From the UHGV virus genome UHGV-0336296: a DNA stretch of 12,662 nt; one strand, 5' to 3'. The notes under the pieces are model-generated. The model made no database searches, was not told the DNA's origin, and worked only from the letters and a program-made list of their open reading frames with translations. This DNA is from a virus. Positions within the stretch are counted from its first letter, which is position 1, and the number at the start of each line of letters is the position of its first letter. This document shows positions 1 through 12,662 of this stretch, piece after piece. Both the position numbers and the translations under genes were made by a program.

Positions 1-692
1 TCGTTGAGCAGGTGCAGAAAATGTGGCGTACCGGGAAACGCCTTTATGGTAACGCCAGCGACCTGGTCACCATGATCAAAACGCTTTCCGGTGTCAGCCT
101 CGGCAGCGATCTGCAACCGCGCGGCGTCTGGAAAACGGACAGTAAAACCACCGCCACGGCGACGCATCAGCGTAACGAGGTTGCCAGTACCCTTCGTACG
201 ACCGCAATCAGCGAAGCGGCGTATGCCGTCACCCGATTGCCTGCGCCAACAACTTCCGCGGTGATGCAGAATGCCGCAGTGGGGCAGTCAACAACACCTG
301 CGCAGAGCACTGGCTGGCCTTCCGTCACGCATCCGGCACTGAACAATGCACCGGCGGTGAAAAACACGGTTGACCTGCCAACGTGGGAAGAACTGACTGA
401 CATTCGCGACACACTGAATACGGCAATTGATAAGGAGTTGTCCCGTACAACCAGTGATGCGCTGTTTCTGGCACTGCGCCGGGTGAAAGCAGATCTGAAT
501 GCGGATATCAACACGCGCCTTGAACAGTCTGCACGGATCATTCAGCGCACACCGGATGAGGTTTTACCCGCGCTGGTGCTGGCGGCGACCTGGTTTGATA
601 ACGCGGCGCGTGATGCGGACATTATCCGGCGTAATGCCATTACGCATCCCGGCTTTGTGCCGGTGATCCCTCTGAAGGTGCCAGTGCAATGA
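1..692 (+). CDS. Phage tail-associated protein, C-terminal part (Mu gpN / DNA circularization protein-like by position); 5' end lies outside the window
   Basis: Open frame runs in from the window edge with no upstream stop. Stop TGA at 690-692 overlaps the ATG of the next baseplate gene (ATGA). Assignment is by position upstream of the hub gene, not by recognised motifs. Confidence 0.4.
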   Translation, partial: VEQVQKMWRTGKRLYGNASDLVTMIKTLSGVSLGSDLQPRGVWKTDSKTTATATHQRNEVASTLRTTAISEAAYAVTRLPAPTTSAVMQNAAVGQSTTPAQSTGWPSVTHPALNNAPAVKNTVDLPTWEELTDIRDTLNTAIDKELSRTTSDALFLALRRVKADLNADINTRLEQSARIIQRTPDEVLPALVLAATWFDNAARDADIIRRNAITHPGFVPVIPLKVPVQ

Positions 693-1768
693 ACGACAAT
701 GTCACGCTACGGGTAAATGGCCGGGAGTGGAATGGCTGGACATCGGTGCGCATCGGTGCCGGTGTTGAACGACTGGCGCGGGATTTCAGTGTGGAGATCA
801 CCCGCCAGTGGCCGGGTGATGAGGGTATCACCACGCTTCAGCCGCGCATTAAAAACGGTTCAAAAGTGGAGGTGCTGATTGGTGATGAGCTGGTGATCAC
901 CGGCTGGGTGGAGGCGACGCCCGTTCGTTACGATGCCCGTTCGGTCAGCACCGGTATTGCCGGACGCAGTCTGACCGCTGACCTGATTGATTGTGCAGCT
1001 GAACCGACACAGTTTAACGGACGATCACTGGTACAGATTGCGCAGGCGCTTGCTGCGCCCTTCGGCATTGAGGTGGTGAACAGCGGTGCGCCGTCGGGTG
1101 TTATTCCTGATGTCCAGCCTGATCACGGTGAAACGGTGATCGAGGTGATTAACAAAATACTCGGTCAGCAGCAGGCGCTGGCTTATGACGACCCGCACGG
1201 CAGGCTGGTGATTGGCGGTATTGGCTCAACGCGGGCACATACCGCGCTGGTACTCGGGGAAAACATCCTTTCCTGCGATACGGAGAAGAGTATCCGGGAG
1301 CGGTTTTCTGTTTACCAGGTGGCGGGGCAGCGTGCCGGAAACGACGATGATTTCGGTGAGGCCACCACAACTGCGCTGCGGGCCCGCACAGAGGACGCAT
1401 TTATTGCCCGTTACCGTCCGATGTATATCAGGCAGACAGGGCAGGCTACGGGGGCAGGCTGTATTGCGCGTGCTGACTTTGAAGCCCGACAACGGGCGGC
1501 GCGGACGGATGAAACCACCTATGTGGTGCAGGGCTGGCGACAGGGTAACGGTACGCTGTGGCAGCCCAACCAGCGGGTGATTGTCTTCGATCCGGTCTGT
1601 GGTTTCGACAATACCGAACTGCTTGTCTCGGAAGTCACGTTTACTCAGGACCAGAATGGCACCCTGACGGAAATCCGTGTCGGCCCACCTGATGCTTATC
1701 TGCCTGAACCCGAAGCCCCCGGCGCGCGGAAAAAGAAAAAAGCCAGAGTACAGGAGGACCCGTTCTGA
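689..1768 (+). CDS. Baseplate hub protein, Mu gp44 (gene P)-like
   Basis: 359 aa ORF, first of a string of overlapping, translationally coupled genes. Size and order match the Mu/e14 baseplate module. High GC and codon-consistent. Confidence 0.5.
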   Translation: MNDNVTLRVNGREWNGWTSVRIGAGVERLARDFSVEITRQWPGDEGITTLQPRIKNGSKVEVLIGDELVITGWVEATPVRYDARSVSTGIAGRSLTADLIDCAAEPTQFNGRSLVQIAQALAAPFGIEVVNSGAPSGVIPDVQPDHGETVIEVINKILGQQQALAYDDPHGRLVIGGIGSTRAHTALVLGENILSCDTEKSIRERFSVYQVAGQRAGNDDDFGEATTTALRARTEDAFIARYRPMYIRQTGQATGAGCIARADFEARQRAARTDETTYVVQGWRQGNGTLWQPNQRVIVFDPVCGFDNTELLVSEVTFTQDQNGTLTEIRVGPPDAYLPEPEAPGARKKKKARVQEDPF

Positions 1769-2316
1769 TGAAGGCGATTGAAGCCATGCAGCGACAACTC
1801 CTCGGCCTGATTGGGCGGGCGGTGGTGAAAAGCATCAGTGCCGCCACGAAATGTCAGACCGTGGATGTGTCCCTGATTGCCGGTGAACCCAAAGCCGGGG
1901 TTGAACATCTTGAACCCTACGGTTTTACCGCAAGGGCAAACAGCGGTGCGGAAGCGGTGGTGTTGTTTCCGGATGGTGACCGTTCTCATGCGGTGGTTGT
2001 TACGGTGTCGGACCGGCGCTACCGCCTGAAAGGGCTGCAGACGGGTGAGGTGGCTGTCTATGACGATCAGGGGCAGTCCGTGACGCTGACCCGGGAGGGG
2101 ATCGTGGTGGACGGTGCAGGTAAAACGATCACGTTTCGCAATTCACCTAAAGCACGTTTTGAAATGGACCTGGAAGTGACAGGACAGGTGAAAGACCTGT
2201 GCGACTCCAGCGGCACCACCATGTCAGCGATGCGGCTTGCCTATAACGGGCATCGTCACAGAGAGAACGATCAGGGCAGTAACACCGACAAACCTGATAA
2301 AGCGATGGAGGCATGA
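1768..2316 (+). CDS. Baseplate central spike/assembly protein, Mu gp45-like (gpV family)
   Basis: 182 aa ORF. Start overlaps the previous stop (TGATG). Size and position match Mu gp45. Confidence 0.5.
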   Translation: MKAIEAMQRQLLGLIGRAVVKSISAATKCQTVDVSLIAGEPKAGVEHLEPYGFTARANSGAEAVVLFPDGDRSHAVVVTVSDRRYRLKGLQTGEVAVYDDQGQSVTLTREGIVVDGAGKTITFRNSPKARFEMDLEVTGQVKDLCDSSGTTMSAMRLAYNGHRHRENDQGSNTDKPDKAMEA

Positions 2317-2741
2317 TGGAACTGTGGCTGACGGTGAACGGTAAACGCACCTGCGCCAGCGCACCGCTGGATCCGCTGACCCGCGCCGTGGTGATTTCCC
2401 TGTTTACCTGGCGGCGGGCGGAGCCTGATGACAACGCCGACGTCCCGATGGGATGGTGGGGGGATACCTGGCCTGCGGTACAGAATGACCGTTACGGCTC
2501 CCGACTGTGGCTGCTTCAGCGCAGCAAACTGACCAATCAGCTGGTGCAGACGGTAAGGGGGTATATCCGCGAATGCCTGCAATGGATGATTGATGACGGC
2601 GTGGTGTCCCGTATTGATCTGGATATCCGCCGCACCGGGATTAATGAACTGGGTAACAGTATCACTCTCTGGCGTCGTGACGGACCGGTAATGATTTCTT
2701 TTGATGATCTGTGGAGTGCGATAACGCATGGCGGACAGTGA
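2313..2741 (+). CDS. Baseplate protein, Mu gp46-like
   Basis: 142 aa ORF with ATGA overlap to the previous gene. Mu gp46 is about 143 aa at the same position. Confidence 0.5.
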   Translation: MMELWLTVNGKRTCASAPLDPLTRAVVISLFTWRRAEPDDNADVPMGWWGDTWPAVQNDRYGSRLWLLQRSKLTNQLVQTVRGYIRECLQWMIDDGVVSRIDLDIRRTGINELGNSITLWRRDGPVMISFDDLWSAITHGGQ

Positions 2742-3786
2742 ATTTCAACGCCCGACGCTGGCAGAAAATATCAGTATGCTCCGTAACGATTTATTCGCCA
2801 GGCTGGACGTCAGCGACACGCTCCGGCGCATGGATGAAGACGTGCGGGCAAAGGTGTATGCGGCGGCGCTGCATACGGTTTACGGTTACATCGATTATCT
2901 GGCAATGAACATGCTGCCTGACCTGTGCGATGAGTCCTGGCTGGCGCGACATGCTGCGATGAAACGGTGTCCGCGCAAGGGGGCCACGGCTGCCAGCGGG
3001 TATATGCGCTGGGAAGGTGTCAGCGATGGCCTGAAGGTGACCGCCGGGAGTGTTATTCAGCGCGATGACCTGGTTCAGTACACGGCAACTGCCGATGCAA
3101 CCAGCTCCGGTGGTGTCCTGCGCGTGCCGATCGCCTGCTCAAGTGCAGGTGCGGTCGGTAACGCTGACGACGGTACGGCATTAATCCTGGTCACGCCGGT
3201 GAATGGTCTGCCGTCTTCCGGTGTGGCTGATACCCTTACAGGCGGATTTGATACTGAAGAGCTGGAAACGTGGCGCGCCCGCGTCATTGAGCGGTATTAC
3301 TGGACGCCGCAGGGCGGGGCTGACGGGGACTATGTCGTCTGGGCTAAAGAAGTGCCCGGCATTACCCGCGCATGGACATACCGTCACTGGATGGGAACGG
3401 GAACTGTCGGTGTGATGATTGCCAGCAGTGACCTGATTAATCCCATTCCGGAAGAATCAACGGAAACGGCGGCAAGACAACATATCGAGCCACTGGCCCC
3501 GGTGGCAGGCTCTGATTTGTATGTATTCAGGCCGGTGGCGCATACGGTGGATTTTCATATCCGCGTGATGCCGGACACACCGGAAATACGGGCTGCCATC
3601 ACCGCGGAGTTGCGTTCGTTTCTTCTGCGTGATGGTTATCCGCAGGGAGAACTGAAGGTATCGCGTATCAGTGAGGCGATTTCCGGTGCGAACGGGGAAT
3701 ATAGCCATCAGTTGCTTGCACCGGCAGACAATATCTCCATTGCGAAAAATGAACTGGCGGTTCTGGGGACGATTTCATGGACGTGA
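2728..3786 (+). CDS. Baseplate J-like protein, Mu gp47-like
   Basis: 352 aa ORF overlapping the previous gene by 14 nt. Size and position match baseplate J-family proteins of Mu-like and e14-like tails. Confidence 0.55.
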
Positions 3787-4361
3787 CAAACGATGATTAC
3801 ATCCGTCTGTTGTCGGCACTGTTGCCCCCCGGTCCGGCGTGGTCAGCCGGCGATCCGGCGATTGCCGGTGCGGCACCGTCATTAACCCGCGTTCATCAGC
3901 GTGCGGATGCCCTGATGCGGGAGCTGGATCCGCGCACAACCACCGAACTGATAAACCGCTGGGAGCGTCTGTGCGGCCTGCCGGATGAATGTATTCCGGC
4001 AGGGACGCAGACCCTTCGCCAGCGTCAGCAACGGCTGGATGCGAAGGTTAATCTGGCGGGCGGCATCAATGAGGATTTTTACCTTGCACAGCTTGCTGCC
4101 CTGGGCAGACCAGACGCCACCATCACGCGATACGACAAAAGCACGTTCACCTGCTCATCTGCCTGTACTGACGCGGTGAATGCGCCGGAATGGCGGTATT
4201 ACTGGCAGGTCAACATGCCAGCCGCCACCAACACCACCTGGATGACATGTGGCGATCCCTGTGATTCCGCACTGCGTATCTGGGGCGACACCGTAGTCGA
4301 GTGTGTGCTTAACAAACTCTGCCCGTCGCATACCTACGTAATTTTTAAATATCCGGAGTAA
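3777..4361 (+). CDS. Tail protein, Mu gp48 / YmfQ-like (DUF2313 family)
   Basis: 194 aa ORF overlapping the previous gene by 10 nt, directly upstream of the tail fibre gene as in e14 and Mu. Confidence 0.5.
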
Positions 4362-4364
4362 TCC

Positions 4365-5150
4365 ATGCATCGTATAGACACGAAAACCGCGCAGAAGGAT
4401 AAGTTCGGCGCGGGTAAGAACGGTTTTACCCGTGGTAACCCCCAGACCGGCACGCCTGCCACCGATCTGGATGATGACTACTTTGACATGTTGCAGGAGG
4501 AGCTTTGCAGCGTTGTGGAGGCATCCGGTGCCAGCCTGGAGAAGGGGCGGCATGACCAGCTGCTTACCGCGCTTCGTGCGCTGCTGTTAAGCCGCAAGAA
4601 TCCGTTTGGCGATATCAAATCGGATGGCACGGTGAAAACAGCTCTCGAAAACCTTGGTTTGGGAGAAGGTTCGGCATTACCCGTTGGCGTGCCTGTTCCG
4701 TGGCCTTCCGCCACTCCGCCAACAGGCTGGCTGAAATGCAACGGGGCGGCTTTTTCTGCTGAAGAATACCCGGAACTGGCAAAGGTTTACCCGACAAATA
4801 AATTGCCTGATTTACGCGGTGAGTTTATTCGTGGCTGGGATGATGGAAGAGGGATTGATACTAACCGTAGCTTGCTTTCGTCACAGGGAGATACCATTCG
4901 GAATATAACAGGATTTATAAATGAAGTTAAAGGCACCATTGATACAGCAACTTTCAGGTTACAGACTGGTACTGGTGCTTTTGCCTTAGCATCTCAAGCT
5001 ACGCGAAATATCTATAATAACCTAGGCACATATGAAACAAAAAATACCCCTTACACAGGATTCAGTTTTGATGCATCCAGGGTTGTACCAACAGCATCAG
5101 AGAATCGCCCTCGAAACATTGCATTTAACTATATCGTGAGAGCAGCATAA
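4365..5150 (+). CDS. Side tail fibre protein: constant N-terminal part (to about 4653) fused to an invertible C-terminal receptor-binding cassette
   Basis: 261 aa. GGAG RBS upstream. Contains a tail-collar-like motif ([21 protein letters not shown]). The left crossover site lies inside the coding sequence at 4642-4667. GC drops sharply after about 4860. Confidence 0.75.
4642..4667. repeat. Left invertase crossover site (hix/gix/pix-like, 26 bp)
   Basis: ctctcgaaaacc-tt-ggtttgggagaa: AAACC-NN-GGTTT core with dyad symmetry, as in Hin/Gin/Cin/Pin recombination sites. Confidence 0.7.
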
Positions 5151-5752
5151 TGGATAAAGCAATATTAAATAGTGAGCTTATTGCTACAAAGTCGGGGGAT
5201 ATTACCGTTTATAACTATGATAGTGAGACGCAGGAATATATTTCAGCATCAACTGAATATCTTGCCATTGGTGTCGGTATTCCTGCATATTCCTGTTTAG
5301 ATGCCCCTGGCACACATAAGGCGGGTTATGCTATCTGTCGTTCTGCAAATTTTAACTCATGGGAATATGTGCCAGACCATCGCGGTGAAATCGTCTATAG
5401 CACCAAAACGGGAGAGTCAAAAGAAATCACAGCTCCGGGTGATTACCCTGATAATACAACCACTATCGCCCCGTTAACGCCATACGATAAATGGGATGGT
5501 GAGAAATGGGTGACGGATACCGAAGCACAGCATAGCGCCGCAGTAGATGCAGCAGAAGCACAGCGCCAGTCACTGATTGATACTGCAATGGCTTCAATCA
5601 GTCTGATTCAGCTGAAATTGCAGGCCGGACGTAAACTGACGCAGGCAGAAACAACCAGCCTTAACGCTGTGCTGGATTACATTGACGCGGTGACGGCAAC
5701 TGATACCAGCACCGCGCCTGATGTCATCTGGCCTGAACTGCCGGAGGCGTAG
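5150..5752 (+). CDS. Tail fibre assembly protein (Tfa)
   Basis: 200 aa. Start overlaps the fibre stop (TAATG). C-terminus LDYIDAVTATDTSTAPDVIWPELP is the conserved Tfa C-terminal signature, shared with the opposite-strand copy. Confidence 0.75.
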   Translation: MDKAILNSELIATKSGDITVYNYDSETQEYISASTEYLAIGVGIPAYSCLDAPGTHKAGYAICRSANFNSWEYVPDHRGEIVYSTKTGESKEITAPGDYPDNTTTIAPLTPYDKWDGEKWVTDTEAQHSAAVDAAEAQRQSLIDTAMASISLIQLKLQAGRKLTQAETTSLNAVLDYIDAVTATDTSTAPDVIWPELPEA

Positions 5753-6167
5753 GCCATTCAATATCTGGCGCACCGGAAGTATCGACCAGCTCCAGTGCGT
5801 CCAGATAATCCAGCCATAAATTATATTGTTCCAGCTCGTCACCTTTCAGACGACCAATAGCAGCTTTGCCAGGCCACTGATGGGTATTGATGTAGGTATT
5901 GACTTCTGAAACCAAAGATATTTTTTTCATTTCAGCCGCCAGCACCTCATCCTCTTTTGAAGGCGGCGGGGAATTAATCCATATTGGCCGTCCTGAACTG
6001 TCAGCGCCAATTTCTTTCCCTTCTGGATGCAGCCCAAGAAATTGCTCATATGTTTCTCTGGTAATTTCAATAACATCATCAGGAAGCGTTCCCGCATCCT
6101 CATATTCTGGAAACAATTCTTGCAGATAAAAACTTTTACTTCCGGGTGAAAAGAATACTGAGTTCAT
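5724..6167 (-). CDS. Alternative tail fibre assembly protein (Tfa'), silent cassette in this orientation
   Basis: 147 aa on the - strand, converging on tfa and overlapping it by 29 bp. C-terminus WLDYLDALELVDTSGAPDIEWPTPP matches the Tfa signature. Confidence 0.7.
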   Translation of the reverse strand: MNSVFFSPGSKSFYLQELFPEYEDAGTLPDDVIEITRETYEQFLGLHPEGKEIGADSSGRPIWINSPPPSKEDEVLAAEMKKISLVSEVNTYINTHQWPGKAAIGRLKGDELEQYNLWLDYLDALELVDTSGAPDIEWPTPPAVQAR

Positions 6168-6169
6168 TC

Positions 6170-6624
6170 TTACCGTCCAATGATTAACGCTGAGACGCTG
6201 GTATCTGAAGGAAAGGCTGCATTCAGTGGTTTGTCGACTTTGAACACAATCGTATTATTCCCCCTGACAGCGGCAAAAGAACAAACCGCCGTCGCGTATG
6301 AACCTGTAATATTACTGGATACACCACCATAAGCTGTTGTTGATACCAGAGGGATAACGCCCAGCACCTTATTAGGAAATACAAAGGGCAATGTGGCTGT
6401 GGCAATATAAGACTTATTAGAACCTGTAATGGCATAAGCATTATCAGTCATTCCATTCATCGCCACTGGACCGCTTATACTTACAGTAACCATCTGAATG
6501 ATTAGCCCGTCAGGTTGACGAATCACAAAATTTCCATTGCCACCAGTAACCGTCCAGAAAGACATATCAGGGATTTGGTTTTCCCCGTTGCCCACATTCC
6601 GTTTTGCCGCTTCTCCCAAACCAA
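6170..6624 (-). CDS. Alternative tail fibre C-terminal cassette (Stf'), no start of its own; expressed only after inversion fuses it to the constant N-terminus
   Basis: - strand frame is open from the right crossover site to a stop at 6170-6172, 2 nt upstream of the tfa' start. The sequence at the crossover encodes GLGE in both the expressed and the silent cassette. Confidence 0.65.
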
Positions 6625-6636
6625 CGTTTATGAAAA
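6611..6636. repeat. Right invertase crossover site (26 bp), inverted relative to the left site
   Basis: ttctcccaaacc-aa-cgtttatgaaaa. The inner half is the exact reverse complement of the inner half of the left site. Central AA is complementary to the left site's TT. Lies about 55 bp upstream of the invertase start. Confidence 0.7.
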
Positions 6637-6690
6637 TACAGAAATAACGAGCAAATGGCATCATTCCTGCTTTTGTCAGGGAGATCTACC

Positions 6691-7242
6691 ATGCTTATTG
6701 GCTATGTACGTGTGTCAACAAATGACCAGAACACAGATCTACAACGTAATGCGCTGAACTGTGCAGGATGTGAGCTGATTTTTGAAGACAAGATAAGCGG
6801 TACAAAGTCCGACAGACCAGGACTGAAAAAGCTGCTCAGGACATTATCGGCAGGTGACACGCTGGTGGTCTGGAAACTGGATCGACTCGGTCGCAGCATG
6901 CGGCATCTTGTCGTTTTGGTGGAGGAGCTTCGGGAAAAGGGTATTAACTTTCGCAGCCTGACCGACAGCATAGATACGTCTTCACCAATGGGACGCTTTT
7001 TCTTCCATGTCATGGGCGCACTTGCCGAAATGGAAAGGGAGCTGATAGTCGAACGTACCAGGGCGGGATTGGCTGCGGCTCGTGAAGAAGGGCGAATAGG
7101 TGGGCGTCGATCAAAGCTAACTGATGAACAGTGGGCGCAGGCAGGAAGGTTGGTTGCAGCAGGTGAATCACGACAGCGTGTGGCATTAATTTACGATGTT
7201 GGGATATCGACGCTATATAAAAAATTTCCGGCAACCAGGTAA
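6691..7242 (+). CDS. pin: Site-specific DNA invertase, serine recombinase of the Pin/Hin/Gin/Cin family
   Basis: 184 aa from the ATG at 6691. N-terminus MLIGYVRVSTNDQ carries the catalytic serine motif. C-terminal helix-turn-helix (GISTLYKKF). Adjacent to the invertible fibre segment. Confidence 0.9.
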   Translation: MLIGYVRVSTNDQNTDLQRNALNCAGCELIFEDKISGTKSDRPGLKKLLRTLSAGDTLVVWKLDRLGRSMRHLVVLVEELREKGINFRSLTDSIDTSSPMGRFFFHVMGALAEMERELIVERTRAGLAAAREEGRIGGRRSKLTDEQWAQAGRLVAAGESRQRVALIYDVGISTLYKKFPATR

Positions 7243-7310
7243 ATCATTGAGTTATGCGACGATGATGACTGATGGTGGCTAATGCCATTGATCTCCGTTT
7301 AAATAAAAAC

Positions 7311-7330
7311 TACTGTATATAATATCAGTA
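7311..7330 (+). promoter_or_regulatory. LexA operator (SOS box) overlapping the umuDC promoter -10 region
   Basis: TACTG-TATATAATAT-CAGTA is a perfect CTG-N10-CAG palindrome, 20 bp upstream of the umuD start. A TATAAT hexamer sits at 7318-7323 inside the box. Confidence 0.8.
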
Positions 7331-7349
7331 TTAATTGACGGTGATTATG

Positions 7350-7769
7350 ATGCAGTTTTTCACTCCCTCCGGGTTGCGTGCAGTGCAGCCGCTTCCACTC
7401 TATGGCGATCTTGTACCCTGTGGTTTCCCAAGCCCTGCTCAGGACTACGTTGAACAGCGTATCGATCTTAACGAGCTACTGATACAACACCCCAGCGCCA
7501 CGTACTTCGTTAAGGCATCTGGTGACTCGATGATTGATGCCGGGATCGGCGAAGGCGATTTACTGGTAGTGGACAGTTCACGCAAGGCAGAGCACGGCGA
7601 TATCGTTATTGCTGCGGTGGACGGGGAATTTACCGTTAAGCGCCTACAGTTATGGCCAACTGTCCAGCTTAACCCTGAAAACCGCGCCTGGTCGCCTATC
7701 ATCATCGGGAGCGAAGAAACGCTCGATGTTTTTGGTGTGGTGACGTTCATCGTGAAATCGACGGGTTGA
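7350..7769 (+). CDS. umuD: Translesion DNA polymerase V accessory subunit UmuD (LexA-like self-cleaving S24 peptidase)
   Basis: 139 aa from the ATG at 7350. Cys-Gly cleavage site (LVPCGFPSP), Ser nucleophile motif (ASGDSMID), and Lys in FTVKRL. Sits directly behind the SOS box. Confidence 0.85.
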
Positions 7770-7771
7770 TC

Positions 7772-9040
7772 ATGTACGCGTTGTGTGATGTGAACTCGTT
7801 CTATGCCTCCTGTGAAACTGTATTTCGCCCGGATCTCAAAGGTAGGCCGGTTGTGGTGCTTTCCAACAATGACGGTTGTGTTATTGCCCGCAGCACAGAG
7901 GCAAAGAAACTGGGTATCAAAATGGGTGAGCCGTACTTCAGGCAGAAGGACTTTTTCCGGCGCCATGGGGTGGTGTGCTTCAGCAGCAACTATGAGCTGT
8001 ATGCGGATATGTCTAACCGGGTGATGACCACGCTGGAAGAAATGTCGCCGCGCTGTGAAATTTACTCGATAGACGAGGCATTTTGTGACCTCACTGGTGT
8101 ACGTAACTGTCGTGATCTGACTGATTTTGGCCGTGAAATCCGTGCTACTGTTCTGCAGCGAACGCATCTGACAGTGGGTGTTGGCATTGCCCAGACCAAG
8201 ACGCTGGCCAAGCTGGCCAACCACGCGGCCAAACAATGGCAGCGGCAGACGGGCGGGGTGGTAGACCTGTCCAGTGTCGATCGCCAGCGCAAACTGATGG
8301 CCGCGCTGCCGGTTGATGAAGTCAGGGGCATCGGTCGGCGTATTTCGAAAAAACTGGAGGCGATGGGGATCAAGACCGTACTGCAACTCGCTGATACGGA
8401 CATCCGTTTTATCCGTAAACATTTTAATGTCGTGCTGGAGCGAACGGTGCGTGAGTTACGCGGAGAACCCTGCCTGGCACTGGAAGAATTCGCGCCAGTG
8501 AAACAGGAAATTATCTGTTCCCGCTCTTTTAGCGGTCGTATCACGGAGTATGAAGAGATGCGCCAGGCGATCTGCAGCTATGCCTCGCGGGCGGCAGAGA
8601 AACTGCGTGGCGAGCACCAGTATTGCCGTTTTATCTCGGCGTTTGTGAAGACCAGCCCGTTCGCACTGAACGAGCCCTATTATGGCAATAATGCCTCCGT
8701 GAAGCTTCTGACGCCTACGCAGGACAGTCGGGATATCATCAGTGCAGCCATCCGCTGTCTGGACGCCATATGGCAAGACGGATATCGGTATCAGAAAGCC
8801 GGGGTGATGTTGGGTGATTTCTTCAGTCAGGGCGTGGCCCAGCTCAACTTGTTCGATGATAACGCGCCGCGCCCGGGCAGTGAGAAACTGATGGAAGTGC
8901 TGGATCACCTCAATGCCAAAGGCGGGAGGGGGACGCTGTATTTTGCAGGACAGGGTATCCAGCAGCAGTGGCAGATGAAACGGGAAATGCTTTCTCCACG
9001 TTACACCACCCGATTCTCTGATCTACCCGTTGTCAGGTGA
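7772..9040 (+). CDS. umuC: Translesion DNA polymerase V catalytic subunit UmuC (Y-family polymerase)
   Basis: 422 aa from the ATG at 7772. N-terminus [13 protein letters not shown] and [11 protein letters not shown] are Y-family catalytic motifs. Starts 2 nt after the umuD stop. Confidence 0.9.
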
Positions 9041-9117
9041 TTTTCCGGTGACAGATTCTTCGGAAAACGGTGGATGAGTTTATTAGAAACGATAAATCAA
9101 ATGTTCTTATTTTTGAT

Positions 9118-9156
9118 TACTAAGTCTCAGTTATACAATTCGGCTGAGACTTAGTA
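9118..9156. repeat. 13 bp perfect inverted repeat (stem-loop, 13 nt spacer) between the convergent umuC and KAP NTPase genes
   Basis: tactaagtctcag (9118-9130) and ctgagacttagta (9144-9156) are exact reverse complements. Located at the GC-content break. No clear U-tract on either side. Confidence 0.55.
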
Positions 9157-9163
9157 TGCCAAT

Positions 9164-10912
9164 TTATAGGCAAGAAATTGCGTGTCTTACTGTATTGTTT
9201 AAATCATATATCGCGCCATATTTAAAACTTTCTTGCTTACCTATGAAATAAATGTCAAGTTTTTGATTGAGGTATATAAGGCGCTGCTTTTCATTTGTGG
9301 CAAACTGAGATATGTTACTAATTCTATAATTACTTCTTAAAAAAGCGTTGAATTGCTCTATATCTTTAATGCTCCATTCTTTTAAAATGCACTTGGTCAA
9401 AAATGGTGCGCCAAGTACTTCTAGCGTTTTATAGTTTCCCATGGGATCTAATTTGAGTAATAAGTTAACATCAAATAAAGCCCAACCATCAGTTTCAATA
9501 ATTTCCTTAATTGCCTTTAAGTTTTTTCTCTTTTCAATATTATTATGACGGCCTGATAATATTGAAAATATAAGTTTCCCATCATCAAAGCCACTAGTCC
9601 AACTACTGATTGGATTGTTGTTATGAAATTCAAAGTAAGTAATAATGTCCTCGTCACTAAATTCGAGTGATTTAGAACTCATGAACTGCAATGTTAGTAA
9701 TGATGATTTTGGAAGATATTTATGATAAGTCAAATATTCATAGTTCTGAACCGCCCTAAGCCATTGGTGCAAATCACATGGTATTGTTCTAGAAATTAAA
9801 CCAATAATCGTGGGGAAAAATTCTTTTTCATCTGTCTCCTGTAGTTCTGGTCGAGTTGAAACTGCAATATCAATTGTACTTAAAGGTGTTGGCACATAAA
9901 AAACATCGTCCAATATATCATAAAGAGAAACATGACCACTGTAGTAATTTTTAAGGTGAATATTAATTTTATAATTGTGTAATGTAGACAAAAGTCTCGG
10001 TTCATGTGGATTTTCATCGCTGCTGGAATTTTGGGGTGGGATATGCTGGATGCTGTCAATGATCAGTTCGTCCATGGATTTGTTATGGATAAATAACAAG
10101 ATAAAATATGACAAAATTGAGCTTAGTATGGTTTTAGAGGCGATTTTCCACTCTAGTTCAGGGTGGTTTTCTGCGTGTAAATATAATGGAAGTGCAGTAT
10201 TTAAACACCTCATTAAAATTCTTATGTTAACTATGTTATGGTATGATATTATTTCTTCGAAAATCATTTTGTCTTCAGTGGGGAAGTACTGTAGTTTTTC
10301 TTCAATTATTCTCATATCTAATATGTCGCGAGGGTTTGGGTTGTAATGAAGTGAATCAGAAATAATTTTTTCTTTATGTTCTAATGACAGGTGGGATTCG
10401 GCAGATGTATTAGATATAACAATAAAATCCAAACTAGAGATTTTTGAGGTTGAATATAACGAATGACAATAAGTTAGTATTTCATTGGCCAGTGAGGGAG
10501 TGCTTAATCGCTCAATGTCATCTAATATAAATATGCCACTGAGTTTGGAGAGTATGTTCTCTCTTACACTTGAACCAATGGAACTGAACACACCATTAAG
10601 CACATTGGCACTAGCGGGAGAACCACTGCTTACACTACCCAAACCAGAAATAGTATCTAACCCAGACTTAAGAGTGTCTATATCTTGAAGATAGTAGCAG
10701 TCAATAATCTTTGCTTTGAAATCTGCAAGAGACTTAACGCCTAGTAATGAAATATAATAAAACACATTAAGATCATAAAAACGAGGAAATACATTTTTAA
10801 TAAAAAAAGTTTTACCTGTTCCCCATTTTCCATCAATAAAAATAAGTCCATCTCTTTCGGATTGTAGAAGATGAACTATTTTTACAATCAAATTGCTATT
10901 AGAGTTTTCCAT
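9164..10912 (-). CDS. KAP-family P-loop NTPase (PifA-like); candidate abortive infection / anti-phage protein
   Basis: 582 aa. Walker A GKWGTGKT (the GxWGxGK[ST] form typical of KAP NTPases) near the N-terminus. Walker B-like IFILDDIERL (hhhhDD-DR). Very AT-rich single-gene insert between GC-rich neighbours. Confidence 0.7.
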   Translation of the reverse strand: MENSNSNLIVKIVHLLQSERDGLIFIDGKWGTGKTFFIKNVFPRFYDLNVFYYISLLGVKSLADFKAKIIDCYYLQDIDTLKSGLDTISGLGSVSSGSPASANVLNGVFSSIGSSVRENILSKLSGIFILDDIERLSTPSLANEILTYCHSLYSTSKISSLDFIVISNTSAESHLSLEHKEKIISDSLHYNPNPRDILDMRIIEEKLQYFPTEDKMIFEEIISYHNIVNIRILMRCLNTALPLYLHAENHPELEWKIASKTILSSILSYFILLFIHNKSMDELIIDSIQHIPPQNSSSDENPHEPRLLSTLHNYKINIHLKNYYSGHVSLYDILDDVFYVPTPLSTIDIAVSTRPELQETDEKEFFPTIIGLISRTIPCDLHQWLRAVQNYEYLTYHKYLPKSSLLTLQFMSSKSLEFSDEDIITYFEFHNNNPISSWTSGFDDGKLIFSILSGRHNNIEKRKNLKAIKEIIETDGWALFDVNLLLKLDPMGNYKTLEVLGAPFLTKCILKEWSIKDIEQFNAFLRSNYRISNISQFATNEKQRLIYLNQKLDIYFIGKQESFKYGAIYDLNNTVRHAISCL

Positions 10913-10989
10913 TATAATTGTTATCCTAATTTAAAGAGGTGTAAATAAAGCATGAAATAGTATAATGCTAATTTGAGGTAAAAACATTA

Positions 10990-11580
10990 TTATTCAATTG
11001 AAACAATAAGATATTCACCTTGATTTTTCGCATTACCCATCGCTCGCGTAACTGCATGCCAGATAAACTTGTCAGCTTGCACGGCACCGTAGTCGGTAAT
11101 CGCTTCTGCTTCCTTGCCTCGGCGTCTTGGCGCATCCCATTCCCGGGCTGCCTCCGGTGACAATACAAGTGGCTGTCGGTCGTGTATATCAACCAAGCCT
11201 TCATCGGCCGCAGACGTCACTATTAAAAAACCTTCGGCCTCGTCACTACGTTCGAAGGGGCGCTGCCGATTGCCGCCATGAATATTGGCTACCCATCAGT
11301 TCGGTGAATGAAGTAGGGTTGTTTTTTTGCTATCTTCGGTCTTGTCGAGTAGGGCACCGAAGTTACCTTCAACGCCCCCTCTAAGAACCGTGCGTGAGAG
11401 TTTCCAGCTCACACGGCTCAAGCCTTATCAAACACCACTGTGAAATGATGCGGCAGGTGCAGTCAGACGCGTGGTTCGGGATCGGATATAATCTGTCCAA
11501 TCCGTGTCATATGGATTAAGTGCAGATGCGACGAGTCTGTGACGGACAATTTTGACGCTCTGAGCGTGAACCAGCCTCAG
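10990..11580 (-). pseudogene. Decayed yedK-like SRAP (SOS response-associated peptidase, DUF159) gene
   Basis: C-terminal frame reads LVDIHDRQPLVLSPEAAREW...NAKNQGE, matching the SRAP C-terminal region. Upstream sequence continues the match (PIFMAAIGS, PFERSDEAEGFLIV) only across a 1-nt frameshift and an in-frame TAG. No intact ORF longer than 78 aa. N-terminal boundary is uncertain. Confidence 0.55.
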
Positions 11581-11631
11581 TATTGTAACTTTCCCCGTAT
11601 CAGTGTCCCGATAAAGACCTGACACCCCATT

Positions 11632-12465
11632 TTACTGCTGCCACCAAGCATATAGATCTAGACCTTTGGTAATTACACCTAAGAAAATCCCTAAAACTAT
11701 TAATCCAGTCACTAATGGGTGTTCTTTGAGCCTCATCGTTAACCAATATGGATGCCAGCTTCTTGGCCAAAACCATTTATTGTTAGTTTTGAGAGTACGA
11801 TCATGAATCCGCTCAGCAATATTACAGAGTATGTCGACCTTTCGTAATGTAGACATTTCTAGCTCTCTATACTTACCTTTGACATATGCCTCGGCTTCCT
11901 CAGCGCCGGCTAAGACATCTTTATCAGCGATACCATTTTTTTCAACAAGAGCTAACATTCTACCTGCACGGCCACTTTTGGCGGTATGCCCAATATAGCT
12001 TCGTCCATATATAGAAACGGCAGCTCTCGCTAAATCGAGTTTTCTGTCATCAGTAAGTATAAAGGGCTCGCCACCTAGGACTGAAAATCTATGCTGTAAG
12101 GCCTGAAATCCGTAATTGTTATCTCGCATGTTCCAATGCAGAAATGTGCATTGTGCGTATCTTTTCAGGAATGTAAAGTAGTTATCTAATAGATGATGCT
12201 CAAGGATATCGAGATTTTTTTCATCTGAAACATCAAGACCTAATAATTCTGCGGATCTATTAAGAGCCCAATGATCTGTTTGCCCACTGCCTAAATTTCT
12301 GACAGCAATAGAGGTGATCCTTGTGGATTTACCGCCCACAGCATCATAAAAAGATTCACATGAATAATGGACAACGTAGCATTGATGCGCATTTGCAAAA
12401 CATTTTTCGATAAAACCAATGTACTCGCTGCGATCTCTAATCTGTTGTTTGATGGAAGATGACAT
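11632..12465 (-). CDS. Hypothetical protein with a C-terminal transmembrane anchor; function unknown
   Basis: 277 aa. ATG at 12465 preceded by a GAGGT RBS. C-terminal hydrophobic helix LVTGLIVLGIFLGVITKGL. AT-rich compared with the phage and umuDC parts. No family recognised. Confidence 0.6.
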   Translation of the reverse strand: MSSSIKQQIRDRSEYIGFIEKCFANAHQCYVVHYSCESFYDAVGGKSTRITSIAVRNLGSGQTDHWALNRSAELLGLDVSDEKNLDILEHHLLDNYFTFLKRYAQCTFLHWNMRDNNYGFQALQHRFSVLGGEPFILTDDRKLDLARAAVSIYGRSYIGHTAKSGRAGRMLALVEKNGIADKDVLAGAEEAEAYVKGKYRELEMSTLRKVDILCNIAERIHDRTLKTNNKWFWPRSWHPYWLTMRLKEHPLVTGLIVLGIFLGVITKGLDLYAWWQQ

Positions 12466-12480
12466 CAGTGAACCTCATGC

Positions 12481-12510
12481 AAAAAAAAACCCGCAAAGTG
12501 CGGGCTTTTT
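12481..12510 (-). terminator. Rho-independent terminator (bidirectional hairpin, stronger on the - strand)
   Basis: 6 bp GC-rich stem cccgca/tgcggg with a 3 nt loop at 12490-12504. Followed by T9 on the - strand (12481-12489) and T5 on the + strand (12506-12510). Confidence 0.65.
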
Positions 12511-12637
12511 AAATCACTCAGGAGCCGCGGCTCCTTTGCGTATCCTTTTTTGTCTCCTCACCGTCTGGTCGGTGTCCTGCTGAGACTGCTAACTTCCTGT
12601 TTTTGTTGGTGTTGTCCTTACACCGTCCAATCATGAT

Positions 12638-12662
12638 TGGTGGAGCTGGCGGGAGTTGAACC
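12638..12662 (-). ncRNA. ssrA: 3' terminal fragment of tmRNA (ssrA) tRNA-like domain, or a duplicated att copy of it; gene body would lie beyond the window end
   Basis: - strand reads GGTTCAACTCCCGCC-AGCTCC-A-CCA: T-loop TTCAACT, T-stem CCCGC, acceptor 3' strand CAGCTCC, discriminator A, CCA. This matches the tmRNA 3' end as recalled. Only 25 nt are visible. Confidence 0.55.

What the first reader, a model, noticed from the sequence alone, without database searches (positions are those of the whole stretch)
4642..6636. Pin-driven invertible tail-fibre host-range switch with both crossover sites resolved
The two 26 bp sites have the AAACC-NN-GGTTT core and sit in inverted orientation about 1.97 kb apart, with a 15 bp perfect inverted repeat. 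Inversion would swap the fibre C-terminus and its Tfa chaperone for the silent Stf'/Tfa' cassette. The crossover falls within the codons for GLGE, so both fusions stay in frame. The general mechanism is known (Mu G segment, P1 C segment, e14 P region), but these cassettes and their receptor specificities are likely uncharacterised.
Basis: partly seen in the sequence, partly recalled or inferred. Interest (0 to 1): 0.55.

Follow-up and report, generated by a model that had tools for sequence, protein, structure and literature searches.

The report
e14-type invertible phage tail-fibre switch
This is a correctly spotted but already well-known switch: an E. coli prophage flips a 2 kb DNA segment with the Pin enzyme to swap the tip of its tail fibre. 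Its flip sites are letter-for-letter those of the classic e14 "P segment" of E. coli K-12.

Summary
Two 26-bp sites lie in inverted orientation at 4642-4667 and 6611-6636. They share a 15-bp perfect inverted repeat, and no such site is expected by chance. One detail needs correcting: the outer half of the right site reads CGTTT, not GGTTT.

Both sites are identical to the crossover sites of the e14 P segment of E. coli K-12. The adjacent recombinase is 90.6% identical to PinE. The layout is collinear with the Mu G segment and gin, including the same 67.5-bp distance from site to invertase start.

An in-silico flip gives an in-frame 247-aa fibre, and that protein exists in public assemblies. 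The same prophage (flanks 99.98-100% identical) occurs in both orientations in different isolates. Two near-isogenic E. coli genomes differ over 16.9 kb only by this exact inversion.

The expressed cassette is an StfE-type collar tip with a TfaE-like chaperone. The silent cassette is a gp53/R-pyocin-like tip with a TfaP-like chaperone. Neither tip has a close counterpart among deposited phage genomes, so their receptors are unknown.

The host prophage is SfV-like and integrated at ssrA. The mechanism and the family are textbook, so novelty and interest are low.

The parts
4365..4653 (+). Constant 5' part of the tail-fibre gene (codons 1-96), kept in both orientations. It follows the YmfQ/Mu gp48-like baseplate gene (3777-4361).
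   Evidence: The first 105 residues of the window fibre are 97.1% identical to the same stretch of K-12 StfP. Residues 37-105 match the N-terminus of Mu fibre protein S weakly (5YVQ, E 0.034). ORF list.
4642..4667 (.). Left 26-bp crossover site (pixL), CTCTCGAAAACC-TT-GGTTTGGGAGAA. The central TT is at 4654-4655.
   Evidence: Identical to K-12 e14 L001 9779-9804.
4654..6624 (.). Invertible segment (about 1.97 kb) between the two central dinucleotides.
   Evidence: Found inverted in the same prophage in L015: window 4649-6629 aligns on the opposite strand at 99.9% identity. The homologous 1935-bp block is exactly inverted between strains Cn5 and IrN.
4654..5150 (+). Expressed variable fibre C-terminus, StfE-type: a phage tail collar domain plus a divergent distal tip.
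   Evidence: Pfam Collar PF07484, E 6e-15. 57% identical to K-12 StfE', with conserved ends and a different middle. PDB hits to the phiTE short tail fibre 9CUY (E 1.7e-29) and T4 gp37 2XGF (E 4.7e-15).
5150..5752 (+). Tail-fibre assembly chaperone of the expressed cassette (TfaE-like, 200 aa).
   Evidence: Pfam Caudo_TAP, E 1.8e-32. 91.5% identical to K-12 TfaE.
5724..6167 (-). Tail-fibre assembly chaperone of the silent cassette (TfaP-like, 147 aa). It converges on the other tfa gene and overlaps it by 29 bp.
   Evidence: Pfam Caudo_TAP, E 1.5e-27. 56% identical to K-12 TfaP.
6170..6625 (-). Silent variable fibre C-terminus (Stf'), a gp53/R-pyocin-like receptor-binding tip. It is fused to the constant part after inversion.
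   Evidence: Pfam Gp53-like_C, E 5e-5 (24.2 bits, just under the 24.9 cut-off). A low-confidence AF2 model (pLDDT 58.8) has as its two best PDB fold matches the R1 pyocin fibre 6CL5 and AP22 gp53 4MTM, both about E 6e-4. The fused 247-aa protein exists in public assemblies.
6611..6636 (.). Right 26-bp crossover site (pixR), TTCTCCCAAACC-AA-CGTTTATGAAAA. The central AA is at 6623-6624.
   Evidence: Identical to K-12 e14 L001 11606-11631. Aligns without gaps to Mu gixR.
6626..6664 (-). Short extension of the silent reading frame past the crossover site to an ATG (MMPFARYFCIFIN...). It lies in the pixR-pin intergenic region. Gene callers report the resulting 163/164-aa ORF as a 'hypothetical protein'.
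   Evidence: ORF 6170-6664. RefSeq and other gene calls of 163 aa in homologues. The same leader recurs in many database proteins. It corresponds to the 'stfE' leader of StfE2 in PMC12529663.
6691..7242 (+). pin: a DNA invertase (small serine recombinase, 183 aa, catalytic Ser9).
   Evidence: Pfam Resolvase E 3.6e-51 plus HTH_7. 90.6% identical to K-12 PinE. Gin structures 3UJ3 and 4M6F, E about 1e-93, over residues 1-183.
6712..6775 (+). Putative recombinational enhancer inside the 5' end of pin. Two Fis-like G-N13-C cores lie at 6712-6726 and 6761-6775, about 48-49 bp apart, with the proximal one about 96 bp from the centre of pixR.
   Evidence: Scan and alignment with pinE and Mu gin. The position fits the native Hin geometry of about 100 bp from hixL to the proximal Fis site (PMC3798978). 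Excess synonymous conservation is modest and not significant. Inferred, not demonstrated.

Best explanation
This is a working copy of the e14-type P segment, a Din-family (Gin/Hin/Cin/Pin) DNA-inversion switch. It sits at the end of the tail operon of an SfV-like, Mu-tailed E. coli prophage integrated at ssrA.

Proposed mechanism. Pin dimers bind the two 26-bp sites. With Fis bound to an enhancer in the 5' end of pin (inferred), they form an invertasome, cut at the central TT dinucleotides and rotate. This inverts the ~1.97-kb segment.

Consequence. The tail operon reads in from the left, and the first 96 codons of the fibre gene lie outside the segment. Each orientation therefore joins that constant, baseplate-binding part to one of two unrelated receptor-binding C-termini and co-expresses the matching Tfa chaperone:
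- as sequenced: a collar/T4 gp37-like tip (261-aa fibre) plus a TfaE-like chaperone;
- flipped: a gp53/R-pyocin-like tip (247-aa fibre) plus a TfaP-like chaperone.

A lysogen population should thus release virions of two adsorption specificities.

Shown here: the sites, the reading frames, an intact invertase, and both orientations in nature.
Inferred: Fis dependence, the promoter arrangement, and the host-range effect of each tip.
For: Sites and chance expectation.

Identity to e14: both 26-bp sites are identical to the K-12 e14 P-segment sites. Their core is the repeat TTGGTTTGGGAGAAGG at which e14 inversion was mapped experimentally (PMC12529663). Both orientations of e14 also coexist in culture (PMC4272514).

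Positive control: the same regular expression recovers the Mu gix sites exactly at the annotated G-segment boundaries. The distance from site centre to invertase start is 67.5 bp in both Mu and the window.

Invertase: intact, with Ser9.

Frames: in-frame fusion in both states. The 247-aa flipped fusion exists at 100% identity in public assemblies, and the look-up index lists it in 146 blocks of the collection.

Both orientations: L004 and L005 (window orientation) versus L015 (inverted) are the same prophage at 99.9-100% identity. Cn5 versus IrN is an exact inversion with identical flanks. Among complete E. coli genomes, 31 match at 80% coverage or more in the window orientation and 17 in the flipped one.

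Viable lineage: the tail module is 97.5-98% identical to SfV, SfII, SfIV, SfI and phage SKA5. SKA5, an isolated phage, carries the same invertible arrangement with an invertase.
Against: No read-level data were available for the source strain, so switching within this culture is not shown. Only different isolates were compared.

The enhancer is supported by position and homology alone. Synonymous conservation in codons 8-29 is 0.73 against 0.57 in the rest of the gene across seven invertase genes. For the window-Mu pair alone, Fisher p = 0.21.

The consensus scan found no promoter for pin.

No receptor has been tested for either tip, and the model of the silent tip is of low confidence (pLDDT 58.8).

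Whether the prophage as a whole is inducible was not examined.
Confidence: 0.9

Rival explanations
1. The switch mainly serves the host as an anti-phage device. In the orientation sequenced here, the pin-proximal ORF (6170-6664, minus strand) has its own ATG. It would encode a free 164-aa protein: an MMPFARYFCIFIN leader followed by the gp53-like tip. This is the analogue of StfE2 of K-12 e14, which was reported to block adsorption of T2 and other phages by masking outer-membrane receptors. Inversion would then turn this protein on and off.
For: PMC12529663 reports that the inverted e14 P segment yields StfE2 (stfE leader plus gp53-like StfP tip), and that plasmid-produced StfE2 cuts T2 adsorption.

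The window is in the equivalent 'inverted' state, with the gp53-like tip next to pin.

The ATG-containing leader recurs in many silent-cassette ORFs in the databases.
Against: The leader lies in the conserved intergenic and regulatory DNA between pixR and pin, which is also conserved in Mu. Its conservation therefore needs no coding explanation.

The only Shine-Dalgarno-like AGGA sits 0-3 nt from the two ATGs, which is poor spacing (read from the sequence).

No promoter-like site was found reading leftwards into it.

The gp53-like tip here has no detectable BLASTP similarity to the K-12 StfP tip, so any receptor-masking specificity would differ.

A trimeric fibre tip without its shaft or matching Tfa expression may not fold.

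The prophage keeps a complete Mu-like tail module, for which host-range switching is the straightforward role.

The two roles are not mutually exclusive.
Confidence: 0.1
2. The segment is a frozen relic. The repeats and cassettes survive, but inversion no longer happens in this strain, for example because Pin, the enhancer or expression is defective. The opposite orientations seen in other isolates would then reflect old events.
For: Decayed versions do exist among relatives. L013 has Pin with Ser9 changed to Leu and a broken segment. L016 and L021 lack pin. L009 and L010 lack an adjacent pin.
Against: Pin here is full length and has Ser9; its first 60 residues differ from K-12 PinE only at residue 41 and match Mu Gin at most positions.

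Both sites are identical to the functional e14 sites.

All four cassette ORFs are intact.

The inverted copy in L015 differs by only 2 nt in 1981, with flanks 99.98-100% identical, so the flip is very recent.
Confidence: 0.04
3. The orientation differences between genomes come from assembly errors across the inverted repeat, or from RecA-dependent recombination, rather than from Pin.
For: Short-read assemblers can mis-orient segments flanked by inverted repeats. L004 and L015 come from automated Logan assemblies.
Against: The repeat is only 15-20 bp, far shorter than sequencing reads, so it should not confuse an assembler. It is also too short to be an efficient RecA substrate.

The same exact inversion is seen between complete, closed genomes (Cn5/IrN; 31 versus 17 complete genomes).

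The breakpoints always fall inside the 26-bp invertase sites.

Inversion of the identical e14 sites depends on Pin proteins experimentally (PMC12529663).
Confidence: 0.02

Closest known systems
P segment / PinE of cryptic prophage e14, E. coli K-12 (Plasterk & van de Putte 1985; Kutsukake et al. 1985; PMC4272514; PMC12529663)
   Same: Both 26-bp crossover sites are identical. The gene order is the same: ymfQ - stf(constant) | stf-var tfa / tfa' stf-var' | pin. The first 105 fibre residues, which include the constant part, are 97% identical. PinE is 90.6% and TfaE 91.5% identical. The same two tip classes are present, collar-type and gp53-like.
   Different: The segment is 1.97 kb here against 1.80 kb in K-12. 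The distal part of the collar-type tip differs (57% overall). The gp53-like tip is not detectably similar by BLASTP, and Tfa' is only 56% identical to TfaP. The orientation as sequenced corresponds to the K-12 'inverted' state. The host element is a prophage with an intact tail module integrated at ssrA, not the decayed e14 at icd. The cargo after pin is umuDC-like genes plus a KAP NTPase, not mcrA.
G segment / Gin of phage Mu
   Same: The baseplate genes upstream are Mu-like (gp44-gp48). The layout is collinear: Sc | Sv U / U' Sv' | invertase. The 26-bp sites match gix at 17-18 of 26 positions, and the distance from site centre to invertase start is the same 67.5 bp. The Gin structure matches Pin at E 1.9e-93. 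The gin enhancer region aligns with the 5' end of pin.
   Different: The Mu G segment is about 3 kb. The constant part of Mu S is about 170 codons and its fibres are about 500 aa, against 96 codons and 247-261 aa here. The fibre tips and Tfa proteins are not the Mu ones; only a weak N-terminal match to S was found.
Hin/hix/Fis-enhancer system of Salmonella, and Cin/cix of phage P1 (other Din-family invertases)
   Same: The same recombinase family, the same type of 26-bp imperfect palindromic site, and the expected geometry of about 100 bp from site to proximal Fis site (PMC3798978).
   Different: Hin flips a promoter rather than swapping coding C-termini. P1 Cin and Hin sequences were not compared here; this part of the comparison rests on general knowledge.
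SfV-like temperate myoviruses (SfV, SfII, SfIV, SfI; Escherichia phage SKA5)
   Same: The tail and baseplate module 1-4650 is 97.5-98% identical. SKA5 carries an invertible stf/tfa pair with a DNA invertase at the same place.
   Different: SfV has a single fixed fibre plus Tfa, followed by the gtr O-antigen genes and no invertase. The SKA5 invertase is a more distant paralogue (187 aa, MIYGYVRVSTNHQ...).

Membership tests
Din-family (Gin/Hin/Cin/Pin) DNA inversion system | A small serine recombinase (about 180-190 aa) with an N-terminal catalytic domain bearing the nucleophilic Ser9/10, and a C-terminal helix-turn-helix | tested here: met
   Pfam Resolvase (E 3.6e-51) plus HTH_7 (E 1e-12). The N-terminus MLIGYVRVS places Ser at position 9. 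Full-length match to Gin structures 3UJ3 and 4M6F, E about 1e-93.
Din-family (Gin/Hin/Cin/Pin) DNA inversion system | Two 26-bp imperfectly palindromic crossover sites in inverted orientation, with identical non-palindromic central dinucleotides | tested here: met
   Sites at 4642-4667 and 6611-6636. The central dinucleotides are TT and AA on the + strand, i.e. TT in both sites once read in inverted orientation. Half-sites are CTCTCGAAAACC, TTCTCCCAAACC (twice) and TTTTCATAAACG. Zero sites are expected by chance. The same regular expression recovers the Mu gix sites at the annotated G boundaries.
Din-family (Gin/Hin/Cin/Pin) DNA inversion system | A cis-acting, Fis-bound recombinational enhancer (two Fis sites about 48 bp apart) in the 5' part of the invertase gene, about 100 bp from the nearer crossover site | tested here: inconclusive
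   G-N13-C cores at 6712-6726 and 6761-6775 are 48-49 bp apart, and the proximal one is about 96 bp from the centre of pixR. The region aligns closely with Mu gin, and the geometry fits PMC3798978. Excess synonymous conservation is small (0.73 against 0.57) and not significant for a single pair (p = 0.21). No binding data are available.
Din-family (Gin/Hin/Cin/Pin) DNA inversion system | The segment is actually found in both orientations, with breakpoints inside the sites | tested here: met
   Same prophage: L004 and L005 versus L015. Near-isogenic strains Cn5 and IrN differ by an exact 1935-bp inversion with identical flanks. 31 versus 17 complete E. coli genomes. Within-culture switching of this strain cannot be tested with these tools.
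Invertible tail-fibre host-range cassettes (Mu G, P1 C, e14 P type) | The crossover lies inside the fibre gene, so a constant N-terminus is fused in frame to alternative C-termini, each followed by its own Tfa/U chaperone, in convergent cassettes | tested here: met
   The 261-aa fibre as sequenced and the 247-aa fibre after the in-silico flip are both open. There are two Caudo_TAP genes, one per cassette. The flipped fusion exists as a real annotated protein.
Invertible tail-fibre host-range cassettes (Mu G, P1 C, e14 P type) | The two orientations give virions with different adsorption specificity | not testable with these tools
   This is inferred only from the two unrelated tip types: collar/gp37-like and gp53/R-pyocin-like.
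e14 P segment specifically | pix site sequences, the StfP constant region, a PinE orthologue and the ymfQ neighbour | tested here: met
   Sites identical. First 105 fibre residues 97% and Pin 90.6% identical to the K-12 proteins. A YmfQ/Mu gp48 gene lies directly upstream. The chromosomal location (ssrA, not icd) and the tip alleles differ.

The most novel reading that the evidence does not exclude
The switch may have two jobs. Besides swapping the virion fibre tip, the orientation sequenced here places a gp53-like receptor-binding domain behind a conserved ATG-bearing leader next to pin (6170-6664, minus strand). If that ORF is expressed in the lysogen, it would be a new allele of the StfE2-type 'receptor-masking' protein reported for K-12 e14. 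Each of the many silent-cassette alleles in E. coli prophages would then be a different, invertase-switched superinfection-exclusion factor.
Probability: 0.1. Interest if true: 0.5.

Novelty: already known. Interest (0 to 1): 0.1.

Why it matters
As a mechanism it adds nothing new: this is the e14/Mu/P1 paradigm, with sites identical to e14.

It has modest practical value in three respects.
1. It gives a clean natural example of the same prophage in both orientations.
2. It shows that the 15-bp (L/V)GLGE-coding repeat is also the module boundary at which unrelated fibre tips and shafts are exchanged between phages.
3. It flags two receptor-binding alleles that are common in E. coli prophages but absent from cultured phages. 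These could be mined for engineering phage or tailocin host range.

It also shows that the 'hypothetical protein' calls next to pin genes are silent fibre cassettes.

Tried and rejected
Complete E. coli genomes. I looked for the exact element there. The best whole-window matches (H76, H77; 98.4-98.8% identical over 84-85% of the window) have the same backbone but different or decayed cassettes. They therefore could not serve as orientation controls.

Structure of the silent tip. The homologous-protein hits gave no sequence diversity in the tip (97-99% identical). An alignment of distant representatives gave only a low-confidence model (pLDDT 58.8). Its two top fold matches agree with the Pfam hint, but I treat them as weak support only.

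PDB sequence searches. Neither Tfa protein gave a meaningful hit: none for the TfaE-like protein, and one spurious hit at E 0.008 for Tfa'. The flipped fibre gave only a weak hit to the Mu S N-terminus.

Promoter and terminator scan. It gave background-level counts and no pin promoter.

Enhancer test by synonymous-site conservation. It showed a modest trend that was not significant. A first run was also distorted by a mis-registered sequence, L013.

Literature. The classic papers (Plasterk & van de Putte 1985; Mehta et al. 2004; Johnson 2015 review) are not held in the library. They are cited from reference lists and general knowledge only.

Rejected readings:
- A chance inverted repeat is ruled out.
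- A multi-site shufflon (Min/p15B type) is ruled out because only two sites exist in the window.
Full report
WHAT IS IN THE SEQUENCE

The window carries the end of a phage tail operon on the + strand, with homologues of Mu gp43 to gp48. The last of these is a YmfQ/Mu gp48-like gene at 3777-4361. After it come the following genes:
- a 261-aa fibre gene (4365-5150) with a phage tail collar domain;
- a 200-aa Caudo_TAP chaperone (5150-5752);
- on the minus strand, a 147-aa Caudo_TAP chaperone (5724-6167);
- on the minus strand, an ORF (6170-6664) with a near-threshold Gp53-like_C match;
- on the + strand, a 183-aa Resolvase + HTH_7 protein (6691-7242).

The repeat finder's top inverted pair is 4649-4668 / 6610-6629, 20 nt with one mismatch. 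Read directly, the sites are CTCTCGAAAACC-TT-GGTTTGGGAGAA (4642-4667) and TTCTCCCAAACC-AA-CGTTTATGAAAA (6611-6636). They share a 15-bp perfect inverted repeat, TTGGTTTGGGAGAAG. A degenerate site pattern with up to three mismatches finds only these two places, and none in 200 shuffles.

Two details of the finding need correcting. First, the outer half of the right site is CGTTT, not GGTTT. Second, the central dinucleotide lies in codon 97 (Leu, or Val in the silent copy), just before GLGE; the repeat as a whole encodes (L/V)GLGE. Inverting 4654-6624 in silico gives an open 247-aa fibre reading ...ENLGLGEAAKRN....

IS IT REALLY AN INVERSION SWITCH?

Four lines of evidence say yes.

1. The recombinase is intact. 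Its N-terminus MLIGYVRVS carries Ser9. It is 90.6% identical to K-12 PinE and matches the Gin crystal structures over its full length at E about 1e-93.

2. Both 26-bp sites are identical to the two sites flanking the P segment of prophage e14 in E. coli K-12. Inversion has been mapped to that same repeat experimentally and depends on Pin proteins (PMC12529663). It also occurs spontaneously in culture (PMC4272514).

3. The layout is collinear with Mu. The same regular expression recovers the Mu gix sites exactly at the annotated G-segment boundaries. The distance from site centre to invertase start is 67.5 bp in both.

4. Both orientations exist in nature.
- The exact 261-aa fibre occurs in contigs L004 and L005, which match the whole window at 99.98-99.99% identity in the same orientation.
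- L015 matches the flanks at 99.98-100% and has 4649-6629 on the opposite strand at 99.9%.
- The 247-aa flipped fusion is a real annotated protein at 100% identity, and the look-up index lists it in 146 blocks of the collection.
- In the homologous element (91% identical to the window) of two near-isogenic complete genomes, Cn5 and IrN, a 16.9-kb locus is identical except for an exact 1935-bp inversion bounded by the 15-bp repeat.
- Across complete E. coli genomes, 31 match the window orientation and 17 the flipped one at 80% coverage or more.

HOW IT MOST LIKELY WORKS

Shown here: the sites, the reading frames, the intact enzyme and the two natural states.

Inferred from the family: Pin dimers at the two sites synapse on a Fis-bound enhancer, cut at the central TT and exchange strands, which flips the segment.

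A candidate enhancer lies where the family predicts. Two G-N13-C cores at 6712-6726 and 6761-6775 are about 48-49 bp apart, and the proximal one is about 96 bp from the centre of pixR. The stretch aligns closely with Mu gin. This matches the native Hin geometry of about 100 bp (PMC3798978). Extra synonymous conservation there is small (0.73 against 0.57 over seven genes) and not significant for the window-Mu pair (p = 0.21). I therefore rate the enhancer as inconclusive.

The first 96 codons of the fibre gene and the operon promoter lie outside the segment. Each state therefore expresses one fibre tip together with its own chaperone.

THE TWO CASSETTES

The expressed tip is StfE-type. Its collar region and C-terminal motif (...[16 protein letters not shown]) are shared with K-12 StfE', but the middle of the domain is different, giving 57% identity overall. 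TfaE is 91.5% identical. Solved relatives are the phiTE short tail fibre and the T4 gp37 tip.

The silent tip is gp53-like. Pfam gives E 5e-5, just below the cut-off. A low-confidence AF2 model (pLDDT 58.8) has the R1 pyocin fibre 6CL5 and AP22 gp53 4MTM as its two best fold matches. It has no BLASTP similarity to the gp53-like tip of K-12 StfP, and its chaperone is 56% identical to TfaP.

In a library of 1.84 billion representative proteins, only 93 match the silent tip. Most of them match only its first 50 or so residues.

Among 50,697 deposited phage genomes, the best match to the active variable region is 70% identical. The best match to the silent tip is 35% identical over 68% of its length.

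The sequenced orientation corresponds to what the K-12 literature calls the 'inverted' state.

CONTEXT

The tail module (1-4650) is 97.5-98% identical to the Shigella serotype-converting myoviruses SfV, SfII, SfIV and SfI, and to Escherichia phage SKA5. SKA5 is an isolated phage with the same invertible arrangement. SfV has a single fixed fibre.

The last 25 nt of the window are the 3' end of ssrA, so the prophage sits at the tmRNA gene and pin lies near its right end. G+C falls from about 57-60% in the baseplate genes to about 40-46% in the cassette tips, which fits mosaic acquisition.

RIVAL READINGS

The most interesting rival comes from Kirigo et al. 2025 (PMC12529663). They propose that the pin-proximal ORF created by inversion in K-12 ('StfE2': a short leader plus the gp53-like tip) blocks T2 adsorption.

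The window has the equivalent ORF (6170-6664, MMPFARYFCIFIN-VGLGE-gp53-like), and the leader recurs widely in database proteins. Several points count against this reading:
- the leader lies in conserved pixR-pin intergenic DNA, which is also conserved in Mu;
- its Shine-Dalgarno spacing is poor;
- no leftward promoter was detected;
- the tip differs from the K-12 one.

I give this about 0.1 as a real additional function. A frozen relic, or an assembly or RecA artefact, is unlikely given the intact parts, the near-identity of the two states, and breakpoints that always fall inside the sites.

COMPARISON AND VERDICT

The element works like, and is a member of, the Din-family invertible tail-fibre switches. 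More precisely, it is the e14 P-segment type, with identical sites, an orthologous Pin, the same constant fibre part and the same neighbours. It sits in an intact-tailed SfV-like prophage and carries different tip alleles.

The novelty is essentially nil apart from the uncharacterised receptor-binding alleles. Interest is 0.1.

Noticed in passing
window 7335-12465: Between pin and the ssrA attachment end lies a cargo block. It holds a umuD-like S24 peptidase (7335-7769) and a Y-family polymerase (7766-9040). On the minus strand it has a 582-aa KAP-type P-loop NTPase (9164-10912) of only 31-35% G+C, whose best PADLOC match is the candidate defence family PDC-S49 (E 7.8e-14). An SRAP pseudogene remnant follows (about 10990-11220), and then a 277-aa protein (11632-12465) with no Pfam or PADLOC match.
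   Followed up: partly
L001, L002, L006, L009-L011, L016-L021 (downstream of pin): The slot just after pin is a variable cargo hotspot in related prophages. It holds McrA in K-12 e14, a LEM-3-like GIY-YIG protein, a DpnII-type restriction enzyme, GmrSD, DUF4145 with a reverse transcriptase, a SIR2-domain gene, or DinI with the integrase.
   Followed up: no
L013 6303-6848; L016 and L021; L009 and L010: Decayed versions of the switch exist. In strain CP55_Sichuan, Pin has Leu in place of the catalytic Ser9 and the fibre gene is a pseudogene. Other prophages have lost pin, or lack an adjacent copy, so their segment is presumably locked.
   Followed up: partly
window 6626-6664 (minus strand); proteins P0128-P0130, P0135, P0138, P0153, P0177, P0191: Silent fibre cassettes are routinely called as stand-alone 'hypothetical proteins', because the frame stays open past the crossover site to an ATG in the site-to-invertase spacer. 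The leader is MPFARYFCIFIN..., with related MPAR... leaders in other systems. Mu's annotated S' ORF also overruns the G boundary.
   Followed up: partly
window 4644-4668; proteins P0115-P0123: Homology to other phages (HK97 stf, P2-like phages, phage 500465-1) starts within a few bases of the crossover site. The same silent tip is also found on fibres with quite different N-terminal shafts (172, 313 and 353 aa, and a different constant region ending in the same NLGLGE). The site-coding motif therefore doubles as a module boundary for horizontal exchange of fibre tips.
   Followed up: partly
window 12638-12662: The window ends in the 3' end of the tmRNA gene ssrA, which marks the prophage attachment end. 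Close relatives of the same tail module sit at other loci, next to paoD or icd.
   Followed up: partly
L012 and L013 compared with the window: Prophages with a 98-99% identical backbone and the same umuDC/KAP cargo carry entirely different or degraded cassettes inside the invertible segment. This shows rapid cassette turnover relative to the rest of the phage.
   Followed up: no
NZ_CP182220.1 (strain CD45), about 1,216,000 and 4,309,000: One genome carries two copies of this type of switch, one in each orientation (hits H10 and H58). Pin proteins could act on them in trans, as reported for PinQ, PinR and PinE on e14.
   Followed up: no

Follow-up and report, generated by a model that had tools for sequence, protein, structure and literature searches.

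The window analyzed, the whole 12,662-nt stretch of the virus genome UHGV-0336296, contains the end of a phage tail module, a DNA invertase gene, an umuDC operon, three further genes or gene remnants and the 3' end of ssrA. Up to the tail fiber gene, the sequence showed 97.5 to 98% nucleotide identity to the tail and baseplate genes of SfII, SfIV, SfV, and SfI. Homology to SfV-type phages breaks at about position 4668, that is, at the left crossover site of an invertible tail-fiber segment (4649 to 4668), whose inverted-repeat partner, the right crossover site (6610 to 6629), lies just upstream of pin; the two 20-nt arms are 95% complementary and 1941 nt apart. The pin gene, encoding a serine DNA invertase of the pin/hin type, occupies positions 6691 to 7242 of the plus strand, with its stop codon at 7240 to 7242. 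Its longest open reading frame extends from 6655 to 7242, but RefSeq annotation of relatives points to the ATG at 6691 as the likely start, yielding a protein of 183 amino acids with Pfam Resolvase (173 bits) and HTH_7 (48 bits) domains and a match to the DNA invertase family phrog_125 (324 bits).

The two genes behind pin, both on the plus strand, are intact. umuD (7350 to 7769), preceded by a Shine-Dalgarno sequence (GGTGA, 7340 to 7344), encodes a protein of 139 amino acids that matched NCBIfam PRK10276 over its full length (162.5 bits, with a cutoff of 110), as well as Pfam Peptidase_S24 (101.7 bits) and the UmuD-like family phrog_811. UmuD has the Cys24-Gly25 cleavage site as well as Ser60 and Lys97, G25, S60, and K97 being invariant columns of the alignment, and FTVKR aligned with E. 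coli UmuD. After a gap of 2 nt, umuC (7772 to 9040) encodes the 422-amino-acid Y-family catalytic subunit of DNA polymerase V (pol V), which matched NCBIfam PRK03609 across residues 1 to 422 of 422 (864.3 bits, with a cutoff of 431) and contains the Pfam domains IMS, IMS_C, and DUF4113, the carboxylates D6, D101, and E102 as invariant alignment columns, and the beta-clamp motif QLNLF (read as AQLNLFDD). The PHROGs collection already has phage UmuD and UmuC families. HumD, the precleaved UmuD' type of phage P1, was considered as an identity for the smaller protein and rejected, since its score against NF051876 (104.3 bits) fell below the cutoff of 120 and the protein keeps a full N-terminal arm with the cleavage site.

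The sequence-only reading of this DNA had placed pin, a LexA box, umuD, and umuC, and all four were recovered at the positions it gave. It had also described the operon as starting close behind pin, in agreement with the distances measured from the pin stop codon: 46 bp to the putative -35 box, 69 bp to the start of the operator, and 108 bp to the umuD ATG. Its description of the LexA box as perfect and 20 bp upstream of umuD held for the distance, with 19 nt separating the operator end from the ATG at 7350, but not for the perfection, given a right half that reads TCAG instead of ACAG and a match of 16 of 20 positions to the palindromic consensus. The operator, TACTGTATATAATATCAGTA (7311 to 7330, plus strand), was identified by motif search and alignment and is the sole zero-mismatch match to TACTGT-N9-CAGTA within the window. 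It presents the invariant CTG-N10-CAG and an AT-rich spacer, and it matches the E. coli umuDC box at 18 of 20 positions. On a heterology index derived from 25 E. coli operators, which provides an approximate ranking and not a published scale, the window operator scored 4.8 and that of E. coli umuDC 1.24; the value of 4.8 lies inside the range of those 25 operators, and the best sites of 200 shuffled windows had a 5th percentile of 9.1. A LexA box lies 15 to 24 bp before the ATG in nearly all of the 77 other umuD loci compared, and this conserved position argues that the box upstream of umuD is homologous to the others and no chance match. It is weaker than the box in 71 of the 77 loci, so that tight repression of umuDC is not assured. 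By the operator criterion, umuDC would belong to the LexA (SOS) regulon, and control by LexA is predicted. The weak operator is the one mild oddity of this umuDC locus.

A putative sigma-70 promoter of umuDC (7288 to 7316, plus strand) consists of TTGATC at 7288 to 7293 as the -35 box, a 17-nt spacer, and TACTGT at 7311 to 7316 as the -10 box, which would overlap the operator. This promoter was inferred by homology only: TTGATC and the LexA box are in register with the regions upstream of umuD in the E. coli chromosome and in phages, and a consensus scanner called neither a sigma-70 promoter nor an intrinsic terminator in 7243 to 7350. Downstream of umuC the scanner found no T-run terminator, and a hairpin with a 15-bp stem (9118 to 9156; fold of -34.7 kcal/mol, z = -3.3), also devoid of a T-run, lies between umuC and the convergent KAP-like gene and may serve as a transcription stop after umuC.

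That convergent gene (9164 to 10912, minus strand) encodes a KAP-like P-loop NTPase of 582 amino acids (Pfam KAP_NTPase, 28.9 bits). It has a low GC content (31 to 35%) and matched PADLOC PDC-S49 (7.8e-14) and phrog_4740; its product is a candidate single-gene antiphage protein, which would represent a separate cargo insertion. Beyond it lies a remnant of a gene for an SRAP (YedK-like, SOS response-associated peptidase; 10993 to 11327, minus strand), recognized by tblastn and by RefSeq pseudogene annotation. Only the C-terminal half is left, with an internal stop and a frameshift, and tblastn gave 70 to 72% identity to intact prophage SRAPs over residues 112 to 222. The last gene (11632 to 12465, minus strand) encodes a 277-amino-acid phage-family protein of unknown function (phrog_8766, 186 bits), for which no match was found in Pfam, NCBIfam, or PADLOC; PADLOC likewise returned no defense-system match to UmuD or UmuC. 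The stretch from 12481 to 12637 contains a bidirectional terminator (12481 to 12510) followed by a conserved phage att arm, as defined by the attR/attL alignment, and is followed by the 3' end of ssrA, the tmRNA gene, which constitutes attR (12638 to 12662, minus strand). The window ends 25 nt into ssrA, identified by an ARAGORN tmRNA call in L002 and the matching sequence.

Comparison with complete genomes supported the assignment of the window to an SfV-like myovirus prophage in E. coli ssrA, of which it forms the right end. Full 41-kb prophages with the same right end were found in two complete genomes, NZ_CP062811 and NZ_CP053731, spanning from a partial copy of the ssrA 3' end on the integrase side to ssrA itself. 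Imperfect direct repeats of about 155 bp, revealed by the attL/attR alignment, bound the prophage, with umuDC inside; the right copy comprises the att arm and the ssrA 3' end, and the repeat reaches 118 bp beyond ssrA. A search for an internal ssrA or att copy between pin and ssrA found none. By eye, TGATGGTGGC at 7270 to 7279 weakly resembles the ssrA end; it failed a search allowing three mismatches. A search for flanking repeats, direct or inverted, that would mark umuDC as a transposable cassette yielded only short, low-identity chance pairs. The enclosure of umuDC by the ssrA att repeats, with the core copy at ycgN/dsbB, agrees with the earlier proposal that these genes occupy a mobile context and not a core one. 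The question of whether the prophage or island has its own mutagenic polymerase was likewise answered in the affirmative. Among 5,426 complete E. coli genomes, the pin-umuD junction was confined to 3, each of them with a second umuC-matching place in its chromosome.

We consider it highly probable (about 0.85 for the reading as a whole) that the window contains an intact pol V operon complete with promoter and LexA operator, and that this operon fills a variable slot between pin and the right att site as accessory cargo (a "moron") of a temperate SfV-like myovirus residing in ssrA. In accordance with the definition of a moron, umuDC lies inside an att-bounded prophage with conserved phage DNA on both sides. 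Sister prophages have pin on the left and a 180-bp att arm on the right in common, and the cargo between them differs; the same arm also forms the right terminus of SfV-like prophages that sit at other chromosomal sites and differ in cargo. Thus, other cargo follows pinE in L011, L013, and L014, the interval from pin to att being occupied by GIY-YIG, Dcm, and type II restriction enzyme genes in L013 and by a KAP NTPase gene in L014. Core synteny of the junction in all relatives, free of mobile boundaries, was not found. The adjacency of pin and umuD is also seen in genomes of Citrobacter, Dryocola, Enterobacter, and "BS0013", and it is without mechanistic meaning: the conserved phage genes end with pin, and the cargo slot follows. 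Accessory genes placed after the final tail or invertase gene, ahead of att, are familiar from e14 (pin-mcrA) and SfV (gtr genes after the tail genes), where the cargo consists of restriction enzyme and O-antigen modification genes, respectively, and not of a polymerase.

The same right end might instead have arisen if the block comprising umuDC, the KAP-like gene, the SRAP remnant, and the gene for the 277-amino-acid protein were what is left of an older ssrA-integrated island, abutting or fused to the SfV-like prophage and not excised or packaged with the phage. The GC content does shift abruptly (tail genes, 57 to 60%; umuDC, about 53%; KAP gene, 31 to 35%), SRAP is a pseudogene, the cargo region of NZ_CP062811 has suffered an IS3 insertion, the relative SZQ1 keeps the block despite the deletion of most of its prophage, and the extension of the direct repeat 118 bp beyond ssrA suggests successive integrations. 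However, an island with its own history at ssrA fits poorly with the lack of any ssrA- or att-like sequence between pin and ssrA, and the right arm, shared with SfV-like prophages located elsewhere with other cargo, brackets the block with phage DNA. In addition, phages isolated from sewage (Oslo and CobraSix) carry umuDC in the same slot, and at least four other genera have umuD next to pin. An island origin is considered unlikely. The cargo region is nonetheless patchy in composition and partly decayed, and this patchiness, together with the SRAP pseudogene, the IS3 insertion in one relative, and the deletion remnant in SZQ1, suggests that this prophage may be defective, its right end persisting as an island.

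Decay of the neighboring cargo, by pseudogene formation in SRAP and IS insertion, together with an operator that departs from the family norm, could also mean that umuDC is itself a silent or decaying passenger without function. This is very improbable, given two full-length open reading frames in which all catalytic, cleavage, and clamp-binding residues are kept, dN/dS values relative to the Citrobacter copy of 0.09 for umuC and 0.17 for umuD, and amino acid identities of 100% for UmuD and 99.5 to 99.8% for UmuC in three unrelated strains. For its part, the possibility that the genes are the ordinary core umuDC of the host, with a prophage integrated beside them, can be regarded as refuted. 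The window genes certainly resemble the chromosomal E. coli operon, with the same layout, protein lengths (139 and 422 amino acids), Cys-Gly site, and catalytic residues, a LexA box 20 bp before the ATG and an aligned TTGATC -35 box, and their UmuC, 86 to 88% identical to the core protein, belongs to the UmuC subfamily proper and not with MucB or SamB. However, UmuD is only 73% identical and the nucleotide identity only about 75 to 77%, umuD and umuC are separated by 2 nt whereas the chromosomal genes overlap, and the operator has 2 differences in 20 positions and a lower predicted strength. Moreover, other E. coli records place core umuDC between ycgN/hlyE' and dsbB-nhaB, whereas the window copy is found at ssrA inside att repeats, and the rarity of the junction and the second umuC-matching place in each carrier are incompatible with a core gene.

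The phylogeny of UmuC, proposed earlier as a check, also separated the window copy from the core one. In a neighbor-joining tree, built without support values and with MucB and SamB as the plasmid-borne homologues, window UmuC grouped with prophage-context copies, with the Escherichia core clade separate and MucB and SamB outside. Window UmuC shares 95% identity with a Citrobacter copy likewise situated behind pin and 90% with a Klebsiella prophage copy. The plasmid and ICE systems mucAB (R46/pKM101), samAB (pSLT), impAB, and rumAB (SXT/R391) are also mobile, LexA-boxed UmuD/UmuC pairs, and such homologues provide an extra mutagenic pol V on mobile elements (PMC13062779). Membership in the mucAB/samAB subfamily was rejected because of low identity (UmuC, 55% to MucB and 64% to SamB; UmuD, 44% and 48% to their accessory subunits), a Cys-Gly cleavage site in UmuD instead of the Ala-Gly of the MucAB/SamAB accessory subunits, and the position of these proteins outside the UmuC clade. 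The Acinetobacter baumannii prophages CP5 and CP9 contain damage-induced error-prone polymerases with an SRAP gene (PMC3978071); they resemble the window in prophage location and SRAP association but belong to a distant lineage (window UmuC is 35 to 40% identical to Acinetobacter phage UmuC) and are regulated by UmuDAb rather than LexA. The presence of SOS-controlled pol V homologues on mobile elements and prophages is an already established principle, and the window locus is a genuine but ordinary case.

The closest parallels were found among phages. Klebsiella phage ST846-OXA48phi9.2, Salmonella phage vB_SosS_Oslo, Enterobacter phage vB_EclS_CobraSix, Escherichia phage PHB10, and Cronobacter phage ENT39118 carry umuDC with UmuC 76 to 90% identical to that of the window, in all five directly after the tail-fiber genes and before att/int, as in the window slot. 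The novelty that the sequence-only reading implied does not hold, since several of these genomes (Oslo, CobraSix, PHB10, and ENT39118) are already published. A LexA box precedes umuD in Oslo, PHB10, phi9.2, and ENT39118, as in the window; in phi9.2 umuDC follows a hin fragment, and SRAP lies near umuDC in phi9.2 and PHB10. Unlike the window, with its SfV-like contractile-tail backbone at ssrA, Oslo, CobraSix, PHB10, and ENT39118 have no SfV-like backbone, and three of the four have lambda J-type tail genes. The window further differs from these phages in the TCAG right half of its operator and in the KAP NTPase gene between umuC and the SRAP remnant. A GE3-type SfV-like prophage at tRNA-Pro (NZ_CP012376) has the same backbone as the window, with umuDC after pinE and SRAP adjoining att, but its integration site is different, its SRAP is intact, and its umuD is separated from pin by DUF3037, HipA-like, and DinI genes (order from pin to the tRNA, DUF3037-HipA-DinI-umuDC-SRAP); its umuDC allele is 85% identical to the window one in amino acids and 75% in nucleotides. 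Phage umuDC copies are often accompanied by an SRAP peptidase or DinI, and umuDC, often with one of these, is a recurrent cargo of temperate enterobacterial phages at one genome slot.

Under the cargo reading, LexA bound to the box overlapping the -10 would keep umuDC off in the lysogen. DNA damage would activate RecA, leading to LexA self-cleavage and transcription of umuDC; UmuD would then cleave itself at Cys24-Gly25 to UmuD', and UmuD'2C would carry out error-prone translesion synthesis, so that the lysogen would possess a second pol V in addition to the core one. Since related prophages are annotated with a LexA-family repressor (ymfK), prophage induction probably responds to the same RecA signal, in which case pol V would be expressed as the phage is induced. 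A broader proposal, which we regard as tentative and more doubtful than not, is that umuDC, usually with SRAP and sometimes with DinI, forms a mobile "DNA-damage tolerance" module that moves between unrelated temperate phages of Enterobacteriaceae, both sipho- and myoviruses, settles in the slot between tail fiber and att, and is selected for acting when SOS also induces the phage; in the present element, the phage copy, under its weakened operator (TCAG half-site), would be expressed sooner or with more leakage than the host copy, which is tightly repressed. If so, the benefit of the module might lie in replication of damaged phage or host templates, or in higher survival and mutation supply of the lysogen.

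An extra pol V operon open to horizontal transfer can increase the mutagenesis that DNA damage induces in lysogens, including antibiotic-induced resistance mutations, and the carriers in this case are pig-associated and wastewater strains of E. coli. The recurrent slot is useful both for annotation and for studying how prophages contribute to evolvability.

The ORFs of the window, together with family searches and matches in databases, show that it is the right-hand end of a temperate, SfV-like phage whose contractile tail is of the Mu type. The baseplate and tail genes (12 to 4361) showed nucleotide identities of 97.5 to 98% to the Shigella phages SfII, SfIV, SfV and SfI. Next come a collar-domain tail-fibre gene (4365-5150), the gene of its assembly chaperone (5150-5752) and, inverted on the minus strand, a further chaperone and fibre C-terminus (5724-6664). 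Inverted repeats of 20 nt (AAACCTTGGTTTGGGAGAAG and its complement, at 4649-4668 and 6610-6629) bound a 2-kb invertible segment with alternative chaperones and fibre C-termini. This segment is served by pin, a serine invertase gene (likely start at 6691, stop at 7240-7242) with Resolvase and HTH_7 domains (phrog_125).

Homology with other SfV/e14-like prophages broke off near position 7231, where pin ends, and returned only in the last 180 bp (12481-12660), a terminator plus att arm. The cargo between these limits is composite, amounts to 5.2 kb and contains an intact umuDC operon with its operator (GC content of umuDC, ∼53%). Other SfV/e14-like prophages carried different genes in this slot: a GIY-YIG protein, a Dcm methylase and a type II restriction enzyme in the prophage near paoD (L013), a large KAP NTPase in the one near corA (L014), and a hypothetical protein with an AraC regulator in a further one (L011). 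The prophage of Escherichia coli GE3 (L012; NZ_CP012376), located at a tRNA-Pro gene, has the pin anchor only; its cargo between pinE and the tRNA gene (13309-17638 of L012) has the order DUF3037, a HipA-family kinase, DinI, umuD, umuC and SRAP (a YedK-like SOS response-associated peptidase). The SRAP gene is intact there, and this umuDC is an independent second allele at that position. The 180-bp arm also forms the right end of the prophages near paoD and corA, which are not ssrA sites, suggesting either that the phage itself carries an ssrA-like arm or that one integration followed another.

The synteny comparison proposed in the sequence-only reading located the pin-umuDC junction in only 3 of 5,426 complete Escherichia coli genomes, adjoining ssrA in all three. 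NZ_CP062811 and NZ_CP053731 each have a complete ∼41-kb prophage whose right end it forms and which comprises, in order, the integrase, ymfK (by annotation a LexA-family repressor), replication genes, Q, lysis genes, terminase, head, tail, pin, umuDC, a KAP-like NTPase, a SRAP pseudogene, a 277-aa protein and ssrA. Strain SZQ1 carries a deletion remnant that retains the integrase side and the stretch from tail fibre to ssrA. At its integrase side the complete prophage repeats the ssrA 3' end (∼35 nt) together with 118 bp of downstream sequence; the resulting imperfect direct repeat of ∼155 bp (window, 12481-12662; related full prophage L004, 11703-11888), unusually long for att, brackets the whole prophage. 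No further ssrA-like sequence was found elsewhere in the window. The proposal that umuDC is next to, or part of, a mobile tail module rather than in a conserved core context is supported: the operon lies inside these repeats, and the core umuDC locus of other E. coli records, located between ycgN/hlyE' and dsbB-nhaB, shared a nucleotide identity of only ∼75 to 77% with the window copy. A second umuC-matching place was present in the chromosome of each of the three carriers, and the question of whether the prophage brings its own mutagenic polymerase genes can be answered affirmatively. The adjacency to pin is a matter of genome architecture, not of functional coupling.

Both genes of the operon are complete. 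The product of umuD (7350-7769; 139 aa) matched the NCBIfam model of the pol V autoproteolytic subunit (162.5 bits; cut-off, 110) and kept the Cys24-Gly25 cleavage site and the Ser60/Lys97 dyad. That of umuC (7772-9040; 422 aa) matched the UmuC model end to end (864 bits; cut-off, 431), with IMS, IMS_C and DUF4113 domains, residues D6, D101 and E102, and the QLNLF clamp motif kept. Compared with the closest relative, a Citrobacter copy, dN/dS was 0.09 for umuC and 0.17 for umuD. By these sequence criteria the operon looks functional.

The LexA box, the 20-mer TACTGTATATAATATCAGTA at 7311-7330, was the sole exact match to TACTGT-N9-CAGTA in the window, where the looser pattern CTGT-N8-ACAG, with one mismatch allowed, showed no enrichment by itself. 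It had been described as a perfect box 20 bp upstream of umuD; the location stands, with the umuD ATG (7350) 19 nt past its end and a ribosome-binding site (GGTGA) at 7340-7344, but the box is imperfect, its right half being TCAG. As had been read, umuDC directly follows pin; the spacer between pin and umuD is 107 bp. On an approximate heterology index, built on 25 E. coli operators with the umuDC box excluded, the window box scored 4.8, mid-range among real operators, versus 1.24 for the E. coli umuDC box; the best sites of 200 shuffled windows had a 5th percentile of 9.1. Nearly all of 77 other umuD loci have an equivalent box 15 to 24 bp upstream of the start codon, and by the same approximate index the window operator was weaker than those of 71 of them. 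The TCAG right half-site, rare among umuD operators, was seen again in two Klebsiella loci (TACTGTATATATAATCAGTA and TACTGTATATATATTCAGTA).

A consensus promoter scanner made no call for the umuDC promoter, which was placed by alignment: TTGATC (7288-7293) aligns with an identical hexamer upstream of umuD in the E. coli chromosome and several phage copies. Since TTGATC precedes TACTGT by 17 nt, the operator probably overlaps the -10 element of this putative promoter. According to established pol V biology, LexA would keep umuDC off until RecA filaments appear, UmuD would next be cleaved to UmuD', and UmuD'2C would then carry out error-prone lesion bypass. Related full prophages have a LexA-family (S24) repressor by annotation, and this signal would probably set off phage induction as well.

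Downstream of the operon, where umuC and the KAP-like gene converge, there is a hairpin (9118-9156; z = -3.3 versus shuffles) whose 15-bp stem is perfect and which lacks a T-run. The KAP-like gene (9164-10912, minus strand; phrog_4740) encodes a P-loop NTPase of 582 aa matching the PADLOC candidate defence family PDC-S49, has a GC content of 31 to 35% versus 53 to 60% around it, and is inserted between umuC and a SRAP remnant (10993-11327, minus strand). This remnant covers only residues ∼112 to 222, the C-terminal half, carries a frameshift as well as an internal stop, and lacks the catalytic N-terminus. The 277-aa protein adjoining attR (11632-12465, minus strand) belongs to a phage family (phrog_8766, 186 bits), had no match in Pfam, NCBIfam or PADLOC, and was 100% identical across the three carrier strains. 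Another KAP NTPase gene lies between Q and the lysis genes of L004.

By tblastn, identities to the window UmuC were 90% for the Klebsiella prophage ST846-OXA48phi9.2 (phi9.2), 86% for Enterobacter phage CobraSix, 85% for both Salmonella phage Oslo and Escherichia phage PHB10, 76% for Cronobacter phage ENT39118, 86 to 88% for core E. coli UmuC, 64% for SamB (pSLT) and 55% for MucB (R46). All five phages have umuDC right after the tail-fibre genes and ahead of att/int, preceded in phi9.2 by a hin fragment, and both phi9.2 and PHB10 have an intact SRAP gene in the vicinity. As Oslo and CobraSix are sewage isolates, these two phages, at least, package umuDC. The ORF upstream of umuC in CobraSix (5696-6001 of its locus) is only 306 nt long, and no match to UmuD reached a query coverage of 50%; this phage may have a truncated or divergent UmuD. 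In the UmuC phylogeny suggested by the earlier reading, a neighbour-joining tree without support values, the window grouped with prophage-context copies, Escherichia core copies formed a separate clade, and MucB and SamB fell outside.

A wider survey, in which one genome per species was scanned, yielded 80 loci, five of them in an Escherichia-type core context. The best match was Citrobacter sp. Awk 4 (UmuC, 95% identical), with the order invertible tail-fibre segment, pin and umuDC. Its nucleotide homology with the window runs from 7308, 3 bases ahead of the LexA box, to 9038, 2 bases short of the umuC end, so that what the two loci share is the operon with its operator. Adjacency of pin and umuD was also found in Dryocola boscaweniae, Enterobacter sp. 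KBR-315C3 and 'Bacterium BS0013', and in Raoultella pin and umuC are ∼3 kb apart. An intact SRAP gene lay within a few kilobases of umuDC at 20 of the 80 loci, and DinI at 10.

Prophage- or mobile-element-borne umuDC is, as a kind of feature, already well known. PHROGs families exist for UmuD-like proteins (phrog_811) and UmuC-like polymerases (phrog_1268); DNA-damage-induced prophage error-prone polymerases lie beside a SRAP gene in Acinetobacter baumannii (PMC3978071); a gene neighbourhood of SRAP with UmuCD, and SRAP genes in prophages, were described by Aravind and colleagues (PMC3765255); ICEs and megaplasmids of pathogens are recognised carriers of umuDC-like genes (PMC13062779); and an Enterobacter phage satellite with a umuDC cassette is a recent addition (PMC13612085). 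In the literature, we found no paper on this particular prophage of SfV type at ssrA or on the recurrent pin-umuDC arrangement. Two points are mildly unusual: the LexA operator is weaker than is common, and unrelated temperate phages repeatedly have umuDC with SRAP or DinI at this one slot. The pin-umuD spacer is ∼180 bp in other genera versus 107 bp in the window, and the motif AAATTTACAAAA, absent from the window spacer, occurs soon after the pin stop in three of those loci (L088, L029 and L063), with the related AAAATTTACATTT in a fourth (L019).

What the first reader, a model, noticed from the sequence alone, without database searches (positions are those of the whole stretch)
9041..10989. 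Low-GC single-gene island encoding a PifA-like KAP NTPase: candidate abortive-infection system
A roughly 1.95 kb very AT-rich segment sits between GC-rich umuC and a decayed yedK-like gene. It carries one 582 aa ORF with the KAP-type Walker A (GKWGTGKT) and Walker B (ILDDIER). The KAP family is named partly after PifA, the F-plasmid protein that aborts T7 infection, so an anti-phage role is a reasonable hypothesis. The C-terminal 350 aa or so have no features I recognise and could be a new effector or sensor domain. Placement beside a prophage tail module and a tmRNA-linked site fits a defence hotspot.
Basis: partly seen in the sequence, partly recalled or inferred. Interest (0 to 1): 0.8.

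Follow-up and report, generated by a model that had tools for sequence, protein, structure and literature searches.

The report
Swappable prophage NTPase gene, likely anti-phage
A 1.95 kb AT-rich insert between a prophage's umuC and yedK-like genes carries one intact ATPase gene that sits in an exchangeable cargo slot and is most likely an untested anti-phage protein, related to a catalogued candidate family rather than to PifA itself.

Summary
Window 9041-10989 is a sharp low-GC block (0.32 against 0.51-0.54 in the flanks). It holds one intact 582 aa ORF (9164-10912, minus strand) with GKWGTGKT and ILDDIER motifs.

The protein has two domains. The N-terminal 250 aa form a KAP-type, AAA+-like P-loop NTPase. 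The Pfam KAP hit passes the cut-off but aligns only 33 residues. Residues 251-582 form an all-alpha domain with no close solved structure.

It is not a PifA orthologue. It is a full-length, diverged relative of PADLOC candidate PDC-S49, which is untested, and of phage family phrog_4740.

The main new finding is that the umuC|SRAP junction is a variable cargo slot in temperate enterobacterial phages. The slot can be empty, can hold unrelated small AT-rich genes, or can hold deeply divergent alleles of this family (100, 58, 56 and 36% identity). Loci whose umuC genes are 96% identical carry alleles only 35% identical, so alleles are swapped. All alleles are intact, with dN/dS of 0.10-0.36.

The family also occurs alone at other prophage and island ends. 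It is rare, found in 74 of 5426 complete E. coli genomes.

A defence role is the best reading but is unproven. An abortive-infection mode has no support. This is a new member of a known kind, of moderate interest.

The parts
9041..10989 (.). AT-rich cargo segment of 1949 bp that fills the slot between the convergent stops of umuC and the SRAP remnant
   Evidence: GC is 0.32 against 0.54 and 0.51 in the flanks. DNA homology to other cassettes stops at 9025 and resumes at 11024. The slot is empty in E. coli 100181, UTAK-5 and others.
9164..10912 (-). Intact 582 aa ORF encoding a KAP-type, PDC-S49-like P-loop NTPase
   Evidence: PGAP names it 'P-loop NTPase fold protein' WP_053285694.1. dN/dS among alleles is 0.10-0.36.
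10163..10912 (-). N-terminal NTPase domain plus helical lid (residues 1-250)
10808..10831 (-). Walker A motif GKWGTGKT (residues 28-35)
10508..10528 (-). Walker B motif ILDDIER (residues 129-135)
   Evidence: It aligns with PifA VMDDLDR.
10589..10681 (-). Gly/Ser-rich loop (residues 78-108) between Walker A and Walker B. It is conserved among closer alleles but is predicted to be disordered.
   Evidence: pLDDT is below 50. The consensus SGSPASANVIN appears in A1. It is not hydrophobic enough for a membrane helix, with a Kyte-Doolittle maximum of 0.65.
9167..10162 (-). C-terminal all-alpha domain (residues 251-582), a putative sensor or scaffold
9118..9156 (.). Perfect 13-bp inverted repeat with a 13-nt loop, between the KAP stop and the umuC stop. 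It may be a shared terminator.
   Evidence: repeat I10. It does not meet the intrinsic-terminator consensus.
10913..10989 (-). 77-bp spacer upstream of the ORF (GC 0.22) with an AGGA ribosome-binding site at 10923-10926. The promoter is not resolved.
   Evidence: Equivalent SRAP-KAP spacers are 64-81 bp long in other cassettes.
7311..7330 (+). LexA box upstream of umuD. It is the only good SOS box in the cassette.
   Evidence: Sequence TACTGTATATAATATCAGTA has one mismatch.
7335..9040 (+). umuD-umuC operon (phage-type Pol V), the conserved left flank of the slot
   Evidence: Pfam assignments. The UmuC protein is 84-90% identical to UmuC of sequenced temperate phages.
10990..11327 (-). Decayed SRAP/YedK gene, the conserved right flank. 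It retains residues 112-222 only and is frameshifted.
   Evidence: tblastn gives 69-83% identity to the intact SRAP of L006 in two frames. Pfam SRAP hit. PGAP pseudogene note.

Best explanation
The segment is exchangeable cargo in a slot between two conserved, convergent genes. These genes, umuC and an SRAP/yedK-like gene, belong to an accessory cassette (umuD, umuC, SRAP, often with dinI and an invertase) at the attachment-site end of temperate enterobacterial phages. The copy in this window lies beside ssrA.

The cargo is one autonomous gene for a soluble two-domain protein. The first domain is an N-terminal KAP-type, AAA+-like P-loop NTPase. The second is a faster-evolving all-alpha C-terminal domain. 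The protein is a diverged, full-length member of the family that PADLOC lists as the untested candidate PDC-S49.

The most likely function is prophage-borne immunity against other phages. In this model the C-terminal helical domain recognises a phage-derived cue. The NTPase acts as the nucleotide-dependent switch, probably through oligomerisation as in ORC/Cdc6-like and STAND ATPases. Infection is then blocked.

What is shown: the insertion, the empty site and the alternative cargos; the swapping of alleles between near-identical flanks; purifying selection; the domain architecture; and homology to PDC-S49.

What is inferred: the anti-phage role, the division of labour between sensor and switch, and oligomerisation.

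What is unknown: the effector step. No nuclease, protease, TIR, pore or membrane element was found, so the outcome (abortive or not) cannot be stated.
For: - PADLOC: PDC-S49 at E 7.8e-14 for this protein. Of 27 family members, 26 hit PDC-S49, the best at 1.3e-28.
- Full-length homology by transitivity. hhalign of A1 against P0131 gives probability 99.9% over residues 6-582. P0131 matches PDC-S49 profile positions 27-617 of 624 at E 9e-32.
- KAP signatures. Pfam scores 28.9 bits against a cut-off of 20. Relatives align over KAP profile positions 5-202 of 293. The Walker B context matches PifA.
- Slot states seen: empty and overlapping in about 10 complete E. coli genomes; hyp206+DUF2188; hyp236; ImmA/IrrE+XRE in Klebsiella phage ST846-OXA48phi9.2; small ORFs plus csp genes in Escherichia phage PHB10. 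All cargos have GC of 0.31-0.41.
- Family alleles of 100, 58, 56 and 36% identity occupy the same slot.
- Phylogenetic incongruence. L034 against L023: umuC 96.4% identical, cargo 34.9%. L040 against L045: 96.0% and 34.4%. The empty L019 against the occupied L006: umuC 93.4%.
- The gene works without the cassette. It lies beside thrS at the ends of P22-like and lambdoid prophages in 71 of 5426 E. coli genomes. It follows the ssrA-site integrase of a P4-like island in Yersinia. It sits in an integrase/GPA element in Vibrio. It is solitary in Cronobacter.
- All 13 alleles are intact, with dN/dS of 0.10-0.36. The C-terminal domain is more divergent than the N-terminal domain.
- Precedent: KAP NTPases fused to uncharacterised C-terminal regions protect E. 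faecalis from phage, and this requires Walker B (PMC12632615).
- A neighbouring accessory pair in the empty-slot prophage hits PADLOC PDC-M66A/B.
Against: - There is no experimental evidence for this family or for PDC-S49. The 145 PDC systems are explicitly untested.
- The PADLOC and PHROG alignments of this protein cover only the N-terminal half.
- The other cargos of the slot are not recognisable defence genes. Their PADLOC hits are only weak. The slot is therefore shown to be variable, not shown to be a defence hotspot.
- No homologue was found in 50,697 deposited phage genomes at E of 1e-5 or better.
- Recurrent linkage to SRAP and umuDC could reflect a functional tie to DNA-damage tolerance instead.
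Confidence: 0.55

Rival explanations
1. The NTPase is a working partner of the SOS and translesion cassette (SRAP, UmuD'2C, DinI). It could be a DNA-binding AAA+-like loader or regulator that acts at stalled forks or abasic sites, co-transcribed with SRAP.
For: - The order SRAP -> NTPase -> <- umuC <- umuD recurs for alleles of 100, 58, 56 and 36% identity. It appears in 9 of 16 close IMG/VR loci and in several genomes.
- The NTPase gene lies 64-81 bp downstream of SRAP on the same strand.
- The best structural matches are DNA-bound initiator and loader ATPases such as ORC/Cdc6, RFC and TnsC.
Against: - The slot is empty, or holds unrelated genes, in cassettes with 93-96% identical flanks.
- The gene persists intact here although SRAP has decayed.
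- The family occurs without SRAP or umuDC in at least five other settings, including 71 E. coli genomes.
- Its composition is foreign to the cassette, 0.32 against 0.50-0.55 GC.
- There is no LexA box upstream of SRAP or the NTPase in four cassettes.
Confidence: 0.12
2. It is a prophage 'moron' with some other benefit, or with a selfish role. Examples would be an addiction or toxin-like module that stabilises the island, a regulator of prophage induction, or a host-fitness factor unrelated to phage.
For: - It sits at the att-proximal end of (pro)phages, where morons of many kinds accumulate.
- The cassette is retained while the adjacent prophage decays or differs.
- There is no identifiable effector.
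- The other cargos of the slot have unknown, non-defence-looking content, such as csp genes and DUF2188.
Against: - The closest catalogued relatives were picked because they are embedded in BREX, DISARM or type I RM loci.
- Deep allelic diversity with swapping at one slot fits selection for diversity, as expected for immunity.
- No antitoxin-like partner accompanies the gene, which is single in all nine kinds of setting examined.
Confidence: 0.25
3. It is a decaying or non-functional remnant of horizontally acquired DNA, silenced by its AT-richness.
For: - The neighbourhood is decayed. It has an SRAP pseudogene, a group II intron fragment and, in one strain, an IS3 element.
- Some cluster members are truncated fragments.
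Against: - The 582-codon frame is intact in 32% GC DNA.
- All 13 alleles are intact.
- dN/dS is 0.10-0.36 in both domains.
- The catalytic motifs are invariant across 27 members down to 19% identity.
Confidence: 0.05

Closest known systems
PADLOC PDC-S49 (single-gene 'phage defence candidate' from guilt-by-embedding in BREX, DISARM or type I RM loci)
   Same: The length (about 580-625 aa) and two-domain architecture are the same. Of 27 family members, 26 hit the PDC-S49 HMMs. Intermediates link the two over the full length.
   Different: This Enterobacterales subfamily is a diverged branch. The window protein aligns only over profile positions 27-322 of 624, at 49 bits. PDC-S49 itself has no experimental validation and no known mechanism. 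It is not mentioned by name in any searchable paper.
PifA of plasmid F (founder of the KAP family; excludes phage T7)
   Same: Both have a P-loop NTPase with the GxWGxGKT Walker A and the DD[IL][DE]RL..PS Walker B. The motif order is colinear through the lid (hhalign E 1.5e-4 over 115 columns). Both are carried on a mobile element.
   Different: PifA is 741 aa and scores 148.5 bits over the whole Pfam KAP model, against 28.9 bits over 33 residues here. The C-terminal regions are unrelated. PADLOC puts PifA with PifA, QatA and PDC-S20, not PDC-S49. PifA has the pifC repressor upstream, and nothing comparable is present here.
KAP P-loop NTPase fusion defence proteins such as EF_KAP (RADS study, PMC12632615) and Tmn
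   Same: These are single-gene systems: a KAP-type NTPase followed by about 320 aa with no known domain. In EF_KAP, Walker B is needed for protection. They were found near serine recombinases, and a Pin-type serine invertase lies about 1.9 kb from this gene.
   Different: EF_KAP and Tmn have transmembrane helices, and this protein has none. The invertase in this window is the tail-fibre switch of the prophage, so the proximity may be incidental.
Cargo hotspots of P2-like phages and P4-like satellites
   Same: Conserved flanking genes bracket AT-rich, exchangeable cargo near the phage end. Empty and alternative states occur among close relatives. The comparison with the P2 and P4 hotspots rests on my own knowledge of the literature.
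   Different: The flanks here are umuC and SRAP, which are themselves accessory SOS-type genes carried by Mu-like, P2-like and lambdoid prophages. I found no description of this slot in the searchable literature. Most of its cargos are not recognisable defence genes.
STAND and ORC/Cdc6-type AAA+ ATPases, including antiviral Avs proteins
   Different: There is no effector domain, no TPR or LRR-type repeat signature, and no winged helix. Sequence similarity is limited to the P-loop.

Membership tests
KAP family P-loop NTPase (Pfam PF07693) | Score at or above the Pfam gathering threshold | tested here: met
   The score is 28.9 bits against a cut-off of 20, at E 8.7e-7. The alignment covers only residues 10-42, the Walker A region.
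KAP family P-loop NTPase (Pfam PF07693) | Match across the NTPase core (Walker A through Walker B and beyond), not only the P-loop | tested here: inconclusive
   The window protein matches 33 of 293 profile positions. Relatives P0062, P0070, P0131 and P0157 align over positions 5-202 at 21-34 bits. hhalign of A1 against PifA gives probability 52% and E 1.5e-4 from Walker B to the lid. The AAA_22 hit over residues 20-159 falls below its cut-off.
KAP family P-loop NTPase (Pfam PF07693) | KAP-style motifs: GxWGxGKT Walker A and hhhhDD[LI][DE]R Walker B | tested here: met
   GKWGTGKT and FILDDIERLSTPS here correspond to GAWGSGKT and VVMDDLDRLE-PS in PifA. Both motifs are invariant in 27 members. 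That these motifs are characteristic of the family rests on my own knowledge of Aravind et al. 2004, which I could not retrieve.
KAP family P-loop NTPase (Pfam PF07693) | Transmembrane helices inserted in the NTPase domain (a feature of eukaryotic and some bacterial members, not of all) | tested here: not met
   The insert at residues 78-108 is Gly/Ser-rich and predicted disordered, with a Kyte-Doolittle maximum of 0.65. The only hydrophobic helix (residues 257-275, Kyte-Doolittle 1.89) lies in the helical domain of a confident globular model.
PifA (the Pif system of plasmid F) | Full-length similarity to PifA, or a hit to the PADLOC PifA model | tested here: not met
   There is no PADLOC PifA hit, whereas PifA itself scores 963 bits. 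BLASTP finds only the Walker motifs, at E 0.015 and 0.37.
PifA (the Pif system of plasmid F) | Companion regulator pifC upstream | tested here: not met
   The upstream gene is an SRAP pseudogene, and no PifC-like gene is present. The F plasmid layout is shown.
PifA (the Pif system of plasmid F) | Exclusion of T7-like phage by abortive infection | not testable with these tools
   This needs phage challenge.
PADLOC PDC-S49 | Significant hit to the PDC-S49 HMMs | tested here: met
   PDLC05031 at E 7.8e-14, PDLC05029 at 1.1e-10 and PDLC05030 at 3.8e-10. Of 27 family members, 26 hit.
PADLOC PDC-S49 | Full-length coverage of the model, including the C-terminal domain | tested here: inconclusive
   The direct hit covers profile positions 27-322 of 624 only. 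Full-length homology is shown through intermediates. P0131 matches the model at positions 27-617 of 624. A1 against P0131 gives probability 99.9% over residues 6-582. PADLOC's own coverage and score thresholds were not available.
PADLOC PDC-S49 | Embedding in, or association with, known defence systems (the basis of the candidate call) | tested here: not met
   None of the nine kinds of setting examined for the close family is inside a BREX, DISARM or RM locus. They are prophage and island ends, or solitary sites. One C. freundii locus has another KAP_NTPase gene about 7 kb away.
Anti-phage defence system (in general) | Protection against phage that depends on the catalytic motifs | not testable with these tools
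   No experiment exists for this family or for PDC-S49.

The most novel reading that the evidence does not exclude
The umuC|SRAP junction of temperate enterobacterial phages would be a previously undescribed cargo slot. Selection there would maintain ancient, swappable alleles of a soluble KAP/PDC-S49-like NTPase, and that NTPase would be an immune sensor with a new, non-enzymatic way of stopping phage. It might also be coupled to the SOS and translesion cassette it lives in, for example by sensing phage interference with RecA, SSB or damaged-DNA intermediates.
Probability: 0.12. Interest if true: 0.7.

Novelty: new member of a known kind. Interest (0 to 1): 0.42.

Why it matters
If the defence role holds, it would give the first functional handle on the PDC-S49 family. 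A profile search finds about 240 cluster representatives at E of 1e-30 or better, and thousands of more distant ones. It would also be a soluble KAP-type immunity protein with no recognisable effector, whose mechanism would have to be new.

Independently of function, the work defines a concrete cargo slot (umuC|SRAP) that is easy to search. The slot has empty, alternative and multi-allelic states in enterobacterial prophages. It can be mined for further accessory genes and used to study allele swapping at prophage ends.

For genome annotation, it shows that 'P-loop NTPase fold protein' at this position is a mobile accessory gene. It is neither part of the SOS regulon nor a PifA orthologue.

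Tried and rejected
- PifA orthology was rejected.
- A membrane-inserted KAP architecture was rejected. No segment in the insert reaches a membrane-helix hydropathy score.
- SOS regulation of the gene: the only LexA box is upstream of umuD. None lies upstream of SRAP or the NTPase in four cassettes.
- Transposon-like or site-specific insertion: there are no terminal inverted repeats, no flanking direct repeats and no target-site duplication. Only a 13-bp hairpin lies between the convergent stops. Junction alignments of empty against filled sites show no clean breakpoint.
- NCBIfam gives nothing above threshold.
- tblastn against 50,697 phage records finds nothing.
- Literature: there is no searchable mention of PDC-S49, of the WP accessions of this family, or of an umuC/SRAP prophage slot. 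The DefensePredictor preprint does not mention KAP. The Aravind et al. 2004 KAP paper could not be retrieved.
- Defence content of the other slot cargos gave only weak PADLOC hits (PDC-S16-like, CapH/CapP-like). I therefore did not claim a 'defence hotspot'.
- The idea that the gene simply evolves faster than its flanks was rejected in favour of allele exchange. Loci with 96% identical UmuC carry cargos 35% identical.
- Promoter and terminator consensus scans were no better than shuffled controls.
Full report
**Observation**

The window holds an open reading frame at 9164-10912 on the minus strand. It is 582 aa long and starts with ATG. Its translation contains GKWGTGKT at residues 28-35 and ILDDIER at residues 129-135.

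GC falls from 0.52-0.57 to 0.30-0.35 between about 9000 and 11000, then recovers to 0.51. By gene, the values are 0.327 for this ORF, 0.542 for umuC and 0.507 for the SRAP remnant. The 77-bp spacer upstream of the ORF has GC of 0.22.

One is the umuC stop at 9040. The other belongs to the yedK/SRAP remnant at 10990-10992.

- UmuD and UmuC are intact.
- A 76-codon ORF matches the C-terminal end of the SRAP domain.
- A Mu-like baseplate, a tail-fibre module and a Pin-type invertase lie upstream.
- The last 25 nt of tmRNA lie at 12638-12662.

The segment 8500-11600 occurs in three complete E. coli genomes. There PGAP calls the gene 'P-loop NTPase fold protein' and the SRAP gene a frameshifted, N-terminally truncated pseudogene. 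In those genomes ssrA and smpB follow directly.

**The protein**

Pfam KAP_NTPase passes its cut-off (28.9 bits against 20), but the alignment covers only residues 10-42. NCBIfam has nothing above threshold. PADLOC gives PDC-S49 at E 7.8e-14, covering residues 24-314 and profile positions 27-322 of 624. PHROGs gives phrog_4740, of unknown function, at E 8e-17 and again over the N-terminal half.

A word-indexed search found 45 clusters. All are about 580 aa long and nearly all come from Enterobacterales. An alignment of 27 of them has these invariant residues: G28, W30, G31, G33, K34, T35, D131, D132, E134, R135, E181, K182, N229, R231 and W477.

A profile search of 1.84 billion cluster representatives found 240 proteins at E of 1e-30 or better. 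Most are 550-615 aa long and match along their whole length. Ten of these intermediates all hit PDC-S49, and several do so over profile positions 27-617 of 624. Four of them align with the Pfam KAP model over positions 5-202 of 293. hhalign of the family alignment against one intermediate, P0131, gives probability 99.9% over residues 6-582. Of the 27 family members, 26 hit PDC-S49.

The protein is therefore a diverged, full-length relative of PDC-S49. Its C-terminal region is that family's C-terminal domain, not a new one.

**Structure**

The AlphaFold2 model has mean pLDDT 82. It shows a five-stranded P-loop core with a helical lid (residues 1-250) followed by an all-alpha region. A conserved Gly/Ser-rich loop at residues 78-108 is the only long low-confidence stretch.

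A PDB sequence-profile search is empty. Viral predicted structures give only generic AAA+ similarity. There is no transmembrane insert.

**Comparison with PifA**

PifA from plasmid F scores 148.5 bits over the whole KAP model. In PADLOC it hits PifA, QatA and PDC-S20, but not PDC-S49.

Against the window protein, BLASTP finds only Walker A and the Walker B neighbourhood (FILDDIERLSTPS against VVMDDLDRLE-PS). hhalign gives 52% probability from Walker B to the lid.

'KAP-type' is a fair description of the NTPase. 'PifA-like' is not a fair description of the protein.

**The locus**

Homologues at very different distances sit in the same place:
- C. freundii, 37% identity.
- C. amalonaticus, 58% identity.
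- A further allele at 36% identity.

All three lie as SRAP -> NTPase -> <- umuC <- umuD, at the ends of P2-like, lambdoid or invertase-bearing prophages.

Between the window and the C. freundii locus, UmuC is 86% identical, UmuD 75% and the SRAP remnant 69-83%. The NTPase is only 37% identical. DNA homology stops at 9025 and resumes at 11024.

An empty site exists. In E. coli 100181 and UTAK-5, the same kind of prophage end has umuC and an intact SRAP gene overlapping by 8 bp. About ten complete E. coli genomes show this state.

Other fillings also exist:
- A 206-aa ORF plus DUF2188, in at least eleven genomes.
- A 236-aa ORF.
- ImmA/IrrE plus XRE, in Klebsiella phage ST846-OXA48phi9.2.
- Several small ORFs and two csp genes in Escherichia phage PHB10, where SRAP lies next to the integrase.

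All of these cargos are AT-rich, 0.31-0.41 GC against 0.47-0.56 in the flanks.

In IMG/VR, 9 of 16 close family members sit in this slot. Nearly all 16 lie within about 3 kb of a viral-contig end.

**Allele swapping**

Pairwise comparison shows that the cargo and its flank have different histories:

| Pair | UmuC identity | NTPase identity |
|---|---|---|
| L034 / L023 | 96.4% (dN 0.023) | 34.9% (dN 0.72) |
| L040 / L045 | 96.0% | 34.4% |
| L017 / L040 | 94.8% | 49.8% |
| L019 (empty) / L006 (occupied) | 93.4% | not applicable |

A uniformly faster clock cannot produce this pattern. Alleles must be gained, lost and exchanged between conserved flanks.

The alleles are nevertheless all intact. 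Nei-Gojobori dN/dS is 0.10-0.36 in both domains. The C-terminal domain is the more divergent. For the 36% alleles it is 28% identical, against 47% for the N-terminal domain.

**Autonomy**

The family also occurs without SRAP or umuDC:
- A 58% allele lies beside thrS at the ends of P22-like, lambdoid or degraded prophages, in 71 of 5426 complete E. coli genomes.
- It lies directly after the ssrA-site integrase of a P4-like island in Yersinia.
- It lies in an integrase/GPA element in Vibrio.
- It is solitary in Cronobacter.
- It lies near another KAP NTPase gene in C. freundii.

In this window it remains intact although SRAP has decayed. The only LexA box is upstream of umuD. These facts argue against an obligatory role in the SOS cassette. 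They do not exclude a looser functional tie.

**Interpretation**

Several properties fit a mobile-element-borne immunity gene:
- A rare, AT-rich, single-gene cargo.
- An exchangeable slot at prophage ends.
- Deep allelic lineages that are swapped between near-identical backgrounds.
- Purifying selection together with a faster-evolving non-catalytic domain.
- Homology to a family nominated because it is embedded in BREX, DISARM or RM loci.

There is also experimental precedent. KAP NTPases fused to uncharacterised C-terminal regions protect E. faecalis from phage, this requires Walker B, and the protection was reported as not abortive (PMC12632615).

Against this, PDC-S49 is explicitly untested. 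No effector domain is visible. The other cargos of the slot are not recognisable defence genes.

My estimates are:
- Anti-phage function: about 0.55.
- Another moron or selfish function: 0.25.
- A working partnership with the SOS cassette: 0.12.
- Non-function: 0.05.

The mechanism proposed is a helical sensor, an NTPase switch and oligomerisation. This is inference from the architecture. The killing or blocking step is unknown.

**Novelty and score**

The protein is a new, diverged member of a catalogued candidate family within the known class of KAP-type single-gene defence candidates. To my knowledge the umuC|SRAP cargo slot and its allele swapping have not been described, and a literature search found nothing on it. 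This is the more useful by-product of the work. I score the interest as moderate, 0.42.

Noticed in passing
window 11344-11421 (minus strand): This stretch matches Rfam Intron_gpII (domains V/VI of a group II intron) at 53.6 bits against a gathering score of 40, E 2e-8. It directly abuts the 5'-truncated SRAP pseudogene. An intron insertion followed by decay may therefore be what destroyed SRAP. No reverse-transcriptase ORF is present. The 313-bp stretch 11328-11640 occurs only in the same three complete E. coli genomes.
   Followed up: partly
window 11632-12465 (minus strand): A 277 aa ORF lies between the intron remnant and ssrA. It has no Pfam or PADLOC hit but a strong match to phage family phrog_8766 (unknown function, E 2e-54). 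It travels with the cassette in SZQ1, in L010 and in IMG/VR loci L031 and L032.
   Followed up: partly
window 5150-7242: This looks like a typical invertible tail-fibre segment. It has opposed tail-fibre-assembly genes (5150-5752 plus strand, 5724-6167 minus strand), an alternative fibre C-terminus (6170-6664 minus strand) and a Pin/Cin-type serine invertase (6655-7242). The RADS study uses serine recombinases as markers for nearby defence genes, so the proximity to the NTPase gene may or may not be meaningful.
   Followed up: no
L019 3876-5431 (E. coli 100181) and L020 (UTAK-5): In the prophages with an empty umuC|SRAP slot, a DUF3037 protein and a HipA-family kinase sit between pinE and dinI. 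They hit the PADLOC candidate pair PDC-M66B and PDC-M66A (E 3e-15 and 3e-12). This is a second accessory position in the same prophage end.
   Followed up: partly
L001 (SZQ1), L010 (GCA_030000635.1) and the window: The block umuDC, NTPase, SRAP remnant and hyp277 beside ssrA is constant. The prophage DNA to its left differs: a full Mu-like tail module in the window, a deleted tail region next to an integrase and IS3 in SZQ1, and terminase, HNH and holin fragments in L010. In strain Res13-Sevr-PER07-33, an IS3-family element interrupts the region.
   Followed up: partly
L015 9021-11678 and about 15659 onward (C. freundii): The 70% allele lies next to an 885 aa CHP02642-family protein with no PADLOC hit. 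It is about 7 kb from a second, 746 aa KAP_NTPase gene. This may be a defence island.
   Followed up: no
window 9118-9156: A perfect 13-bp inverted repeat with a 13-nt loop lies between the convergent stops of umuC and the NTPase gene. An analogous hairpin (AAGGTC...GACCTT) occupies the same position in the C. freundii cassette, although the sequences are unrelated.
   Followed up: partly

What the first reader, a model, noticed from the sequence alone, without database searches (positions are those of the whole stretch)
10990..11580. Decayed yedK/SRAP-like gene next to umuDC, interrupted by the NTPase insert
The recognisable SRAP C-terminal region is intact in one frame, but the upstream part needs a 1-nt frameshift and contains an in-frame TAG where a glutamine codon is expected. 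SRAP proteins were named for their genomic association with SOS and mutagenesis genes, so a copy beside umuDC is biologically coherent. Its decay, together with the AT-rich insert between it and umuC, suggests the NTPase island landed in a former DNA-damage-tolerance locus.
Basis: partly seen in the sequence, partly recalled or inferred. Interest (0 to 1): 0.45.

Follow-up and report, generated by a model that had tools for sequence, protein, structure and literature searches.

The report
Dead SRAP gene with intron stump
The "decayed SRAP gene" is real but is only the back half of the gene, and the DNA in front of it is the stump of a mobile group II intron belonging to a lineage that repeatedly inserts at one spot in SRAP genes in several bacterial groups; the relic itself is non-functional prophage cargo.

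Summary
Partly confirmed. Window 10990-11343 (minus strand) is the 3' half (codons 107 to about 219) of a YedK/SRAP gene. It carries a TAG at the Gln124 codon, two uncompensated 1-nt frameshifts, one compensated pair, and four replaced C-terminal codons. RefSeq's PGAP pipeline already calls it a pseudogene.

Positions 11344 to about 11629 are not decayed SRAP. They are the 3' end of a group II intron: domains V-VI (Rfam RF00029, E=2e-8) plus the last 65 codons of the intron-encoded reverse transcriptase.

Full-length relatives sit at the same site, right after the Trp codon of the SRAP motif DG(F/W)(Y/F)EW, next to catalytic Glu105. I found them in Klebsiella and Pantoea plasmids, Halomonas, Acidobacteria and soil metagenomes. 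In four of these the joined exons restore an intact SRAP ORF.

The 5' exon and about 1.9 kb of intron were later deleted.

Intact comparators (E. coli D9, GE3) have umuD-umuC-SRAP with umuC and SRAP overlapping tail to tail, so the AT-rich NTPase is an insert at that junction. The insert is old: two diverged lineages share it, and both also carry decayed SRAP copies. The locus is variable prophage cargo beside ssrA, not a chromosomal repair locus.

The relic is ordinary. The SRAP-homing intron lineage is a modest, apparently unreported, novelty.

The parts
7311..7330 (+). LexA (SOS) box TACTGTATATAATATCAGTA upstream of umuD. Context for the module.
   Evidence: Read directly. The CTG-N10-CAG scan finds it here, and finds equivalent boxes upstream of umuD in D9 and GE3.
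7350..9040 (+). Intact umuD (7350-7769) and umuC (7772-9040, ORF from 7766), encoding the error-prone polymerase V subunits.
   Evidence: Pfam Peptidase_S24 at 3e-29; IMS, IMS_C and DUF4113 all complete. PGAP annotates both in identical E. coli records. UmuC is 85% identical at the amino-acid level to the D9 and GE3 modules.
9041..11004 (-). AT-rich (30-35% GC) insert between the 3' ends of umuC and SRAP. It carries a 582-aa P-loop NTPase gene (9164-10912).
   Evidence: Composition. Weak KAP_NTPase and AAA Pfam hits. PADLOC candidate defence family PDC-S49, E=7.8e-14; phrog_4740. Boundaries come from alignment to D9 and GE3. The same junction is present in L173 and L174.
10990..11343 (-). SRAP/YedK 3'-exon remnant: codons 107 to about 219, then four substituted codons and a TAA at 10990-10992. 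Lesions: A7 run +1 (11322-11328), TAG (11289-11291), 1-nt deletion (about 11257-11259), compensated +1/-1 pair (about 11136 and about 11119).
   Evidence: tblastn E=8e-42. Pfam SRAP 62.6 bits, profile positions 114-213 only. Codon-level map. DNA alignments. PGAP pseudogene.
11344..11421 (-). Group II intron domains V and VI. The 3' splice site lies between 11344 and 11343 (...CUACUCGAC|AAG).
   Evidence: Rfam RF00029 at 53.6 bits versus a gathering score of 40, E=2e-8, full model 1-77. Aligns to the same element in L004 and L005.
11422..11629 (-). Remnant of the intron-encoded reverse transcriptase/maturase. The last 65 codons (ORF 11428-11625) are still in frame to the native stop. The intron is cut off at about 11629.
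   Evidence: The translation ...VKIVRHRLVASALNPYDTDWTDYIRSRTTRLTAPAASFHSGV* matches the C-terminus of the 497-aa IEP of K. variicola pBM374-1. DNA identity is 84.4% to L004 and 95.4% to L005.
11632..12465 (-). 277-aa phage-family ORF of unknown function. Its stop codon abuts the truncated intron and marks the deletion/replacement boundary.
   Evidence: phrog_8766 at E=2e-54. No Pfam or PADLOC hit. No homology to the intron or to SRAP beyond 11630.
12481..12662 (.). Conserved prophage end, with a terminator (12490-12504) and the 3' end of ssrA (from 12638).
   Evidence: tmRNA is annotated in identical records. The 180-bp block is repeated at the other prophage end in strain SZQ1 and is present in related prophages. 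Terminator scan.

Best explanation
Window 10990 to about 11629 (minus strand) is a composite relic with no plausible present function. I reconstruct its history in four steps; their order is inferred.

1. A prophage- or plasmid-borne umuD-umuC-SRAP cassette existed, with SRAP convergent on umuC and overlapping it.
2. An AT-rich P-loop NTPase gene, a candidate phage-defence gene, was inserted exactly in the umuC/SRAP 3'-3' junction and replaced the last four SRAP codons. This happened long ago, because diverged lineages share the junction.
3. In the window's lineage, a group II intron retrohomed into the SRAP ORF immediately after the Trp106 codon of the motif DG(W/F)(F/Y)EW, one codon past catalytic Glu105. 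Target choice is explained by base pairing:
   - The intron loop 5'-CCAUUC-3' (EBS1) pairs with exon GA(A/G)UGG.
   - A second intron element (AACCA or AAGAA) pairs with the preceding Trp or Phe codon.
4. A deletion or replacement then removed the 5' exon (with catalytic Cys2, Asn75 and Glu105) and about 1.9 kb of the intron. What was left was domains V-VI, 65 IEP codons and the 3' exon, which then accumulated a nonsense codon and frameshifts.

Shown directly: the identity of each piece, the splice-site position, and the shared NTPase junction. Inferred: the order of events and the retrohoming mechanism, which rests on relatives and on established group II intron biology.
For: - **SRAP half-gene:**
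- **Intron remnant:** domains V-VI; IEP tail.
- **Exact insertion site in relatives:**
  - K. variicola plasmid L004 has SRAP residues 63-106, then a 2169-nt intron, then residues 107-141.
  - Pantoea stewartii L176 has an otherwise intact 222-aa SRAP ORF split at the same site.
  - pEn701_IMI-2 (L005) has an intron stump followed by an open SRAP 3' exon, residues 107-222.
  - Halomonas, five Acidobacteria genomes and eight metagenome contigs have SRAP halves flanking the intron.
  - Joined exons give intact MCGR... SRAP ORFs in L010, L012 and L014.
  - Loci whose IEP is 56% identical or less are not in SRAP.
- **EBS/IBS pairing:** 14 of 14 sequences pair at all six EBS1 positions. Two EBS2 pairs and three pairs of the EBS1 hairpin stem show changes on both sides. 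None of 500 shuffles reach the observed covariation score.
- **Mobility:** intron copies are 95% identical while their exons are only 59-72% identical.
- **NTPase as an insert:**
- **Shared old junction without an intron:**
- **Prophage cargo context:**
Against: - The window holds no intron domains I-IV and no 5' exon, so insertion by retrohoming into this particular allele is inferred from relatives, not seen here.
- The window's stump and the pEn701 stump end within about 10 nt of each other although their flanks are unrelated. A simple 'independent later deletion' model does not predict this.
- I read the EBS2 assignment off these same sequences, and it rests on about two independent compensatory events.
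- Only three NTPase-bearing modules and two fully inspected intact modules were compared.
- No splicing or mobility experiment exists for this intron.
Confidence: 0.85

Rival explanations
1. One reading: one continuous, lightly decayed full-length SRAP gene spanning 10990-11580, needing only one frameshift and one TAG repair.
For: The minus-strand translation near 11580 reads GWFTLRAS and near 11470 reads DPEPRV. These loosely recall the SRAP N-terminus MCGRF...DPEP. MAFFT also placed that stretch opposite the D9 start codon region.
Against: - No SRAP profile hit for 11328-11580 even at E<=1.
- tblastn gives only a 16-bit chance-level match there.
- The same bases are explained far better as group II intron: RF00029 at E=2e-8, and 84-95% DNA identity to intron copies whose IEP reading frame they preserve.
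- SRAP homology stops exactly at the 3' splice site.
Confidence: 0.02
2. The stump was made in one step by abortive retrohoming. Reverse transcription starts at the intron 3' end, stalled inside the IEP coding region, and the short cDNA was joined to upstream DNA. On this view there was never a full-length copy that was later deleted.
For: Two stumps (window and pEn701_IMI-2) are 95.4% identical, lie next to SRAP 3' exons that are only 59% identical, and end within about 10 nt of each other. cDNA synthesis from the intron 3' end is the established mechanism (PMC4424553).
Against: - Abortive insertion should leave the SRAP 5' exon upstream of the stump. Neither locus has it.
- The upstream flanks are unrelated genes.
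- n=2, so coincidence or a shared ancestral stump plus exon exchange cannot be excluded.
Confidence: 0.12
3. The stop and frameshifts are sequencing or assembly artefacts, or recoding signals, and a functional SRAP-derived protein is still made.
For: One frameshift lies in a homopolymer (A7, 11322-11328), which is a typical error site.
Against: - Three independent complete assemblies agree at 99.8-100% identity.
- Codons 1-106, including the Cys2 nucleophile, are physically absent whatever the base calls.
- There are at least five separate lesions.
Confidence: 0.01
4. The SRAP remnant did not belong with this umuDC. On this view it arrived together with the NTPase as part of a foreign fragment, so nothing 'landed in' a umuDC-SRAP module.
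For: SRAP' and the NTPase are co-oriented with only a 77-nt gap, and they travel together in L173 and L174. The NTPase is much more diverged (57% amino-acid identity) than UmuC (84%) between lineages.
Against: - In all three lineages the NTPase is flanked by both SRAP and the 3' end of umuC.
- umuC and the SRAP remnant are about equally diverged from the NTPase-free D9/GE3 modules, at roughly 72-78% nucleotide identity.
- GC content switches sharply at both junctions.
Confidence: 0.1

Closest known systems
E. coli YedK / SRAP (HMCES) family, PF02586; solved structures 6KBS, 6NUA, 2ICU
   Same: The remnant's residues 113-219 are 79-87% identical to a YedK-like SRAP. That SRAP itself matches YedK chains at E of about 1e-137. 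The DIHDR segment containing His160 is retained. The gene sits next to umuDC, the genomic association for which the family was named (my own knowledge of the family's naming, not retrieved here).
   Different: Only the C-terminal half is present. The Cys2 nucleophile, Asn75 and Glu105 are absent. There is a stop codon, there are frameshifts, and the last four codons are replaced. It is a pseudogene fragment, not a family member that can function.
Mobile-element umuD-umuC-SRAP cassettes (E. coli D9 islet near yciB; GE3 prophage at tRNA-Pro)
   Same: Same gene order and orientation. A LexA box precedes umuD. UmuC is 85% identical at the amino-acid level. In GE3 the cassette is the terminal cargo of a related prophage downstream of pinE.
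   Different: In those cassettes SRAP is intact and overlaps umuC by 8 bp. Here a 1.96-kb NTPase segment separates them, and SRAP is truncated by an intron and a deletion.
Bacterial group II introns with gene-specific homing sites (for example Ll.LtrB in ltrB, RmInt1 in ISRm2011-2, E.c.I introns in IS elements); Rfam RF00029 and RF02012
   Same: - Domains V-VI match the covariance model.
- Relatives have D1-D4 (RF02012), 5' GUGCG, an IEP with RVT_N, RVT_1 and GIIM domains, and EBS1/IBS1 pairing.
- Truncated copies in mobile DNA are the norm for bacterial introns (PMC4424553, PMC3522654).
   Different: - The homing site lies inside a conserved DNA-repair protein gene (SRAP), at the codons of its active-site motif, and is kept across Acidobacteria and Gammaproteobacteria.
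- Most bacterial introns avoid conserved genes (PMC4424553).
- I found no paper linking group II introns with SRAP, YedK, DUF159 or COG2135.
- The window copy lacks domains I-IV and most of the IEP.
KAP-family / PDC-S49 P-loop NTPases in prophage defence hotspots
   Same: It is a single AT-rich gene in the variable cargo slot downstream of the pin invertase. Related prophages carry a KAP NTPase, a restriction-modification system or a HipA-like kinase in the same slot.
   Different: Only the first ~40 residues match KAP_NTPase. The PDC-S49 match covers only the N-terminal half of the protein (residues 24-314). Defence activity is untested.

Membership tests
SRAP / YedK (PF02586) | Profile match above the curated cut-off over the whole domain | tested here: not met
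   62.6 bits against a cut-off of 27.1, but only profile positions 114-213 of 214 are matched. The intact comparator GE3 matches positions 1-214.
SRAP / YedK (PF02586) | N-terminal Cys2 nucleophile (MCGR...) plus active-site Asn75 and Glu105 | tested here: not met
   Codons 1-106 are absent. Homology starts at codon 107. Residue roles come from established knowledge of the YedK structures; the numbering was checked against 6KCQ/6KBS.
SRAP / YedK (PF02586) | Uninterrupted reading frame | tested here: not met
   TAG at 11289-11291, +1 at 11322-11328 and -1 at about 11257. The same lesions are present in three assemblies.
Group II intron | Catalytic domain V and branch-site domain VI matching the covariance model | tested here: met
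   RF00029 at 53.6 bits (gathering score 40), E=2e-8, model positions 1-77, window 11421-11344 minus strand.
Group II intron | Domains I-IV with a 5' GUGYG end and exon-binding sites | tested here: not met
   Absent from the window, where homology to full-length copies ends at about 11629. Present in relatives: RF02012 at 69-105 bits and 5' GUGCGAC. The window element is therefore a fragment of an intron, not a complete one.
Group II intron | Intron-encoded reverse transcriptase/maturase in domain IV | tested here: inconclusive
   Only the last 65 codons remain, and they give no Pfam hit on their own. They align to the C-terminus of a 497-aa IEP that has RVT_N, RVT_1 and GIIM domains.
Group II intron | Target recognition by EBS-IBS base pairing at the insertion site | tested here: met
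   Tested in 14 relatives. EBS1 CCAUUC pairs with exon GA(A/G)UGG in 100% of cells. The EBS2 core has two compensatory pairs. None of 500 shuffles reach the observed covariation score. It cannot be tested in the window itself because the EBS region is deleted.
umuDC-SRAP cassette | SRAP convergent on umuC with overlapping 3' ends; LexA box before umuD | tested here: not met
   The LexA box is present. However, umuC and SRAP are separated by the 1.96-kb NTPase insert, whereas D9 and GE3 show an 8-bp overlap.
PADLOC PDC-S49 candidate defence NTPase | Profile match to the family models | tested here: inconclusive
   E=7.8e-14, covering residues 24-314 of 582. No experimental defence data. No match in the phage collection.

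The most novel reading that the evidence does not exclude
The stump belongs to a previously undescribed clade of group II introns, with both endonuclease-plus and endonuclease-minus members. Its conserved homing site is the active-site-motif coding sequence (DG[F/W][Y/F]EW|) of SRAP/YedK genes. The clade spans Acidobacteria, Halomonas and Enterobacterales. It has recently been mobile among enterobacterial plasmids and prophages: introns are 95% identical where exons are 59-72% identical. In some hosts it makes production of the abasic-site-shielding protein depend on intron splicing.
Probability: 0.5. Interest if true: 0.5.

Novelty: new member of a known kind. Interest (0 to 1): 0.35.

Why it matters
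For the window itself, very little: it is a dead relic in prophage cargo, and RefSeq already flags the SRAP part as a pseudogene.

Two things are worth recording.

1. About 290 bp that look like "more decayed gene" are an unannotated group II intron stump. This shows that pseudogene 5' ends next to mobile DNA should be checked with RNA models before they are read as decay.
2. Following the stump revealed an intron lineage that sits at one fixed position inside SRAP genes in distant phyla, often with an otherwise intact host ORF. Bacterial group II introns mostly avoid conserved genes (PMC4424553). A lineage that lives in a DNA-damage-response gene, often beside umuDC on mobile elements, therefore gives a tractable natural system. 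It could be used to study homing-site conservation, horizontal spread, and whether splicing limits SRAP expression.

The recurrent decay of SRAP wherever the NTPase is wedged in is a small, testable hint about selection on the cassette.

Tried and rejected
- **N-terminal resemblance.** I first thought GWFTLRAS/DPEP in 11470-11580 might be a decayed SRAP N-terminus. I rejected this because there is no profile hit and the bases belong to the IEP reading frame.
- **A false tblastn hit.** A hit of SRAP residues 107-222 apparently 'inside ltrA' of L004 was an artefact of a multi-record FASTA file. The hit actually belonged to L005.
- **tRNA/tmRNA scan.** ARAGORN finds no gene in the window because only 25 nt of ssrA are included.
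- **LexA box.** Strict patterns found none. A CTG-N10-CAG scan found the box before umuD and none before the intact SRAP genes.
- **Close relatives of the intron.** Representative genomes reach only 65% IEP identity. No full-length copy exists in 5,426 complete E. coli genomes.
- **Progenitor searches.** No close relative of this umuDC occurs in plasmids; the best is 75%. The NTPase has no match in phage records and only one plasmid match.
- **The 277-aa ORF.** It has no homologue next to the pEn701 stump or in L173 and L174.
- **Truncated SRAP proteins in the protein database.** I suspected these were 3' exons. The two contexts I checked were not intron-associated (and, with blastn of the window against those loci).
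- **Literature.** Searches for group II intron plus SRAP, YedK, DUF159 or COG2135 returned nothing. This is absence in the searchable library, not proof of novelty.
- **Promoter scan.** It gave no more sites than shuffled controls.

Full report
**Where the window comes from**

The window matches three complete E. coli chromosomes at 98-100% identity: SZQ1, CP55_Sichuan and Res13-Sevr-PER07-33.

- It is the right end of a tailed prophage with a Mu/e14-like baseplate, invertible tail-fibre genes and a pin-type invertase at 6655-7242. The prophage lies next to ssrA, whose 3' end starts at 12638.
- Window 12481-12660 is a conserved prophage end. It is repeated at the other prophage boundary in SZQ1 and is present in related prophages.
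- Everything between the invertase and that end (7243-12480) is variable cargo. Related prophages carry other genes in this slot:
  - a KAP NTPase (L007);
  - a GIY-YIG protein plus a restriction-modification pair (L168);
  - DUF3037, a HipA-like kinase, DinI, umuDC and an intact SRAP (GE3, L006).

**Checking the observation**

I used an intact SRAP from E. coli D9 as the reference. It is 223 aa and matches YedK structures at E of about 1e-137.

- It matches the window's minus strand over residues 135-219 (11259-11005, 79% identity) and, in another frame, over residues 113-135 (11324-11256, 87%). Joint E=8e-42.
- Pfam SRAP scores 62.6 bits but covers only profile positions 114-213 of 214.
- The codon-level lesion map is:
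  - TAG at 11289-11291 in place of the conserved Gln124 codon;
  - a 1-nt deletion at about 11257-11259;
  - an extra A in the A7 run at 11322-11328;
  - a compensated +1/-1 pair at about 11136 and about 11119, turning MRQD(I/A)G into DAPRRR;
  - the last four codons changed, from ...LIEPVT* in D9 to ...LIVSIE*.
- PGAP already annotates window 10990-11327 as 'SOS response-associated peptidase family protein; frameshifted; internal stop; missing N-terminus'. Three assemblies agree, so sequencing error is excluded.

**What lies upstream is not SRAP**

- No SRAP signal exists beyond 11343.
- A plasmid search matched 11263-11629 to a region annotated ltrA.
- Rfam placed a complete group II intron domain V-VI match at 11421-11344 on the same strand as the SRAP remnant: RF00029, 53.6 bits, gathering score 40, E=2e-8.
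- The ORF at 11428-11625 reads ...VKIVRHRLVASALNPYDTDWTDYIRSRTTRLTAPAASFHSGV*. This is the C-terminal tail of the 497-aa intron-encoded protein (IEP) of Klebsiella variicola pBM374-1. That IEP has RVT_N, RVT_1 and GIIM domains and no HNH endonuclease domain.
- The intron therefore ends at 11344 (...CUACUCGAC), and the SRAP 3' exon starts at 11343 with codon 107.
- Homology to full-length copies stops at about 11629, two bases from the stop codon of a 277-aa phage-family ORF (phrog_8766).
- Intron domains I-IV, most of the IEP and the whole SRAP 5' exon are gone.

**The same intron in the same place elsewhere**

Enterobacterales:
- In pBM374-1 (L004) a 2169-nt intron sits between SRAP residues 63-106 and 107-141. 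It starts 5' GUGCGAC and matches RF02012 and RF00029.
- Pantoea stewartii pCN102 (L176) has a copy 95.2% identical to L004's. It splits an otherwise intact 222-aa SRAP ORF, and its IEP is broken.
- pEn701_IMI-2 (L005) has a stump like the window's, followed by an open SRAP 3' exon covering residues 107-222.

Other phyla:
- I scanned one genome per species and the JGI metagenomes with the IEP.
- The closest relatives (57-65% IEP identity) are from Halomonas, five Acidobacteria genomes and soil contigs.
- Fourteen of these loci have SRAP halves directly flanking the intron on the same strand. Only two of the remaining about 140 more distant loci contain any SRAP, and neither copy is interrupted by the intron.
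- The 5' junction is always after the Trp codon of (P/F)(A/S/V)(D/S)G(F/W/Y)(Y/F)EW.
- Joining the exons gives intact MCGR... SRAP ORFs in L010, L012 and L014 and in L176.
- One sub-lineage (L014, L097, L099) has an H-N-H endonuclease motif at the IEP C-terminus. The enterobacterial sub-lineage lacks it.

**How the site is chosen**

- In an alignment of 14 copies, an invariant CCAUUC sits in the loop of a hairpin whose stem covaries (GCGGAUG/CAUCCGC, ACGGGUG/CACCCGU, ACGGAAG/CUUCCGU). It can pair with the last six exon bases, GA(A/G)UGG, in all 14 copies.
- About 55 nt upstream, AACCA occurs in hosts with a Trp codon (UGGU) and AAGAA in hosts with a Phe codon (UUCU or UUUU). This pairs with exon positions -12 to -9 and shows two compensatory changes.
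- None of 500 shuffles reach the observed covariation score. Slid controls drop to 39-60% of cells paired, against 94.8%.
- This matches the textbook EBS1/EBS2-IBS1/IBS2 arrangement. Two caveats apply: I derived the structure from these same sequences, and the compensatory changes represent few independent events.

**Evidence of mobility**

- The window and pEn701 stumps are 95.4% identical, but their 3' exons are 59% identical.
- The Klebsiella and Pantoea introns are 95.2% identical, but their 5' exons are 72% identical.
- The break in identity falls exactly at the splice junctions. This is expected for retrohoming into diverged alleles.

**The NTPase**

- D9 and GE3 show the uninterrupted cassette: LexA box, umuD, umuC and an intact SRAP overlapping umuC by 8 bp.
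- Against them, the window's homology ends at the umuC stop (9040) and resumes at about 11005.
- The 1.96 kb between these points is 30-35% GC. It encodes a 582-aa P-loop NTPase that matches PADLOC candidate PDC-S49 at E=7.8e-14.
- A Logan contig (L173) and an Enterobacter cancerogenus plasmid (L174) have the same order SRAP-NTPase-umuC. They share the same altered SRAP C-terminus...NQGAHLVSSV*, from DNA ...CTTGTTTC....
- In those lineages the NTPase is 57-58% identical at the amino-acid level, and L174's UmuC is 84% identical (L173 keeps only the last ~40 UmuC codons). The insertion is therefore old.
- Neither L173 nor L174 has the intron, so homing came later in the window's lineage.
- Both have SRAP pseudogenes with different lesions: a 1-nt deletion in the A-run in L173, and a frameshift plus deletion in L174. 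So SRAP is dead in all three NTPase-bearing modules and intact in the two NTPase-free modules I inspected. About 50 further E. coli records annotate a related SRAP, mostly with no pseudogene qualifier in the product name; I did not check their flags or neighbours. The sample is small, and I have no mechanism for this pattern.

**Unexplained**

The window and pEn701 stumps end within about 10 nt of each other although their upstream flanks are unrelated. This could reflect abortive reverse transcription, a shared ancestral stump followed by exon exchange, or coincidence. I could not decide between these.

**Comparison with what is known**

- Truncated group II introns inside mobile DNA are the usual state in bacteria, and most bacterial introns avoid conserved genes (PMC4424553).
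- A survey of Enterobacteriales introns lists homing sites in IS elements and intergenic regions, and its text does not mention SOS or umu genes (PMC3522654).
- I found no paper that pairs group II introns with SRAP, YedK, DUF159 or COG2135. The searchable library is incomplete, so this does not prove novelty.

**Verdict**

- The coordinates and the account of how the gene was broken need correcting.
- The relic is ordinary. The SRAP-homing intron lineage it exposes is a modest new member of a known kind.

Noticed in passing
window 7311-7330: A good LexA box (TACTGTATATAATATCAGTA) lies 20 nt upstream of the umuD ATG. Equivalent boxes precede umuD in D9 and GE3, and none precedes the intact SRAP genes there.
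   Followed up: yes
window 11632-12465 (-): A 277-aa ORF with a hydrophobic C-terminus matches phrog_8766 (unknown function, E=2e-54) and has no Pfam or PADLOC hit. Its stop codon abuts the truncated intron.
   Followed up: partly
window 9164-10912 (-): A 582-aa AT-rich P-loop NTPase matches PADLOC candidate defence family PDC-S49 and phrog_4740. Homologues with 57-58% amino-acid identity occupy the same umuC/SRAP junction in L173 and L174.
   Followed up: partly
L002 12494-13719 (corresponds to window ~11387-11392): In E. coli Res13-Sevr-PER07-33 an IS3-family element has inserted into the domain V remnant of the intron stump. This is a further layer of decay.
   Followed up: partly
window 12481-12662; L001 6310-6484: A ~180-bp block holds a terminator and the 3' end of ssrA. 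It is repeated at the far prophage boundary in SZQ1 (92% identity) and is present at the ends of related prophages located at other chromosomal sites.
   Followed up: partly
window 4365-7242: An invertible tail-fibre segment: two sets of tail-fibre and tail-fibre-assembly genes in opposite orientation next to a pin/Gin-type serine invertase (Resolvase plus HTH_7). The crossover sites were not mapped.
   Followed up: no
L175 2022-6213 (Hymenobacter sp. HDW8 plasmid); also Haliscomenobacter hydrossis plasmid NC_015511.1, which was not inspected: In L175, a group II intron with about 65% nucleotide similarity to the SRAP intron sits between umuD and the Y-family polymerase gene. A related intron is therefore inside a umuDC operon in Bacteroidota. 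In NC_015511.1 the match overlaps ltrA and a Y-family polymerase annotation.
   Followed up: partly
L013, L090-L096 (5' splice sites): Many soil-metagenome copies of the SRAP intron begin UUGCG or UCGCG instead of the canonical GUGCG. L013 also has a broken 3' exon. These copies may be splicing-impaired.
   Followed up: no
L174 8062-8473: umuD in the E. cancerogenus plasmid module is frameshifted (two tblastn segments), so that whole cassette is decaying, not only SRAP.
   Followed up: no
L005 8562-11438: Three consecutive tyrosine recombinase genes (a recombinase-in-trio-like element) lie upstream of the intron stump in pEn701_IMI-2. They might have caused the truncation there.
   Followed up: no

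Follow-up and report, generated by a model that had tools for sequence, protein, structure and literature searches.

At the end of a 12,662-nucleotide stretch of the virus genome UHGV-0336296, referred to here as the window, a gene for a protein of 277 residues lies between the 3' end of ssrA, the tmRNA gene, and a yedK pseudogene, on the same strand as a KAP-type P-loop NTPase gene. A reading made from the sequence alone had placed it there, and the coordinates agree; it had recognised no family and had suggested either an independent defence or toxin gene or a partner of the NTPase. The question raised by this locus is what such a protein, here termed ORF277, does, and whether it needs its neighbours to do so.

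The gene and its place at the ssrA end

ORF277 is encoded on the minus strand at positions 11632–12465, from an ATG start to a TAA stop codon included in these coordinates. The gene is AT-rich and has a good ribosome-binding site, as had been noticed before: its GC content is 40.0%, against 58% for the phage tail genes and 33% for the KAP NTPase gene, and a GAGG motif read from the sequence (12473–12476, minus strand), 7 nt before the ATG, is kept in the Klebsiella and Raoultella loci. The protein corresponds to WP_021574711 of Escherichia coli SZQ1, annotated as hypothetical and found with 100% identity in three E. coli genomes. That this is a real gene follows from homologues with matches down to E=1e-143 (2,609 clusters in the homology search), from a dN/dS of 0.16 between the Klebsiella and Raoultella alleles and from a pN of 0.17 against a pS of 0.85 between the E. 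coli and Klebsiella alleles, a comparison that shows purifying selection.

The island in the window forms the cargo-bearing end of an SfV-like prophage integrated at ssrA, with ORF277 as its last cargo gene. This prophage context had escaped the sequence-only reading. The integration site consists here of the last 25 nt of ssrA (12638–12662, minus strand), where a match to Rfam RF00023 (model positions 350–374, E=2.4e-10) is cut by the window end; ARAGORN calls no tmRNA in the window because only this stub lies inside it, and ssrA is annotated in E. coli SZQ1. Adjoining the site, a non-coding spacer of 132 nt (12506–12637, minus strand) leads from the ssrA 3' end to an intrinsic-terminator-like element (12481–12505, minus strand), which is composed of a GC-rich hairpin (12505–12490) and a run of nine T residues (12489–12481), reads on both strands and ends 16 nt before the start codon. 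Klebsiella, Raoultella and E. coli A22 share this conserved element. When aligned, the spacer is more than 90% identical among E. coli, Klebsiella and Raoultella, in contrast with the saturated synonymous sites of the adjacent ORF277. The stretch from ssrA to the ORF277 ATG revealed no sigma-70-like promoter, and expression in the lysogen would probably depend on read-through of the ssrA terminator or on an unrecognised promoter. The weak hit of the Rfam Leu_leader model at 12481–12536 (24 bits, the gathering score being 50) is a chance match on the terminator hairpin.

A link of ORF277 to tmRNA processing, which its position next to ssrA and the presence of the RNase T fold among its structural matches had prompted, was rejected. 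The adjacency reflects integration at ssrA, since plasmids and Streptococcus phages carry family members as well, others adjoin tRNA genes, and ORF277 is confined to 3 of the 5,426 complete genomes of E. coli.

Neighbouring genes and possible partners

The stop codon of ORF277 is directly followed by the 3' remnant of a group II intron (11344–11625; Rfam RF00029, scoring 53.6 bits at 11344–11421), then by the yedK (SRAP) pseudogene (10990–11220) and the KAP-type NTPase gene (9164–10912, minus strand); umuDC is also present in the window. Related loci are arranged differently: where the closest allele is found, in Klebsiella, a BLUF-EAL gene occupies the place of the NTPase and umuDC lies nearby, in Serratia the order ORF277-SRAP-umuCD is intact, and in E. 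coli A22 other defence-like cargo fills the slot of ORF277.

That ORF277 and the NTPase are functional partners is suggested by their common strand, by a distance of about 720 nt and by the match of the NTPase to the PADLOC candidate system PDC-S49 (7.8e-14). Such a partnership is nevertheless scarcely credible, because ORF277 has no conserved neighbour: across 97 loci with a homologue, neighbour families (proteins of at least 70 aa) recur in 6 loci at most and KAP NTPases do not recur at all, which largely refutes this part of the earlier proposal. Moreover, the intron remnant and the pseudogene separate the two genes, the NTPase has its own promoter-like site (10945–10917), its place is taken by BLUF-EAL at the Klebsiella allele, and the GC contents of the two genes differ.

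The same loci bear on a role within a DNA-damage tolerance cassette together with SRAP (YedK) and UmuDC, for instance as an exonuclease-like helper of translesion synthesis. The intact order in Serratia, the pseudogene and umuDC of the window, umuDC near the Klebsiella allele, a YolD-like gene in the vicinity of the pAW63 homologue, and RecX and LigD close to a homologue on a Legionella plasmid all point in this direction. However, of the 97 loci only 6, all of them enterobacterial prophage ends, contain umuC and umuD, which thus reflect lineage synteny; SRAP is not a recurrent neighbour, and its gene is a pseudogene in the very window where ORF277 is intact. As a membrane anchor and fusions to TIR and AriA modules (see below) would also be ill-suited to a repair factor, this role is very improbable.

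In a set of 80 non-redundant loci, whose immediate neighbours number 141, each Pfam family is represented at most three times among these neighbours, and no conserved ORF of 25–90 aa was found within 450 nt on either side of the homologues. The clusters that came up as a small antitoxin-like partner were translations of the tmRNA gene, and no toxin-antitoxin arrangement was found. ORF277 has no obligatory partner gene, nor is it co-conserved with core neighbours.

Distribution of the family

At 50% identity the family falls into about 1,150 clusters, and 497 of 185,579 species genomes contain a relative. Its occurrence, though patchy, extends across many phyla, in prophages, plasmids and defence islands alike; members come from Streptococcus prophages as well as from Pseudomonas, cyanobacteria and E. 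coli. It is covered by no model of Pfam, NCBIfam or PADLOC, and the literature, searched by accession, by PHROG number and for membrane-anchored defence proteins with an exonuclease-like domain, yielded no description of it. Homologues often adjoin integration sites and recombinases. For instance, in 17 Streptococcus prophages the gene belongs to the lysogeny module and is co-oriented with the integrase and cI genes, and in SfV-like and lambda-like prophages of E. coli, Klebsiella, Raoultella and Serratia it occupies a slot adjoining the integration site. Six of 13 plasmid carriers were typed as conjugative. An Alteromonas homologue is located between a type I restriction-modification system and other defence-like genes, and the examined flanks of homologues in chromosomal defence islands are free of phage and plasmid genes. 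AbiJ, Stk2, CapP, RmrA, pAgo, ThsA and a type I restriction enzyme, as well as PDC-S19, mad6 and PD-T4-6, are among the immediate neighbours; at least 12 of the 141 match PADLOC models, a raw count without a matched control, and most are not defence genes.

Carriage by mobile elements and defence islands, patchy distribution and fusion to defence domains thus combine into a guilt-by-association case for defence, and judged by these genomic patterns the family is probably anti-phage. The defence or toxin role proposed earlier is still the most likely kind of function, and the view of an independent accessory gene in an island at ssrA holds, given its rarity in E. coli and its patchy occurrence.

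The mobile elements themselves could also be the beneficiaries in a way unrelated to defence, with ORF277 acting in prophage or plasmid maintenance, in the control of induction, in entry exclusion directed only at related elements, in anti-defence or in DNA processing at the membrane. Its carriage by prophages and partly conjugative plasmids, its frequent position beside integration sites and recombinases and the mostly non-defence character of its immediate neighbours would fit, as would the fact that no family of PADLOC-DB v2.0.0 matches ORF277 at E≤1. Yet the gene sits in variable cargo slots and not in conserved replication, transfer or regulatory modules, its domain is fused to TIR and AriA/AriB-type defence modules, and the chromosomal defence islands place it away from phage and plasmid genes. 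A non-defence function is therefore distinctly unlikely.

An exonuclease-like fold with a degenerate site

At the level of sequence databases the impression that ORF277 belongs to no family was correct. It gives no match in Pfam (at E≤1, PF03104 included), NCBIfam, PADLOC or the PDB, the latter searched with the single sequence and with a profile, and its sole sequence-level family match is PHROG 8766, of unknown function; a housekeeping family is thus not among its relatives. An NCBIfam nucleoside kinase match (E=0.084) and the PDB matches to ACE and thioredoxin reductase (E>0.4) are noise. At the level of fold, in contrast, the impression does not hold. In the AF2 model (pLDDT 88, pTM 0.80), residues 1–229 (11779–12465, minus strand) are predicted to form an RNase H-like core of the order b1-b2-b3-aA-b4-aB-b5 with structural similarity to known members of the DEDD superfamily, among the matches being the inactive DEDD-fold proteins Maelstrom, Exuperantia, Egalitarian and Pol alpha. 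Matches in BFVD are annotated as YprB-like or as exonucleases. The PF03104 cut-off of 23 bits is passed by two members of the family, in each case over a match that spans Exo I to Exo II: P0377 (40% identity to ORF277) scores 29.8 bits and P0384 (43%) 27.6 bits. The domain of about 230 residues is accordingly modelled as a 3'-5' exonuclease fold of the DEDD type found in family B polymerases.

The canonical two-metal site of this fold, nevertheless, appears degenerate. The domain carries the motifs HYSCESFY (33–40), HWNMRD (110–115), GAEEA (187–191) and STLRK (205–209), which were assigned to Exo I–III from motif shape and predicted secondary structure. With this assignment, the D-x-E of Exo I is replaced by S35-C36-E37 at the end of strand b1: in an alignment of 255 sequences, position 35 is Ser in 218, Ala in 28 and Asp in none. 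The first Asp of Exo I is essential in characterised DEDD enzymes. E37 is replaced by Gln in 22 of the 255 sequences, and D115, the last residue of HWNMRD, is kept in 213, the remainder having Asn, Ser or Gly (Asn or Ser in 36); the substitutions at positions 35, 37 and 115 are scattered over lineages. E190, which would fit the x-A-x-x-D-A shape within G-A-E-E-A, is 100% conserved, and motif alignment places neither His nor Tyr at the general-base position of Exo III. Instead, H33, Y34, E89, H110, R126, N177, E190, S205 and K209 are 98–100% invariant. Since 84–87% of the members, ORF277 included, keep E37, D115 and D144, there is room for a non-canonical catalytic activity.

A C-terminal tail anchor

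The single C-terminal transmembrane helix noticed in the sequence-only reading is borne out by the hydropathy of ORF277 and 43 homologues. Residues 251–266 (11668–11715, minus strand) form the sole strongly hydrophobic stretch of the protein (best 19-mer Kyte-Doolittle score 2.16). Each of the 43 aligned homologues has a hydrophobic stretch at the same place, and so does the alignment of 255 sequences, in which hydrophobic residues make up 73% of column 253, 76% of column 263 and at least 83% of each of the other 14 columns. K267 and a tail of 10 residues (11635–11667, minus strand) bring the number of residues after the helix to 11, within a range of 0–17 among ORF277 and the 43 homologues. 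The AF2 model has a helix at 250–276. No other transmembrane helix and no signal peptide was found, so that hydropathy and the modelled helix predict a tail-anchored inner-membrane protein, whose soluble domain would face the cytoplasm according to tail-anchor topology. This soluble part is basic (family median pI 8.6).

Between the domain and the anchor, residues 230–250 (11716–11778, minus strand) form a Trp-rich linker with a short juxtamembrane helix predicted at 239–248, delimited by a drop in pLDDT to 62–73 and by column conservation; E244, K247, H249 and P/W250 are conserved in the family. Within the anchor, a small-xxx-small motif at G259/G263 (Gly, Ala or Ser in 85% of the 255 sequences at 259 and in 61% at 263) is apparently conserved, although aligning hydrophobic segments may exaggerate such a pattern.

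Domain fusions and a proposed role in immunity

Two relatives diverge from ORF277 at about residue 229 and have no transmembrane helix. In P0162 the ORF277-type domain is joined to a TIR domain of the CAP12/Pycsar type (PF10137, 9e-20; PADLOC PDC-S35, 3e-20; PycTIR, 4e-7), and in P0271 (38% identity, E=2e-51) to a PtuA/AriA-like ATPase (2e-22 / 5e-17), followed by an AriB-like gene (6e-8) whose start codon overlaps the P0271 stop codon. The best 120 matches to the N-terminal domain of P0271 are all canonical proteins of about 270 aa, and such fusions are hence rare. Each of the two represents one cluster among more than 1,000, and the argument for modularity thus rests on rare cases. In the AriA fusion, moreover, the domain could equally be an extra nuclease in an ATPase-nuclease system.

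This brings in the direct alternative that ORF277 is an active membrane-tethered 3'-5' exonuclease, providing immunity or superinfection exclusion by degrading the free 3' end of incoming phage or plasmid DNA, while the helix merely localises the enzyme to the inner membrane and away from the chromosome. The logic would be that of SNIPE with a different nuclease fold; with SNIPE, keeping a nuclease at the membrane has been shown to work as a means of telling self from non-self (PMC13190303). The DEDD fold, the basic soluble part, the predicted cytoplasmic orientation, the retention of E37, D115, D144 and E190 and a reading of the AriA fusion as ATPase plus nuclease are in keeping with this, and H33, putatively on the same face of strand b1, might replace the lost Asp. 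Against it, the first Exo I Asp is never present, the Exo III position would have no general base, and the replacement of E37 by Gln and of D115 by Asn or Ser in scattered, otherwise intact-looking lineages would be surprising if these residues were metal ligands needed for an essential activity; the TIR fusion, too, suits a sensor better. An active exonuclease is consequently unlikely.

The explanation tentatively preferred here is that mobile elements carry ORF277 as an accessory protein that works on its own and protects the lysogen against other phages. Its helix would serve either to kill or to localise, and its exonuclease-like domain would act as a sensor that binds a nucleic-acid 3' end derived from the phage, a nucleotide or a phage protein, and need not cleave what it binds. 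Binding would lead to oligomerisation of ORF277, the C-terminal helices would assemble through the small-xxx-small motif, and the resulting membrane depolarisation would abort the infection; in the TIR and AriA fusions the same sensor would drive a different effector. A single transmembrane helix of 16 residues is a minimal effector, which counts against this explanation, as do the negative searches of PADLOC, of the literature and for an upstream promoter, the rarity of the fusions and the acidic residues retained in most members. A bolder version, possible but doubtful, is that a domain derived from a PolB exonuclease has become an unrecognised immunity sensor, a pseudo-nuclease perceiving a generic sign of infection at the inner membrane (free 3' DNA ends or a nucleotide, for example), wired to a pore-forming or depolarising tail anchor in more than 1,000 lineages and re-plugged into TIR or PARIS effectors in rare ones.

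If true, these proteins of about 270 aa would constitute a compact single-gene immune family, with a sensor interchangeable between transmembrane, TIR and PARIS outputs and a sensing domain recycled from polymerase proofreading, an origin not found described for any defence sensor in PADLOC v2 and the literature searched. In the window, the end of the SfV-like prophage next to ssrA would then be a cargo slot in which two or more defence candidates, among them ORF277 and the KAP/PDC-S49 NTPase, reside independently of each other. About 2,600 clusters of "hypothetical" proteins could be relabelled as "tail-anchored DEDD-fold (PolB-exo-like) protein".

Comparison with known systems

The closest resemblance in fold is to the PolB exonuclease (PF03104, DEDDy), through the two family members above its gathering score, and to stand-alone PolB-like or YprB-like RNase H-fold exonucleases (PF10108, PF13482), through the BFVD matches so annotated. 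ORF277 differs from both in having neither a polymerase domain nor a Y-x3-D motif, in the change of the Exo I Asp to Ser or Ala, in an E37 and a D115 that are not invariant, and in its other set of invariant residues and its C-terminal transmembrane helix. The loss of canonical DEDD residues within this fold is shared with the Maelstrom MAEL domain, Exuperantia, Egalitarian and the exonuclease-like domain of Pol alpha; these inactive proteins are, however, eukaryotic RNA-binding or piRNA factors without a membrane anchor and with no detectable sequence similarity to ORF277.

Pycsar (PycTM/PycTIR) and Cap12-type CBASS systems exchange transmembrane and TIR effectors. Their effectors combine an N-terminal ligand-binding domain with transmembrane helices or a PF10137 TIR domain, and the relatives of ORF277 swap likewise, but ORF277 has no cyclase or other signal-producing partner gene, its putative sensor is not a cNMP-binding, SAVED or STING domain, and it possesses only one transmembrane helix. 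PARIS, which pairs the ABC ATPase AriA with the TOPRIM nuclease AriB, is approached by P0271, with an ORF277-type domain at its N-terminus and an AriB-like gene next to it; canonical AriA lacks this domain, whereas ORF277 lacks both an ATPase and an AriB partner.

Among the superinfection-exclusion and Abi proteins that prophages encode in their lysogeny modules, Sie2009, Ltp, SieA of P22 and AbiP/PdpSau resemble ORF277 as membrane-associated single proteins in a similar temperate-phage position. SieA and Ltp confer superinfection exclusion (PMC10883804, PMC11514479), and PdpSau and AbiP join a transmembrane helix to a nucleic-acid-binding fold (PMC10127798). In contrast to ORF277, these proteins have an OB fold or are lipoproteins, with N-terminal transmembrane helices, and none shows a sequence or PADLOC match to it; HepS, PdpSau/AbiP and SNIPE, considered as relatives, are not homologous.

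SNIPE (PD-lambda-1), a GIY-YIG nuclease bound to the membrane, cuts phage DNA while it is being injected (PMC13190303). Like ORF277, it is a single protein of mobile or defence loci with one transmembrane helix and a nuclease-fold domain predicted to be cytoplasmic, but it is built from an N-terminal transmembrane helix, DUF4041 and GIY-YIG, whereas ORF277 has a DEDD fold with a degenerate site and a C-terminal tail anchor. If the proposed role is true, ORF277 would be the second independent case, after SNIPE, of a membrane-anchored nuclease-fold domain, and would bear on how incoming DNA is discriminated from the cell's own.

Gene Layout and the Cargo Slot of an SfV-like Prophage

ORF277 is a candidate defence protein that would act from a single gene, and its architecture has not been described previously. 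Its gene, an ATG-initiated frame of 277 codons at 11632-12465 on the minus strand, lies downstream of the tmRNA gene, of which only the last 25 nt (12662-12638, minus strand; Rfam RF00023, model positions 350-374) fall inside the window before its edge, which is why ARAGORN reports no tmRNA there. On the same strand, a 132-nt spacer leads from the tmRNA end to a GC-rich hairpin (12505-12490) followed by nine T (12489-12481), and GAGG at 12476-12473 precedes the ATG, seven bases further on. ORF277 has a GC content of 40%, lower than that of the phage tail genes (58%) and higher than that of the neighbouring KAP NTPase gene (33%). According to hydropathy, residues 251-266 form the sole strongly hydrophobic stretch, after which 11 residues remain, Lys first. 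The description given by the sequence-only reading (position, ribosome-binding site and C-terminal transmembrane helix) is therefore correct, once the strand is specified as minus. A group II intron has left a 3' remnant directly past the stop codon (11344-11625, minus strand), and Rfam RF00029, a model of 77 positions, matches it with 53.6 bits at 11344-11421; just upstream of this match, the frame 11428-11625 may be the C-terminal end of an intron-encoded protein. The remnant parts ORF277 from a yedK/SRAP pseudogene (10990-11220) that has lost its N-terminus, possibly through insertion of the intron.

Window positions 10900-12662 are 100% identical to the chromosome of E. coli SZQ1, where the order is smpB, ssrA, ORF277 (WP_021574711, annotated as ‘hypothetical protein’), SRAP pseudogene, P-loop NTPase, umuDC on the opposite strand, invertase and tail-fibre genes, with the integrase lying farther along, beyond the latter. 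Positions 1-4668 match baseplate and tail genes of the phages SfV, SfII, SfI and SfIV with 97.5-98% identity. ORF277 thus closes an SfV-like prophage as its last gene; the variable region that holds it, from the tail fibres to the attachment site, is where Shigella phages place their serotype-conversion genes. Within the same prophage, window 5150-7242 resembles an invertible tail-fibre segment, with convergent tail-fibre/assembly gene pairs (5150-5752, plus strand; 5724-6167 and 6170-6664, minus strand) adjoining a Hin/Gin/Pin-type recombinase gene (6655-7242), after which comes a prophage-borne umuDC operon (7335-9040). ORF277 is carried by three of 5,426 complete E. coli genomes, with all three copies identical. 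The prophage in SZQ1 (L001 8598-13612) is far more degraded than that of the window, its tail genes being truncated beside a yfdR fragment, with an IS3 element present and the integrase about 9 kb from ORF277; the gene itself is intact in all three carriers despite this decay.

The content of the slot varies between hosts. Klebsiella and Raoultella have a 77%-identical allele at this position after ssrA, with genes for BLUF-EAL, a hypothetical protein, UmuDC and NUDIX behind it. E. coli A22 has the same attachment-site-proximal sequence and hairpin, and then BRO-N in converging orientation, an ImmA/IrrE-HTH pair and a GIY-YIG protein. The 170-nt non-coding stretch from the ssrA 3' end to the ORF277 start (window 12481-12637; L006 9833-10000; L021 5833-6000; L101 about 6000-6212) is more than 90% identical across E. 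coli, Klebsiella and Raoultella, whereas the E. coli and Klebsiella alleles of the gene next to it differ to saturation at synonymous sites (pS 0.85, pN 0.17). A mosaic junction is thus located at, or just inside, the gene start, the first ~20 coding bases still being near-identical. In A22, this stretch precedes other cargo (BRO-N). Integrase arm sites, or an RNA, may be contained in it. With a dN/dS of 0.16 between the Klebsiella and Raoultella alleles, ORF277 is a real gene under purifying selection.

In seven of 60 loci scanned, no other gene lies between tmRNA and the family gene, which is downstream of it on the same strand; three of these are enterobacterial (L006, L021, L022) and four from Pseudomonas (L015, L027, L029, L035), the latter with only 45-50% identity to ORF277; the window makes an eighth case. 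In two further loci, it comes directly after tRNA-Leu (L028) or tRNA-Arg (L096), again on the same strand. This position marks the family gene as end cargo of elements integrating into the 3' ends of tmRNA and tRNA genes. A hairpin terminator separates the RNA gene from the family gene in the tmRNA and tRNA-Leu cases, but the tRNA-Arg locus shows no evident one. Where enterobacterial loci have the close (77%) allele, the T-run and the ATG are just 16 nt apart and no σ70-like site was found upstream; transcription of the gene would therefore have to cross the hairpin. Hypothetically, expression would depend on integration if it came by read-through from the strong promoter of ssrA.

Family Spread and an Exonuclease-like Fold

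A word-indexed search retrieved 2,609 family clusters at 90% identity, and a full HMMER scan of 1.84 billion representatives gave 1,147 clusters at 50% identity with E<=1e-3 (354 at E<=1e-30), with a length of 255-280 aa in nearly all of the best 150 of the 1,147. In a pattern scan with one genome per species, relatives were present in 497 of 185,579 species, distributed over Proteobacteria, Cyanobacteria, Bacteroidota, Acidobacteriota, Chloroflexota, Planctomycetota and Firmicutes. At the sequence level, the earlier statement that no family could be recognised holds: Pfam, NCBIfam and PADLOC have no model for these proteins, which mostly appear as ‘hypothetical’ without an informative name, and only PHROG 8766, of unknown function, covers them. 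No description of the family was found in the published literature.

AlphaFold2, run with a 43-sequence alignment, yielded a model (pLDDT 88, pTM 0.80) with an N-terminal helix (residues 4-24), strands 29-36, 50-57 and 63-67, helices 68-75 and 82-102, strand 107-110, helix 120-129, strand 142-144, helix 145-153 and more helices as far as residue 221, followed by a poorly predicted linker, a juxtamembrane helix (239-248) and a terminal helix (250-276). Foldseek searches against the PDB and against viral models agree on the fold, with weaker scores, and two ordinary family members, P0377 and P0384, score 29.8 and 27.6 bits, respectively, against DNA_pol_B_exo1 over the Exo I to Exo II region (Pfam gathering cut-off 23). 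Based on the structure searches and these scores, the ORF277 domain has a DEDD-superfamily fold nearest to PolB exonuclease domains, namely that of the PolB-type proofreading domain, from which it probably derives.

The Exo motifs were placed by motif shape and predicted secondary structure rather than by coordinate superposition. With this inferred placement, S35-C36-E37 takes the place of Exo I (D-x-E, where b1 ends), H110-W-N-M-R-D115 that of Exo II (H-N-x-x-F-D, following b4) and L185-A-G187-A-E-E190-A191 that of Exo III (H-x-A-x-x-D-A). Characterised DEDD enzymes cannot do without their four acidic residues, which bind the metals. Across a 255-member alignment, however, position 35 as placed is Ser in 218, Ala in 28 and never the Asp of an active Exo I, and E37 is replaced by Gln in 22 members, D115 by Asn, Ser or Gly in 40 and D144 by Asn in 25, these substitutions being scattered across lineages that are intact elsewhere. 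Such relaxed conservation argues against canonical two-metal hydrolysis as the selected function. Meanwhile, H33, Y34, E89, H110, W111, M113, G119, F120, R126, N177, G187, E190, S205 and K209 are 98-100% conserved, and are kept even in Streptococcus-phage and Bacillus-plasmid members only 33-41% identical to ORF277. From the strictly kept His/His/Glu/Lys set, a pocket in this same place would seem to bind a ligand or to catalyse in a non-canonical way. The structural matches include DEDD-fold proteins that are inactive (Maelstrom, Exuperantia, Egalitarian and Pol alpha), and the soluble part is basic, with a median pI of 8.6 in the family and values above 7 in 89% of members. The main rival explanation, a membrane-sequestered active exonuclease attacking entering DNA, draws on the retention of E37, D115, D144 and E190 in ORF277 itself and on the parallel of SNIPE, which acts in the same way with a GIY-YIG domain (PMC13190303), but the loosely conserved metal ligands and the absence of Asp at the inferred position 35 make it unlikely.

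Membrane Segment and Domain Swaps

The single C-terminal transmembrane helix claimed from the sequence is present, by hydropathy, not only in ORF277: every member examined has one hydrophobic helix at its extreme C-terminus, with 0-17 residues beyond. Of the 16 columns spanning 251-266 in the alignment of 255 sequences, 14 are hydrophobic to 83% or more (the exceptions being 253 with 73% and 263 with 76%), and G, A or S occupy position 259 in 85% and position 263 in 61% of sequences, forming a small-xxx-small motif. Position 267 is K, R or N, and E244, K247, H249 and P/W250 are conserved next to the membrane. A bare anchor needs less constraint than this, though aligning hydrophobic segments can make conservation look higher than it is. 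The tail-anchor arrangement and flanking charges predict a cytoplasmic N-terminal domain. The family protein is hence tail-anchored, with a DEDD/PolB-exonuclease fold in the model, a degenerate metal site and a different invariant pocket.

Two relatives lack the transmembrane segment. P0162 (815 aa; metagenome contig L102 1867-4314) carries the ORF277-type domain at 31-250, a linking region of roughly 380 residues without any family match and a C-terminal CAP12/Pycsar-type TIR domain (PF10137 9e-20, PADLOC PDC-S35 3e-20, PycTIR 4e-7). In P0271 (587 aa), the domain at 4-221 (38% identical to ORF277, E=2e-51) is fused to an AAA_15/AAA_21 ATPase matching Septu PtuA (2e-22) and PARIS AriA (5e-17), and the next gene, which overlaps its stop codon, matches AriB (6e-8); metagenome contig L103 8001-10654 thus has a PARIS-like two-gene operon with overlapping stop and start codons. 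No description of such an AriA variant was found. Both fusions part from ORF277 at about residue 229, which defines a domain boundary there. Fusions are rare, with one among the best 150 of the 1,147 representatives and none among the best 120 matches of the P0271 domain. Even so, they link the ORF277-type domain to two hallmark immune modules. In each of them, a different part (TIR, or AriB) provides the effector, which leaves sensing as the simplest role for the shared domain; by the usual effector-swap logic, the transmembrane helix of the common family form would be its effector.

Neighbours and Genomic Contexts

The sequence-only reading had proposed the KAP NTPase as a possible partner of ORF277. 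When ORFs were called in 97 homologous loci and all neighbours clustered, no neighbour family occurred in more than six and no KAP NTPase recurred; the recurring ones were resolvase-type recombinases, umuC, umuD and type I R-M subunits. Likewise, among 141 immediate neighbours from 80 non-redundant loci, no Pfam family appeared more than three times, SmpB being the commonest, and no conserved ORF of 25-90 aa was found within 450 nt on either side of the family gene. Therefore, the KAP NTPase is not a partner of ORF277, and a partnership retains an almost negligible probability, also given the NTPase's own promoter-like site at 10945-10917. This KAP-like P-loop NTPase (582 aa; 9164-10912, minus strand) matches PDC-S49, a PADLOC candidate single-gene system (E=7.8e-14), and is a second, independent candidate defence gene in the same cargo slot. 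In Serratia, a lambda-like prophage has the homologue at its end, followed by an intact SRAP gene and umuCD; a DNA-damage cassette with SRAP and UmuDC, which such orders could bring to mind, has less support than the main readings and is very improbable.

Seventeen Streptococcus prophages carry the homologue at a distance of 2.8-3.9 kb from their integrase end. In Javan528, it sits between a cI-type repressor and the excisionase and early genes, co-directional with integrase and repressor, a lysogeny-module spot that is the classical place of prophage-expressed exclusion genes. Thirteen plasmids (of Bacillus, Legionella, Calothrix, Agrobacterium, Robbsia and others) carry it in accessory regions, near HEPN, Doc-type toxin-antitoxin and DUF2971 genes. 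In Pseudomonas, a Zeta-toxin-domain gene follows, and in Alteromonas the homologue begins 44 nt past hsdR of a BrxR-associated type I R-M system, with PDDEXK and metallophosphatase genes within 3 kb downstream. A 410-aa protein of this Alteromonas island (L019/L020 8808-10040) starts at the base directly after the homologue's coding region (8807/8808); it has no Pfam match, was not seen in the other loci and may be a lineage-specific partner. PADLOC-matching immediate neighbours include AbiJ, Stk2, CapP and RmrA (two each), together with pAgo, ThsA, a type I restriction enzyme, PDC-S19, mad6 and PD-T4-6, and number at least 12 of 141, counting the 25 most frequent families listed; predicted defence genes make up ~1.5% of bacterial genes according to a review (PMC13434031), a general figure that is not matched to ORF277 loci. 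Altogether, the contexts point to mobile elements and defence: this is a solitary gene, carried on mobile elements and in defence islands, with swaps between TM, TIR and AriA modules. A non-defence role for the carrier element, with which carriage on prophages and plasmids would also agree, has less support than the main readings and seems quite unlikely.

Proposed Mechanism and Comparison with Known Systems

As a whole, the reading of ORF277 as an abortive-infection protein, combining a sensor domain with a membrane-compromising C-terminal helix, is plausible but tentative. The predicted cytoplasmic domain would bind an infection cue, hydrolysis not being needed; the fold makes a free 3' end of a nucleic acid, or a nucleotide, the most plausible cue. 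Its binding would promote self-association of the protein, upon which the C-terminal helices could pack via their small-xxx-small face and compromise the membrane, thus aborting the infection. Uncharacterised defence candidates are common; this family is large and clean, and gives testable predictions.

PADLOC v2 places the family in no modelled defence family, and its resemblances to known systems are functional, not homologous. SNIPE likewise has a nuclease fold that is kept at the membrane, effectors of the Pycsar and CBASS systems join a sensor to a TM or TIR effector, and prophage Sie/Abi proteins, such as AbiP/PdpSau (PMC10127798), offer a further functional parallel.

Follow-up and report, generated by a model that had tools for sequence, protein, structure and literature searches.

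The 12,662-nt stretch of viral DNA analyzed here (UHGV-0336296, hereafter the window) stops partway into the 3′ end of ssrA, the E. coli tmRNA gene, as its initial annotation had observed, and what lies to the left of that gene is, to judge from sequence comparison, the integrase-distal end of a complete-looking tailed prophage of ~43 kb to which the whole window belongs. ssrA is a classic integration hot spot for phages and genomic islands, and the junction is an ordinary and already described feature, namely the integrase-distal end of a temperate phage at the tmRNA gene. That the window's own genome continues into a working ssrA, by the mechanism set out below, we regard as very probable, a judgment resting on relatives, since the window itself holds only 25 nt of the gene.

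In the mechanism that we propose, the phage attP would bring a copy of the terminal ~28-39 nt of ssrA and, behind it, an arm of ~125 nt and an intrinsic terminator of its own; strand exchange by the integrase would take place within the ~28 bp over which attP and ssrA do not differ. The gene would keep a correct 3′ end, run past its CCA into phage DNA (12511-12637) and stop at the phage terminator (12484-12510), and the displaced original 3′ end would stay as a partial copy beside the integrase, ~41-43 kb away. Repeats of the arm that recur on the integrase side would be likely arm-type Int sites, with an IHF-like site between repeats and core as in lambda attP, and the AT-rich genes that separate the tail-fiber invertase and umuDC from the att site would be exchangeable accessory cargo.

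The two ssrA ends of the prophage

On the + strand, the last 25 nt of the window (12638..12662) read TGGTGGAGCTGGCGGGAGTTGAACC; taken as the reverse complement, GGTTCAACTCCCGCCAGCTCCACCA, they match exactly the 3′ terminus of ssrA as annotated in E. coli genomes. The initial annotation had read these nucleotides as the - strand 3′ end of a tmRNA including CCA, and a permissive Rfam search of the 363-nt stretch 12300-12662 bears this out: positions 350-374 of the 374 in RF00023 aligned to 12638-12662 (-) at 31.1 bits (E = 5e-11), in a match flagged as truncated on the RNA 5′ side by the window edge. By the Rfam consensus structure line, the fragment comprises 2 nt of the T-stem, the T-loop, the 3′ strand of the T-stem, the 3′ strand of the acceptor and ACCA. 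Its score falls below the 47-bit gathering score because only 25 of 363 nt are present; at the gathering threshold, Rfam reported no tmRNA fragment in the window, the sole match being a group II intron fragment elsewhere, and ARAGORN called no tmRNA or tRNA in the window, as expected for a gene of which 25 nt lie inside it. When two loci of 37-41 kb were shuffled 100 times, the exact 25-mer never turned up by chance. Leader peptides, isrK and rsmX, also raised by the permissive search, were weak and non-significant, rested mostly on the terminator hairpin and were discarded.

The annotation had confined the tmRNA to the final 25 nt of 12481-12662, and rightly so: the rest consists of a hairpin with a T-run (12484-12510) and a 127-nt spacer (12511-12637). 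By its inverted repeat and MFE fold, the hairpin, AAAAAGCCCGCACUUUGCGGGUUUUUUUUU on the - strand (12484..12510), is a predicted intrinsic terminator. The stem is a 12-nt inverted repeat, 92% complementary, and the scan reported the same stem on the + strand. The terminator would end ssrA transcription 128-154 nt past the CCA, shielding the cargo gene from read-through, and, because its stem is symmetrical, it may act in both directions. Nineteen of 20 aligned trailers have a hairpin and T-run at this position, with variable sequence, Trabulsiella being the one without a clear example.

The second direct-repeat copy of the ssrA 3′ end and the integrase, which the annotation had suggested looking for in the rest of the locus, were both found ~41-43 kb away in two complete genomes, CP062811 and CP053731. 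In CP062811, the second exact 25-mer lies 42,991 bp from the first, beside a 272-aa open reading frame and a 391-aa integrase, and past it come ypjA, a pinH remnant, ypjCB and ileY. CP053731 shows the same arrangement, with its second copy at 12236-12260 of L015; this distal copy abuts a trailer of the CP4-57 type and an IntA-like integrase, and the prophage therefore appears to have entered an ssrA that already carried another element. The 391-aa protein at the far end of the prophage in both genomes is a tyrosine integrase (phrog_1, integrase, E = 9e-65), and the CP062811 protein is 85% identical to Int of phage LLS. A direct repeat of the ssrA 3′ end is thus seen at both ends of the element in relatives, the window holding one end only. 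Within the window no tyrosine integrase was found, the sole recombinase being a serine invertase (6655-7242), so the annotation's remark that no integrase is present there holds; in relatives the tyrosine integrase sits at the opposite end of the prophage.

Counted from the CCA end, the integrase-side copies of ssrA diverge from nt 29 onward (A in CP062811, T in CP053731 and in phage LMessi), the LLS copy deviates at nt 31 and 35, and the ssrA of the lysogens is wild type. From the divergence of the phage-side copies at nt 29 and the wild-type gene in lysogens, we infer that strand exchange falls within the ~28 bp of identity, as an attP/attB core, consistent with the LLS paper, which reports an identity of 29 bp with the 3′ end of ssrA and, from comparison with prophages, deduces integration at this site without destruction of the gene (PMC12315714). 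The predicted crossover region of attP/attB reads TGGTGGAGCTGGCGGGAGTTGAACCCG.

The spacer as probable attachment arm and as trailer

The 157 nt between the cargo and ssrA (12481-12637) are best explained as a phage attP arm with its terminator. The cargo-side arm itself, which in a lysogen would form the 3′ trailer of ssrA, spans 12511..12637, as judged by identity to the attP region of LLS and by its repeats. In a search of phage genomes with 11400-12662, the LLS record (PQ299149) carries at the homologous position an annotated attP and a 39-nt "tmRNA pseudogene," in a region 91% identical to 12483-12662. An ssrA 3′ pseudogene with the conserved arm is carried on the genomes of LLS, phiNP, PhiR12 and LMessi, and Ayreon has the trailer homologue only, without the ssrA 3′ part. 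Trailers homologous to that of the window fall into about five types, of which the LMessi/PhiR12 type is ~75% identical to it; the LMessi integrase is 67% identical to LLS Int, and the second phage of L004 (described below) has a 66%-identical integrase. In every context with the 277-aa cargo gene, L004 included, the spacer and terminator next to it show 100% identity. The trailer and terminator of K-12 ssrA, which is joined to CP4-57, are unrelated to those of the window. Moreover, when viral contigs were scanned with the 25-mer, many unrelated trailers were found after it, among them that of CP4-57 and no fewer than three further common types, and each element therefore brings its own trailer.

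The spacer contains a tandem repeat, GCGGCTCCTTT/GCGTATCCTTT, at 12527-12548, as well as several small inverted repeats, and motifs specific to each attP type recur, in direct orientation, on both the cargo side and the integrase side. In the window type, as represented by CP062811, the cargo-side CCTTTGCGTATCCTTTTT (12535-12552) is matched at 16 of 18 positions by CTTTTGCGTATCCTTTCT, 66 nt past the core on the integrase side; it is this motif that is repeated in tandem in the window. The corresponding pair in CP053731 is CGGCTCCTTTGCG and CGGCTCTTTTGCG; in LLS the cargo-side arm has CGTATCCTTT and GTCCTGCTGAGAC and the integrase-side arm CGTACCCTTT and GTCCTACTGAGAC; and in LMessi, AGTGCAT repeats stand in both arms. 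The segment AAAAACAGGAAGTTAGC (12586-12607, +), situated between repeats and core and largely conserved across the five types of trailer, resembles an IHF site with an upstream A-tract, agreeing with 7 of the 9 specified positions of WATCAANNNNTTR. The arm-binding domain PF12167 was identified on the 391-aa integrase of L010 and on the 390-aa integrase of L004, and the shared arm repeats are most likely arm-type integrase binding sites. By virtue of core, IHF-like site, shared repeats and PF12167, the spacer matches an attP of the lambda type. The likeness to lambda extends to the PF12167-type arm-binding domain, to arms of ~150 and ~90 bp, to a repeat in both arms and to an IHF-like site between core and repeats. 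Unlike lambda, the core here lies inside an RNA gene, one arm would be transcribed as a trailer that ends in a terminator, the same arm sequence is also chromosomal at some sites, and the protein-binding sites are predicted ones. GAC occurs 21, 61, 72 and 83 nt past the CCA in all five trailer types, and at 10 nt in four of the five; a simple test of 11-nt GAC periodicity on single sequences was not significant (P = 0.2-0.7), and the claim of 11-nt phasing was dropped.

The occurrence of the spacer outside this prophage raises a different reading, which we consider unlikely, in which the 125-nt segment is mainly a host-derived, structured tmRNA-precursor trailer or small RNA that the phage has copied so as to restore it on integration, and its conservation reflects RNA function. 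The spacer is present at ~94% identity at the far end of CP4-57 in K-12, where it follows a partial ssrA copy lacking one T and is itself followed by a terminator and ypjA; the distal copy in CP062811 has the same terminator as this far end. In a scan of one genome per species, the spacer followed ssrA in 15 records, mostly of several enterobacterial genera, with three labeled as non-enterobacterial, and in 6 of the 15 it was followed in turn by homologues of the prophage end, such as umuDC, 277-aa homologues, the invertase and SfV-like tail genes. In Escherichia whittamii and Escherichia sp. E1V33, the order is ssrA, spacer, terminator, ~0.6 kb of sequence and then csiD/glaH, lhgO and gabD, and no phage genes or prophage were detected at these two ssrA sites. 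The copies at the K-12 CP4-57 far end and at the prophage-free sites rule out the spacer as purely phage DNA: it is either a native ssrA trailer copied by the phage family or the relic of a phage arm kept for its terminator.

Structure in the trailer speaks for RNA function to a degree. Across 20 distinct trailers, four small hairpins and the terminator have 96.7% of cells paired, and nine pairs change on both sides. Shuffles gave 3.5 such pairs, with none of 500 attaining the number seen in the trailers, and slid controls gave 1-6; these 20 trailers are closely related, and relatedness alone can exceed the shuffle control. G-U wobbles occur at four stem pairs, so that pairing is kept only on the ssrA-sense strand. 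Compensatory changes and wobbles are hints of an RNA-level constraint on the arm, which is not something that an attP arm needs. The trailer also has seven GGA motifs, some of them in hairpin loops. No Rfam family covers the spacer segment, and a literature search returned no description of the trailer sequence or of an ssrA trailer RNA. A pairing of the ssrA acceptor strand with the GGAGCCGCGG palindrome, offered by RNAalifold, was rejected, as the acceptor strand pairs with the tmRNA 5′ end.

Against an origin and conservation as RNA stand several observations. The trailer family tracks a single integrase family, and other elements that integrate into ssrA bring unrelated trailers; indeed, the K-12 tmRNA is functional with the unrelated trailer of CP4-57 (PMC10107115). 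Moreover, a copy of the type-specific repeat is present in the integrase-side arm as well, and that arm lies outside the ssrA transcript. The distant trailer types lose the hairpins but keep short motifs of primary sequence at constant distances from the CCA. It is quite doubtful, and we would give it still less credence, that the ~125-nt trailer is a conserved, structured ssrA 3′ trailer RNA common to enterobacterial chromosomes and one temperate phage family. If it were, the trailer could have a part in processing of the precursor, or a GGA-rich small RNA could be released from it, and the phages would be copying it so that lysogeny leaves the RNA intact.

Continuation past the window edge in relatives

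In relatives, ssrA continues beyond the place of position 12662. Three complete E. coli genomes contain positions 11900-12662 at 100% identity; in these the stretch overlaps the annotated ssrA, after which come smpB-ratA-bamE-recN. In CP062811, ARAGORN called a 363-nt tmRNA with the tag ANDENYALAA, and the gene is followed by smpB, ratA, yfjF, bamE, recN and nadK, the conserved chromosomal side. As the nearest proxy for the genome from which the window came, we take L003 (GCA_021663635.1), which is 99.97% identical to window positions 1633-12662, apart from the segment 4649-6629, inverted between the two, and which continues into a full 363-nt tmRNA gene (tag ANDENYALAA, ARAGORN) and smpB. The check proposed in the annotation, that the flank be followed into a tmRNA gene, was thus positive in L003 and CP062811, with full tmRNA and smpB.

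The annotation had left two possibilities for the fragment, the genuine end of ssrA or a duplicated att copy, and relatives provide instances of both. The 277-aa cargo protein is listed in 707 blocks of a public assembly collection, and among the matches listed, a complete tmRNA gene (363 nt with the tag ANDENYALAA, as called by ARAGORN) and smpB adjoin its gene in 9 of 10 contexts, L003 included. The tenth, L004, is from a metagenome: here an identical 277-aa gene, terminator and spacer adjoin no more than ~40 nt of ssrA-like sequence, this stub is preceded by the 390-aa integrase of another phage, and ARAGORN called no tmRNA at the junction. L004 is evidently a tandem array, and what the phage end meets there is a partial ssrA copy that has been displaced. 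The duplicated copy is therefore real but rare, and the question becomes whether the 25 nt at the window edge are themselves such a copy, displaced when a second element later entered ssrA and moved this prophage, or what is left of it, aside to give a tandem array. L004 has exactly this configuration, and serial integration at ssrA is seen in CP053731 as well. However, the full gene is present in the 9 of 10 contexts listed and in all three complete genomes with the identical junction, and the nearest relative, L003, has a full ssrA. The L004 copy, moreover, deviates from ssrA at the base matching 12662 (A, not G), where the window has the wild-type base, although this is a single base and leaves room for other displaced copies. 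Displacement of the window's own ssrA end is accordingly most improbable in our estimation, and the genuine gene end, with the phage arm beside it, is the reading that we carry forward.

The prophage, its cargo and known relatives

What the window holds of the phage is best explained as part of a temperate phage with SfV/Mu-like tail genes, a lambdoid layout and an integrase of the LLS-type family. The first half (1..6629, +) is a tail module identified by phage identity and Pfam, comprising a DNA circularization protein cut at the window start, a Mu/SfV-like baseplate with Mu-like gp44-48/baseplate J, and tail fiber and assembly genes; positions 1-4668 are 97.5-98% identical to the baseplate region of SfII, SfIV, SfV, SfI and several E. 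coli phages. An invertible tail-fiber segment occupies 4649-6629, bounded by 20-nt inverted repeats (4649-4668 and 6610-6629), and is followed on the + strand by the recombinase noted above, which by its Resolvase and HTH_7 domains is a serine DNA invertase and not an integrase, and by umuD/umuC homologues (7335-9040, +; Peptidase_S24 and IMS in the near-identical L003, and RefSeq annotation). Leftward of these, the CP062811 prophage continues through tail, head (portal, capsid), terminase, lysis, antiterminator, replication and repressor modules to its end, with the 391-aa site-specific integrase and the 272-aa open reading frame.

The cargo is set off by composition, with a GC content of 0.31-0.34 at 9001-11000 and 0.39-0.43 at 11501-12500, vs 0.55-0.60 in the tail genes. 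It includes a 582-aa KAP-like P-loop NTPase (9164..10912, -; KAP_NTPase, E = 9e-7 in Pfam; PDC-S49, E = 8e-14 in PADLOC), a candidate anti-phage defense gene. The interval from this gene to the 277-aa gene contains a fragment of an SRAP peptidase gene, coding for the C-terminal part (10990-11220), and the final ~280 nt of a group II intron. The 277-aa protein itself (11632..12465, -; from the open reading frame list) belongs to phrog_8766, of unknown function (E = 2e-54); no Pfam, NCBIfam or PADLOC match and no sequence relative in the PDB was found for it, and a single-sequence AlphaFold model was poor (pLDDT 43). Homologues of it occupy the same position at 77% identity in Raoultella and 53% in Klebsiella spallanzanii, and the contents of the slot vary among related prophages and phages, as expected if the slot next to attP is, as it appears to be, an exchangeable position for accessory cargo. 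The window has one Chi site, no more than chance; the LLS genome is rich in Chi sites (PMC12315714).

Gene content also bears on the annotation's proposal that the AT-rich genes are cargo of an ssrA-linked island. The part that stands is that they would be accessory cargo of an integrated mobile element; the element is a tailed prophage and not an unspecified island. E. coli K-12 ssrA does carry an island, and an IntA-like integrase lies further along the CP053731 array, but a non-phage island of the P4/CP4-57 kind, its ssrA-proximal integrase lost or just outside the window, has next to no probability and is refuted by the gene content of window and relatives, given the SfII/SfIV/SfV/SfI-like baseplate and tail-fiber genes of the window, the head, terminase, lysis and repressor modules of the complete genomes, a trailer unrelated to that of CP4-57 and, as neighbor of ssrA, the 277-aa gene instead of IntA.

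The nearest described system for such a prophage is LLS, which shares the succession of tail fiber, invertase, cargo, terminator, ~125-nt arm, ssrA fragment, ~271-aa open reading frame, 391-aa integrase and excisionase, with 85% identity of the integrase (to that of CP062811), 91% identity of the arm and the same ssrA 3′ end as target. LLS differs in its cargo and is not among the best phage matches over 1-4668, where the window has a myovirus baseplate of the SfV/SfII type, and the ~271-aa open reading frames beside the integrase are only 28% identical between LLS and the CP062811 prophage. CP4-57 is more distant: its IntA shares just 17% identity with LLS Int (PMC12315714), and its excision changes the ssrA 3′ end (PMC10107115). 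K-12 CP4-57 shares with the window prophage the ssrA target and a partial copy of the ssrA 3′ end at the far end (with one T missing in K-12), but it is P4-like, has IntA directly beside ssrA, has an unrelated trailer and terminator and is without tail genes. A further parallel is Haemophilus phage HP1, whose DNA includes a long segment identical to the 3′ portion of a host tRNA operon, so that the genes are rebuilt on integration. Here, similarly, ~160-190 nt of similarity link the phage arm and the chromosomal ssrA flank; host, target and integrase are different, and the similarity beyond the core is ~91-94%, not identity.

For annotation, the junction fixes the right-hand boundary of the prophage, and every gene of the window, including the AT-rich candidate defense genes and umuDC, is phage-borne. 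The integrase family and its ssrA target have already been described for phage LLS, and current understanding is unchanged. The case illustrates how a phage family can keep ssrA working, by bringing along the last ~28-39 nt of the gene together with a terminator.

Cargo genes and an intron remnant beside the att site

The prophage carries DNA-damage-related cargo in 2 forms, namely, homologues of umuD and umuC (error-prone polymerase V; 7335-9040, + strand) and, near them, a C-terminal fragment of a gene for an SOS-response-associated peptidase (SRAP; 10990-11220, − strand). The intervening KAP-like P-loop NTPase of 582 aa (9164-10912, − strand; GC 0.31-0.34) has matches to PDC-S49, a family of candidate defence genes in PADLOC (E = 8e-14), and to phrog_4740, and its gene is probably a phage-borne defence gene. 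Directly beside the att site lies the gene for a 277-aa protein (11632-12465, − strand), for which phrog_8766 was the sole match and no sequence match was obtained in Pfam, NCBIfam, PADLOC or PDB. This protein is widespread, and prophages of Raoultella and Klebsiella spallanzanii encode homologues with 77% and 53% identity at the equivalent position.

A group II intron is represented by its 3′ remnant, also on the − strand, which is cut off where the 277-aa reading frame has its stop codon. This remnant consists of domains V-VI (11344-11421; 53.6 bits against Rfam RF00029), preceded by a 65-aa ORF (11428-11625) with the C-terminal end ...ALNPYDTDWTDYIRSR; this resembles the C-terminal part of a protein encoded by such an intron. 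Matches to the remnant were found only in the 3 complete E. coli genomes with the cargo module of the window. In one complete genome, CP062811, an IS3-family element is inserted within it, at window positions 11387-11392.

Repeated use of ssrA and the distribution of the trailer

Repeated integration at ssrA was observed in 2 settings. In the complete E. coli genome CP053731 (L015 10789-13164), the ssrA copy displaced by the window-type prophage stands beside a trailer of the CP4-57 type and an integrase similar to IntA. In the metagenome contig L004 (8498-10000), a second phage, with an integrase of the LLS Int family (66% identity to LLS Int), is inserted between ssrA and a remnant of a window-type prophage.

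The ~125-nt sequence of the phage att arm is also found 3′ of ssrA at prophage-free sites, in the order ssrA-trailer-terminator-csiD, in Escherichia sp. E1V33 and E. whittamii (L023 and L027). In K-12 (L016 2284-2660), it lies at the far end of CP4-57, adjoining ypjA. Comparison of 20 trailers revealed compensatory changes in the trailer hairpins. Its origin could be either a trailer of the host or a phage arm preserved as a relic. A homologue (~88% identity) occurs without adjoining ssrA 3′ sequence in phage Ayreon (L037 3001-3107), near an integrase encoded on the other strand, and could be what is left of an earlier ssrA-type attP.

Contigs labelled Chryseobacterium, Phyllobacterium and Ancylobacter (L019, L021 and L031) also have an ssrA 3′ end of enterobacterial type with the ~125-nt trailer, and L019 additionally has a umuC with 88% identity; contamination or mislabelling of these assemblies is probable.

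An invertible tail-fibre segment

The tail-fibre segment at 4649-6629 is bounded by inverted repeats of 20 nt each (4649-4668 and 6610-6629; 95% complementary) and adjoins a gene for a Gin/Pin-type serine invertase (6655-7242). The segment has opposite orientations in the window and in the contig L003, while the rest is 99.9% identical, which is direct evidence that the tail-fibre switch is active in nature.
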